Positions 1 to 32,000 of a stretch of 32,000 nt of DNA are shown here, piece after piece. The stretch spans positions 2,940,001-2,972,000 of the forward strand of contig CP178758.1 in NCBI GenBank assembly GCA_047651235.1, given 5' to 3'. The notes beneath the pieces are model-generated. The model did not search any database and was not told the DNA's origin. It worked only from the letters and a program-made list of their open reading frames with translations. The DNA is from Candidatus Electrothrix yaqonensis. GTDB lineage: Bacteria > Desulfobacterota > Desulfobulbia > Desulfobulbales > Desulfobulbaceae. A program made the translations under genes and the position numbers. Each line of letters starts with the position of its first letter. Positions within the stretch are counted from its first letter, which is position 1.

Positions 1-185
1 TGACAGACTTTCTGAAGATCCGAACAATGCGGCATAGTGACCACCCTGTATTACGGTATTACAGCATGACGGCAGTAAGAGATCCGCCTCATATTTTTAT
101 CGCCGGGAGGTGCAGACGGAACAAAAACGTTCCGAAAAAACAAACCTATCCCCGGTCAACTGTATCAATCTGCATCAGCTTATAA

Positions 186-719
186 TCACTTTATATCAAC
201 CACAACCTGGTCTTTCTCCGCATGTTCGGAAAACAACACATCCACCCGCTCCGATGCCTCGGCCCGGATGCAGGTTCCAGTATAATCCGGCTGGATCGGC
301 AGCTCACGCCCACCCCGATCAACCAGAACAGCCAGCTGAATGGCGCGGGGCCGACCGTAGTCCATGATTGCATCCAGAGCAGCCCGGATCGTCCGACCGG
401 TAAACAGGACATCGTCCACCAGAATCACGGTCTTGTCCTCGACGCTGAAATTGATATTCGTCTTCCGGACAATGGGATTCTGCGAAACCAGACTCCAGTC
501 ATCCCGATACAGGGTGATATCCAAGCTGGCCACAGGCAGCTCTTTCTGCTCGTGCGCGACGATTTTTTCCAGCAGACGGTCGGCCATGCACACGCCTCCC
601 GTGTGAATGCCGATAAGGGCCAATCCCTCAATCCCCTGGTTCCGCTCAAGGATCTCCAAGGTCAACCGCTCAAGGCTGCGCTGCATAGCAGCACTGTTCA
701 TAACAATCCGACCGGACAT
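186..719 (-). CDS. pyrR: Bifunctional pyrimidine regulatory protein / uracil phosphoribosyltransferase PyrR
   Basis: ORF 186..725. PRPP-binding loop VILVDDVLFTGRTIRAA and a PyrR-like N-terminus (LERLTLEILERNQG, LIGIHTGG). The track start at 725 is TTG. The ATG at 719 lies 6 nt after a GAGG and 2 nt after the purN stop, so I prefer 719. Confidence 0.9.
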   Translation of the reverse strand: MSGRIVMNSAAMQRSLERLTLEILERNQGIEGLALIGIHTGGVCMADRLLEKIVAHEQKELPVASLDITLYRDDWSLVSQNPIVRKTNINFSVEDKTVILVDDVLFTGRTIRAALDAIMDYGRPRAIQLAVLVDRGGRELPIQPDYTGTCIRAEASERVDVLFSEHAEKDQVVVDIK

Positions 720-721
720 CT

Positions 722-1297
722 TCAACCTCGGTTCCAGAAATAATCAATACCTTTTTCATCCACCAAGTTAATGGCTTCCGGAAAGGCCTCGCACTCTTTG
801 GCAAACACCTTGTCTGCAATATCATCAGGCGTATCCGCATCATCCAGCGGAACACATTTCTGCAGGATAATCGGGCCGTCATCATATACGTCATTGGCAA
901 AATGCACCGTACAACCGCTGACCGTACAGCCTTTGGCCTTCACCGCCTCATGGACATGATGGCCGTAAAATCCTGGACCGCAGAATGACGGAATCAGGGC
1001 AGGATGAATATTGAGGACCTGCCGCTTCAGTGCTTCCGGCGGTTCATACAGCTTAAGATACCCGGCAAGGGCGATCAGGTCGATATCATATTCAGCCAGA
1101 ATGCTGTTTATTGCCGGATTCCCGACAGCATGAAACGCCGGATAACCGTATTTCTTTGCCTTTTCCAGCCCTAGGGCATCGCCGACATTGGAGATAACCA
1201 CCTGAATTTCAGCCTGCAGCCTTCCTGCCTGAATACATTCATGAAAATTATCCAAGGTTCGGCCGGAACCTGAGAGCAGTACTGCCATTTTCCGCAT
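722..1297 (-). CDS. purN: Phosphoribosylglycinamide formyltransferase PurN
   Basis: 191 aa. N-terminal VLLSGSGRTL, NIHPALIPSFCG and GCTVHF motifs typical of GAR transformylase. GGAG lies 6 nt upstream of the ATG at 1297. Confidence 0.9.
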   Translation of the reverse strand: MRKMAVLLSGSGRTLDNFHECIQAGRLQAEIQVVISNVGDALGLEKAKKYGYPAFHAVGNPAINSILAEYDIDLIALAGYLKLYEPPEALKRQVLNIHPALIPSFCGPGFYGHHVHEAVKAKGCTVSGCTVHFANDVYDDGPIILQKCVPLDDADTPDDIADKVFAKECEAFPEAINLVDEKGIDYFWNRG

Positions 1298-1326
1298 ACA
1301 CTTCTCCTCTGCGCTCTGTCCTGAGC

Positions 1327-1956
1327 CTACTGGCCATCAAAATAGAGATTACCGTCAACATCCACCTTAGTCAGCCAGTCGGCAATGGCGGTATCATAGG
1401 CTGATGTCAGCTGAAACACCTTGACCGCCAGTCTAAACCGGGTCTTCAGGGTAGTATTGCCGGTTGCTCTGATCTCGGCAAGCACCTGGTCATAATCAGC
1501 AGGATCAACAATAACGGTTACATCCCGGAAATTTTTTGCCGAGGCCCGGAGCAGAGTGGGGCCACCGATATCGATATTTTCGATAGCGTCCGCCAGGCTG
1601 CAGTTCGGGTCAGCCACGGTCTTTTCAAAGGCATAGAGATTGACCGCCACGATATCAATAGGTTTGATCCCGTGCTCGGCGCATTGCTGCTGATGATCGG
1701 CGTTTTCCCGCTGATTGAGGATACCGCCGTGCACCAGAGGGTGCAGGGTCTTGACCCGGCCGTCAAGCATTTCCGGAAACCCGGTGAACTCGGACACATC
1801 GGTCACGGCAATGCCGTTGTCGCGCATTTTCTTGGCGGTTCCGCCGGTTGATAGAATTTCAACGCCCAACTCTGTCAATGCTCTGGCAAAGTCTTCAATA
1901 CCGGATTTATCGGTCAGACTGATTAATGCCCGCTCTACCTTATTCACTATTATCAC
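1327..1956 (-). CDS. purH: Stand-alone IMP cyclohydrolase (PurH N-terminal MGS-like domain only)
   Basis: 209 aa matching the PurH IMPCH domain ([45 protein letters not shown]). The ORF stops before any AICAR transformylase domain. The start codon is GTG. Confidence 0.85.
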
Positions 1957-2023
1957 CTTATCTCATGTTCTTGAATCATATATACCTTCCGGAACGTTTC
2001 GAGCCTGTCGCCCGCCTTCCAGA

Positions 2024-2893
2024 TTATTTCCTGCCTTTCCCGATGGCTTCTATTTCCTCCACAGTCAGCCCTGTCTTCAGCGCGATTGTGGGAGTATCCA
2101 GCACATCAATCAGATTTGTTGCTATCTGGAGCGCCTTCTGTTTTTCCCCTTTCCGTATGCCGCAATAATAGGAGGAATGCAGCATACTCGCCTGATAATG
2201 CAGATCTTCCTGATACCGTTCGTATGCAAGCCGTTCCTGCTCGGAGAGTTTCATAATATCAAGTACCTGCTTGGCCTTTCTCAGTCCTCTGGCCTGAAAA
2301 TCCTCTCTGATTTCCTCATGTTTCAGAAAGTAAATCCACTCATCCAGACTGTCCCTGGCAACATCGTCAAAGCGATTGACCTTGATCAGGTAATATTCAG
2401 GAAAGAGCCGGAAAAGTTCCTTCCTGTCGTACAGTTCCTGCTGTTCTTCAGAAAGCTGCAGAAGATCTTCGTAATGCAGGCCTCTGAAAGAAGTTGAGCC
2501 GTAATAGACGTAATCCTTTCCCTGACCGAGATCGAAATACAGGATACTGACCGAGATGACTTTAACGATCTCCGCATAGGGCTTCCCTTCCTGAAAATGT
2601 TCCGTTATTGTCTTTGCAGTGCCGAACAGAATGCGCTGCATATAATCCAGTTCCCGATCATACTGCACTTCAATAAGAATAATTTCATCCTCTCGGTTCC
2701 GGACCTTGAGATCGACTCGGTTGAACTTGTCACCGGGATTTTCTTTATTGCTTTCACTCTCCAGAATTTCGACAATTCGGATGTCATCTCTGAGCAGCTC
2801 GCTGAGAAAGCCTTCAAGAATTTCAAAATTGGCCTTGCTCCGCAGGAGCTTTTTCATGGCCCAGTCAAAACTGACCAGCTTTCTTTGCGCCAT
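2024..2893 (-). CDS. Rpn-family recombination-promoting nuclease / PD-(D/E)XK nuclease-family putative transposase
   Basis: 289 aa. The N-terminal pattern FDWAMKKLLR...FNRVDLKVRNREDEIILIEVQY (D...E-x-Q nuclease core) and a helical C-terminal tail are typical of the PDDEXK_2/Rpn family. GAGGGCGG SD before the ATG. Confidence 0.8.
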   Translation of the reverse strand: MAQRKLVSFDWAMKKLLRSKANFEILEGFLSELLRDDIRIVEILESESNKENPGDKFNRVDLKVRNREDEIILIEVQYDRELDYMQRILFGTAKTITEHFQEGKPYAEIVKVISVSILYFDLGQGKDYVYYGSTSFRGLHYEDLLQLSEEQQELYDRKELFRLFPEYYLIKVNRFDDVARDSLDEWIYFLKHEEIREDFQARGLRKAKQVLDIMKLSEQERLAYERYQEDLHYQASMLHSSYYCGIRKGEKQKALQIATNLIDVLDTPTIALKTGLTVEEIEAIGKGRK

Positions 2894-2913
2894 TTTCCGC
2901 CCTCAGCCCTCTC

Positions 2914-3321
2914 CTATCTCTTACGCAGAAACTCCCGGATTTTCCGGCGGTCCCGCTTATCCGGTTTGCCTTCCGGCCGGGCAGCAGATGCCCGGATCAA
3001 ACGCCGCTCTTCACGAGCTGCAGTACGCCGGGCCAGGGAGTCCTCTGTTTCCTCATACAGGGTGGCGGCGATTTTTGCCGGACCGCGTCGGCTGCTCAGG
3101 GCCAGAATATTGACGATATATTCCTCATGGCCCCGCTGTATCCGTAGCTGTTCTCCCGGATGGACAGAACGGGATGGTTTGACCCGCTTGCCGTTCAGAT
3201 GAACATGCCCGCCGCTGACCGCCTTTGCAGCAAGGGAGCGGGTTTTAAAAAACCGGGCTGCCCACAGCCATTTGTCGATGCGGACCGGATTTTCCTGAGC
3301 CTGAGTTTTGCTGCTGTTCAT
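2914..3321 (-). CDS. hslR: Ribosome-associated heat shock protein Hsp15 (S4 RNA-binding domain)
   Basis: 135 aa. S4-domain signature VRIDKWLWAARFFKTRSLAAKAVSGGHVHLNG and a basic C-terminal tail. GAGGAG SD. Confidence 0.8.
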   Translation of the reverse strand: MNSSKTQAQENPVRIDKWLWAARFFKTRSLAAKAVSGGHVHLNGKRVKPSRSVHPGEQLRIQRGHEEYIVNILALSSRRGPAKIAATLYEETEDSLARRTAAREERRLIRASAARPEGKPDKRDRRKIREFLRKR

Positions 3322-3397
3322 GCCGTTCTCCTCAGCAGAGGTATTGTCTGATCATTCCGTTCCCAGCTTGCCTGCGCTTTTTTTTCACGCACAATCA

Positions 3398-3413
3398 GAT
3401 AATAAAATTTATC
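3398..3413. promoter_or_regulatory. Possible Fur/Zur-family operator (GATAATAAAATTTATC)
   Basis: GATAA-N6-TTATC inverted repeat in an AT-rich core, located in the divergent hslR/folE2 intergenic region. It resembles GATAAT-type Fur-family boxes. folE2 is a classical Zur-regulon gene in other bacteria. Confidence 0.25.
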
Positions 3414-3462
3414 CCAAAGTGCAAGAGAACTAAGAAAACTGCACGTTCATTTTTTCAGACAG

Positions 3463-4329
3463 GTGTACGTTATTGGCTTATCTGTACCGGAAAAATATGG
3501 TAATAATGCGTACCCGCTGTCCGGGCAAGACAAATCAACACGGCATCGTGAAAAATATACAACAGTATCCATGAACCTACATTCCGTCGGCATAAAACAT
3601 TTTACCTGTCCGGTTTCCTTACGGGAACAGCACGGCTCCATGCAGCATACCGTGGCCGAAATCAATCTGCAGGCAGCTTTGCCACATCGCTTCAAAGCGT
3701 CCTGCCTTGAGATCTTTACCGGCATTCTTGCCCGATATCAGCAGGACATGCATTCCAGAGTATTTCCGCAGCTCCTGCAGGAAGTGCAGGCCAGTCTCCG
3801 GGCGGAGCAGGCGGAACTGGAAATGCGGTTCCCCTATTTTATCGCCAAGCAGGCTCCTGTCACCGAGACCTGCAGTCTGATGGAATATGCCTGCTCCTTT
3901 ACCGGCAGTACAGCGACCGGTGCACATCAGCTATTTCTGCAGGTTGCTGTTCCTGTCACCACGCTCTGCCCCTGCTCCAGGGAAATCAGTGAACAGGGAG
4001 CGCATAATCAGCGGGCCGAGGTGACCCTGACCGTTCAGCAGCTGCGTTTCATCTGGCTGGAGGAACTGATCAGACTGGTTGAGGAATGCGGTTCCTGCGA
4101 ACTCTATGCCCTGCTCAAACGGCCGGACGAAAAATTTGTGACCGAGGCCGCCTATGCTAATCCCATGTTTGTGGAGGACGTTGCCCGGATGGTGGCCCAA
4201 AAGGCCCATGATCATCCGAACATAGGGTGGTTCTCCGTGGGGGTGGAGAGCTTTGAATCCATCCACAAACACAGCGCCTACGCCTATATCGACAGCGATG
4301 ATATTGAAGAAAAAACGATTAGGGAGTAG
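3463..4329 (+). CDS. folE2: GTP cyclohydrolase I type 2 (FolE2 / GTP cyclohydrolase IB)
   Basis: Diagnostic CPCSREISEQGAHNQR motif, plus LLKRPDEKFVTEAAYANPMFVEDVAR and ESFESIHKHSAYAY. The start is uncertain: GTG at 3463 (track) or ATG at 3571 (MNLHSVGIK...). Confidence 0.85.
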   Translation: MYVIGLSVPEKYGNNAYPLSGQDKSTRHREKYTTVSMNLHSVGIKHFTCPVSLREQHGSMQHTVAEINLQAALPHRFKASCLEIFTGILARYQQDMHSRVFPQLLQEVQASLRAEQAELEMRFPYFIAKQAPVTETCSLMEYACSFTGSTATGAHQLFLQVAVPVTTLCPCSREISEQGAHNQRAEVTLTVQQLRFIWLEELIRLVEECGSCELYALLKRPDEKFVTEAAYANPMFVEDVARMVAQKAHDHPNIGWFSVGVESFESIHKHSAYAYIDSDDIEEKTIRE

Positions 4330-4391
4330 CCCGCTGCAGGTAACTCAGATAGGTGTCTCTTTCTGATCATTCTTCCGCAGTTCCCATTCGC

Positions 4392-5852
4392 TTACTGATC
4401 AATGCCGCCGAGACAGAGATATTTCAGCTCCAGATACTCCTCAATACCGTACTTCGATCCTTCCCGGCCGATACCGGATTCTTTGACCCCGCCGAATGGG
4501 GCTGATTCCGTGGACATGATCCCGGTGTTGACCCCGACCATACCGTATTCCAGGGCCTCGGATACCCGCCAGCATCGGCCTGCATCACGGCTGAAGAAAT
4601 AGGACGCCAGGCCGTAGGGGGTATCGTTGGCCAGAGCAATCGCCTCTTCTTCCGTGGAAAAGGAGAACAACGGCGCCACCGGACCAAAGGTCTCCTCATG
4701 GGCAATCTTCATCTCCGGGGTCACATCGAGCAGGATGGTGGGTTCAAAGAAAAAACCGGTTTCACCGAGCCGGTTGCCCCCGCAGCCGAGGCGGGCTCCT
4801 TTAGCCAGGGCATCCTGAATCTGATCCTCCACCTTCTGTACCGCGTTCAGATCAATCAGCGGCCCCTGATTGACCCCTTCATCAAAACCGTTACCCACCC
4901 TGAGCTGTTCCTGCACCGCCTGAATCAATTTTTCCGCAAAGACATCGTAAACGCCTTCCTGGACAATCAACCTGTTGGCACAGACACAGGTCTGGCCGGA
5001 GTTCCGGTATTTCGAGGCAATCGCTCCGGTCACGGCCTCATCCAGATCTGCATCGTCAAAGACGATAAAAGGGGCATGTCCTCCCAGTTCAAGCGAAATC
5101 TTTTTGACCGTGTCCGCACATTGCCGCATCAGCATCTTGCCGATCCCGGTGGAGCCGGTAAAGCTGAGTTTACGGACAACAGGGCTTTCCGTTAACATGC
5201 CGCCTACTTCTGCAGCCGGGCCGGTCACCACATTGAACACGCCCGGCGGTATGCCGGCTTCCTGAGCAAGTTTGGCCAGAGCCAGAGCAGAAAACGGCGT
5301 CTGCGCCGCCGGTTTGACCACCACTGTACACCCGGCGGCCAGTGCAGGGGCTGCCTTCCGGGTGATCATGGCGGAAGGGAAATTCCACGGCGTAATGGCT
5401 GCGCAGACCCCGACCGGCTGTTTCAGAACGACAATCCGTTTGCCGGGCTGGGCCATAGGGATGGTATCCCCATACACCCGTTTTGCCTCTTCAGCAAACC
5501 ATTCCACAAAACCGGCACCGTACAGCACCTCACCCAGCGATTCCGCCAGCGGCTTTCCCTGCTCGGCCGTCATAATCGCTGCCAGATCATCCTGATGCGC
5601 AATAATCAGGTCATACCAGCGGCGAAGATATCGGGCCCGTTCATGGGCTGTACGGTTTCTCCAAGCAGGCCATGCTGCTTCAGCCGCCTCCACTGCCTGC
5701 AGGGTTTCTTCTTTACCAAAGGAGGGTACTGTGCCGACCAGCTCATTATTTGCCGGATTATATACATGAATGCCTTCCCGGTCCGGCGCATCAAGCCACT
5801 TTCCGGCAACAAAGCATTGGCTGCAGAGCAGCTCTTTATTTTTTAAATGCAT
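4392..5852 (-). CDS. gabD: NAD(P)+-dependent succinate-semialdehyde dehydrogenase (aldehyde dehydrogenase family)
   Basis: 486 aa. ALDH motifs LELGGHAP (catalytic Glu) and GQTCVCANR (catalytic Cys). The N-terminal region is GabD-like (NPANNELVGTVP..., RYLRRWYDLI). Confidence 0.85.
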   Translation of the reverse strand: MHLKNKELLCSQCFVAGKWLDAPDREGIHVYNPANNELVGTVPSFGKEETLQAVEAAEAAWPAWRNRTAHERARYLRRWYDLIIAHQDDLAAIMTAEQGKPLAESLGEVLYGAGFVEWFAEEAKRVYGDTIPMAQPGKRIVVLKQPVGVCAAITPWNFPSAMITRKAAPALAAGCTVVVKPAAQTPFSALALAKLAQEAGIPPGVFNVVTGPAAEVGGMLTESPVVRKLSFTGSTGIGKMLMRQCADTVKKISLELGGHAPFIVFDDADLDEAVTGAIASKYRNSGQTCVCANRLIVQEGVYDVFAEKLIQAVQEQLRVGNGFDEGVNQGPLIDLNAVQKVEDQIQDALAKGARLGCGGNRLGETGFFFEPTILLDVTPEMKIAHEETFGPVAPLFSFSTEEEAIALANDTPYGLASYFFSRDAGRCWRVSEALEYGMVGVNTGIMSTESAPFGGVKESGIGREGSKYGIEEYLELKYLCLGGIDQ

Positions 5853-6135
5853 AAAACAACCTGATATACCATAGAAAATAAAAAGACGAACTCAGCAGAG
5901 ACCGCCACCGCGTAAGATAAAAGAGCACTGTTTTTTACTGGCAAAAAAAGAAAAGATGGCCGATAATTCAGAGAGAAATTCCTAAACAGAATATATTCTC
6001 AGACCACGTTATCCAGCAGTAATTCAGTAATTTCTGCCAATGCATGTCAGGCGTGTCAGTTTCTGCTGAGGCAACCGGCAGACAGACTCTATACTCTGCA
6101 CAGTTTTGTGCCGGAAAAAGACTTGAAAAGAAAAA

Positions 6136-6528
6136 ATGGCCTCAGCAGCGCAGAAAATCAGAACATATCTCCCAATTGAAATTACGGCGCAGGATACGAT
6201 GACCGGTACTGTCCTAGCCGGGCCGCTTGCGGGAAGAATCTTTGATCTTGCAGGAAACCGGGCTTCTCTGCTGATGGGGCGGATCATGCATAAACATTAC
6301 CACTTTTTCTATTCCACGCAGGAACGCCCCGGACGCCGTCTGCAGCTATCTGTTGATCTGCCGCCGGATATCAGGGGGATCATCATTCCGGTCAGGCCGA
6401 AGTGGTTCAACATCCTCCAGCAGGGACAGATCCGAAACTTTGTTCTGGGCATTGAATTTTTACCGGATGTCGGAGAAAAACAACGAAAAGAACTGCTGAC
6501 TGCTGTCAACCTGTACCGAAAAAGCTGA
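6136..6528 (+). CDS. Hypothetical protein, PilZ-like beta-barrel (degenerate c-di-GMP motifs)
   Basis: 130 aa. Layout resembles PilZ: KIRTYLPIEI, then GRIFDLAGNRASLL, then LQLSVDLP...VLGIEFLP. The RxxxR and DxSxxG motifs are both imperfect. The call rests on pattern only. Confidence 0.45.
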   Translation: MASAAQKIRTYLPIEITAQDTMTGTVLAGPLAGRIFDLAGNRASLLMGRIMHKHYHFFYSTQERPGRRLQLSVDLPPDIRGIIIPVRPKWFNILQQGQIRNFVLGIEFLPDVGEKQRKELLTAVNLYRKS

Positions 6529-6544
6529 AGCTGATGAAGCTGAA

Positions 6545-8137
6545 CTAAGGGTGCCGATATATGCCTCTGCTGTTATTTTTTTCTCTGCCCAGCACACTGA
6601 AGGTCGGCACAGAGTACTGCACCCCCTTGAGAACCATTTTTCCCACATCTTTTAAGCGGATCCGTCGGTCAAGTTTCTGTTCATGCAGGTGCGCACGCAC
6701 TTTGTCGGTAATATATATCCCGGAGGAAGTTGCCTTTGAGGCCAGCCGTTGGGAGATATTCACCTCCGTGCCGATCACCGTATAATCCAGCCGCCTGGCG
6801 GATCCCACATTGCCCATGAACATTTCGCCGCGGGTGATCCCGAATCCCACATCAAGGCTGGTAAAAAACGGATTCCGGCCTTGCCATTCCTTTTTCAGTA
6901 CGGAAAAACGCTCCCGGATGGCAAGCGCTGTTTCTATCGCAGTAAACGAGGCATTATCCAGCTCGATCAACGCGCCGAATACCGCCAGCACTGCATCGCC
7001 CATGAATTTATCCACTGTACCGCGGTATTCAAAAATAGTCTCGGTAAACAGCTGAAAAAATTCATTCAGAAATTCCCGCAGAACCTGCAGGGGTACTTCC
7101 TGTACCATGCCGGTAAAATTACGTATATCCGCAAAAAGAACCGTTGCATCCTTGACTTCACCGAGATCGGTGGTCAGGTCGGCATCACTGGCAAGCAGCA
7201 CTTCCGCCACTTCCGGGGCAACATACTGCTCCAGCAGGGCCTGCAGCCGGGCCTCCTGGGCAATAGACTCAAATGCATGGACATTTTCTACGGCCAGAGC
7301 GGCCTGGGTACTGAAGATGCCGAGAATTTCAATGTCAGAATCTGCAAAGCGGATATCCCCGTCCGTATAACTGACATTAAGGACTCCGAGAATTTTGTCG
7401 CGCACGATCATGGGAAAGGAAACCGCCGAGACAATCTCAGGCCGCTTGAGCAGATCGGCAAAGCGCGAATCACCTTGGGTTTCCTGATTCAGAATAACCG
7501 GGGTACGCTCCTGAAAAACCCGGCCGGCAATTTTATCACCAGGCTTGATTCTGATCGCATCGATCATCTCTTCCGGGATGCCACGCGAAGCCGCAATGCG
7601 CAGCACCCCTTCCCCCTCATCATAGAGCATCACCGACAGGCTGTCCGCTGCAGTCTGATCGCTGATCACATTGAGCAGACTTTCGAGCACATCATGTTCA
7701 CTGGTCGAGGACATAAAATGCTCTCCCAGACCGTACAAAGGAAGCAGGGTACGAAGACGGGCATTTTCCTCGCGCAGGGCAGCTGCCTCCATAGCCTTGG
7801 CAACCTTGTTCCGCATCTGATCAGGATCAAACGGCGGTGAGAACATACCGGAGAAACCGCTGTCCATTGCTGCCGGGCACAGTTCAGCAGCGTCCTCCTG
7901 ATCCACGATCAGAAAACCGAGCAGCCCGGGACGGGCTACCCGCAGCGTTTCGAAAACCTCGATGCCTGTTGTCCCGGATAACTTCTGAACAGCCAGAACA
8001 ACCCTGACCGGCTGATGGTCGCATATATTCGAAGCCTCATATGCAGCACACCAGTCCACATCATAGTCATCTAATATTTCAGTTACCTGCTGACACAGTT
8101 CAGTGTCATCTGCAATCAACAGGACATCCGGCAGCAT
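6545..8137 (-). CDS. Receiver-like domain / GAF / class III adenylate-guanylate cyclase
   Basis: 530 aa. N-terminal CheY-like fold (LLIADDTELC), a central GAF-like region, and a C-terminal class III cyclase (VLFADIRNFTG, GTVDKFMGDAVLAVFGA, GNVGS). AGGAG SD. Confidence 0.9.
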   Translation of the reverse strand: MLPDVLLIADDTELCQQVTEILDDYDVDWCAAYEASNICDHQPVRVVLAVQKLSGTTGIEVFETLRVARPGLLGFLIVDQEDAAELCPAAMDSGFSGMFSPPFDPDQMRNKVAKAMEAAALREENARLRTLLPLYGLGEHFMSSTSEHDVLESLLNVISDQTAADSLSVMLYDEGEGVLRIAASRGIPEEMIDAIRIKPGDKIAGRVFQERTPVILNQETQGDSRFADLLKRPEIVSAVSFPMIVRDKILGVLNVSYTDGDIRFADSDIEILGIFSTQAALAVENVHAFESIAQEARLQALLEQYVAPEVAEVLLASDADLTTDLGEVKDATVLFADIRNFTGMVQEVPLQVLREFLNEFFQLFTETIFEYRGTVDKFMGDAVLAVFGALIELDNASFTAIETALAIRERFSVLKKEWQGRNPFFTSLDVGFGITRGEMFMGNVGSARRLDYTVIGTEVNISQRLASKATSSGIYITDKVRAHLHEQKLDRRIRLKDVGKMVLKGVQYSVPTFSVLGREKNNSRGIYRHP

Positions 8138-8276
8138 ACGAAAGAAACTCCTGGAAAAAATAAAAATAATCGTTAAGCAGGGCTGTTCCCCGCATCAGTC
8201 TGCTTTACCTCATAACGGAAAAGAGTTTGTGTCCATTTTACCATCGGCTTCCTGACAAGGCAACAATAGTGATTGT

Positions 8277-8537
8277 TTATTCTTTTTTATTGCAGAGCTC
8301 CGGCCCTGATCCCCTGCTTTCCGAGGCGCAGATGAAAGCTCCGACAAGAACGCCGGACAGAGTGGCTATCGCCATAAATTCCTGCGGCATCTGGTCACCA
8401 GCCTCCAGATGAAGAAGTTCCTGCCTCAACTGCGGCAGTACAAATGCTGCGATCGAACAGCATTTCCCCCAGAAACTGGCCGTCAAGAAAACCAAGGAAG
8501 ATGCTGCAGCCACGTTATCAGAAAGAGCGTCGTCCAT
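8277..8537 (-). CDS. Hypothetical small protein with two hydrophobic segments
   Basis: 86-aa ORF in the 520-bp gap between glgX and the cyclase gene, on the same strand as both. No SD and no recognisable family, so the call is weak. Confidence 0.25.
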   Translation of the reverse strand: MDDALSDNVAAASSLVFLTASFWGKCCSIAAFVLPQLRQELLHLEAGDQMPQEFMAIATLSGVLVGAFICASESRGSGPELCNKKE

Positions 8538-8661
8538 GTCGGCGCGGGCGGGGAGACAGTTTTTCTGCGGGATTTCGTGCCCGGAAGAACTCCGGTTGCT
8601 GTACCAATTCTTATCCTGATTGTTGATCAGGATGGCTTCCTGCCCATAAATTCACTTTTTT

Positions 8662-10791
8662 TCAATCCTTTTTATCATCCGGTTCGATAACCGCCGGTCC
8701 GCTCTGTAGAACAACACAGCCCATCGGCGCAACCTGAACCCGGCTTCCGATTGGTACTTGGCGGGCCGTGTCAAAATCAACAAAGTCAGTTGGAGCATTC
8801 CGGTCAGTATCAATGATTTTTCTCCAGACAATATTCTGTGCTAATGACACTGACCCGGCTTCCGGGACAATGAACTGGACAGTATGTTCATCAGAATGCC
8901 CGTTAAGCATAATAAAAAAATTAGCGTCGCTCCCGCCGCTTTTCAGAAGAAAGGACAGGGTATGGGTGTGCTCGGACCAGTCCTGCTCTCCCGGATGCAG
9001 GGCCTGCCAGATAATTTCCGGGCCAGCAGCGTGCTGTCCCGGGCCGGCAGCTTGAAAAAAATCCTTCCGTCGAAAAATTGCATGATCACGGCGCAGCCGG
9101 ATCAGTTTCCGGAAAAAGCGGACTTGACCTTTCTTTTTTTTCGCCAGCTTCCAGTCGAGCCAGTTGAGTTCATTATCCTGGCACCAGGGATTATTGTTGC
9201 CGTGCCGGGTGTGACCGAACTCATCACCGGCCACCAGCATGGGCACGCCCTGAGAAAGGAGGAGAATGACCGCCATAGTTTTGATCCGGCGTCGCCGCAG
9301 TCGCTGAATACAGCGGTCACCCGTGGGCCCTTCCGCGCCGGAATTCCAGCTCAGATTGTTGTTTTCCCCGTCCTGGTTGTCTTCCCCGTTGGCCAGATTG
9401 TGTTTCCCGTTATAACTCATCAGATCAAACAGAGTAAATCCGTCGTGACTGGTGATGAAATTGACGGAATTCCACGGCTTGCGGCCGTGCTGCTCATACA
9501 GGTCCGAACTGCCGGCAATCCGGGTCGCCAAGGCGGAAACCATGCCCGGTGTGCCGTTCATGAACATGCGGACATCGTCCCGGAATCGACCGTTCCATTC
9601 TGCCCAGCGGGGATGATGCGAAAAATGGCCGACTTGGTACAGTCCGGCAGCATCCCAGGCTTCAGCAATGATTTTCGTCTTCGCCAGCACAGGGTCTTCC
9701 GCGATCCGCTCCACCACCGGCGGATTGCTCAGGACATTGCCCTCCTGATCTCTGGTCAGGATGGAGGCAATATCAAACCGGAATCCGTCCACATGCATCT
9801 CCGTGACCCACCAGCGCAGGGAATGCAGGATCAGACTGCGGACAATAGGATGATTGCAGTTGCAGGTATTGCCGCAGCCGGAAAAATTAAGATATTCCTT
9901 GGTTGCTGGATCCAGCAGATAATAGATAGGATTGTCGATGCCGCGCAACGAGGTGGTTCTGCCGCCCCAACCGCCCTCTGCCGTATGATTAAAGACCATG
10001 TCCAGGATAACCTCGATACCGGCCCGGTGCAGGGCCTTGACCATATCCCGGAATTCCCGCAGCGGATGGCCGCTGTCTGAAGAATAGGCAGCCTTGGGGG
10101 CAAAAAAGGAGAGTGGACTGTAGCCCCAGTAATTCTTCAGCTGTTCACCAGTTTCTGGGTTGCGGAACGGGCAGTCGGTTTCATCAAACTCGGTGACCGG
10201 CATGAGCTCGATAGCGGTTATTCCCAGCTCTTTGAGATAGGGTATCTTTTCCGTAATCCCCCGATATGTTCCGGGAAAGCTGCATTTTGATGAAGCATGG
10301 CGGGTAAAGCCGCGGACATGCAGCTCATAAATAATGGTATCCTGCAGAGGAACGTTCAACGGCCGGTCACCTTCCCAGTCATAAGCATCCAGCGGTATCA
10401 GGCCGCAGGTCTGCCTGCTGATACCAGAGCGATCCTCTCCCCAGCGCGGCGAACGGACTTCTTTGGCATACGGGTCCAGTATGATCAGAGTATCATCATA
10501 GGCAAGGCCGCCGGCGTGCCGTCCTTTAAGGCCGGACAGTCTGTAGCCGTACCGGAGGATGTGGTGAGGCGGCAGCCCGTTGACCAGGATATGCCAGACA
10601 TCTCCAGTTTTGTTGCTTTTCGGGTCCAATTCAATTTCAAATTTATCTGCATCGCAGTCCTCCTTCACCCCCAGGACCAAGGATACCTTTTCAGCATGAC
10701 GGGAAAAAAGAGCAAAATTAATACCTGTCGGGGTGACGGTTGCGCCGAACGGCTGAGGAGAACCGGAAAATGTAGGGAAATTGATTTTCAT
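8662..10791 (-). CDS. glgX: Glycogen debranching enzyme GlgX (GH13 isoamylase-type)
   Basis: 709 aa. GH13 conserved regions VILDMVFNHT, DGFRFDIAS, IAEAWD and FITSHDGFTL, plus an N-terminal CBM48-like PFGATVTPTGINFALFS. Confidence 0.92.
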   Translation of the reverse strand: MKINFPTFSGSPQPFGATVTPTGINFALFSRHAEKVSLVLGVKEDCDADKFEIELDPKSNKTGDVWHILVNGLPPHHILRYGYRLSGLKGRHAGGLAYDDTLIILDPYAKEVRSPRWGEDRSGISRQTCGLIPLDAYDWEGDRPLNVPLQDTIIYELHVRGFTRHASSKCSFPGTYRGITEKIPYLKELGITAIELMPVTEFDETDCPFRNPETGEQLKNYWGYSPLSFFAPKAAYSSDSGHPLREFRDMVKALHRAGIEVILDMVFNHTAEGGWGGRTTSLRGIDNPIYYLLDPATKEYLNFSGCGNTCNCNHPIVRSLILHSLRWWVTEMHVDGFRFDIASILTRDQEGNVLSNPPVVERIAEDPVLAKTKIIAEAWDAAGLYQVGHFSHHPRWAEWNGRFRDDVRMFMNGTPGMVSALATRIAGSSDLYEQHGRKPWNSVNFITSHDGFTLFDLMSYNGKHNLANGEDNQDGENNNLSWNSGAEGPTGDRCIQRLRRRRIKTMAVILLLSQGVPMLVAGDEFGHTRHGNNNPWCQDNELNWLDWKLAKKKKGQVRFFRKLIRLRRDHAIFRRKDFFQAAGPGQHAAGPEIIWQALHPGEQDWSEHTHTLSFLLKSGGSDANFFIMLNGHSDEHTVQFIVPEAGSVSLAQNIVWRKIIDTDRNAPTDFVDFDTARQVPIGSRVQVAPMGCVVLQSGPAVIEPDDKKD

Positions 10792-10919
10792 GTTGACTTA
10801 AGAATAGTTCTCATTGTAATCTTTAATAGATGGAACGCTGATAAACGTCAGGATTCCATCTGCACCAGAAAAAGCATACTCTATCCGAATAAATATCTAA
10901 AGAATAAACGGAGGCACTC

Positions 10920-11864
10920 ATGGGGCTTTTTACTGCATTGAATCTGAAGGGAAATCCGACCACGGTTGACTGGGAGATGACCCCGGAATACAGCTTCGGC
11001 ACCTTTGAAAGCTGGGGTGGCAGAGAGCGGGTGCGCAGCAACAGGGAGCGGATTTACTATTTTTTTGTTGACGCCTGGGGAGATAAACCAAAACTCTGCC
11101 TGATGGAACGGGGAATCAAACACGCCAAGATCGTGGCGGAAATTCAGGCCCCGCCGGAAATGATGCAGCGCTGCGTCCGCAGACAGGGCAAGGTGGCCCT
11201 GTTTGAACGCACTCATGCCATTGACGGCGAGCTGAAACAATGGCTGATCGAGAACGTCATGGAAACGGATGACACGTCCAGGGTTATTCCTGTTCATGAG
11301 GCGGAGAGCAAAGATCCTTTGGGAGCAACCGGGCTTCCCGGAGTCAACGATCCGCTGCCGCATGATCTTCCCGATCCGGTCAGCCTCCCGGCTACCTCTC
11401 TGGAGCTTGTCGAGGAAGAGGCGGACAGGCTGATCAAGGGATATAATTTCACGGATCAGGAGCGGAATCCGACGGGCCTGTTCCGCAATTACCTGGTGGA
11501 CAACGGCGACAACCTGACCGTCACTGATCGTGTCACCGGCCTGATGTGGCAGCGCGGCGGCCTGGACATCATGAGCCACCGGATGATGCGCAAAGCCGTG
11601 GAACAGCTCAACCGGGACGGCTTTGCCGGATACTCGGACTGGCTGCTCCCCACTCTGCCGGAGGCTATGTCGCTTATGGAACAGGAGCTGAATGCCAAGA
11701 AGCTGTACCTGCATCCTGCGTTTTCCGCTGACCAACCGTTTATTCTGGTTGACAGCACCCGCAGACCCGGGGGCAGATGGTTTGTCGATTTTAAACAGGG
11801 CCGCGCCTACTGGGCTTCCGGCACTATTCCGGGCGGGTTCGGTCGGCTCTGCCGCAGGGAATAA
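10920..11864 (+). CDS. DUF1566 (Lcl C-terminal-like) domain protein with an unknown N-terminal half
   Basis: 314 aa. The C-terminal VTDRVTGLMWQRGG...YSDWLLPTLPEAMSL matches the DUF1566 pattern. GGAGG SD 6 nt before the ATG. Preferred over the antisense ORF 10881..11735. Confidence 0.7.
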   Translation: MGLFTALNLKGNPTTVDWEMTPEYSFGTFESWGGRERVRSNRERIYYFFVDAWGDKPKLCLMERGIKHAKIVAEIQAPPEMMQRCVRRQGKVALFERTHAIDGELKQWLIENVMETDDTSRVIPVHEAESKDPLGATGLPGVNDPLPHDLPDPVSLPATSLELVEEEADRLIKGYNFTDQERNPTGLFRNYLVDNGDNLTVTDRVTGLMWQRGGLDIMSHRMMRKAVEQLNRDGFAGYSDWLLPTLPEAMSLMEQELNAKKLYLHPAFSADQPFILVDSTRRPGGRWFVDFKQGRAYWASGTIPGGFGRLCRRE

Positions 11865-11930
11865 TTCTCCCTTTACCTTCAGCCGATCTGCCGAATCAGC
11901 CAGGCAGAACCGGCTGGAGAATCAGGCATA

Positions 11931-11973
11931 AAAAAGCCGTCCGGCAGCAGGTGCTACGGGACGGCTTTTCTTC
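11931..11973. terminator. Bidirectional Rho-independent terminator between convergent genes
   Basis: AAAAAGCCGTCC...GGACGGCTTTTCTTC. An 8-bp GC-rich stem (11935-11942 / 11959-11966) is flanked by an A-run on the left and a T-run on the right. Confidence 0.6.
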
Positions 11974-12020
11974 ATTCTGCAGAAGCCTCAGCTTCTTTGT
12001 CTCAGCTCAGACCAGCCAGA

Positions 12021-13148
12021 TCAGCTGTCCGTTTTTCCGGCAAGCTGTGCCACCCTAATCTCCTCTTTTTTCTGAAAGCCGTATTCAACCAGTCGTCTGA
12101 TGTCCCGCCACATGGTTTCACTGCCCATAATCGCCACAATAATGGCGTCGTCTCCCCGTTCAAACTGGCCCACATAGGTCTGCCTTGCCAGGCTGGTATA
12201 TCCGGTTTTGCCTCCCTGTGCCCCGTCCACCTGCCAGAGCGCCCTGTTATGATTGCGCAGGAGCTTGCCGTATGAGGTCTTGACCTTTGTCCGTTTCATG
12301 CGCCGGGCAAATTCCTTGTCCCGCATGGCACGACGGAATATCCGGGCAAGGTCACGGGCTGTGGAATGCTGTCCCTTGGCGGTTAGTCCGGAGGCTGTCC
12401 GGCAGACCGTATTTTCCGCTCCCCACAGCCGGGCATGCATAGTCATCAGTTTGGCAAAAGCATTTTCACTGCCGGCAATCTTCTCGGCCAAGGCCACGCT
12501 GGCGTCATTTGCCGAGGCCAGTAGTACGGCATCAATCAGATCATCAGCCTTATATTCTTTTTTACTGCTGAGATAAACTTTGGAGCGGGGCATGCCTTCC
12601 GCATGTCGGCTCACCTCGACCTTGTCGTTTCTCTTTAGGCGTTTCATAGCGATAATACCGGTGAGCACTTTGATAGTGGAGGCTGGCTGGCGGGGATTGT
12701 CCGGTGCTTGGGCAAAAATGGTTTTCCCGGTTTTGGCATCCAGAATCACCACACTCTTTGAGGTGATCTGCTTGGCGATCCGGGAGAGACGGGAAGCCTT
12801 CCGGCTGAATGTTTTGCCGAATCGTCTAACCTTGTTGGAAATCGATTCTTTCGCTTGCGCTGCCACTCTTTTTTTGACAGCGGAAATATCTCCTCTGCTG
12901 CCGAGGATTACAGGGCAGTTGACAGTACCTTTGTTTTTTCTTTTGGTCTTTTTTTGCCTCAGCGGCTGAACAGCTATGCTGTTTTTCAAGGAAGCAGACC
13001 GTTGCGGTGCTCTGCCGGAATGCACTGTTTTCTTTGCCTTCTCCTGCAGCACAGGAACCGTACCGGCCTGGGCCTGAAATTGTCCGGAAAGCAGCAGGCA
13101 GCAACAGAGAGCAGGCAGTGTTATAAATAGAAAAGAAGAGCGGTTCAT
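12021..13148 (-). CDS. D-alanyl-D-alanine carboxypeptidase (peptidase S11, PBP5/6-like)
   Basis: 375 aa. N-terminal signal peptide, then SxxK (ASTIK), SxN (SAND) and KTG (GGKTGYT) motifs. Confidence 0.85.
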   Translation of the reverse strand: MNRSSFLFITLPALCCCLLLSGQFQAQAGTVPVLQEKAKKTVHSGRAPQRSASLKNSIAVQPLRQKKTKRKNKGTVNCPVILGSRGDISAVKKRVAAQAKESISNKVRRFGKTFSRKASRLSRIAKQITSKSVVILDAKTGKTIFAQAPDNPRQPASTIKVLTGIIAMKRLKRNDKVEVSRHAEGMPRSKVYLSSKKEYKADDLIDAVLLASANDASVALAEKIAGSENAFAKLMTMHARLWGAENTVCRTASGLTAKGQHSTARDLARIFRRAMRDKEFARRMKRTKVKTSYGKLLRNHNRALWQVDGAQGGKTGYTSLARQTYVGQFERGDDAIIVAIMGSETMWRDIRRLVEYGFQKKEEIRVAQLAGKTDS

Positions 13149-13420
13149 AGAGAGTATTCCTATCCTATCTTATTTTTTCAGGTTCAGGTTACGGCTTCAG
13201 ATGTGTTAATTTCTTTTACAAGAAATTGACGGAACAGAACAGATGAAAAAACGGGAGACACTATCGGCTCCTGTCTTCGGCGGTCTTTTTTGAAGACGGT
13301 CGGAAGACCTGTCTGTTGCCGTTTAGAATTATACACAAAAATATTATAGCTGATAGTAATTGACTTTGCACCTGTTTGGGGTAATATTTTTGAATATCGT
13401 TCGGCATGATGCATAAGCCC

Positions 13421-13442
13421 GTTAATAATACGTTAATAATAC
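13421..13442. repeat. Perfect tandem duplication of an 11-mer (GTTAATAATAC x2)
   Basis: Read directly from the intergenic region between the divergent carboxypeptidase and 13613 genes. Function unknown. Confidence 0.5.
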
Positions 13443-13612
13443 TTTTTTACCATTATGAACACCGCCCCCCTGCCTTCCCGCTGCCTGCAACCTGCGTTAA
13501 AAAAATTAATACAATGTACTACCCCGCTCCTTAGAGAGGGGCCGTTTGCCCTGAACGTTCTGCAAGGCTGGCATCCTCAGTCTCAATCCGAAGCCTTCAG
13601 GTACTGGAAACA

Positions 13613-15355
13613 ATGAAAAAAATATTCTTTCTTCTGTGTTGTATCTGCCTTATCGGAGCAGCAGTGTACCTGATCCAGCACCCTGCCCCTCCTGACGTCG
13701 AGCCTGATTATTCTGCTGATTATCTGCCGGAAGATACCCTGTTTCTTTTGGAGCTTACTGACCTGCAGGGGATGACGGAACGTTTTCCCGCATCAGCTCT
13801 GGGCAGACTTTTTTCCAAGCCGGTTATGTATGATATTCTGCGTGAACTGGGAGGCACTGACGAAGATGTACAGCAATACGACAACCTGTATGACGGTCTG
13901 GCCGATGTGCTGACCAATCCGGCTGTCCGGGAAATCTTTGGGGATGATGCGGTCATTGCCCTGCATGCTCCTGATCCGGCGCAGCTCAGACAGAACCCGA
14001 TCAGGGCATTGCAGGACTCCCTGCTGGTTTTCGGCACCTCATCCACGGCAGGCCCCATAGGTCGAGTTGCCCGTGTCATCATGAGTAACGATGTGATCAA
14101 AACATCAATTTCCGGTCTTGACATGACCCGGATCAGACTGGATGAGAATGAACTGCTGTACGGATATACGAAAAAGGGTATTCTTCTTCTGGCCTACGAT
14201 CCGAAAAAAATTGTTGCGGCCGTTCACCGGAAAGAGGATGAAAACGGAAAAGACCTCCGGCAGGCAGTGCCGTTTGCAGCAACTGCGGAATTCCGGGCTG
14301 AAGCCGGGCAGGGGCATGTCTATGCCCGGACCTATCTCAATACAACAGAGCTGAAAACGCTGCTGCGGGCTTCCGGGAACCAGGAACTGAGCCGGGAGCA
14401 GAAAGAAGCCAATGCGTCTCTGGAAGGAGTAACAGCTATCAGCGGTGTGCTTGCCGCAACGCAGGGAGAGCTTCGCCTGCGCGCACAGGCGGAATATGAT
14501 ACCTCCTCCCTGCCGGAAACGGCGAAAGATAGCCATAAAGCATTGCCGGAGAAAAATTTTTCTCTTTCCCTGCTCAACGAAAAGACACTGCTCTATTCCT
14601 GGTTCTCCGCGCTGAACAACGAGGCTGTCCGCCGTCTTCTGTTTAAAGCTGATGCGGAACAGAAGTATGCTGAATTTCAGGAAACGGTGCAGAAGGAACT
14701 TGGCCTGTCTCTTGACCGGCTCATCAAGGCTGCAGGGCCGCAGGCCGGGATAGCAGTTCATGAAATCATCAATGCAGGCATAGTGCCTCTGCCCAAAACG
14801 GTCCTGTTTTTCCAGATACGCGACCGCACGGCTGTTCTGCAGGAAATGAAAAAACTGCGCAAAAAAATTACCGAACAGGGGTTTGCCAAAGAACAGAAAG
14901 AGGAAATTCAGGGGCACACCCTTTATTATTGGACCGTTATGCCGATCGAGGCCACGCATCTGGCCATTGGGCTGACCGACACCATGCTCTATATCGCCAA
15001 CGGCGAGACCGGCCTCAGGGCACTGCTTACCAGCCAACAGGAACCGACAGCTCTGGACAAGACTGCAGCTACTGCATTCGGGGAAACGGCAGGGCAGTGC
15101 ATTGCCGGGGCCAATCAGTTCACCTTTCTCCTCCGTCCGCAGCTGCTCGCGGAACAGGGCGGTACAGCTGCAGACTGGCTCGCCGACATGACCCTGTCCG
15201 ACAGCAATATTTCTATAAAAAAGACCTTAGAGGCAGTGCTGCAACTGATGCGGTCTGTTGACCTTGTTGCGGTCTGCAGTGACCGGGAAGAAGACCATGC
15301 TTCCTTTACGGCAGTCCTGCAAAATGCAGCTGAACTCGGACAGAAAGCGCAATAA
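13613..15355 (+). CDS. Hypothetical N-terminally anchored/secreted protein (possibly DUF3352-like)
   Basis: 580 aa. Hydrophobic N-terminus MKKIFFLLCCICLIGAAVYLI. No catalytic motif recognised. The family assignment is a recollection-level guess. Confidence 0.65.
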   Translation: MKKIFFLLCCICLIGAAVYLIQHPAPPDVEPDYSADYLPEDTLFLLELTDLQGMTERFPASALGRLFSKPVMYDILRELGGTDEDVQQYDNLYDGLADVLTNPAVREIFGDDAVIALHAPDPAQLRQNPIRALQDSLLVFGTSSTAGPIGRVARVIMSNDVIKTSISGLDMTRIRLDENELLYGYTKKGILLLAYDPKKIVAAVHRKEDENGKDLRQAVPFAATAEFRAEAGQGHVYARTYLNTTELKTLLRASGNQELSREQKEANASLEGVTAISGVLAATQGELRLRAQAEYDTSSLPETAKDSHKALPEKNFSLSLLNEKTLLYSWFSALNNEAVRRLLFKADAEQKYAEFQETVQKELGLSLDRLIKAAGPQAGIAVHEIINAGIVPLPKTVLFFQIRDRTAVLQEMKKLRKKITEQGFAKEQKEEIQGHTLYYWTVMPIEATHLAIGLTDTMLYIANGETGLRALLTSQQEPTALDKTAATAFGETAGQCIAGANQFTFLLRPQLLAEQGGTAADWLADMTLSDSNISIKKTLEAVLQLMRSVDLVAVCSDREEDHASFTAVLQNAAELGQKAQ

Positions 15356-15456
15356 TTGTTTTTCCTCCTCGACAACCTGAAAAAAAACAGATAGAACTCA
15401 AAGGAGAGACAAGTTTTACCACAGAGTGGTAGAATTCAAGATTGCCGGGAAACAGA

Positions 15457-16797
15457 ATGAAAAACAACAATAGGCAGGTCTGGGGCTGGGCTCTGTATGA
15501 CTGGGCGAACTCCGCCTTTGCCACAACCGTCATGGCGGGTTTCTTCCCGATTTTCTTCAAGCAGTACTGGAGCTACGGTGCTGATGTGAACACCAGCACG
15601 GCCCAGCTCGGTATGGCCAATGCCATTGCAAGCCTGCTGGTCGCAGCTATGGCGCCTCTTCTGGGGGCTGTAGCGGACAAAGGCAATGTGAAGAAAAAGA
15701 TGCTCCTGTTCTTCGCCTACCTCGGTGTTCTGATGACAGCCGCGCTCTTTTTTGTCCATCAGGGGGCTTGGCTATGGGCCGTATTTATTTATGCAATGGG
15801 AGTGATCGGTTTCTCCGGAGCAAATATTTTTTATGATGCTCTGCTGCCCTCGGTATCTGATCAGGACAATATTGATTATATCTCCAGCCTCGGTTTTTCT
15901 ATGGGGTATCTGGGCGGCGGGCTGCTCTTTCTCCTCAATGTCCTAATGACCCTGATGCCGGAAAAATTCGGTCTGGTCGATGCCAGCCAGGCTGTCCGCT
16001 TTTCCTTCCTCTCCGTAGCTGTCTGGTGGGGCTTCTTTTCCCTCTTTCTTCTGTTCTGGGTTCCGGAAGAAAAAAAATCCGGCGACCGCCGTCCGCTGCT
16101 TCATATTATCAGAGAGGGAGCAGGACAGTTCATCGGGACATTTAAAAAATTTCGTCACCTGAAGACGGTCTTTTTGTTTTTGATGGCCTACTGGTTCTAT
16201 ATTGACGGGGTGGATACCATTATCCGCATGGCAGTGGATTACGGCCTGTCCCTCGGTCTGGCCTCAAACGATCTCATTGTCGCCCTGCTGCTGGTTCAGT
16301 TCGTCGGTTTTCCGGCAGCGCTGCTGTTCGGTAAACTAGGACAGACCTGGGGCGTACGCCGCTCCATCTTTCTCGGTATCGGTATCTACATGCTGATTAC
16401 TCTATGGGGCGTCATGATGGAGACCAAAATGGAATTCTATGTCCTTGCCGGAGCAGTCGGGTCAGCCCAGGGCGGCATTCAGGCCCTGAGCCGTTCGTTT
16501 TATTCCCGCCTGATTCCTGCGGACAAGCCTGCTGAATATTACGGTTTTTACAATATGCTTGGCAAGTTTGCCGCAATCATCGGCCCAGCTCTGATGGCGG
16601 TTGTCGGCATTCTGGCCCGCCGGATACTTATGCCGCCTGCTCCTACACCGGCCCAGATCGAGGCCGTCGGCCAGGTTGCCGCCCGCTGGAGCATAGCTTC
16701 TGTGCTCCTGCTTTTTCTTATCGGCGGTATTCTTTTTTATTTTGTTGATGAGGAGCAGGGGAAAAAGGAAGCTGCCTGTCTGACGGATAAGGAGTAA
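15457..16797 (+). CDS. MFS transporter, UMF1 / Atg22-like family
   Basis: N-terminal WGWALYDWANSAFATTVMAGFFPIFF is typical of this family, and there are about 12 hydrophobic spans. The track start at 15442 is TTG. I prefer the ATG at 15457. Confidence 0.85.
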   Translation: MKNNNRQVWGWALYDWANSAFATTVMAGFFPIFFKQYWSYGADVNTSTAQLGMANAIASLLVAAMAPLLGAVADKGNVKKKMLLFFAYLGVLMTAALFFVHQGAWLWAVFIYAMGVIGFSGANIFYDALLPSVSDQDNIDYISSLGFSMGYLGGGLLFLLNVLMTLMPEKFGLVDASQAVRFSFLSVAVWWGFFSLFLLFWVPEEKKSGDRRPLLHIIREGAGQFIGTFKKFRHLKTVFLFLMAYWFYIDGVDTIIRMAVDYGLSLGLASNDLIVALLLVQFVGFPAALLFGKLGQTWGVRRSIFLGIGIYMLITLWGVMMETKMEFYVLAGAVGSAQGGIQALSRSFYSRLIPADKPAEYYGFYNMLGKFAAIIGPALMAVVGILARRILMPPAPTPAQIEAVGQVAARWSIASVLLLFLIGGILFYFVDEEQGKKEAACLTDKE

Positions 16798-16854
16798 CAG
16801 AAGGAAGGGAAGAGGAGAAAAAAAAACGGACCTCCCGGAGCATCATAAGGTCTT

Positions 16855-17844
16855 TTATAAGGTTTTTTCCAGGGCGGTAATCTGGGTGCTGTCTCCGAGC
16901 ACGATCAGAATGTCGTCTTCCTGTATTTTTGTATCCGGGCCGGGATTGAAAATCATAGGCAGGTCCGGGCGTTTGATGGCGACAACGATGATATCGTACT
17001 TCCTCCGTAAACCGGACTGCATCAGGGTCTTGCCGATGAACGAAGTCTGCCCGGTAATCAGAAGCTCTTCCATACAGAGCCCCAGTTCGCGGGCCTGCAT
17101 GGCAAGATCAAGAAAATCAACTACAGTGGGGCGGACAATAAGCTGCGCCATGCGGCGGGCCCCGATGGAATACGGCGATATCACCTTACTGGCGCCTGCC
17201 CGTTCCAATTTTCTCGCCACACCGGGTGTGCCGCTGGACCGGGTCAGAATGAACAGATCCGGGTTCATTCCCCGTGCGGTCAGGGTAATATACAGGTTGT
17301 CCGCATCGGTGGACACCACGGCAACCAGCCCTCTGGCCTCTTTAATCCCTGCTTCAATCAGGACATCATCATCCGAAGCATCGCCCTGCAGTTCGATATA
17401 TCCGAGCTCATCAATTTCCCGGACCACCTCGTCCTCATTCTCAATCACCACAAAAGGCCGGCTGTTCTCCCGGAGAATCGAACAGATCTCCTGGCCGATC
17501 CGGCCGAATCCGCAGACGATATAATGATCATGCAGCCTCGACATTTTTTTATGCATTTTCCTTTTCTCGACAAAACGTTGGAATCCCCCTTCCACCATAG
17601 CCTCGGTGATCTGACTGAACAAGTACATTACATACCCGACACCGGAAAAAATCAGCAGCACGGTAAACAGCCGTCCGGGCTGAGTGACAGGGGCAATATC
17701 TCCGTAGCCCACGGTCGTAATTGTGATGATGGTCAGATACAGCCCGTCCAGAAAACCGGTGCCCTCAAACACCATATATCCGATCGGGCCGACAACAACC
17801 AACAAGAGAAGAGGGGCAATAAACAGAATATTATACTTACGCAT
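16855..17844 (-). CDS. Potassium channel with RCK (TrkA-N/TrkA-C) domains
   Basis: 329 aa. Two TM helices flank the selectivity filter TTVGYGD. These are followed by the Rossmann motif CGFGRIGQ and a TrkA-C-like C-terminus. Confidence 0.9.
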   Translation of the reverse strand: MRKYNILFIAPLLLLVVVGPIGYMVFEGTGFLDGLYLTIITITTVGYGDIAPVTQPGRLFTVLLIFSGVGYVMYLFSQITEAMVEGGFQRFVEKRKMHKKMSRLHDHYIVCGFGRIGQEICSILRENSRPFVVIENEDEVVREIDELGYIELQGDASDDDVLIEAGIKEARGLVAVVSTDADNLYITLTARGMNPDLFILTRSSGTPGVARKLERAGASKVISPYSIGARRMAQLIVRPTVVDFLDLAMQARELGLCMEELLITGQTSFIGKTLMQSGLRRKYDIIVVAIKRPDLPMIFNPGPDTKIQEDDILIVLGDSTQITALEKTL

Positions 17845-18011
17845 CTTCAGAGGTCAGCTCTGTATAACCCGACTTACGCCTATGGTGAGAGCAGGAGTCG
17901 TGCGTGCTCTATTCGTCTTCATATCTCCCTATCTCTCCATTCAAAGCGACTTGCCAACCTCTTGAATTGCTATAAAAACACAAGGAGGGTAAAAAAAACT
18001 AAACCGGCTTA

Positions 18012-18040
18012 TTGACATATTCAAAAAATTATACTACATT
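18012..18040 (+). promoter_or_regulatory. Candidate sigma70-type promoter (TTGACA-17 nt-TACATT)
   Basis: Perfect -35 at 18012-18017, 17-nt spacer, and a -10-like TACATT at 18035-18040. It lies upstream of the lipoprotein gene. Confidence 0.4.
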
Positions 18041-18173
18041 CATAAATGAAAAGAGGAGACAAAGAATGCATCCGGCGTATCATGTCAGCAGAACGTAAAC
18101 GTATATCCTGCATCTGAATACGGCAACCGGTTTCAGAGACATGAGCAGCTATAAAATAAAAGGGAGGAATACC

Positions 18174-18455
18174 ATGAAAGCACCATACCGTCTCACCCTC
18201 TGCGCACTTCTTTCCGGAGTGGCCTTATTTTTTTTCGGCTGTGCGTCGATGAATGATGCCGCCTTTACCGGAACAGGCAGCAACGACTCTACAATAGAGC
18301 TGTTCGATACAGGATTCGATTTCGGCGAAACCTGCGGCGGAGAAGCCCCCTGCGATGACCCGGTGCACGAACATGAATCTGATGATGAAGTAGAGCCGGT
18401 CAATCCTTCAAGTTCCAACTTTGTATCAGACAGTTCCTTCTTAACAGCCACCTGA
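18174..18455 (+). CDS. Small acidic lipoprotein, unknown function
   Basis: AGGGAGG SD 7 nt before the ATG at 18174. Signal peptide ending in a lipobox-like FFFGC. The mature part is rich in D/E/S. The track ORF begins earlier, at 18141. Confidence 0.65.
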   Translation: MKAPYRLTLCALLSGVALFFFGCASMNDAAFTGTGSNDSTIELFDTGFDFGETCGGEAPCDDPVHEHESDDEVEPVNPSSSNFVSDSSFLTAT

Positions 18456-18495
18456 ACAGAGCGCAGAGCGGTTAGAGATTGAGCTATAAGCTAAA

Positions 18496-18530
18496 GGGAA
18501 TCCGTTGGGCGCGGATCCCTTTCTGCTTTT
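18496..18530 (+). terminator. Probable Rho-independent terminator
   Basis: GGGAATCCG-ttgggcg-CGGATCCC stem (one bulged A) followed by TTTCTGCTTTT. It lies 40 nt after the lipoprotein stop. Confidence 0.45.
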
Positions 18531-18595
18531 CTATCTCCCTTCACTTTCACCTTTCCTGATTGGAGGACAGGTACCGCCTTCCTGTGTTCCTATTT

Positions 18596-19333
18596 TCACT
18601 TTACTCCGACATAGATCGACACAATTCCGAAGGTGAGCGTCTTTCTTTCCACATGAACAAAGCCTGCTTCCTGCATCATAAAAAGCAGTTCTTCGGGTTC
18701 ATAAAACGAGGCAATGGAACGGGCAAGATATTCATACGCCTTTCTGCTGCTGGCGCAGAGACTGGCAATCCTGGGCAACATGTAGTTCAGGTAGCAGTTG
18801 TAGAGCGGCCTGACCACGGGATTGGTGGGCCGGGACAGTTCAAGGATCAGCAGTCTGCCGCCCGGACGTAATATCCTGTGCATCTCGCGCAGTCCTTTGC
18901 GGGTATCGGCAAGATTGCGCACCCCGAATGCAACTGTGCAGCCGCAGAAGGTCTCTGAACGCGCCGGGATCTCTTCTCCGTCGCCGCAGACCGGAAAAAT
19001 CCTCGGCCTGCAGTGGTTGTCCGGCAGTTTTTTCATGCCGGTCCGCAGCATGTTTTCACAGAAATCCATAGATACCACCTGCCGTTTTTTTGCCTGCCGG
19101 GCAAGCTCTACAGACAGGGGCATGGTTCCGGCGCAGAGATCCAGGATCGGCCCTTCAGGAAAATCACGGAGCAGACGGGTCGTGCGCCAGCGCCAGCAGC
19201 GGTCCACCAGCAGAGAAAGCAGCGAATTCAGCAGGTCGTACTTATGGCTGATCGAGGAAAAAATTTCCCGCACGTATTCTTTCTTCTCTTCAAGAGGGAT
19301 CATTATCTGTTCCGGTCGGATATTAACGGTCAA
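18596..19333 (-). CDS. ubiE: Demethylmenaquinone / ubiquinone C-methyltransferase UbiE/MenG
   Basis: 245 aa. VREIFSSISHKYDLLNSLLS...RCWR and the SAM motif ILDLCAGT. TTG start 10 nt after AAGGAGG, with an alternative ATG at 19303. Confidence 0.9.
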   Translation of the reverse strand: MTVNIRPEQIMIPLEEKKEYVREIFSSISHKYDLLNSLLSLLVDRCWRWRTTRLLRDFPEGPILDLCAGTMPLSVELARQAKKRQVVSMDFCENMLRTGMKKLPDNHCRPRIFPVCGDGEEIPARSETFCGCTVAFGVRNLADTRKGLREMHRILRPGGRLLILELSRPTNPVVRPLYNCYLNYMLPRIASLCASSRKAYEYLARSIASFYEPEELLFMMQEAGFVHVERKTLTFGIVSIYVGVK

Positions 19334-19365
19334 CGCTGTCGAGCCTCCTTGCGGGATTTACGAGA

Positions 19366-20202
19366 TTACTGCATGATTTTCAGCGGCAGGGCTTTGCTGT
19401 CTGCTTTGCCGTGCGCCAGCAGCCGGGTAAAGAACTCTTCCAGAGCCTGCTGCTTGCGCGGGTCAAGATCGTATTCCATAGCTTGGAGATAACAGAGGCA
19501 GGCATCTTTGTCCATAGGAATACGCCGGGCCGCCTGTCTGCTGATCGCCGGTAGCCGGGCCAGCCCCTGATCGCGGCAGGTCAGCAGTGCCTGATGGATT
19601 TCCCGCGCTGCTGCTGGTTCTGCCTGAAGAAAATCCTCCCGCACGGCACAGACGGCAAAGACAAAGGGCAGGTCGGTATGCCGGTGCCAGAATTCTCCTA
19701 AATCCAGCTGCACCGGATACTGTTTTTCCATAGCCAGCCGCAGGGCATCGTCACCGATCGCCAGTACTGCTTCAGGCCGCTCTCCGTGGTCATGGTCCTG
19801 CGGCTGCGGTGCAGAAATATCTCCCCGCAGATACTGCGGCCTGACAGCAAAAAAATCTTCCAGAATAATCTGCAGCAGCCGGACCGAAGTATCGGACTGG
19901 CCGGTCAGCAGCACCGGCCTGCTGTCCAGCTGCTCCGGCGGCACCGAGGAAAAAAGGAACACACTGCCCACCGGGCCGGTGGCGGCAATGGAAAGATCCG
20001 CCATAATGCGGTACTGTTGCGGTCGAACGGCATATTCAATCGAGGAAACAAAGCCGAGGTCAAGTTCACCCGCTGCCAGCAGCCGGTTCAGCTCCACAGG
20101 CGGTGCCTCGGTCACCAGCCAGTCCGGTCGATGCACCTGCTCCTTCCATACCTCGTAGATAGGTGCGGTGTTGATATAGTTGACCATGCCGATGCGGGCC
20201 AT
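19366..20202 (-). CDS. mqnA: Chorismate dehydratase MqnA (futalosine pathway)
   Basis: 278 aa. VitK2-biosynthesis/PBP-like fold with N-terminal RIGMVNYINTAPIY. It lacks the SPCPND motif of MqnD. Confidence 0.8.
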   Translation of the reverse strand: MARIGMVNYINTAPIYEVWKEQVHRPDWLVTEAPPVELNRLLAAGELDLGFVSSIEYAVRPQQYRIMADLSIAATGPVGSVFLFSSVPPEQLDSRPVLLTGQSDTSVRLLQIILEDFFAVRPQYLRGDISAPQPQDHDHGERPEAVLAIGDDALRLAMEKQYPVQLDLGEFWHRHTDLPFVFAVCAVREDFLQAEPAAAREIHQALLTCRDQGLARLPAISRQAARRIPMDKDACLCYLQAMEYDLDPRKQQALEEFFTRLLAHGKADSKALPLKIMQ

Positions 20203-20223
20203 CTTTCTTTCTCTCTGCTGATT

Positions 20224-21453
20224 TTAAAGCAGATGCACATCCCCGCCGCCCTGCTGCACCGAATGCACTAAATACTCCTGCACCGCTGAGAGGTTGCGGA
20301 TGGCTTCAGGCAGCTCTGCAGCTATTATTGCCGCCTCTTTTCCCGCCTCCAGCGAACCGAGCACCCTGTCCAGGCCGAGGGCCTGCGCCCCGCCCAGCGT
20401 TGCCATGCGCAGGATATCCGCCGGAGCAATGCCCGGATGATCCTCGGCCAGCAGGCGCATTTCCCGCCACAGGGAAAGTTCCGGATTGCTGGTCAGGCTG
20501 TCCGTGCCCAGGGCAGGCAGGATACCGTTACGCAGATACTTCTCTGCCGGGGCCTTGCCCACGCCCAGATAGCGGTTGCTGCTCGGACAAAGGCAGACCC
20601 TAGCGCCGTTCTCAGCCAGCAGATCAATCTCCTGCTCTGTAACTTGAATACAATGTACACAAAGTGTCCTTCTGTCAAGCAGGCTGTGGCGATGCAGATA
20701 AGTTACTGAACCTTCGCTGCCTCTGCCGAGCGGTTGAAAGGAATCATTCCAGAAACCCCGTTGTTCGAGAAAGTCCCGTATCTCCCCGGTCCCTTGATTA
20801 ATCAATGTATTTTCCGCTGCAGGCTCAGCAACATGAATGGGAAAAATATGACCCAACCGCCCTGCCCTGCTTTTCAACGCCCGCAGCAGATCAGGATGGG
20901 TGGAATACGGGGCATGGCCGGTGCAGGGCTGCACTCCTTCTTTTGCCAGCCCTTTCAGAGCCATTGTAACTTCATCTGCCCGCAGACCGAGGTATTCCTT
21001 AAAGCAGAGCAGCCTACCGGTAAAAGCAGAGGAAAAATTTCTGGTCAGGCCGCTGTTGGAGATGTCCGCTATCGCCACCACGCCCTGTCGCTGCTGCTCA
21101 GTCAGGGCAGTACGGGCTGCTGCTGCTGCGATAGTCTCGGTATCATCGGCAACTTTGGCCCGTTCTGCCAGCATCTGCGCAATCCAGCCGGTAAAGGTCG
21201 GCGGCGCGGGTTGGCGGGAAAGATATGCAAGATGGGAGAGTTCCAAGTGGGTGTGGGCGTTGATCAGGCCGGGCAGGAGCACGGCATCCGGATGATCAAG
21301 TACGGCTGCGTCCGGATGACGGCGAAGAACCTCGCTGAACCGGCTGACCGCGCATATTTTTCCTGCCCGAAGCGCTACCCCGCCATCCTGAATCGGCGGA
21401 CGGCTGATGGGCAGGACCCAAGGCGCACGATGGACAGCAAGCGGAGAATCCAC
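20224..21453 (-). CDS. Amidohydrolase-superfamily deaminase (candidate aminodeoxyfutalosine deaminase)
   Basis: 409 aa. Metal motif LINAHTHLE and an MtaD/guanine-deaminase-like layout. The GTG start abuts the stop of the upstream radical SAM gene (TAAGTG). The specific function is inferred from its position inside the mqn operon. Confidence 0.75.
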   Translation of the reverse strand: MDSPLAVHRAPWVLPISRPPIQDGGVALRAGKICAVSRFSEVLRRHPDAAVLDHPDAVLLPGLINAHTHLELSHLAYLSRQPAPPTFTGWIAQMLAERAKVADDTETIAAAAARTALTEQQRQGVVAIADISNSGLTRNFSSAFTGRLLCFKEYLGLRADEVTMALKGLAKEGVQPCTGHAPYSTHPDLLRALKSRAGRLGHIFPIHVAEPAAENTLINQGTGEIRDFLEQRGFWNDSFQPLGRGSEGSVTYLHRHSLLDRRTLCVHCIQVTEQEIDLLAENGARVCLCPSSNRYLGVGKAPAEKYLRNGILPALGTDSLTSNPELSLWREMRLLAEDHPGIAPADILRMATLGGAQALGLDRVLGSLEAGKEAAIIAAELPEAIRNLSAVQEYLVHSVQQGGGDVHLL

Positions 21454-22530
21454 TTATTCTGCCGAAGTGTAATCCATCAGCCGTTGCTCCGGTGTGAATC
21501 CGGCATCCGTGACCAGACGGCGGATTTCCTGCTCAGACAGGCGAAAATGCACCCCGGCAGCAGCCACCACATTTTCCTCAATCATGGTGGAGCCAAAATC
21601 ATTGGCCCCGAAAAACAGGGAGAGCTGGGCAATCTTCGGCCCCTGCGTCACCCAGGACGCCTGAATGTTCGCGAAGTTATCGAGAAAGATACGGCTCAGG
21701 GCCAGCATGCGCAGATAGGTAACGGCTGAGGTCTTTTCCCCGTTCACGGTTTCCGCCAAGGCGGTGTTGTCCGGCTGAAAGGGCCAGGGAATAAAAGCGG
21801 TAAAACCGCCGGTCCGGTCCTGGAGGTCGCGCAGCCGTTGGAGATGCTCCAGCCGTTCCTCCCAGGTTTCCACATGACCGAACATCATGGTCGCGGTGGT
21901 GCGCATTCCCAAAGTATGCGCCTGTTCCATGACCGAAATCCACTTATCAGCGGAACACTTGCGCGGAGCAAGCTGCTGCCGCACCCGGTCAGAAAGGATC
22001 TCTGCTCCGCCGCCTGGGATGGAATCCAGGCCCGCAATCATGAGCCGCTCCAGCACCGTTCTGATGGACAAGCCGGAAAGTTCGGCAAAATGACAGATTT
22101 CCGGCGGGGAAAAACCGTGGATGTGGATACCGGTGGCCTTCATGAAACGAAGCATATCTTCGTAAAACGCCAGCGGCAGGTCAGGATGCAGGCCGCCCTG
22201 GAGGAGGATCTGGGTGCCGCCGAGTTCCTGGGTTTCGCGGATTTTCCGGAGCAGCTCCTCCCTGCGTAGCACACTGCCCTGCGGGTCTTCCGGGGCCTTA
22301 AAAAAAGCGCAGAACTTACAGGCCGAGATGCAGATATCAGTGTAGTTGATATTGCGGTCAATGACGTAGGTGACCTTGGGTTCCGGATGCAGCCGTTTAC
22401 GCACGGCGTCGGCCATAAAGCTGAGCCGGTAGAGGTCGGCCTTTTCAGCGAGAAAAAGGAATTCTTCACCGGTGATCCGGTCTCCGGCTGTAATTTTATC
22501 TGTTATTTCCTGCATAGATTTATTGTGCAT
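21454..22530 (-). CDS. mqnC: Radical SAM menaquinone biosynthesis enzyme, MqnC-like (MqnE not excluded)
   Basis: 358 aa. CISACKFCAF (CX3CX2C), IDRNINYTDIC, IHGFSPPEI and IPGGGAEIL. The HGFSPPEI segment looks more MqnC-like than MqnE-like from memory. Confidence 0.8.
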   Translation of the reverse strand: MHNKSMQEITDKITAGDRITGEEFLFLAEKADLYRLSFMADAVRKRLHPEPKVTYVIDRNINYTDICISACKFCAFFKAPEDPQGSVLRREELLRKIRETQELGGTQILLQGGLHPDLPLAFYEDMLRFMKATGIHIHGFSPPEICHFAELSGLSIRTVLERLMIAGLDSIPGGGAEILSDRVRQQLAPRKCSADKWISVMEQAHTLGMRTTATMMFGHVETWEERLEHLQRLRDLQDRTGGFTAFIPWPFQPDNTALAETVNGEKTSAVTYLRMLALSRIFLDNFANIQASWVTQGPKIAQLSLFFGANDFGSTMIEENVVAAAGVHFRLSEQEIRRLVTDAGFTPEQRLMDYTSAE

Positions 22531-22593
22531 GTATACCTGTCAAGCTCTGTATTGTCAGTTCTGCAGCAGATACAGCCTAGTTCTTCTTATCAG

Positions 22594-22693
22594 CTGATGT
22601 TACGCAGCCGAAACGCAAAATCGGCAGATTCTATGCTTTGGGTGTCTCGTAACTTACTGATATTTTATTTGCGTGCGTAACATCAGTTACGCA
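22594..22693. repeat. Cluster of GTTACGCA/TGCGTAAC inverted repeats
   Basis: A 20-bp perfect palindrome TGCGTAAC-ATCA-GTTACGCA at 22674-22693. In addition, CTGATGTTACGCA (22594-22606) is the exact reverse complement of 22674-22686. The cluster lies 64-160 nt upstream of the mqnC start and next to the IS remnant. Confidence 0.5.
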
Positions 22694-22788
22694 GAACATA
22701 AACTGACCGGGCAGGCCGGGCAATAAAAAAAGCGAAGCCATACGGCCCCGCCCTGTCGATTGCTGAGAAGTATAGTTAGGAACGGGAA

Positions 22789-23345
22789 TTAAAGCCGTTC
22801 TGACGGAACAGCGGCATAATTCCACTTCGGCAGAAACCCGTCGAATTGAATTTTCATATTTTCTTTAAAACCGTCAGCCGTTTTGCGGCCTGTCTCGAAG
22901 AGGAATTCAGATTTTCCATGTGTCGTCCACCAGTTCCGAATACAGGCGCACCCGAATTCGGAGGTGTCACCGCTTGTCCCTAATGTGATACAACCGATAT
23001 TACTGTATATATCATACAGTCCATAGGCGAACCCGCCGTGTGTTTTTTCAGCACTGCGAAAAATGCGTCATCAAGGCCGACGGCGGTCGAGAGGACGGAT
23101 TTACGTCCCCCGCCCGGTTTGCGGATTCGTTCCTCTTTTTCAGGCAGAGGCTGTTTCAGCTCCTCAATCCCGCGACGGACCCGGTCAGAATCACACCGCA
23201 ACATGTCGCATATATACGTTATGCCGCCGTATCCGAACTTTTCCGCTTCAACTGCGGCGTATCGACGGCGGTCTTTTTCAGACAGGCTGCCGTAAAAATT
23301 ACGCATTCGCGTTTCTATCTCAGGAGAATATGTTTTTATCTTCAT
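22789..23345 (-). pseudogene. ISAzo13-family transposase remnant with internal deletion and frameshift
   Basis: The N-terminal 105 aa or so (RRRYAAVEAEKFGYGGITYI...RIRKPGGGRKSVL...HTAGSPMD) match the ISAzo13 HTH region and then stop at 22980. A different frame (22959..22789) encodes a C-terminal tail ...GRKTADGFKENMKIQFDGFLPKWNYAAVPSERL*, like the family's conserved xEWNYTIxP end. The DDE core of about 300 aa is missing. Confidence 0.75.
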
Positions 23346-23471
23346 AACCGGATGAGAATAAACGCAACTATGAAATTGTCAATGACCTGTCAGCAAGTTC
23401 CGTTGTTATTAAATTTTCATTCATAGCCCGGCTGAAAATAAACACTGTCGGCTCCGCTTCCGAGGCAGGCA

Positions 23472-23711
23472 TTGGCCGAAAGATTTTCCGAGAGCTATTT
23501 TGGCTTGATTCTCGATGACCTGCGCTGTCTCCCCGACCGAACAACGTGGTTTTCTCTGCTTCGTGAACTGCTGCTTCCTTCAGGCGATGAATTGGCAGCA
23601 AAATACGGGCAGGAGGAGCTGCGCCCGTTAGAGAAAAAAATACGTCTGCCTCTGCTTTATGCCCGCTATCTGCTGGTCGGACTGCTGAAACGGGTTGTCC
23701 GCCTGCAGTGA
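23472..23711 (+). CDS. Orphan 79-aa ORF, possibly a gene fragment
   Basis: GC-rich ORF with a TTG start and no SD, lying between the IS remnant and the AT-rich block. No family recognised. Confidence 0.2.
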   Translation: MAERFSESYFGLILDDLRCLPDRTTWFSLLRELLLPSGDELAAKYGQEELRPLEKKIRLPLLYARYLLVGLLKRVVRLQ

Positions 23712-23988
23712 CAGGGAGAGCCGGACGCCCGGGCTGCAGCCCGCCTTTCCCCGTTTCCCGCCTTTACTACTGTTGAGTGCTTCTGATCCAGTCTTATTTT
23801 TTCAAGCTGATTGATCTGTTGGATTGTTTTGTGAAAGGAATTTCCTGGTTCGAGGCAAAGACTTCAATCATCCGTAATGCTGTGTAACTCCTAGCGGGGA
23901 AGGAAAAGCAGGGTCTGGAAATCTTCAGATGCTTTCAGGGAATAAATCTGATTATTATTCTTATAATTTTAATATTATCAAATAAATA

Positions 23989-24053
23989 TTGACTTCGTGC
24001 GTCATTAGGTTTAACGTCGGCAAAATTAGGTTGAAGCGGATAACTGAAGTTAT
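23989..24053 (+). promoter_or_regulatory. Candidate promoter (TTGACT-17-TAACGT) plus a 14-bp palindrome ATAACTGAAGTTAT
   Basis: -35-like at 23989-23994 and a weak -10 at 24012-24017. A perfect palindrome at 24040-24053 lies between them and the AAGGAG SD of the NTF2-like gene. The region is very AT-rich. Confidence 0.3.
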
Positions 24054-24096
24054 CTTATCCAGCCGTATAAAAAAAACTATACTAAAGGAGATCAAG

Positions 24097-24540
24097 ATGA
24101 ATGCTACACAATTAGCTGCTGTAACCACTGATCCTGCCAGCAAAGCTGTCCTTGAGTTTCTGTCGGTTCTTGAAACCAAAAAAGTAGATAACTTATTAAG
24201 CATATGGGACGAAAATGGTATTTTTGAACTGCCTTTTTCTCATAAAGGAATACCAAGTTTATATCACCCAAAATTTGAAGGACGGCAATGTATCTATGAA
24301 CTCTTCCAAGCATTGCTCCCTGGTGAGAGTTTTAAATTTAAGGAGATTGCATTGTATCCAATGATCAATCAAGAATATGTTTTCATTGAATTCATAGGTG
24401 ATATTACACAACTGGACCGAGGTATAAAATATACGAATCGGTATTGTGCATTAGCGCATACTCGAAAAGGAAAAATTTTATTATTCAGGGAATATTTCCA
24501 TGCAATTATACGACAAAACTTTGAAGCAAGTGGCTTTTGA
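24097..24540 (+). CDS. NTF2-like / SnoaL-like fold protein
   Basis: 147 aa starting at an ATG 6 nt after AAGGAG (the track ORF begins upstream at 23989). Size and pattern (FLSVLETKKVDNLLSIWDENGIFELPF ... YVFIEF ... KILLFREYF) fit the SnoaL/ketosteroid-isomerase-like cone fold. Confidence 0.65.
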   Translation: MNATQLAAVTTDPASKAVLEFLSVLETKKVDNLLSIWDENGIFELPFSHKGIPSLYHPKFEGRQCIYELFQALLPGESFKFKEIALYPMINQEYVFIEFIGDITQLDRGIKYTNRYCALAHTRKGKILLFREYFHAIIRQNFEASGF

Positions 24541-24634
24541 CATTGCAGGTGATATGGATGAACGAATGAACGAATAATTTTGTCATACCTAATGAGCAGT
24601 AACTCTGTAACAGCCTCAACATAGGAAAAGAAAA

Positions 24635-25885
24635 ATGAAAGCCTGTCAATTGAAGTTGAACACACCCGTATTCGAGCGAGAAGTGGTTGATACAAAAAGA
24701 ACTAACAGTTACTGGGTTGAAGCCTTTGATATAGACGGAGACGGTAAATCTGATCTGCTTGGTTACGGATTGGGAGACTCCCAGATTTATACGTTTAGAA
24801 ATCCGACTTGGGAAAAAAGGCTCATTGCTCAGCTGAAAGGAGCTGTCGGAATGGATCATGCTGATATTAACCAGAATGGTTTGAATGATGTGGTGATCTG
24901 TTATCAGTACGGAGCAACAATGCGGGATTGTGATCCGGAAGGTGGAAAAATTGTATGGCTGGAAAACCCTGGCACCCCGGACGGAGAATGGAAGCATCAT
25001 TATATCGGCAGAGCAACGGCCATGCATCGTTTACGAGTCGGGTATTTTACGCAGACCGAAAAACTTGAGGTATTAGGGTTGCCGATCGTAGGAAAACCTG
25101 GAGACATCTATTCAGATGTACCGGTGGTGCTGTTTACGCAGCCAGATGACCTCAGCACTGCTCAGGAATGGAACAGGACGATTATCAATGACAGTTATTA
25201 CCATATCATTCATGGTGTTTCTAAAAAGAAATTTAATAAATCCAGGAATGGCTCAGAACTCGATTCAGTCATCCTGGCCTCCCAGGAAGGTATTTCATGG
25301 TTGTATTATGATCAAGAACAGCGGAATTGGAAAATCGAGCTGCTTGGCCAAGGTGAACAAGAAGAATTTAAACTGACAGGATACCGGGGAAGTGGCAACT
25401 TGGATGCAGGCAAAATAGGCGACGATGACTTCGCTTATATTCCAACGGTGGAACCGTTTCATGGGAACAGAATTGCTGTTTATGTAAAAAGAACAGCGTC
25501 CCTTTTAAACTCAGTACGCTGGAAGCGCTTTGTCCTGGATACGTTTAAAGATCCAGATGATCATGGTGAGGGGCCTGGTCATCATGTAGTTTGTGCAGAC
25601 TTTGACGGAGACGGTGATGACGAATTCCTAGTTGCACTGCGAGGACCTAAACCTTGGCAGGGAGTCTACTGCTACAAGGCTATTGATCTGCAGAACGGAG
25701 TTTTTGTTAAATGGCATATCACGCAGGATTCTGCTGCAAGGATTGCCTTGGCCGATTTCAATGGAGACGGTCGTCTTGACTTTGCCACTATGGGGTATTG
25801 GGTCCCGGGATATTACCAGACTGAACAGCCTGAGATCGTCGTTTTTAGAAATGCTTTTGCTGAACCGGGTAGAAAGAATGGATGA
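24635..25885 (+). CDS. FG-GAP/VCBS-repeat beta-propeller protein (candidate aldos-2-ulose dehydratase-like propeller)
   Basis: 416 aa with no signal peptide. Repeated Ca-binding-type loops FDIDGDGKSDLL, ADINQNGLNDVV, ADFDGDGDDEFL and ADFNGDGRLDFA, spaced about 55-60 aa apart, are consistent with a 7-bladed propeller. Confidence 0.85.
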   Translation: MKACQLKLNTPVFEREVVDTKRTNSYWVEAFDIDGDGKSDLLGYGLGDSQIYTFRNPTWEKRLIAQLKGAVGMDHADINQNGLNDVVICYQYGATMRDCDPEGGKIVWLENPGTPDGEWKHHYIGRATAMHRLRVGYFTQTEKLEVLGLPIVGKPGDIYSDVPVVLFTQPDDLSTAQEWNRTIINDSYYHIIHGVSKKKFNKSRNGSELDSVILASQEGISWLYYDQEQRNWKIELLGQGEQEEFKLTGYRGSGNLDAGKIGDDDFAYIPTVEPFHGNRIAVYVKRTASLLNSVRWKRFVLDTFKDPDDHGEGPGHHVVCADFDGDGDDEFLVALRGPKPWQGVYCYKAIDLQNGVFVKWHITQDSAARIALADFNGDGRLDFATMGYWVPGYYQTEQPEIVVFRNAFAEPGRKNG

Positions 25886-25937
25886 TCCTGCAACGAATTT
25901 GGCAGATCAAGGTACATACTCAGGAGGATAAATCAAG

Positions 25938-26657
25938 ATGACTGCTGCATACAACAAGGTAACATCCGTCAACTTTGCAAGCGAACATATAACAGCATAC
26001 GCTGTCAGCAACGTGCGGGATTTTCACATCAATAAACGCTCTATTGTTGTGAATATGGGATCGGAACTGATCTATTTTGATGAAGAGCCCAAGAAGGGAC
26101 TGTTACCCAGAAAATCAACGATCCTACAGAACAAAAGGATAGAATCGGCTGTGTTGGTCATGGTGCTTGAGGTCCACAGCAGGATCAATCTCGGCAATGT
26201 GATTCTCGGCAAAGAGTGGGACAGCGCGGAAAATTTATTCGGGGATGCCCTGAAAGGTGTGCCTCTATGGAAATCTCCTCAGGTTGAAATAGGAAAAATT
26301 ACACTCAATCCTTTTGCTGCGTTGGGCCAAGAACAGCAGGGAGATGCTGCGGTTACTTTCAACATCAAGGTCAACATCTGGTTTACTACTGAGTGTGCCA
26401 ACTGCACTATTCATAATCAGCATGATTTTATCGAATTTCATACCCAGATTGCCGGAACCGGTCGTATGCAGAAATTTTCCGACGATACGATTGACACCCT
26501 TTATGAAGATGTGATCCTAGGTGAAGGACAAAGCCACGATATATTCTGTACCGCCTTGGATGACGGTCGCAGCTTCAAGTATCCTTGGCACCAGTACTAT
26601 TCAGATACAGACTGTATCTGGATGGCTACGGAGTTACATCCCCTGCCTGCTCTTTAA
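25938..26657 (+). CDS. Cupin-like metalloprotein, unknown function
   Basis: 239 aa. AGGAGG SD. The C-terminal half has a cupin-type ligand pattern H159-N-Q-H162-D-F-I-E166-F-H168...G-T-G (nt 26412-26441), followed by GEGQSHDIF and YPWHQYY. Confidence 0.6.
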   Translation: MTAAYNKVTSVNFASEHITAYAVSNVRDFHINKRSIVVNMGSELIYFDEEPKKGLLPRKSTILQNKRIESAVLVMVLEVHSRINLGNVILGKEWDSAENLFGDALKGVPLWKSPQVEIGKITLNPFAALGQEQQGDAAVTFNIKVNIWFTTECANCTIHNQHDFIEFHTQIAGTGRMQKFSDDTIDTLYEDVILGEGQSHDIFCTALDDGRSFKYPWHQYYSDTDCIWMATELHPLPAL

Positions 26658-26761
26658 ACGGGCTGGTCGAACATGTTGATGTATGTCGCTATGAGATTAC
26701 CCATTCATGGCGGCATTACCGATCCGGCAGTTAGATGAATACGGGCAAATCTTGCGAGATA

Positions 26762-26839
26762 ATAACTAACTGAAATAAAAAATAAGTTATCAATACATAC
26801 TATAGCTCAAGTCAAATGACTTGACACCTAGGATATAAT
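26762..26839 (+). promoter_or_regulatory. AT-rich intergenic region with two inverted repeats and a TATAAT box
   Basis: ATAACT-N17-AGTTAT at 26762-26790. An 18-bp perfect palindrome TCAAGTCA-AA-TGACTTGA at 26807-26824. TATAAT at 26834-26839, only 3 nt before the ATG at 26843. Confidence 0.3.
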
Positions 26840-26842
26840 GGC

Positions 26843-27607
26843 ATGGAAAATTTTATGGCGATAGCCGTTTCTTCCTGGAAGGGAACATTAAGATTAATAA
26901 TAATTTTTACATGCTTCCTGCTGCTGCTGGCAGCTGTTGTATTCATTTTAGCGAACTTAGTTCATAAAACAGGTGCAGCAGTTTCTATATCAGGAACAAC
27001 AATTAGTATTGGGTCGAAAGAAAGGTTAGATTCTGCATTGGTAAATCCGATAAACTGGACAGATACAAAGATTGATATAAAGAAAGGAGATTGTTTTATT
27101 CTTGATGCAACAGGAAGTGTTAATGTTGCTCTGGGGCATATGAATCAGGCATTAGATACTTTTGCCGAGATTTCTTCCAGTAAAAAAGACATGAAAATTG
27201 AACTATTTACTGAAAAGGAAATAAAAAGATCTTTATTTCCTTTTCCTTGGAACGGTCCAGAAGGACTTAATCTGAAAGACGTAAATGATCAGAATGTGAT
27301 AGACCGAATTAAAACGTCACGTAACAGATTTATTCATCCCAATGGAGAGATAGGGCAACTATTAGCTTTCATCTCAACAAGTGGCAGCTGCCCAGATATA
27401 TATTCTCAAGAGGAACCGAAAGGAATGATTCATCCCTATTTCGGGCCAAGCACTACTCATACGGCCAAGGTGTCTGGAAGATTATGTTTCGTTATTAATG
27501 ACGTAACAACAGAAGAGGTAAAATATAAGAAATTGATCTGGCAAGATAATACTGGTTTTTTTTCAATAAAAATCCATATTAAGTCGAACAAAACCAGTTT
27601 ACTTTGA
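26843..27607 (+). CDS. Membrane-anchored protein with a PA-IL (LecA)-like lectin-fold domain
   Basis: 254 aa. One N-terminal TM helix (LRLIIIFTCFLLLLAAVVFILANLV). The pattern KKGDCFILDATGSVNVA ... IGQLLAFIS ... GRLCFVINDV...WQDNTGFFSIKIHI parallels LecA GDVITIVAAG ... GALVMKIG ... ITLIYNDV..YGNNSGSFSVNI. The start could instead be the ATG at 26855. Confidence 0.55.
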   Translation: MENFMAIAVSSWKGTLRLIIIFTCFLLLLAAVVFILANLVHKTGAAVSISGTTISIGSKERLDSALVNPINWTDTKIDIKKGDCFILDATGSVNVALGHMNQALDTFAEISSSKKDMKIELFTEKEIKRSLFPFPWNGPEGLNLKDVNDQNVIDRIKTSRNRFIHPNGEIGQLLAFISTSGSCPDIYSQEEPKGMIHPYFGPSTTHTAKVSGRLCFVINDVTTEEVKYKKLIWQDNTGFFSIKIHIKSNKTSLL

Positions 27608-27623
27608 ATTTCAGACAACCTAT

Positions 27624-27640
27624 CTGATTTGTTACGCAAC
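27624..27640. repeat. Fourth copy of the CTGAT..GTTACGCA motif
   Basis: CTGATTTGTTACGCAAC compared with CTGATGTTACGCAGC at 22594. It is in direct orientation, 58 nt upstream of the GH31 start. Confidence 0.5.
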
Positions 27641-27646
27641 AACCGA

Positions 27647-27664
27647 AAAAGGCAATAGCCTTTT
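27647..27664 (+). terminator. Weak hairpin with T-run after the lectin-like gene
   Basis: AAAAGGC-aata-GCCTTTT followed by ATTTAATAA. The stem has only 3 G:C pairs, so it is at most a leaky terminator. Confidence 0.3.
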
Positions 27665-27697
27665 ATTTAATAACCCAGCTTATGGAGGAAAAAAGCC

Positions 27698-30600
27698 GTG
27701 TCAACAATCATTTCGCCAGCAGATGCCGTTTTATCGGATCAGATTTTTTCTGAGCAGGAAGCGTATAAATTCCTTAAGGTTGAGCAGTATTTTTCCAGGT
27801 ACAAGGAATGGGACACCCTAGATACCGTCGCCTCCCATTCCTTTGATGCAGCAGCAAAATCTCTGGCCCTGAATTTTACCGAAAGTGACGACAAATCATG
27901 CAGCATGTGCATTCATTTCCTACAGAAGGACACGTTCCGGGTTCGTTTCAACCCAGGCAAAATAGCGGATGACTATACTGCTGAGAATACCCGTTCGGTC
28001 ATTCGCAATACGGTTGACGATCTGCAGAGACTGCTGGAACAGAAAGAACAATTCCAGATTGATGCAGCTGAAGGCAGCGGAAAGATCGAACTGACCACAA
28101 AGGGTGCTGACAATCAGCCTGTAATGCAGGTCGTGGTCACCCATGCTCCCTTTGCGATTCAGGTCTTCTGCTTTTTCCAAGGCGAAGCCTTCCAGGTCTG
28201 GCAGACAGCAGAAACGCCGATTTACTATACACCCAACGGCCGGGAAGATTATGCCGTGATTCAGGCTGTCACAAAGCCTGCCAGTGCAAAGTACATCGGC
28301 TTCGGCGAACAGGGAGGCCAGTCCCTGAGCAAGAATACCGCGCAGGTGAATTATTTCAATTTTGACAATATGCGGTATCGGCAGGTGTATAATCACGGTC
28401 CCTTGGATGTCCGGGAACCTCTGTATCACTCAGACCCGTTCTTTATGGAGTTCAACGGTGTACCTACACAGCAGAGCGTCAACGGTATATTTATTGATAA
28501 TCCCGGTCAGGTGCTCATGGATATCGGATACCTCAATTCCGGCCGCTATATGTTCGGCACCCGTTTCGGCGATCTGGACTATTATTTTTTCGCGGGTAAA
28601 AAGCCTGTCGATGTAGTCGATAGCTTTACGTCCATTGTGGGCAGATCCCGTCTGAAGCCGCGTTATTGTCTGGGCTATCATCAGGGCTGCTACGGCTATA
28701 ACAGGCGGGACATTCTGGAATGGGCTGTGCGAAGATACCGGGAATACCAGATTCCGCTGGATGGCCTGCATGTGGATGTGGATGTTCAGCATAAGTACCA
28801 GACCTTCACGATTGATGAGCAGAAATTTCCCAATCCGTATGAGATGTTTCATAACCTGAAAGAACAGGGAATAAAATGCAGCACCAACATCACGCCGGTC
28901 ATCAGCAGAGAAGATCCGAGATATTCAACGTATACTCAGGCCTTGGCCAACGATTATTTTGTTCGCGACAAGCGCTATGATCCAGCCAATCCTGAAAGCA
29001 AGTATTATCAGCTCTACGGCGGCGGCGGTGAATATTGCCCGAATAACGGTTGGGTTGACGGGTTCAACAGCGGTGAGCCGTATATTGGCGAGGTTTATTA
29101 CGGAAAGGATGGAGCCGGTCAGGATTTAGGCACATCGGGCCATTATGCCGACCTGGGCAGAAAAGAGGTGCGGCACTGGTGGGGCACCCAATACCAGTAC
29201 CTCTTTAATATGGGGTTGGAAATGGTCTGGCAGGACATGACCACCCCGGCTATCCGGGATAACCGGGGCGATATGAAAGGCTTTCCTTTCCGTTTACTGG
29301 TGACCGATGATTTTTATGGGGAAGCATCTGCCAAGCTGACTCCTGCCATCAAGGTGTGGAACCTATATTCTTATAATCTTCATAAGGCCACCTACCACGG
29401 ACTCAACAACCTGGAGGGCAGGGATAACAAACGCAATTTTATCATCGGGCGGGGCAGCTTTACCGGTTCGCACCGCTATGCCGGTCTGTGGACAGGGGAT
29501 AATTCTTCGGACTGGGATTTTTTGAAAATGAATGTATCCCAGGCCCTGTCCCTGGGAATGTGCGGCGTTGTGATCAACGGCCAGGATATCGGCGGATTTG
29601 AGGCATCAAATGCGGACGGCGGAAAATGGGCCAGCCCGGAACTTCTGATCCGCTGGACTGCTGCCGGTGCCTTTCTGCCGTGGTTCAGGAACCATTATGT
29701 CCGCAAGGGACGCAAAGAATTCCAGGAACCGTTTATGTATGAGGAATGGTTCCAGCAATATCGAGGCGGCCAGCTGCCTGAACCGCAGGATCTGTACCGT
29801 AATGTCCTGCCGATCTGCAAACATTACATTGAGCTGCGCTACCGTCTGCTCCAGCTCTTTTACGATGCAATGTTTGAAAATACCCTGACCGGTCGGCCTA
29901 TCTGTCGTCCCCTGTTCCTCAACGATCCTGATGACAAGTCGCTCTATAATGATAAGGAGTCCTTCTTGGATAACGAATTCTTTGTCGGCAAAGATCTCCT
30001 GATCGCTCCTGTTCTCGAACCCCAAGTTCAGAATAACAATCAGGGAAAAAGGGATGTGTATCTGCCATCAGGCAGTAACTGGTATTGTTTTATGGATAAT
30101 ACCATGCCGCTCGGACCTGCTGTTGACGGAGGCACTACGATAAGGGATTTTGATGCGAATATCAATACCAACGATAACCATATTCACTTCATTGTTCCGG
30201 CGTATGTACGTGCAGGGGCTGTTATCCCGACCATTGAGGTTGAACAGTACGTGGGCCAGCGCAACAAGGAAGGGCAGCCCAATTCGATTACGCTCAATAT
30301 TTATCCCGGTGCGGACGGAGAATACACCATGTATCTGGATGATGGAGAAAGCCGTTCCTCAGCTGATACGTCCGCCCATCCGGCTGAATTGGGCGGTGAT
30401 CCGCAGGCCAAGGGGGAGTATCGCAAGACAAAAATTACCCATACCGGCAACGGCAAGAAAACTCGACAAATTACAGTGGAACGTATCCATGACGGATACA
30501 CGCCCAAATTTGAAGACTATTTCTTTGTCGCTATTCTGCATGATCCCTCTGAAACAAAAGGGGCTTCAGGCTGTTTAAATAAGGTCAGCATAGACGGCCA

Positions 30601-30763
30601 GCAGATCGAATGCATCTCAGGAGGTACATCGGAACAGCGGAGCAACAGTTTATGGGCATCTCCCGGAAACGCATGGTATTACAACGAGGATATCAAGATT
30701 AGCTTCGTCAAGGTATCTGATAACAGTTCGAAAATTGTGATTAATGCGGAGTATGCTGAGTAA
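27698..30763 (+). CDS. Glycoside hydrolase family 31 enzyme with a lyase-type nucleophile motif (candidate alpha-1,4-glucan lyase)
   Basis: 1021 aa. GTG start 9 nt after GGAGG. No signal peptide. GH31 motifs MVWQDMTTPA (Asp513), RYAGLWTGDNSSDW (Asp601), GQDIGGF and RWTAAGAFLPWFRNHY. The family call is firm. Lyase activity is a hypothesis. Confidence 0.9.
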   Translation: MSTIISPADAVLSDQIFSEQEAYKFLKVEQYFSRYKEWDTLDTVASHSFDAAAKSLALNFTESDDKSCSMCIHFLQKDTFRVRFNPGKIADDYTAENTRSVIRNTVDDLQRLLEQKEQFQIDAAEGSGKIELTTKGADNQPVMQVVVTHAPFAIQVFCFFQGEAFQVWQTAETPIYYTPNGREDYAVIQAVTKPASAKYIGFGEQGGQSLSKNTAQVNYFNFDNMRYRQVYNHGPLDVREPLYHSDPFFMEFNGVPTQQSVNGIFIDNPGQVLMDIGYLNSGRYMFGTRFGDLDYYFFAGKKPVDVVDSFTSIVGRSRLKPRYCLGYHQGCYGYNRRDILEWAVRRYREYQIPLDGLHVDVDVQHKYQTFTIDEQKFPNPYEMFHNLKEQGIKCSTNITPVISREDPRYSTYTQALANDYFVRDKRYDPANPESKYYQLYGGGGEYCPNNGWVDGFNSGEPYIGEVYYGKDGAGQDLGTSGHYADLGRKEVRHWWGTQYQYLFNMGLEMVWQDMTTPAIRDNRGDMKGFPFRLLVTDDFYGEASAKLTPAIKVWNLYSYNLHKATYHGLNNLEGRDNKRNFIIGRGSFTGSHRYAGLWTGDNSSDWDFLKMNVSQALSLGMCGVVINGQDIGGFEASNADGGKWASPELLIRWTAAGAFLPWFRNHYVRKGRKEFQEPFMYEEWFQQYRGGQLPEPQDLYRNVLPICKHYIELRYRLLQLFYDAMFENTLTGRPICRPLFLNDPDDKSLYNDKESFLDNEFFVGKDLLIAPVLEPQVQNNNQGKRDVYLPSGSNWYCFMDNTMPLGPAVDGGTTIRDFDANINTNDNHIHFIVPAYVRAGAVIPTIEVEQYVGQRNKEGQPNSITLNIYPGADGEYTMYLDDGESRSSADTSAHPAELGGDPQAKGEYRKTKITHTGNGKKTRQITVERIHDGYTPKFEDYFFVAILHDPSETKGASGCLNKVSIDGQQIECISGGTSEQRSNSLWASPGNAWYYNEDIKISFVKVSDNSSKIVINAEYAE

Positions 30764-30791
30764 CGGATGATACAGGTACACTAGCTTGACA

Positions 30792-30835
30792 GAATCAGGG
30801 CGGAAGAAGGCTCCTCCTGTCCTGATTCCTTTTCC
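30792..30835 (+). terminator. Probable Rho-independent terminator after the GH31 gene
   Basis: GAATCAGG (30792-30799) pairs with CCTGATTC (30821-30828), extendable by G:C/G:U pairs, and is followed by CTTTTCC. Confidence 0.45.
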
Positions 30836-30841
30836 ATTGTG

Positions 30842-31555
30842 TCACGCCCCTAAATACGCCTTCTTCACCGCCGGATCATCCAGCAGACCCTCAGCCTTGC
30901 CCTCCAGGACCAATTTGCCGTTCTCCAGCACATAGCCGCGTTTGGCGAATTTGAGGGCCAGGCGGGCATTCTGCTCCACCAGCAGGATGGTGGTCCCGGC
31001 CCGGTTGATCTCCTTCAGGGACTCGAACATATCCAGCATGAGCAGGGGGGCAAGGCCCATAGAGGGTTCATCCAGCAGCATGATCTTTCTGCCGCTGATA
31101 TAGGCCCGGCCAACCGCCAGCATCTGCTGTTCCCCGCCGCTCAGGGTTCCGGCCGGCTGATCTTTCCGTTCCTCCAGGCGCGGGAAGAGGTCGAAAACCC
31201 ATTTGCGGTCCTTGGCCACGGCCTCAGTATCCTTACGGGCAAAGGCGGCCAGGGTGAGATTTTCAGTCACGGTGAGATTGCCGAAGATCATCCGACCTTC
31301 CGGCACATGGGAAATGCCGAGCTTGGAAACCACTTTATCCGTATTGTATTTGAGAATATTATGCCCCATAAAGTCTATCTTGGAGCCTGTCTCCGCAGGA
31401 ATCATTCGGGAAATGGCCCGCAGGGTGGTGCTCTTGCCTGCGCCGTTGGCTCCGATGATGGTCACGATCTCTCCCTGCTCCACAGAAAAGCTGATCCCGT
31501 GCAGGGCGCGGATATTGCCATAGGAAACGGTGAGATTTTCCACATAAAGCTGCAT
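30842..31555 (-). CDS. livF: Branched-chain amino acid ABC transporter ATP-binding protein LivF
   Basis: 237 aa. Walker A GANGAGKST, signature LSGGEQQML, Walker B IMLLDEPS. The start overlaps the livG stop (TGATG). Confidence 0.9.
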   Translation of the reverse strand: MQLYVENLTVSYGNIRALHGISFSVEQGEIVTIIGANGAGKSTTLRAISRMIPAETGSKIDFMGHNILKYNTDKVVSKLGISHVPEGRMIFGNLTVTENLTLAAFARKDTEAVAKDRKWVFDLFPRLEERKDQPAGTLSGGEQQMLAVGRAYISGRKIMLLDEPSMGLAPLLMLDMFESLKEINRAGTTILLVEQNARLALKFAKRGYVLENGKLVLEGKAEGLLDDPAVKKAYLGA

Positions 31556-32000
31556 CAGTGAATATCCTCCGTACCGAGATAGGCTTCAATAACCCTGGGA
31601 TCGTTTTGAATGGTTTCCGGCGGTCCCTGGGCGATGACCTCACCGAAGACCAGGACCTGGATGCTGTCGCAGAGTTCCATGACAAACTTCATCCGATGCT
31701 CAATGAGAAAAATGGCCACCCCGAATTCCCGGTGGACCTGGCGGATAATCTCGATCATCCGGCCCAGCTCATCCGGGGTCATCCCGGCAGTGGGTTCGTC
31801 GAGGAAAAGAATCTTTGGGTTGGTAGCCATCGCCCTAGCCATTTCCACCCGGCGCTGCGCCCCGTAGGGTAGACTGCCTACAGTATGGTCGGCAAACTGG
31901 CTGATGTCAAAGGTCTCCATAAGCCGGTAGCAATGCTCCTTGACCTCTTTTTCCTGCCGTCGGCAGGCCGGGGTACTGAAAAAGGCCCCGAACAGACCAT
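31555..32000 (-). CDS. livG: Branched-chain amino acid ABC transporter ATP-binding protein LivG (N-terminus beyond window edge)
   Basis: C-terminal two thirds only: LPYGAQRRVEMARA, Walker B ILFLDEPTAGM and a LivG-type tail PRVIEAYLG. The reading frame stays open past the track ATG at 31920 to position 32000. Confidence 0.85.
   Translation of the reverse strand, partial: GLFGAFFSTPACRRQEKEVKEHCYRLMETFDISQFADHTVGSLPYGAQRRVEMARAMATNPKILFLDEPTAGMTPDELGRMIEIIRQVHREFGVAIFLIEHRMKFVMELCDSIQVLVFGEVIAQGPPETIQNDPRVIEAYLGTEDIH

What the first reader, a model, noticed from the sequence alone, without database searches (positions are those of the whole stretch)
24097..30763. Candidate bacterial anhydrofructose pathway: lyase-type GH31 next to a propeller/cupin/lectin gene set
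Five same-strand genes with short gaps encode an NTF2-like protein, an FG-GAP beta-propeller, a cupin-like protein, a lectin-fold protein and a 1021-aa cytoplasmic GH31 enzyme. The GH31 active-site motif resembles alpha-1,4-glucan lyase rather than alpha-glucosidase. In red algae and fungi, GH31 glucan lyase converts glycogen or starch to 1,5-anhydro-D-fructose. Aldos-2-ulose dehydratase/isomerase (AUDH; propeller + cupins + lectin domain) then converts that product to ascopyrone M and microthecin. To my knowledge the characterised lyases and AUDH are all eukaryotic, so a bacterial, gene-split version acting on intracellular glycogen would be new. glgX lies 17 kb upstream in the same window. 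Two caveats apply. The four upstream genes are much more AT-rich than the GH31 gene, and a weak hairpin separates them, so co-function is inferred from adjacency and domain logic only.
Basis: partly seen in the sequence, partly recalled or inferred. Interest (0 to 1): 0.88.

Follow-up and report, generated by a model that had tools for sequence, protein, structure and literature searches.

The report
Bacterial anhydrofructose pathway gene cluster
A cable bacterium carries, side by side, a lyase-type GH31 enzyme and a two-gene version of the fungal enzyme AUDH, which suggests that bacteria can break down stored glycogen by the 1,5-anhydrofructose route so far described only in fungi and red algae.

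Summary
The window is from Candidatus Electrothrix sp. YB6.

- **P2 (416 aa)** is a full-length homologue of the AUDH beta-propeller: PDB 4a7k E 2e-84, 41% identity, all four invariant histidines kept.
- **P3 (239 aa)** has no Pfam domain and is annotated as hypothetical. It models as a bicupin (pLDDT 96) whose best PDB matches are the three AUDH entries (TMq 0.65 against about 0.3 for other bicupins).
- **The GH31 protein (P5)** has the lyase signatures: VWQDMTTPA with no Glu at nucleophile+3, Asn397 where hydrolases have Ile, and PWFRNHY plus two lyase-type insertions. It groups with the Gracilariopsis glucan lyase to the exclusion of 72 hydrolase-type GH31 proteins (bootstrap 1.00; 0.92 without motif columns).
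- **Synteny:** P2-P3-GH31 recurs, in varying order, in cyanobacteria, Bacteroidota, Bacillota, a betaproteobacterium and Electrothrix.
- **P1 (SnoaL fold)** is a recurrent accessory gene.
- **P4** is not lectin-like by any test, has no homologues, and is a strain-specific insertion.
- **glgX** is real but unlinked.

I found no bacterial glucan lyase or AUDH in the literature I could search. No activity has been tested, and about 40% of close GH31 relatives lack these neighbours. This is a well-supported new variant of a known pathway that needs biochemistry.

The parts
24097..24540 (+). P1: 147-aa NTF2/SnoaL-fold protein. It is a recurrent accessory gene of the cassette and a candidate enone/keto-sugar tautomerase or dehydratase (inferred).
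   Evidence: Pfam SnoaL_2 3.8e-7. Best PDB match is B. subtilis YesE 1s5a at 6.5e-12. Homologues at 62-69% identity lie between the propeller and cupin genes in L001, L002, L012, L015, L089, L095 and L096, and next to the cupin gene in L120, whose contig ends there. RBS AAGGAG lies 7 nt upstream of the ATG. GC3 is 0.26.
24635..25885 (+). P2: 416-aa seven-bladed FG-GAP/VCBS beta-propeller, homologous over its full length to the dehydratase (propeller) domain of fungal aldos-2-ulose dehydratase/isomerase (AUDH).
   Evidence: Pfam PF22301 AUDH_beta_propeller 2.3e-60. PDB 4a7k 2.3e-84, query 10-406 aligned to AUDH 19-432. 41% identity to AUDH, with 90 of 115 bacterial invariant positions kept, including H131, H193, H276 and H316. 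Hundreds of stand-alone bacterial homologues of about 415 aa.
25938..26657 (+). P3: 239-aa compact bicupin, a counterpart of the AUDH bicupin (isomerase) domain. It has a His/Glu metal-type motif (H159, H162, E166, H168) and a YPWHQYY motif.
   Evidence: No Pfam or PDB sequence hit. AlphaFold2 pLDDT 96, pTM 0.92. Foldseek PDB top three are AUDH 4a7z, 4a7k and 4a7y (E 3e-10 to 1e-8, TMq 0.65), against about 0.3 for all other bicupins. hhalign of the family against the AUDH_Cupin domain of the bacterial fusion P0057 gives probability 96.4%, E 1.2e-9. Adjacent to the propeller gene in about 70 of 80 genome loci.
26843..27607 (+). P4: 254-aa orphan protein with an N-terminal hydrophobic anchor. 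It is a strain-specific insertion between P3 and GH31 and is probably not part of the pathway.
   Evidence: No Pfam, NCBIfam or PDB hit at E up to 10. No tblastn hit in any related locus. In L081, L116 and L122, P3 directly abuts GH31. GC3 is 0.29.
27647..27664 (+). Weak 7-bp hairpin with a U-rich tail in the P4-GH31 spacer. It is followed by a GGAGG ribosome-binding site for the GTG start of GH31.
   Evidence: RNA fold of 27595-27710 gives -19.5 kcal/mol with z = -1.3 against shuffles. Not reported by the terminator scan.
27698..30763 (+). P5: 1021-aa GH31 protein of the alpha-1,4-glucan-lyase type with no signal peptide. Predicted nucleophile/base D513, acid D630, N397 (equivalent to lyase N459), and T516 in place of the hydrolase Glu.
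   Evidence: Pfam GH31 domains. The nucleophile segment's best PDB hit is lyase 2x2h, 3e-10 against 2.7e-5 for the next. It shares PWFRNHY and two insertions with the lyase. Motif split across 116 GH31 proteins. In the lyase-like clade, 0 members have Glu at +3 and 35 of 37 have Asn at 397; outside it the figures are 72 of 75 and 1 of 75. Bootstrap 1.00/0.92 for a split uniting P5 and the algal lyase against all 72 hydrolase-type sequences. These residues are invariant in 40 family members. Foldseek gives 2x2h the highest TMq, 0.75.

Best explanation
This is a bacterial, cytoplasmic version of the anhydrofructose pathway of alpha-glucan breakdown.

Step 1 (inferred from sequence, clade membership and fold): the GH31 protein P5 acts as an exo-alpha-1,4-glucan lyase. 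D513 forms the glucosyl-enzyme intermediate with help from acid D630. The hydrolase Glu at +3 is replaced by Thr, and the nucleophile is hydrogen-bonded by N397. Under those conditions D513 abstracts H-2 and releases 1,5-anhydro-D-fructose (AF) instead of glucose. The substrate would be glycogen or maltodextrin.

Step 2 (inferred from homology to AUDH): the propeller protein P2 dehydrates AF at a metal centre to ascopyrone M.

Step 3 (inferred): the bicupin P3 isomerises that enone at its own metal centre to microthecin or a related product.

In fungal AUDH the two centres sit about 60 Å apart on separate domains (my recollection of Claesson et al. 2012). Encoding them as two genes is therefore mechanistically unproblematic.

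P1 (NTF2/SnoaL fold) is an optional accessory, possibly an ascopyrone tautomerase. P4 is an unrelated insertion. The three-gene core P2-P3-GH31 is a mobile cassette shared among cyanobacteria, Bacteroidota, Bacillota, Proteobacteria and cable bacteria.
For: - P2 is the AUDH propeller.
- P3 is an AUDH-type bicupin.
- A bacterial propeller + AUDH_Cupin fusion exists (P0057), which links the two families.
- GH31 lyase discriminators: the review states that lyase N459 is Ile in hydrolases and that the water-activating residues are absent. P5 has N397 and T516, invariant in 40 relatives.
- P5 shares PWFRNHY and two insertions with the lyase.
- Phylogeny: bootstrap 1.00, and 0.92 with motif columns removed.
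- Fold: the lyase has the highest TMq.
- Synteny: the P2-P3-GH31 triad occurs in 17 of 80 propeller-centred genome loci from four or more phyla, in a different gene order in Marinilabiliaceae, and in metagenomes.
- Every readable GH31 neighbour of P2/P3 in the unbiased, propeller-seeded set is of the WQDMTTP/CSTNITP type.
- An amylo-1,6-glucosidase-like gene follows GH31 in four loci, which fits a branched alpha-glucan substrate.
- None of P2, P3 or P5 has a signal peptide (sequences).
Against: - No activity has been measured for any bacterial member.
- P5 has Thr, not the algal Val, at nucleophile+3, and the clade varies there (T/C/D/S/V). It may therefore be functionally heterogeneous.
- By whole-protein score the algal lyase is not the closest solved structure, and Foldseek E-values tie with a dextranase.
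- The tree rests on only 200 columns, because I could recover only lyase fragments, and it uses neighbour-joining.
- Roughly 40% of close GH31 relatives with adequate flanks have neither P2 nor P3 nearby. About 10 loci have P3 but no P2, including E. scaldis. The simple three-step scheme is therefore not universal, and P3 may act directly on AF.
- Most P3-P2 pairs (actinomycetes, Enterobacterales) have no GH31 at all and sit in a different context, so their substrate need not be AF.
- I could not check the AUDH metal ligands residue by residue.
- No exporter or resistance gene for a toxic enone is conserved in the cassette.
- In this strain the genes differ in composition and P4 interrupts them.
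Confidence: 0.6

Rival explanations
1. P5 is a hydrolase or transglucosidase of unusual specificity, for example on a compatible-solute alpha-glucoside or a specialised alpha-glucan, that merely shares ancestry and motifs with the lyases. P2 and P3 process a different keto-sugar, so the cluster is a sugar-modification or salvage pathway that does not pass through anhydrofructose.
For: - All database annotations call the family alpha-glucosidase.
- The best whole-length PDB hits are glucosidases.
- Foldseek E-values tie with a dextranase.
- Position +3 varies across the clade, including Asp in some members, which could activate water.
- Many family members lack P2/P3 neighbours.
- P3-P2 pairs function without GH31 in actinomycetes.
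Against: - P5 lacks the Glu that is conserved in 72 of 75 hydrolase-type relatives. It has the Asn that the review identifies as the lyase determinant.
- From my recollection of Rozeboom et al. 2013, a single Glu-to-Val change shifts a GH31 hydrolase towards lyase activity.
- The only characterised members of this clade are lyases.
- The only known pairing of a GH31 product with an AUDH-type enzyme is AF.
- Adjacency is specific to the lyase type.
Confidence: 0.25
2. The adjacency in this genome is incidental. An AT-rich horizontally acquired island (P1-P4) landed next to a resident GH31 gene, and the genes are transcribed and used independently.
For: - GC3 differs stepwise: 0.26-0.50 for P1-P4, 0.56 for P5 and 0.60-0.72 for host genes.
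- There is a hairpin with a U-tail and a separate RBS before GH31.
- P4 is an orphan insertion.
- E. scaldis has P3-GH31 without the propeller.
Against: - The same families are adjacent in at least 34 other loci across several phyla, with shuffled gene order. That is the signature of functional coupling, not accident.
- P3-GH31 adjacency is shared with other Electrothrix genomes, so at least that pair is ancestral in the genus.
- The hairpin is not significant, and no terminator was called.
Confidence: 0.1
3. The cassette is catabolic or detoxifying rather than biosynthetic. AF, whether made by P5 or taken up, is a reactive 2-keto sugar, and P2, P3 and P1 convert it into a metabolite that feeds central metabolism or is harmless. 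On this reading the product is not an antimicrobial such as microthecin.
For: - All the proteins are cytoplasmic, and no exporter is conserved.
- The tightest GH31 partner is the bicupin alone.
- A debranching-type glycosidase is co-located in some loci, as in a degradative operon.
- The review notes that bacteria do catabolise AF by other routes.
Against: No reductase, kinase or aldolase that could carry the carbon onward is conserved next to the cassette. The known chemistry of AUDH ends in microthecin or cortalcerone.
Confidence: 0.3

Closest known systems
Alpha-1,4-glucan lyase (EC 4.2.2.13), GH31, Gracilariopsis lemaneiformis (PDB 2x2h) and the fungal Morchella/Peziza lyases
   Same: - Same family and domain architecture, and similar length (1021 against 1027 residues in the crystal).
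- WQDMT-x-PA nucleophile motif without Glu at +3.
- Asn at the N459 position.
- PWFRNHY motif and two shared insertions.
- Same clade in the tree.
- Highest TMq in the fold search.
   Different: - Bacterial origin.
- Thr instead of Val at +3.
- Only about 30-42% identity to the algal enzyme in the recovered catalytic fragments, and a lower whole-length score than several glucosidases.
- Much closer (44-50%) to uncharacterised fungal GH31 proteins from Calocera, Fusarium, Ceratobasidium and Cirrosporium.
- Activity is untested.
Aldos-2-ulose dehydratase/isomerase (AUDH), Phanerochaete chrysosporium (PDB 4a7k/4a7y/4a7z)
   Same: - P2 aligns with the whole propeller domain at 41% identity and keeps the invariant His/Asp/Glu positions.
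- P3 has the bicupin fold, with AUDH as its best structural match, and shares motifs with the AUDH_Cupin domain.
   Different: - Split into two genes.
- The bicupin is about 60 residues shorter and so divergent that Pfam AUDH_Cupin does not detect it.
- No lectin domain.
- Bacterial and cytoplasmic.
- Often accompanied by a SnoaL-fold protein.
- I did not verify the metal ligands.
Fungal anhydrofructose pathway enzymes of Anthracobia melaloma (AF dehydratase plus ascopyrone tautomerase; Yu et al. 2004, cited)
   Same: The pathway logic has separate polypeptides for dehydration and tautomerisation downstream of a GH31 lyase.
   Different: As far as I know the sequences of those fungal enzymes are not available for comparison. 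P1 as the tautomerase analogue is pure inference from its fold.
Bacterial AF catabolism via AF reductase (Sinorhizobium morelense) and the glycyl-radical 1,5-anhydroglucitol-6-phosphate pathway in gut bacteria
   Same: These are bacterial handling of the same metabolite family.
   Different: Those routes consume exogenous AF or AG and use unrelated enzymes (Gfo/Idh/MocA reductase, PFL-like glycyl radical enzymes). None of those enzymes is encoded in this cassette.

Membership tests
GH31 (CAZy) / Pfam PF01055 | Significant match to the GH31 catalytic TIM-barrel plus the N-terminal and C-terminal beta-sandwich domains | tested here: met
   PF01055 3.3e-77, PF13802 1.1e-12, PF21365 2.8e-17, DUF5110 3e-7.
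GH31 | Catalytic nucleophile Asp (W-x-D-M) and acid/base Asp (D-x-G-G-F) | tested here: met
   D513 in VWQDMTTPA and D630 in GQDIGGF align with the catalytic Asp residues of the lyase and the glucosidases. Both are invariant in 40 relatives.
Alpha-1,4-glucan lyase subgroup of GH31 | No Glu at nucleophile+3 (Val556 in the algal lyase; Glu in the hydrolases' W-x-D-M-N-E) | tested here: met
   P5 has T516. None of the 38 clade members has Glu there, against 72 of 75 outside the clade. The residue is Thr, not Val.
Alpha-1,4-glucan lyase subgroup of GH31 | Asn at the position of N459, which hydrogen-bonds the nucleophile (Ile in hydrolases; review) | tested here: met
   N397 in CSTNITP aligns with the Ile of the hydrolase xxIIDP motif. 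35 of 37 clade members have Asn, against 1 of 75 outside. Equivalence to lyase N459 rests on alignment arithmetic, not on a displayed residue-level alignment.
Alpha-1,4-glucan lyase subgroup of GH31 | Phylogenetic placement with characterised lyases | tested here: met
   An NJ tree on 200 columns puts P5 and the algal lyase on one side of a split and all 72 hydrolase-type sequences on the other. Bootstrap is 1.00, or 0.92 without motif columns. Limits: lyase fragments only, and no fungal characterised lyase included.
Alpha-1,4-glucan lyase subgroup of GH31 | Releases 1,5-anhydro-D-fructose from alpha-1,4-glucans | not testable with these tools
   Requires an enzyme assay.
AUDH (aldos-2-ulose dehydratase/isomerase) | Seven-bladed propeller domain of the PF22301 type | tested here: met
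   P2: PF22301 2.3e-60; 4a7k 2.3e-84 over AUDH residues 19-432.
AUDH | Bicupin domain (Pfam PF18637 AUDH_Cupin) | tested here: inconclusive
   P3 does not match PF18637 by hmmscan. However, it is a bicupin whose best structural match is AUDH. Its C-terminal cupin is homologous to that of a PF18637 protein by hhalign at 96.4% probability.
AUDH | C-terminal lectin domain on a single 900-aa polypeptide | tested here: not met
   The propeller and bicupin are separate genes. P4 shows no lectin similarity and is not conserved. The bacterial fusion P0057 (728 aa) also lacks this domain.
AUDH | Two catalytic Zn sites (propeller and second cupin) | not tested
   I could not retrieve the ligand identities from the held literature. 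Indirect evidence: all four His residues invariant in the bacterial propellers are identical in AUDH. P3 also keeps a His/Glu cluster (H159, H162, E166, H168, H218) that is invariant or nearly so in 43 relatives.
AUDH | Converts AF to ascopyrone M and microthecin (and glucosone to cortalcerone) | not testable with these tools
   Requires an enzyme assay.
NTF2-like / SnoaL_2 (P1) | Match to PF12680 above the gathering score | tested here: met
   31.1 bits against a cut-off of 27; YesE 1s5a at 6.5e-12.

The most novel reading that the evidence does not exclude
Many bacteria may possess a third route of glycogen breakdown besides phosphorolysis and hydrolysis. These include numerous filamentous cyanobacteria, some Bacteroidota and Bacillota, and cable bacteria. 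In this route a cytoplasmic GH31 glucan lyase makes 1,5-anhydrofructose. A two-protein AUDH (propeller plus compact bicupin, sometimes with a SnoaL-fold tautomerase) then turns it into ascopyrone- or microthecin-type enones. On this reading the eukaryotic glucan lyase and the 900-aa fungal AUDH descend from this mobile bacterial cassette by transfer and gene fusion.
Probability: 0.45. Interest if true: 0.8.

Novelty: new variant of a known kind. Interest (0 to 1): 0.72.

Why it matters
The anhydrofructose pathway is described as a fungal and red-algal speciality, and a 2025 review still says so. A comprehensive 2024 review of prokaryotic alpha-glucan enzymes does not mention GH31 in the part of its text that is held.

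If the prediction holds:
- It would add a new catabolic or secondary-metabolic fate for bacterial glycogen.
- It would give a function to a widespread family of hypothetical proteins (the P3 family has no Pfam domain).
- It would re-annotate hundreds of bacterial "alpha-glucosidases" as lyases.
- It would provide easily expressed bacterial enzymes for making 1,5-anhydrofructose, ascopyrones and microthecin, compounds of pharmaceutical and food interest.
- It would offer an evolutionary origin for the eukaryotic enzymes.

For cable bacteria and cyanobacteria it raises a further question. They may convert storage glucan into antimicrobial enones, for instance under stress.

Tried and rejected
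1. **P4 as a lectin-domain analogue: rejected.** There are no hits in Pfam, NCBIfam or PDB at E up to 10 and no homologue in 163 loci. Both structure-prediction slots went to P3 and P5, so P4's fold remains unknown.
2. **glgX as supporting context: rejected as evidence.** It is on the opposite strand, 13 kb upstream of P1 and 17 kb upstream of GH31, with unrelated genes in between.
3. **A pyranose oxidase neighbour, which would favour a glucosone-to-cortalcerone route: not found** within 10 kb of the triad in Oscillatoria princeps or Pseudanabaena.
4. **Key papers could not be read.** Rozeboom 2013, Arumapperuma 2023 and Okuyama 2016 are not held. Statements about the Glu-to-Val experiment, CAZy subfamilies and the AUDH zinc sites therefore rest on my own recollection.
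5. **A full-length algal lyase sequence could not be obtained.** Only fragments 491-551 and 606-781 were recovered from printed alignments. The N459 region was matched but not displayed.
6. **A strict WQD-motif clade is not a bipartition** (bootstrap 0; exact 38-member clade 0.28). The cause is rogue or degenerate members (P0390, P0401, P0413). I replaced this test with the split test.
7. **Promoter and terminator scans are uninformative**, with counts equal to the shuffled expectation.
8. **The ORF at 22980-23345 looked to me like a transposase remnant**, but it has no Pfam hit.
9. **Many conserved-neighbour clusters in high-GC loci were shadow ORFs** and were discarded.

Full report
**Source and anatomy.** The window matches Candidatus Electrothrix sp. 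YB6, a cable bacterium, at 100% protein identity. The spacers are 94, 52, 185 and 90 nt. P1 has a good ribosome-binding site, and P5 starts at a GTG preceded by GGAGG. None of P2, P3 or P5 has an N-terminal signal sequence. P4 has a hydrophobic N-terminal anchor.

**The propeller (P2).** Pfam assigns P2 to AUDH_beta_propeller (PF22301, 2.3e-60).
- Against solved structures its only real hit is Phanerochaete chrysosporium aldos-2-ulose dehydratase (4a7k, 2.3e-84). Residues 10-406 align to AUDH 19-432, which is the whole propeller domain.
- Identity is 41%.
- Of 115 positions invariant in 15 diverse bacterial homologues, 90 are identical in AUDH. These include all four invariant histidines (H131, H193, H276, H316) and many acidic residues.
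- Hundreds of stand-alone bacterial proteins of about 415 aa belong to this family.

**The cupin (P3).** P3 has no Pfam, NCBIfam or PDB sequence match. Its roughly 275 detectable relatives are all annotated as hypothetical.
- An AlphaFold2 model built on 43 relatives is very confident (pLDDT 96, pTM 0.92) and is a bicupin.
- Its three best PDB matches are the three AUDH entries (E 3e-10 to 1e-8, TMq 0.65). Every other bicupin scores about 0.3.
- A bacterial 728-aa protein (P0057) fuses the propeller to a canonical AUDH_Cupin domain (6.6e-84).
- The P3 family profile aligns to the last cupin of that domain with 96.4% probability (E 1.2e-9). The two share the NC-x-x-HN...F-x-E-x-H and YPWH motifs.

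P2 plus P3 are therefore a gene-split AUDH without the lectin domain.

**The GH31 protein (P5).** Whole-length searches place the algal alpha-1,4-glucan lyase (2x2h, 4.8e-48) among ordinary glucosidases, which is not decisive either way. The catalytic segments are more informative.
- *Nucleophile segment.* Its best PDB match is the lyase (3e-10 against 2.7e-5). The motifs are GLEMVWQDMTTPA in P5, GLDFVWQDMTVPA in the lyase and WNDMNEPA in a hydrolase.
- *Acid/base segment.* P5 and the lyase share LPWFRNHY and two insertions that the hydrolases lack.
- *Stated discriminators.* A 2025 review says that lyase N459, which hydrogen-bonds the nucleophile/base D553, is Ile in hydrolases, and that the water-activating residues are missing in lyases.
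- *N397.* P5 N397 (CSTNITP) aligns with the Ile of the hydrolase xxIIDP motif, and by alignment arithmetic with N459.
- *T516.* It occupies the position of the hydrolase Glu, which is Val556 in the lyase.
- *Split across the family.* Across 116 GH31 representatives the split is clean. In the 38-member clade holding P5, its bacterial and fungal relatives and the algal lyase, none has Glu at +3 and 35 of 37 have the Asn. Outside the clade, 72 of 75 have Glu and 1 of 75 has Asn.
- *Tree.* In neighbour-joining trees on the 200 columns covered by the recovered lyase fragments, one split puts P5 and the algal lyase on one side and all 72 hydrolase-type sequences on the other. Its bootstrap support is 1.00, and 0.92 when the 19 motif columns are removed.
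- *Invariance.* N397, D360, D513, T516, D630 and H666 are invariant in 40 family members.
- *Fold.* A moderate-quality model (pLDDT 77) has its highest query-normalised TM-score with the lyase (0.75 against 0.69 or less), although the E-value ties with a dextranase.
- *Closest eukaryotic relatives.* These are uncharacterised fungal GH31 proteins of 1050-1091 aa at 44-50% identity.

**Synteny.**
- *Propeller-centred scan of one genome per species.* P2 and P3 are adjacent in about 70 of 80 loci. A lyase-type GH31 joins them in 17 loci. These come from cyanobacteria (Pseudanabaena, Scytonema, Nostoc, Rivularia, Mastigocoleus, Oscillatoria princeps, Microseira), Bacteroidota (Crocinitomicaceae, Saccharicrinis), Bacillota/Clostridiales and Propionivibrio.
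- *Gene order.* In a Marinilabiliaceae MAG the order is GH31-P2-P3.
- *Other Electrothrix.* In E. scaldis, P3 directly precedes GH31 with no propeller nearby.
- *GH31-centred metagenome scan.* About 17 of some 30 evaluable close relatives have P3 immediately upstream, and about 9 also have P2. About 13 have neither. A distant lyase-like subclade (36-42% identity) never has them.
- *GH31 type.* Every readable GH31 neighbour in the propeller-seeded set is WQDMTTP/CSTNITP.

The core is therefore P2-P3-GH31, and P3 is the tightest partner of GH31.

**Accessory and unrelated genes.**
- P1 is a SnoaL/NTF2-fold protein. It recurs at 62-69% identity in eight other loci.
- An amylo-1,6-glucosidase-like (alpha/alpha)6 protein follows GH31 in four loci. 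A debranching-type activity fits a branched glucan substrate.
- P4 has no homologue anywhere and no recognisable fold by sequence. It is very AT-rich and is absent where close relatives have P3 abutting GH31. It is a strain-specific insertion, not the lectin domain.
- glgX is real but unlinked.
- The hairpin before GH31 is real but insignificant.
- GC3 rises stepwise from P1 and P4 (0.26-0.29) through P2 and P3 (0.42-0.50) to P5 (0.56) and host genes (0.60-0.72). Together with an integrase next to the Pseudanabaena cassette, this suggests a mobile, mosaic cassette.

**Mechanism proposed.**
1. P5 cleaves cytoplasmic alpha-1,4-glucan by the GH31 lyase mechanism, giving 1,5-anhydrofructose.
2. 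P2 dehydrates it to ascopyrone M.
3. P3 isomerises that to microthecin or a related enone.
4. P1 may tautomerise ascopyrones.

Homology, motifs, clade, fold and synteny are shown. All the chemistry, the substrate and the product are inferred. By my recollection of Claesson et al. 2012, AUDH has two independent metal centres about 60 Å apart. That makes a split enzyme plausible, but I could not verify the ligands.

**Caveats.**
- The residue at +3 is Thr, not Val.
- The clade is heterogeneous at that site.
- The tree is limited to 200 columns and neighbour-joining.
- Many GH31 relatives lack the partners.
- Most P3-P2 pairs (actinomycetes, Serratia, Xenorhabdus, Paraburkholderia) lack GH31. They sit among UDP-GlcNAc 2-epimerase, BBE-type FAD oxidase, SDR, nucleotidyltransferase, acyltransferase and MFS genes. 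AUDH-like pairs clearly also serve other keto-sugar chemistry.

**Novelty.** Searches of the held literature found no bacterial glucan lyase or AUDH. Recent reviews assign the lyases to fungi and red algae. A review of prokaryotic alpha-glucan enzymes does not mention GH31 in the text held. Databases already label some P2 homologues by the Pfam domain name, and CAZy subfamilies may already group these GH31 proteins with the lyases, which I could not check. This is best described as a new variant of a known pathway: bacterial, gene-split and lectin-less. It is well supported in silico and directly testable.

Noticed in passing
L016-L080 (for example L042:2340-4052, L058:415-1683, L071:4122-4916, L071:11326-12633, L030:771-1688): In actinomycetes, Serratia, Xenorhabdus and Paraburkholderia the cupin-propeller pair (order P3-P2) occurs without any GH31. 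The Streptomyces neighbours examined encode a UDP-GlcNAc 2-epimerase, a BBE-type FAD oxidase, an SDR, a nucleotidyltransferase, a membrane acyltransferase and an MFS transporter. This looks like a sugar-derived secondary-metabolite cluster in which a split AUDH would act on a different keto-sugar.
   Followed up: partly
L141-L163 (for example L154:10795-11589); proteins P0268 and P0285: DUF6209 is encoded directly after the GH31 gene of a distant lyase-like subclade. It is also fused to P3 homologues in two cyanobacterial proteins (377 aa). This is a second, uncharacterised partner of lyase-type GH31 enzymes.
   Followed up: partly
L081:10001-13969 (Ca. Electrothrix scaldis) and loci L087, L088, L101, L102, L104, L109, L139: P3-GH31 pairs occur without a propeller gene nearby. 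The bicupin is the tighter partner of the GH31 enzyme and may act on its product directly. It is unknown whether the propeller is encoded elsewhere in these genomes.
   Followed up: partly
L001:15686-18283, L089:11256-13820 (also L002, L015): A protein of about 860 aa with GDE_C/six-hairpin glycosidase similarity (amylo-alpha-1,6-glucosidase-like) directly follows GH31 in the loci that also carry P1. This extends the cassette to five genes.
   Followed up: partly
window 26843-27607 (P4) and 24097-24540 (P1): P1 and P4 have extremely low GC3 (0.26 and 0.29), against 0.42-0.56 for P2, P3 and P5 and 0.60-0.72 for host genes. The cluster is compositionally mosaic. P4 is an orphan with a membrane anchor and an unknown fold.
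   Followed up: partly
window 22980-23345 (minus strand) and 23350-24050: A 121-aa ORF with no Pfam hit, which to my eye resembles the N-terminus of a transposase, lies just upstream of the cluster. About 700 nt of non-coding sequence separate it from P1, and that stretch becomes very AT-rich near P1. This may mark the edge of an acquired island.
   Followed up: partly
protein P0332: A P3-family protein (43% identity, 236 aa) is annotated in the sea anemone Actinia tenebrosa. This is either horizontal transfer into an animal or contamination of the assembly.
   Followed up: no
protein P0390: A 1013-aa member nested in the lyase-like clade has MICHNISNHS in place of VWQDMTTPA, so the nucleophile Asp is lost. 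It may be a pseudo-enzyme or a carbohydrate-binding derivative.
   Followed up: no
L001:8466-9437; protein P0315: A phage-type integrase lies immediately upstream of the Pseudanabaena cassette. The Cylindrospermum stagnale PCC 7417 P3 homologue is plasmid-borne. Both are consistent with the cassette being mobile.
   Followed up: no
L011:6874-8271: A cytochrome P450 gene lies about 1.7 kb upstream of the triad in Oscillatoria princeps. The review mentions an unidentified P450-like hydroxylase in rhizobial anhydrofructose catabolism. It is not conserved in other loci.
   Followed up: no
window 13613-15355 and L001:757-2412: A DUF3352 protein lies about 9-10 kb upstream of the cassette both in this window (weak match, below Pfam's cut-off) and in Pseudanabaena (strong match). 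This is probably coincidence.
   Followed up: no

What the first reader, a model, noticed from the sequence alone, without database searches (positions are those of the whole stretch)
24635..27607. Three consecutive genes reproduce the domain order and total size of fungal AUDH
The propeller (416 aa), cupin-like protein (239 aa) and lectin-fold protein (254 aa) total 909 aa. Fungal AUDH is described as a roughly 900-aa subunit with a seven-bladed propeller, cupin folds and a C-terminal lectin domain, in that order (Claesson et al., J Mol Biol 2012, recalled). In AUDH the propeller Zn site performs the dehydration and the cupin Zn site the isomerisation. Here the cupin-like protein carries an H-x2-H-x3-E-x-H cluster that could bind metal. 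This may be a split-gene ancestor or analogue of AUDH. The third gene differs in having a TM anchor, and its lectin fold (PA-IL-like) may not be the same as that of AUDH.
Basis: inference. Interest (0 to 1): 0.7.

Follow-up and report, generated by a model that had tools for sequence, protein, structure and literature searches.

The report
Split bacterial AUDH beside lyase-like GH31
Two of the three genes are a bacterial, two-gene version of the fungal sugar enzyme AUDH, sitting next to an enzyme that looks like the one making AUDH's substrate from glycogen. The third gene is an unrelated, lineage-specific membrane protein.

Summary
The three ORFs exist as described (416, 239 and 254 aa; window is Candidatus Electrothrix sp. 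YB6).

- **Gene 1** is a clear homologue of the AUDH beta-propeller: Pfam PF22301 at 2e-60 and PDB 4a7k at 2e-84. His155 and every other His shared with AUDH are conserved.
- **Gene 2** has no Pfam family, but it is a compact bicupin whose best PDB structural match is the AUDH bicupin (Foldseek 7e-10, TM 0.65, against about 0.3 for other bicupins). The profile comparison gives 97% probability. Its H-x2-H-x3-E-x-H plus YPWH cluster aligns with AUDH H630, E639, H641 and H709.
- **Gene 3** is not an AUDH lectin equivalent. It has one other homologue among 5.8 billion clusters, is absent from 80 related loci, is membrane-anchored, has no Pfam or PDB match, and could not be modelled. The 909-aa total is coincidence.

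The real unit extends beyond the finding. The bicupin is adjacent to a roughly 1020-aa GH31 in 43 of 80 species and to the propeller in 26 of 80. That GH31's catalytic core best matches alpha-1,4-glucan lyase, with VWQDMTTPA where hydrolases have DMNE. A SnoaL-like gene recurs in the cluster.

Best reading: a bacterial anhydrofructose pathway, with the biochemistry inferred and untested.

The parts
24097..24540 (+). SnoaL/NTF2-like protein (147 aa from the ATG; the mechanical ORF starts at a TTG at 23989). Probable accessory member of the cluster; role unknown, possibly a tautomerase or isomerase.
   Evidence: Pfam SnoaL_2 at 7e-7. PDB YesE 1s5a at 6.5e-12. Homologues of 64-67% identity lie inside the same cluster in Pseudanabaena, Scytonema and Crocinitomicaceae.
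24635..25885 (+). Stand-alone AUDH-type seven-bladed beta-propeller (416 aa). Predicted metal-dependent 1,5-anhydrofructose (aldos-2-ulose) dehydratase. No signal peptide by eye.
   Evidence: PF22301 AUDH_beta_propeller at 2.3e-60. PDB 4a7k at 2.3e-84, residues 10-406 aligned to 19-432. AUDH H155, H215, H295, H337, E38, E134 and E292 are invariant in a 42-sequence alignment.
25938..26657 (+). Compact bicupin (239 aa), a remote homologue of the AUDH two-cupin middle domain. Predicted metal site in the second barrel: H159, H162, E166, H168, H218.
   Evidence: No Pfam or PDB sequence hit. hhalign against a fused AUDH gives 96.5%, E 8e-10, and against P. chrysosporium AUDH 96.8%, E 3e-10. AlphaFold model pLDDT 96.3. 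The top Foldseek PDB hits are 4a7z and 4a7k, TM 0.63-0.65.
26843..27607 (+). Lineage-restricted, N-terminally membrane-anchored protein (254 aa) of unknown fold. A real gene, but not a conserved part of the system.
   Evidence: Only 2 clusters in the 5.8-billion-cluster database. dN/dS of 0.17 against the Electrothrix GM3_4 orthologue, which is also followed by the GH31. Absent from 80 related loci and from E. scaldis. Model pLDDT 37. No Pfam hit. GC 36%.
27698..30763 (+). GH31 enzyme (1021 aa) with an alpha-1,4-glucan-lyase-like active site. Predicted producer of 1,5-anhydrofructose from glycogen. No signal peptide by eye.
   Evidence: GH31 Pfam domains. The catalytic core's best PDB hit is alpha-1,4-glucan lyase 2x2h at 1e-31. 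Motif VWQDMTTPA against lyase VWQDMTVPA and hydrolase DMNE. The motif is conserved in 43 of 47 cluster-linked GH31s. This GH31 is adjacent to the bicupin in 43 of 80 species.

Best explanation
Genes 1 and 2 encode a split, two-polypeptide bacterial counterpart of fungal aldos-2-ulose dehydratase/isomerase (AUDH). One is a stand-alone AUDH-type beta-propeller and the other is a compact bicupin related to the AUDH cupin domain. Together with the downstream cytoplasmic GH31, which has a lyase-type rather than hydrolase-type nucleophile motif, and a SnoaL-like protein, they form a horizontally mobile cassette.

Proposed mechanism (inferred, not shown):
1. The GH31 removes glucose units from intracellular alpha-1,4-glucan (glycogen) by elimination, giving 1,5-anhydro-D-fructose.
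2. The propeller, using its conserved metal site and His131 (AUDH His155), dehydrates this to ascopyrone M.
3. The bicupin's second-barrel metal site isomerises it to a microthecin-type pyranone.
4. The NTF2-like protein may help a tautomerisation step.

Gene 3 is a later, Electrothrix-specific insertion encoding a membrane-anchored protein. It is not the equivalent of the AUDH lectin domain.
For: Shown by tool results:
- Propeller homology to AUDH: PF22301 at 2e-60, 4a7k at 2e-84. His155 and all shared His and Glu residues are invariant.
- Bicupin homology to the AUDH cupins by profile and by structure, with AUDH the top PDB hit at TM 0.65 against about 0.3 for other bicupins.
- The conserved H/E cluster maps onto AUDH H630, E639, H641 and H709.
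- Gene order is conserved across phyla: GH31-propeller-bicupin in Marinilabiliaceae and Paenibacillus. Among 80 species-level loci, 43 have the GH31, 26 the propeller and 16 both.
- A fused propeller+AUDH_Cupin protein on a eukaryote-like contig sits next to a GH31 that is 54% identical to this one and has the same motifs.
- The GH31 catalytic core is closest to alpha-1,4-glucan lyase and lacks the hydrolase Glu at nucleophile+3.

From the literature: all known glucan lyases are GH31, and AUDH-type chemistry converts anhydrofructose to ascopyrone and microthecin (PMC12441222).
Against: - No activity is tested here.
- The GH31 has Thr, not the lyase's Val, at nucleophile+3. Equivalence of its Asn397 to lyase Asn459 could not be shown directly.
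- The bicupin is very divergent from AUDH: about 22% identity, with only the C-terminal barrel aligned confidently, and AUDH His632 is Gln161 with His162 next to it.
- Many bicupin loci lack the propeller (27 of 80 have the GH31 only) or lack both partners (27 of 80), so the bicupin need not act after a propeller step.
- In Streptomyces, Xenorhabdus and Caballeronia the pair sits with an epimerase, SDRs and a BBE-type oxidase instead of a GH31. This implies a different keto-sugar substrate there.
Confidence: 0.6

Rival explanations
1. The functional core is GH31 plus bicupin. The bicupin acts directly on the GH31 product (for example as an anhydrofructose dehydratase or tautomerase of its own), and the propeller is an optional add-on. 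'Split AUDH' would then describe ancestry, but not the order of reactions.
For: The bicupin is adjacent to the GH31 in 43 of 80 loci, and 27 of those have no propeller within 10 kb, including Cylindrospermum and Electrothrix scaldis. The bicupin, not the propeller, is the common element of all contexts.
Against: Where a propeller is present, it is directly adjacent to the bicupin on the same strand, sometimes overlapping it. In eukaryotes the two are fused. A propeller could also be encoded elsewhere in the genomes that lack one nearby; this was not checked.
Confidence: 0.25
2. The GH31 is an ordinary alpha-glucosidase or transglycosylase, and the propeller-bicupin pair processes some other 2-keto or unsaturated sugar (for example glucosone-like compounds made by an oxidase). 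There would be no anhydrofructose pathway.
For: Full-length GH31 PDB hits rank alpha-glucosidases first. NCBIfam gives sub-threshold alpha-glucosidase models. Nucleophile+3 is Thr, not Val. The pair occurs without a GH31 next to BBE-type oxidases and SDRs.
Against: The catalytic core ranks the lyase first. The Glu of the hydrolase DMNE motif is missing in all 43 cluster-linked GH31s that have a readable motif. The tight GH31-AUDH linkage is repeated in a eukaryote.
Confidence: 0.12
3. One reading: all three genes together are the split equivalent of the AUDH propeller, cupin and lectin domains.
For: The gene order and the summed length (909 against 900 aa) match. A weak C-terminal motif resembles the lectin LecA (E 0.078 in a single comparison).
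Against: Gene 3 has one homologue in 5.8 billion clusters and is absent from all 80 other loci and from E. scaldis. It has no hit to 4a7k even at E<=10 and no Pfam hit at E<=10. Its much lower GC (36%) suggests separate acquisition. It is membrane-anchored, while its neighbours lack signal peptides.
Confidence: 0.03

Closest known systems
Aldos-2-ulose dehydratase/isomerase (AUDH) of Phanerochaete chrysosporium (PDB 4a7k, 4a7y, 4a7z; Pfam PF22301 + PF18637)
   Same: Same propeller family, with the proposed catalytic His155 and all shared His and Glu residues conserved. Same bicupin architecture, with the metal-type H/E cluster in the second barrel. Same N-to-C order (propeller, then cupins).
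   Different: - Two separate polypeptides rather than one 900-aa chain.
- The bicupin is about 60 residues shorter, falls below the Pfam AUDH_Cupin threshold, and has H-x2-H in place of H-x-H.
- No lectin domain equivalent.
- Bacterial and cytoplasmic, and encoded next to its presumed substrate-forming enzyme.
Alpha-1,4-glucan lyase (EC 4.2.2.13), GH31, Gracilariopsis lemaneiformis (PDB 2x2h)
   Same: Best PDB match of the catalytic core. Shared VWQDMT-x-PA nucleophile motif lacking the hydrolase Glu, and a shared WxGDNS acid motif. Similar size of about 1020 aa.
   Different: Thr rather than Val at nucleophile+3. Bacterial. Over the full length, alpha-glucosidases score slightly higher. Lyase activity is untested, and known lyases are from red algae and fungi.
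Fused propeller+AUDH_Cupin protein P0177 (728 aa) on a eukaryote-like metagenome contig
   Same: 56% identical propeller. It lacks the lectin domain. It lies next to a GH31 that is 54% identical to the window's and carries the same WQDMTTPA and STNITP motifs.
   Different: A single polypeptide with a canonical PF18637 cupin domain (E 7e-84), whereas the bacterial bicupin is a separate and highly diverged family.

Membership tests
AUDH beta-propeller (Pfam PF22301) | Significant match to the family model above its gathering score | tested here: met
   203.9 bits against a cutoff of 27, E 2.3e-60. 4a7k E 2.3e-84 over residues 19-432.
AUDH beta-propeller (Pfam PF22301) | Proposed catalytic His155 (Claesson et al. 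2012 abstract, recalled from memory) and conserved metal-type residues | tested here: met
   AUDH H155 corresponds to window H131. H215, H295, H337, E38, E134 and E292 are 98-100% conserved (E134 98%, the others 100%) in 42 sequences including AUDH. The identity of the actual Zn ligands could not be read from the paper, which is not held.
AUDH cupin domain (Pfam PF18637) | Match to the family model | tested here: not met
   No Pfam hit at E<=1 and no phmmer hit to 4a7k at E<=10. Only profile-profile comparison (96.5-96.8%) and structure detect the relationship. It is therefore a separate, related family.
AUDH cupin domain (Pfam PF18637) | Two-cupin fold most similar to AUDH | tested here: met
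   AlphaFold model pLDDT 96.3. Foldseek top PDB hits are 4a7z and 4a7k, E 7e-10 and 1.5e-8, TMq 0.63-0.65, while other bicupins give about 0.3.
AUDH cupin domain (Pfam PF18637) | His/Glu metal cluster in the second cupin | tested here: inconclusive
   H159, E166, H168 and H218 align with AUDH H630, E639, H641 and H709. AUDH H632 is Gln161, with His162 adjacent. Metal binding itself cannot be tested here.
AUDH C-terminal lectin domain | Sequence or structural similarity of gene 3 to AUDH residues ~740-900 | tested here: not met
   No hit to 4a7k at E<=10. No Pfam hit at E<=10. The structural comparison was impossible because the model has pLDDT 37.
PA-IL / LecA-like lectin | Match to the family model or to the LecA sequence | tested here: not met
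   No Pfam hit.
GH31 alpha-1,4-glucan lyase | Hydrolase Glu at nucleophile+3 (DMNE) replaced by a non-acidic residue (Val556 in the lyase; a Glu-to-Val switch confers lyase activity, per the Rozeboom et al. 2013 abstract, recalled from memory) | tested here: met
   Window VWQD513MTT516PA, against lyase VWQDMTVPA and hydrolase WNDMNEPA. 43 of 47 linked GH31s carry DMTT. The residue is Thr rather than Val.
GH31 alpha-1,4-glucan lyase | Asn459 hydrogen-bonded to the nucleophile (Ile in hydrolases; PMC12441222) | tested here: inconclusive
   Window Asn397 (STNITP, present in 39 of 43) aligns with the Ile of Ro-alphaG1 and MGAM. No alignment to the lyase covered residue 459.
GH31 alpha-1,4-glucan lyase | Formation of 1,5-anhydrofructose from alpha-1,4-glucans | not testable with these tools
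   Requires an enzyme assay.

The most novel reading that the evidence does not exclude
Bacteria from many phyla (cable bacteria, cyanobacteria, Bacteroidota, Firmicutes and others) would possess a previously unrecognised anhydrofructose pathway. It would consist of the first bacterial GH31 alpha-1,4-glucan lyases coupled to a two-subunit AUDH, whose bicupin subunit is an unannotated family of about 240 aa found in more than 300 species. The pathway would turn stored glycogen into antimicrobial pyranones such as microthecin or ascopyrones. The fused eukaryotic AUDH would derive from, or share ancestry with, this bacterial cassette.
Probability: 0.4. Interest if true: 0.7.

Novelty: new variant of a known kind. 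Interest (0 to 1): 0.58.

Why it matters
Glucan lyases and AUDH are described as enzymes of fungi and red algae. I found no paper in the held library that describes bacterial versions.

If the prediction holds, it would do four things:
- Give a function to a widespread 'hypothetical protein' family that has no Pfam model.
- Identify the first bacterial alpha-1,4-glucan lyases.
- Suggest that cable bacteria and many cyanobacteria can divert glycogen into antimicrobial or redox-active pyranones.
- Offer compact, separately expressible enzymes for making 1,5-anhydrofructose derivatives.

It also bears on how the three-domain fungal enzyme was assembled.

Tried and rejected
- **Gene 2 by sequence:** direct sequence searches against Pfam, NCBIfam and PDB found nothing. 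Only profile and structure methods worked.
- **Gene 2 profile search:** a search of 1.84 billion representatives returned 244 hits. The 150 listed were all 454 aa or shorter, so no fused AUDH was visible in the list.
- **Gene 3:** a homologue search gave only one relative. The AlphaFold model was unusable (pLDDT 37), so no fold search was run. Pfam at E<=10 on the ectodomain was empty, the LecA comparison was insignificant, and PADLOC was empty.
- **Lyase Asn459:** three further PDB queries failed to give an alignment covering it.
- **Papers not held:** the AUDH and glucan lyase structure papers and the GH31 review are not in the library.
- **Other scans:** promoter and terminator scans were at chance level. 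There are no tRNAs and no meaningful flanking repeats around the island.
- **Considered and rejected:** a defence system (no PADLOC hits), and the size match of 909 against 900 aa as meaningful.
Full report
**Observation**

The window comes from Candidatus Electrothrix sp. YB6, a cable bacterium; its proteins are 100% identical to NCBI entries of that genome. They sit in a low-GC stretch. The SnoaL-like gene is 35% GC, the propeller and bicupin genes 45%, gene 3 36% and the GH31 49%, against 54-59% for neighbouring housekeeping genes. A fragment of an ISAzo13 transposase lies at the left edge. This points to a horizontally acquired, mosaic cassette.

**Gene 1**

Gene 1 matches the AUDH-specific propeller model PF22301 at 2.3e-60, far better than generic FG-GAP models. 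It also matches the P. chrysosporium AUDH crystal sequence 4a7k at 2.3e-84 over AUDH residues 19-432.

I aligned 42 sequences: the window protein, 39 bacterial homologues, a fused homologue, and AUDH rebuilt from the alignment printed. AUDH His155, the residue proposed as the catalytic acid/base (abstract of Claesson et al. 2012, recalled from memory), corresponds to window His131 and is invariant. H215, H295, H337, E38, E134 and E292 are also conserved in at least 98% of the sequences.

More than 700 homologues exist. Nearly all are stand-alone bacterial proteins of about 416 aa.

**Gene 2**

Gene 2 has no Pfam, NCBIfam or PDB sequence hit, but it belongs to a well-conserved family. 275 clusters are in the database, all 'hypothetical', and relatives were found in 317 of the stretches matched in the scan of species-representative genomes.

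The family's invariant residues lie mostly in the C-terminal half: I-H-N-x-H...F-I-E-x-H-T-Q..G.G.MQKF...YPWHQY...C-I-W-x-A-x-E.

Several tests connect the family to AUDH:
- BLASTP against P0177, a 728-aa protein that carries both PF22301 and PF18637 (AUDH_Cupin), aligns residues 145-234 with the end of its cupin domain (E 0.002).
- hhalign of the family profile against P0177 gives 96.5% probability, E 8e-10.
- hhalign against P. chrysosporium AUDH 433-732 plus P0177 gives 96.8%, E 3e-10. It aligns H159 with H630, E166 with E639, H168 with H641 and H218 with H709. AUDH H632 is Gln161 here, with His162 adjacent.
- An AlphaFold model built on the 65-sequence alignment is very confident (pLDDT 96.3). 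Its best Foldseek matches in the PDB are the two AUDH entries (E 7e-10 and 1.5e-8, TM 0.63-0.65 over about 297 columns). All other bicupins give a TM of about 0.3.

Gene 2 is therefore a compact bicupin specifically related to the AUDH middle domain, but diverged enough to be its own family.

**Gene 3**

- Only one other protein in 5.8 billion clusters resembles gene 3: a 78%-identical orthologue in Electrothrix GM3_4.
- It is a genuine gene. dN/dS is 0.17, and in GM3_4 it is also followed by the GH31 start.
- It is absent from all 80 related loci. In Electrothrix scaldis the bicupin is followed directly by the GH31, 70 bp later.
- It has an N-terminal membrane anchor, whereas the other cluster proteins show no signal peptide (by eye from the sequence).
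- It has no Pfam hit even at E<=10 and no hit to AUDH at E<=10. It shows only a weak C-terminal motif resemblance to LecA (E 0.078).
- Its model is unusable (pLDDT 37).

Gene 3 is not the counterpart of the AUDH lectin domain, and the 909 against 900 aa agreement is coincidental.

**Context**

Gene neighbourhoods show what the conserved unit is.
- Marinilabiliaceae and Paenibacillus have GH31-propeller-bicupin.
- Cylindrospermum and E. scaldis have bicupin-GH31 only.
- Among the 80 best species-representative loci holding a bicupin, 43 have the large GH31 nearby on the locus, 26 have the propeller, 16 have both and 27 have neither. Three also carry a SnoaL-like gene 64-67% identical to the one at 24097-24540.
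- In Streptomyces, Xenorhabdus and Caballeronia the bicupin-propeller pair instead sits with a UDP-GlcNAc-2-epimerase-like gene plus, in varying combinations, SDRs, a BBE-type FAD oxidase and an MFS transporter.
- The fused protein P0177 lies on a contig with kinesin and ion-channel exon-like fragments, so it is probably eukaryotic. It sits next to a GH31 that is 54% identical to the window's.

**The GH31**

Over the full length, alpha-glucosidases score slightly higher. For the catalytic core, however, the best PDB match is alpha-1,4-glucan lyase 2x2h (1e-31).

The nucleophile motif is VWQDMTTPA. The lyase has VWQDMTVPA, and hydrolases have W-x-DMNE-PA. The missing Glu is the residue whose replacement by Val shifts a GH31 hydrolase toward lyase activity (Rozeboom et al. 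2013 abstract, recalled from memory). A review likewise says that lyases lack the water-activating residues of hydrolases (PMC12441222).

All 43 cluster-linked GH31s with a readable motif carry DMTT.

The same review names Asn459, which is Ile in hydrolases, as a second hallmark. The window has Asn397 (STNITP) where Ro-alphaG1 and MGAM have Ile. I could not obtain an alignment to the lyase covering that residue, so this point stays inconclusive.

**Mechanism**

Homology, conserved residues and synteny are shown. The chemistry is inferred.

The likeliest scheme is a cytoplasmic anhydrofructose pathway: glycogen is converted to 1,5-anhydrofructose by the GH31, then to ascopyrone M by the propeller, then to a microthecin-type product by the bicupin. 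The NTF2-like protein may act as an auxiliary isomerase. A GlgX-like debranching enzyme 14 kb upstream shows glycogen metabolism in this genome.

The main rival is that the bicupin acts directly on the GH31 product and the propeller is optional, because many genomes pair only the bicupin and the GH31. A weaker rival is that the GH31 is a hydrolase and the pair acts on another keto-sugar.

**Novelty**

Searches of the held literature found AUDH and glucan lyases described only from fungi and red algae, and nothing on bacterial counterparts. This is a new variant of a known kind: a split architecture, a diverged bicupin family and a bacterial lyase-like GH31. It is not a new kind of system.

Noticed in passing
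window 24097-24540 (+): A SnoaL/NTF2-like gene directly upstream of the propeller. Homologues of 64-67% identity occur inside the same cluster in Pseudanabaena (L014), Scytonema (L015) and Crocinitomicaceae (L012). It is probably a fourth pathway component.
   Followed up: partly
window 22980-23345 (-) and about 23400-30800: An ISAzo13-family transposase fragment lies at the edge of a low-GC island (35-49% against 54-59%). SnoaL and gene 3 are the most AT-rich, suggesting stepwise horizontal assembly. The propeller is 82% identical to one from a Marinilabiliaceae (Bacteroidota) genome.
   Followed up: partly
window 8662-10791 (-): A GlgX-like glycogen debranching enzyme (CBM48 plus alpha-amylase domain), 14 kb from the cluster.
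   Followed up: no
window 19366-22530 (-): A futalosine-route menaquinone gene set: VitK2_biosynth/MqnA-like, an amidohydrolase, and a radical-SAM MqnC/E-like gene.
   Followed up: no
L061, L091, L092: A second conserved context for the bicupin-propeller pair in Streptomyces, Xenorhabdus and Caballeronia: UDP-GlcNAc-2-epimerase-like, bicupin, propeller, plus varying combinations of SDR(s), a BBE-type FAD oxidase and an MFS transporter. No GH31 is present. It may be a different keto-sugar or secondary-metabolite pathway.
   Followed up: partly
L088 10001-15587: A fused propeller+AUDH_Cupin protein (728 aa, no lectin domain) lies next to a lyase-like GH31 on a contig carrying kinesin and KCNQ-channel exon-like fragments, so the contig is probably eukaryotic.
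   Followed up: partly
P0092; P0028 and P0045: One bicupin family member is annotated in the sea anemone Actinia tenebrosa, which could be transfer or contamination. Some cyanobacterial members (377 aa) are fused to PF19714 (DUF6209).
   Followed up: no
L027, L058: In Acidobacteriota the bicupin stands without a GH31 or propeller. In L027 it lies beside a TPP-dependent enzyme, a histidinol-dehydrogenase-like gene and a GntR regulator. L058 has ORFs of matching size and order, which were not scanned.
   Followed up: no
window 13613-15355 (+): A 580-aa ORF with no Pfam match.
   Followed up: no

Follow-up and report, generated by a model that had tools for sequence, protein, structure and literature searches.

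We identified in Candidatus Electrothrix sp. YB6 a GH31 gene whose product carries the sequence signature of alpha-1,4-glucan lyases, belongs to one clade with the characterized fungal and red-algal lyases, has a predicted fold like that of the crystallized algal enzyme and is encoded next to genes that resemble fungal aldos-2-ulose dehydratase (AUDH; Table 1). From sequence we predict, with a probability of roughly 0.8, that this gene encodes a cytoplasmic alpha-1,4-glucan lyase (EC 4.2.2.13 type) that feeds a prokaryotic anhydrofructose pathway. The combination of a lyase signature and AUDH-like neighbours indicates that bacteria probably have a pathway which has so far been gene-linked only in eukaryotes. 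The sources of alpha-1,4-glucan lyase named in a recent review are fungi and red algae alone, with all known ones assigned to GH31 (PMC12441222), and papers that mention a bacterial 'anhydrofructose pathway' give no lyase gene for it (e.g., PMC5870813). No earlier description of the motif, of a bacterial or cyanobacterial glucan lyase or of an anhydrofructose gene cluster was found in literature searches; a GH31 subfamily classification might already group the bacterial sequences with lyases.

Table 1. Genes and active-site segments of the GH31 lyase-type locus; positions are those of the window, the 32,000-nt stretch of DNA that was analysed.
Feature	Position	Strand	Remarks
SnoaL_2 (NTF2-like) protein	24097..24540	+	Pfam PF12680; probable ATG 24097, mechanical ORF from TTG 23989
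Beta-propeller (dehydratase) domain homologue of fungal AUDH, 416 aa	24635..25885	+	Pfam PF22301, E 2.3e-60
Conserved bicupin, 239 aa	25938..26657	+	Fold match to AUDH; most constant GH31 partner
254-aa protein with N-terminal membrane helix, between bicupin and GH31 genes	26843..27607	+	Cassette membership doubtful
GH31 protein, lyase type; predicted cytoplasmic alpha-1,4-glucan lyase	27698..30763	+	GTG start, 1021 aa
S-T-N397-I-T399-P segment, in place of hydrolase (I/V)(I/V)-D-P	28880..28897	+	Alignment, discriminating columns
Nucleophile signature V-W-Q-D513-M-T515-T516-P	29225..29248	+	Same in M. vulgaris lyase; WQDMTVP in algal lyase
Acid/base segment L-W-T-G-D601-N-S-S-D-W	29486..29515	+	Aligns with WVGD(665)N of 2x2h
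L-P-W-F-R-N-H666-Y segment, common to lyases	29675..29698	+	Alignments with homologues and 2x2h

Lyase signature, fold and clade of the GH31 protein

The translation of the GH31 gene contains ...NMGLEMVWQDMTTPAIRD... and ...YAGLWTGDNSSDWDFLKM.... Pfam searches recognized Gal_mutarotas_2, Glyco_hydro_31_2nd (E 3e-77), Glyco_hydro_31_3rd and DUF5110, all of which are GH31 domains, and these four domains together with an AF2 model (pLDDT 92.7) give the GH31 multidomain fold of an N-terminal domain, a TIM barrel and C-terminal beta domains. The top PDB match of the model is the lyase of Gracilariopsis lemaneiformis (2x2h; E 5e-64, TM 0.78). The original prediction, made from the DNA alone, that the protein has no signal peptide and is similar in size to the eukaryotic lyases holds: the N-terminus MSTIISPADAVLSDQIFSEQEAYKF, as read from the translation, is without a hydrophobic signal-like stretch, and at 1021 aa the protein is close in size to the lyase of Morchella vulgaris (1070 aa) and to the 2x2h chain (1027 residues).

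The same prediction had placed the nucleophile Asp513 in a WQDMTTP motif, with Thr516 at the +3 position as in glucan lyases instead of the Glu of hydrolases, and the acid/base Asp601 in LWTGDNSSDW. The codons agree with this (GAC at 29234-29236 for Asp513, ACC ACC at 29240-29245 for Thr515-Thr516 and GAT at 29498-29500 for Asp601). WQDMTTP is invariant in the 120 closest database homologues (120/120, at least 59% identity) and occurs in 76 of the 79 genome loci that represent species, and can therefore not be a chance occurrence. The motif given for the algal lyase, WQDMTVP, was also correct, as ...LDFVWQDMTVPAMMPH of PDB 2x2h aligns with ...LEMVWQDMTTPAIRD of the query (adding 11 to the 2x2h chain index gives the published numbering D553, V556, D665 and N459), and the cloned M. 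vulgaris lyase (CAB52201.1) has WQDMTTPAI, with Thr for Glu at +3 just as in the query. The DMNE expected for hydrolases at the nucleophile was recovered among 24 hydrolase-type GH31 representatives, which have Asn at +2 in 22 cases and Glu at +3 in 22 cases (mostly DMNEP); DMT(T/V) was present in none of the 24. Within the lyase clade the +3 residue varies among T, V, C, S and D, with sister groups that have Cys, Ser or even Asp (WQDMTDP). The signature thus comprises more than the missing Glu at +3, and this position taken by itself has limited diagnostic value.

A second lyase marker, beyond the nucleophile motif, is the STNITP segment. Asn397 and Thr399 of this segment align with Asn459 and Thr461 of the algal lyase. 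Most of the 24 hydrolase-type representatives have (I/V)(I/V)DP where lyases have TNIT, and the column equivalent to Asn459 contains Ile in 20 of them. Asn459 of the algal lyase assists the catalytic Asp as base (reviewed in PMC12441222). The segment LPWFRNHY is present in 2x2h and in 118 of the 120 closest homologues, and reads LPWLRNHY in the M. vulgaris lyase; hydrolase-type representatives show xP(F/Y)xR(N/A/S/G)H without the final Tyr, with the exception of P0357 (TPFFRNHY). Eight alignment columns, including Asn459, Thr461, Gln416 and Thr555 (algal numbering), distinguish lyase-type sequences from those of the hydrolase type, and in all eight the query agrees with the lyases. The catalytic residues Asp513, Asp601, Arg585, Asp630 and His666 are intact in the alignment, with the nucleophile Asp513 and the general acid Asp601 aligned to algal D553 and D665.

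Of the lyases compared, the closest in sequence is the alpha-1,4-glucan lyase of M. vulgaris (CAB52201.1 / Q9UVZ1; EC 4.2.2.13), which a profile built from the fungal subgroup retrieved. It is collinear with the query over the full length (41% identity, about 1,056 aligned positions, 721 bits). WQDMTTPAI and KCSTNITPVIS are identical in the two proteins, LWTGDN(A/S)S and LPW(L/F)RNHY are common to both, and both are of similar size and without a signal peptide. The query differs in being prokaryotic, 49 residues shorter and without several fungal insertions (13% gaps), in its location in a cassette that resembles an operon and in which the AUDH-like genes are split, and in that its activity is a prediction from sequence. 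The M. vulgaris gene has been cloned and heterologously expressed (Bojsen, 1999, as cited in PMC3713064), and the fungus itself is able to convert anhydrofructose to microthecin (Deffieux, 1987, as cited in PMC2974679). The G. lemaneiformis lyase, the best structural match, has in common with the query WQDMT-x-P, TNIT with Asn459, Gln416, and LPWFRNHY with the insertion preceding it. It differs in the level of identity (about 30%), in Val for Thr at +3, and in a long stretch that is inserted behind the nucleophile segment of the algal enzyme.

In 199 of 200 bootstraps of an NJ tree all WQDM-type sequences, including 2x2h, were split from hydrolases of the DMNEP type, and bacterial and fungal sequences grouped together in 200 of 200; all trees were built by NJ. 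By sequence the query is orthologous to the fungal lyases and shares a clade with the red-algal lyase, and the clade that contains the Gracilariopsis and M. vulgaris enzymes includes no known hydrolase. When 1.84 billion representatives were searched, almost every motif-readable match above about 280 bits was of the WQDM type, apart from a few multidomain or hydrolase-type proteins, and below this score the matches change to WxDMNEP.

AUDH-like neighbours and their linkage across loci

Upstream of the GH31 gene, in the same orientation, lie three genes that recur at other loci (Table 1). The propeller protein matches residues 19-432 of P. chrysosporium AUDH (PDB 4a7k) with E 2.3e-84. For the bicupin no sequence match was detected in Pfam, NCBIfam or PDB, and a profile-to-PDB search was also empty. 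The top PDB fold match of its AF2 model (pLDDT 96) is AUDH 4a7z (TMq 0.64, E 5e-9), compared to a TMq of about 0.3 for other bicupins; this link to AUDH is one of fold, at 13% identity and without detectable sequence similarity. The bicupin has a conserved cupin-like pattern, H159-x2-H162-x3-E166-x-H168. The SnoaL_2 protein is a candidate enone isomerase or tautomerase.

AUDH of Phanerochaete chrysosporium (4a7k/4a7z) is a single chain of 900 residues, whereas in the window propeller and bicupin are separate genes (416 and 239 aa). The fungal enzyme reportedly joins its propeller and bicupin to a lectin domain at the C-terminus; neither of the two window proteins has a further domain and no lectin-like gene was found among the conserved neighbours. 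Fungal AUDH converts anhydrofructose to microthecin.

Linkage was counted in 69 species-level loci with upstream sequence. The bicupin adjoins the GH31 gene in 50 of these, in varied gene orders, and the propeller in 20 (29%); in most loci the bicupin is the sole partner, without an adjacent propeller. Carriers are mostly cyanobacteria, together with many other phyla and Methanosarcina, and the linkage is kept across phyla and gene orders. Besides bicupin and propeller, SnoaL_2 proteins are the only other conserved neighbours: in three loci (L020, L067 and L076) an orthologue is encoded between propeller and bicupin, and in 11 further loci the gene that immediately follows the GH31 gene encodes a second SnoaL_2 type (Pfam was run on four of them). 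The 254-aa membrane protein encoded between the bicupin and GH31 genes matched no Pfam family and reached a negligible 16 bits in NCBIfam against a cut-off of 293. It was rejected as a conserved part of the cassette because the other 81 loci all lacked a homologue.

Proposed reaction and alternative readings

From homology we infer the substrate, the products and every chemical step of the proposed pathway. Subsite -1 would hold the glucose at the non-reducing end of glycogen or maltodextrin, Asp601 would protonate the leaving group and a covalent glucosyl-enzyme would form on Asp513. The Asn (+2), the Glu (+3) and the Asp of IIDP in hydrolases are replaced by Thr515, Thr516 and Thr399, and Ile is replaced by Asn397, which may hydrogen-bond the nucleophile. 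Based on these replacements and on Asn397 we propose that, in place of attack by water, the departing Asp513 carboxylate takes H-2. The enol of 1,5-anhydro-D-fructose would then be released and tautomerise. Products of the co-oriented upstream genes may convert the anhydrofructose further, in that the AUDH-like propeller could dehydrate it to ascopyrone M and the bicupin and/or the SnoaL-like protein could isomerise the enone to microthecin- or ascopyrone-type pyranones. In bacteria, the bicupin and the SnoaL-like proteins may correspond to the fungal anhydrofructose dehydratase and ascopyrone tautomerase, for which, to our knowledge, no sequence is known.

It is unlikely that the protein is an eliminase of the GH31 lyase clade with another natural substrate (a different alpha-glucoside or alpha-glucan linkage) or another product fate than the fungal and algal enzymes. 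Such a role would be in line with identities of just 41% and 30% to the characterized lyases and with a cytoplasmic protein found in phyla with varied storage glucans, and since the bicupin is the sole partner in most loci, the downstream chemistry may indeed differ from that of fungal AUDH. Against another substrate, the markers of the -1 subsite and the overall architecture fit alpha-1,4-glucan lyases, and no gene in the neighbourhood indicates one.

That the protein is an ordinary retaining alpha-glucosidase, as public databases annotate it, in which the motif differences merely tune substrate specificity, is improbable. Family members are named 'alpha-glucosidase' or 'GH31' in public databases, hydrolases lead a PDB sequence search by total score, with MGAM and Ro-alphaG1 ranking above 2x2h, and among NCBIfam models the MalA alpha-glucosidase (NF040948) scores best; the 259.5 bits obtained with this model are, however, far under its equivalog cut-off of 800. 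Sulfolobus MalA, Ro-alphaG1 (3nuk) and MGAM share with the query the family, the domain order and the two catalytic Asp residues, and the covalent glucosyl-enzyme first step is expected to be alike. GH31 hydrolases also yield traces of anhydrofructose (PMC12441222). In contrast, WxDMNEP, (I/V)(I/V)DP, Met in DIDYM and a Trp aligned to query residue 220 are found in hydrolases, and all of these sites are in the lyase state in the query. With both DMNE and IIDP exchanged for lyase states, and with a position in the clade of the two lyases compared, the query argues against hydrolysis, which would also leave the AUDH-like gene linkage unexplained.

AUDH was first described with pyranose 2-oxidase as making cortalcerone (Koths, 1992, as cited in PMC11650716) and Oscillatoria princeps has both a bacterial pyranose oxidase (PMC11650716) and the cassette (L056), but it is very improbable that the AUDH-like genes serve a route from glucose via glucosone (pyranose oxidase) to cortalcerone with the GH31 enzyme just supplying glucose, as no GMC oxidoreductase or pyranose oxidase was found among the conserved neighbours in 80 loci and the GH31 partner has a lyase signature, not that of a hydrolase.

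Implications of an active clade and further features of the window

If the clade is active as predicted, it would supply the missing lyase gene of the bacterial anhydrofructose pathway, hundreds of cyanobacterial and other prokaryotic 'alpha-glucosidases' would have to be re-annotated, bacteria would offer easily expressed sources of anhydrofructose-producing enzymes, and two unannotated families (bicupin and SnoaL-like) would become candidates for the downstream steps. A Glu-to-Val change in Sulfolobus MalA is said to have moved hydrolysis toward lyase chemistry. The pattern across the clade (IIDP to TNIT, DMNE to DMT-x, Met to Gln, and +3 among T, V, C, S and D) is a broader natural test of the switch from hydrolysis to elimination than this idea of a single Glu-to-Val change.

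We see about even odds that the prokaryotic anhydrofructose pathway is a small cassette, mobile by horizontal transfer, that pairs a GH31 lyase with the previously unnamed bicupin family, often with the propeller and a SnoaL-like isomerase, which would turn intracellular glycogen into ascopyrone/microthecin-class enones and which is widespread in filamentous cyanobacteria and was passed on to cable bacteria, Bacillota, Actinomycetota, Bacteroidota, Chloroflexota and Methanosarcina. Enones of this class are antimicrobials in fungi and red algae.

Three minus-strand ORFs within the GH31 gene (27920..28429, 28430..28852 and 29606..30025) were discarded, their conservation elsewhere being a shadow of the GH31 frame. 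A scan for promoters and terminators from 23.3 to 31 kb was uninformative, since the counts match the shuffled expectation. Elsewhere in the window a GlgX/isoamylase-type debranching enzyme is encoded, which weakly suggests that the organism handles glycogen-type alpha-glucans.

A GH31 protein with lyase-type active-site residues

We assigned the GH31 gene of this cable bacterium as encoding a predicted cytoplasmic alpha-1,4-glucan lyase; this reading has the best support. An identical protein from Candidatus Electrothrix sp. YB6 is listed at NCBI, labelled only as 'TIM-barrel domain-containing protein'. All four GH31 domains were located by Pfam, and Asp513, Asp601, Arg585, Asp630 and His666 are all conserved in an alignment that included 24 hydrolase-type representatives. 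The motif and codon positions reported in the original prediction were exact when checked by translation and codon, and no signal peptide was read at the N-terminus of the translation, as had been claimed.

Features of the window (positions in nucleotides within the window)
Feature	Position	Strand	Description or basis
PD-(D/E)XK nuclease-family transposase gene	2024..2893	-	
GlgX/isoamylase-type debranching enzyme	8662..10791	-	CBM48, alpha-amylase catalytic and isoamylase C-terminal domains
Gene run directly upstream of cassette	18596..22530	-	Pfam
SnoaL_2-like protein	probable start 24097	+	
Propeller, 416 aa	24635..25885	+	Pfam 'AUDH beta-propeller', E 2e-60
Bicupin, 239 aa	25938..26657	+	no family match
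Membrane protein, 254 aa	26843..27607	+	N-terminal membrane helix; between bicupin and GH31 genes
GH31 gene, 1021 aa	27698..30763	+	
Nucleophile segment		+	NMGLEMVWQDMTTPAIRD; translation of ORF 27698..30763
Acid segment		+	LWTGDNSSDW; translation of ORF 27698..30763
Asp513 codon	29234-29236	+	GAC; codon check
Thr515, Thr516 codons	29240-29245	+	ACC ACC; codon check
Asp601 codon	29498-29500	+	GAT; codon check

The motif named for the Gracilariopsis lemaneiformis lyase proved right, as the crystal structure 2x2h aligns as LDFVWQDMTVPAMMPH in a PDB sequence search. The 2x2h sequence used (residues 12-877 only) was reconstructed from printed alignments, and adding 11 to its chain index regains the literature numbers D553 (nucleophile), D665 (acid) and N459 (in QTNITC). 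Among 1.84 billion representative proteins, nearly all matches to the query above ~280 bits with a readable motif carry W-Q-D-M-(T/M)-x-P, most of them together with L-P-W-(F/Y)-R-N-H-Y; a few matches, either multidomain or of hydrolase type, depart from this. The split is sharp, with WxDMNEP found in matches of lower score. WxDMNE had been named as the hydrolase motif, and the hydrolase-type representatives indeed have Asn at +2 (22/24) and Glu at +3 (22/24). The lyase assignment also held at the other lyase-specific positions: eight alignment columns discriminate lyase-type from hydrolase-type sequences, and at 8/8 of them the query sides with the lyases (query/algal/hydrolase: F220/Y236/W, G330/G371/S, G333/G374/S, Y347/Y399/F, Q364/Q416/M, N397/N459/I, T399/T461/D and T515/T555/N). 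Asn459 is said to help Asp553 act as the elimination base, and Ile occupies this position in hydrolases (review PMC12441222).

Relation to the Morchella lyase and the +3 position

Fungal homologues with 44-50% identity to the query were present among the representatives, and a profile built from them retrieved P0486 (CAB52201.1/Q9UVZ1), annotated as 'alpha-1,4-glucan lyase [Morchella vulgaris]'. BLASTP aligned this protein to the query with 41% identity over ~1056 aligned positions (721 bits), and its segments LEFVWQDMTTPAI, KCSTNITPVIS, LWTGDNAS and LPWLRNHY match the query; Thr at +3 is therefore exactly what the fungal lyase has, rather than a near-equivalent of Val in the algal enzyme. The M. 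vulgaris gene has been cloned and heterologously expressed (Bojsen et al., 1999, cited in PMC3713064). Neighbour-joining trees, the only type calculated, were built from a fast MAFFT alignment; they unite all WQDM-type sequences, 2x2h among them, in one clade (199/200 bootstraps), with the bacterial and fungal DMTTP-type sequences as a subclade (200/200). The best PDB match of the AlphaFold model of the query (pLDDT 92.7) is 2x2h (E 5e-64, TM 0.78 both ways). By every testable sequence criterion the query belongs to the GH31 lyase clade and is predicted to work like its members.

The original prediction took the replacement of Glu at +3 as the mark of a lyase, citing a Glu-to-Val exchange in MalA that reportedly shifted this enzyme toward lyase chemistry. 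This stands in so far as Thr is the M. vulgaris lyase state, but +3 alone is insufficient as a marker because sister groups carry Cys, Ser or Asp there. One such group, which falls within the lyase-type clade, combines TNIT with WQDMT(C/D)P and so has Cys or Asp at +3 (loci L080 and L081 of Pseudomonas sp. MWU13; proteins P0257-P0269 and P0287). AUDH and bicupin partners were not found at L080 or L081, where a 540-aa protein without family lies directly 5' of the GH31 gene. Intermediate states occur in the hydrolase-type proteins P0286 (GTNITP and WNDMNSP) and P0291 (GTIITP and WNDMNEP), which may represent steps on the evolutionary route between the two kinds of active site, hydrolase and lyase.

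The cassette and its conservation

Four same-strand genes lie upstream of the GH31 gene, separated by gaps of 53-186 nt. The propeller protein matches residues 19-432 of Phanerochaete aldos-2-ulose dehydratase (AUDH; PDB 4a7k, E 2e-84), the fungal enzyme by which 1,5-anhydrofructose is turned into microthecin, with ascopyrone M as intermediate. Sequence searches detected no similarity of the bicupin to AUDH; the best PDB match of its model (pLDDT 96) is AUDH 4a7z (TMq 0.64, versus ~0.3 for all other bicupins), which according to the structure title is complexed with the reaction intermediate ascopyrone M. Fungi and red algae make microthecin and ascopyrones from anhydrofructose (PMC2974679), the microthecin precursor in M. 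vulgaris (Deffieux, 1987, cited in PMC2974679). For the 254-aa membrane protein, family searches gave no credible match, and none of the 81 other loci encodes a homologue.

With one genome scanned for each species, 79 loci were obtained, 76 of which have WQDMTTP. Cyanobacteria form the majority, including Nostoc, Trichodesmium erythraeum IMS101, Microcystis, Microcoleus, Oscillatoria and Prochloron; other carriers are Bacillota, Actinomycetota, Chloroflexota, Bacteroidota, Acidobacteriota, Treponema, Propionivibrio and two Methanosarcina-type archaea. The archaeal MAGs (L049, L051) encode full-length WQDMTTP homologues with 54-55% identity, and of the two L051 alone comes with flanking sequence, in which neither bicupin nor propeller adjoins the GH31 gene. 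Upstream sequence of 1.5 kb or more is available for 69 loci; the bicupin is beside the GH31 gene in 50 of these and the propeller in 20. The genes stay adjacent although their order changes: a Clostridium has GH31-bicupin, another genome GH31-propeller-bicupin and Electrothrix scaldis bicupin-GH31. Some cyanobacteria carry the bicupin as a fusion with a DUF6209 domain (377 aa, directly 5' of the GH31 gene; L001 8404..9537; P0148, P0165). Annotated homologues of the bicupin in the sea anemone Actinia tenebrosa (P0212, 43% identity) and of the fungal-type lyase in the fern Adiantum nelumboides (P0404) may stem from contamination or from horizontal transfer.

When the neighbouring ORFs were all clustered, SnoaL_2 proteins were the only further conserved partners, and no pyranose oxidase was found. 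In three loci, the type present in the window is placed between propeller and bicupin. A second type, unrelated to it by BLAST and with Pfam run on four of 11, occurs in 11 loci (L018, L019, L025, L026, L030, L037, L038, L041, L061, L065, L074), directly 3' of the GH31 gene except in L061 (~1.7 kb upstream); thus, two different NTF2-like proteins were recruited to the same cassette. Some second-type ORFs are N-terminally extended, and the one read, from L019, has a hydrophobic, signal-like N-terminus.

Predicted pathway and origin

From the observed signature, clade, fold and linkage we infer all of the chemistry. The lyase would cut glycogen-type glucans with release of 1,5-anhydrofructose, in two steps as is known for the algal enzyme: a covalent glucosyl-Asp intermediate would form first, followed by syn-elimination with the nucleophile serving as base. 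The propeller dehydratase would then convert anhydrofructose, after which the bicupin and/or the SnoaL-like isomerase would act. The debranching enzyme encoded ~17 kb from the lyase gene possibly supplies linear alpha-1,4 chains. A lyase-clade enzyme that acts on a different substrate, or whose product meets a different fate downstream, is considerably less probable than this glucan lyase. A cortalcerone route for the AUDH-like genes likewise ranks well below it, as an oxidase partner is missing among the clustered neighbours, and so does a plain hydrolase, which mismatches the active-site states, clade and neighbours.

Only fungi and red algae are named as lyase sources in a recent review (PMC12441222), and papers on the bacterial anhydrofructose pathway cite reductases and no lyase gene (e.g. 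PMC5870813). In the literature searched, no gene-level link was found between bacteria, cyanobacteria included, and glucan lyase; an earlier in-silico grouping of these sequences with lyases in GH31 subfamily work is possible. A prokaryotic member of the GH31 lyase kind would be new, with further interest from its AUDH-like partners, which are conserved and split, and from a bicupin family that has no name.

The G+C content is 41-44% over the cassette (window 23000-29000) versus 50-58% on both flanks, the Electrothrix GH31 protein nests among cyanobacterial sequences in the neighbour-joining tree, and Electrothrix scaldis has a bicupin-GH31 pair only, located elsewhere on the chromosome and flanked by other genes, together suggesting that the cassette was acquired horizontally. 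The opposite-strand run directly upstream encodes a UbiE/COQ5-type methyltransferase, a VitK2_biosynth protein ('Menaquinone biosynthesis'), an amidohydrolase and a radical-SAM protein with a CofH/MqnC C-terminal region, and looks like a futalosine-type menaquinone synthesis cluster.
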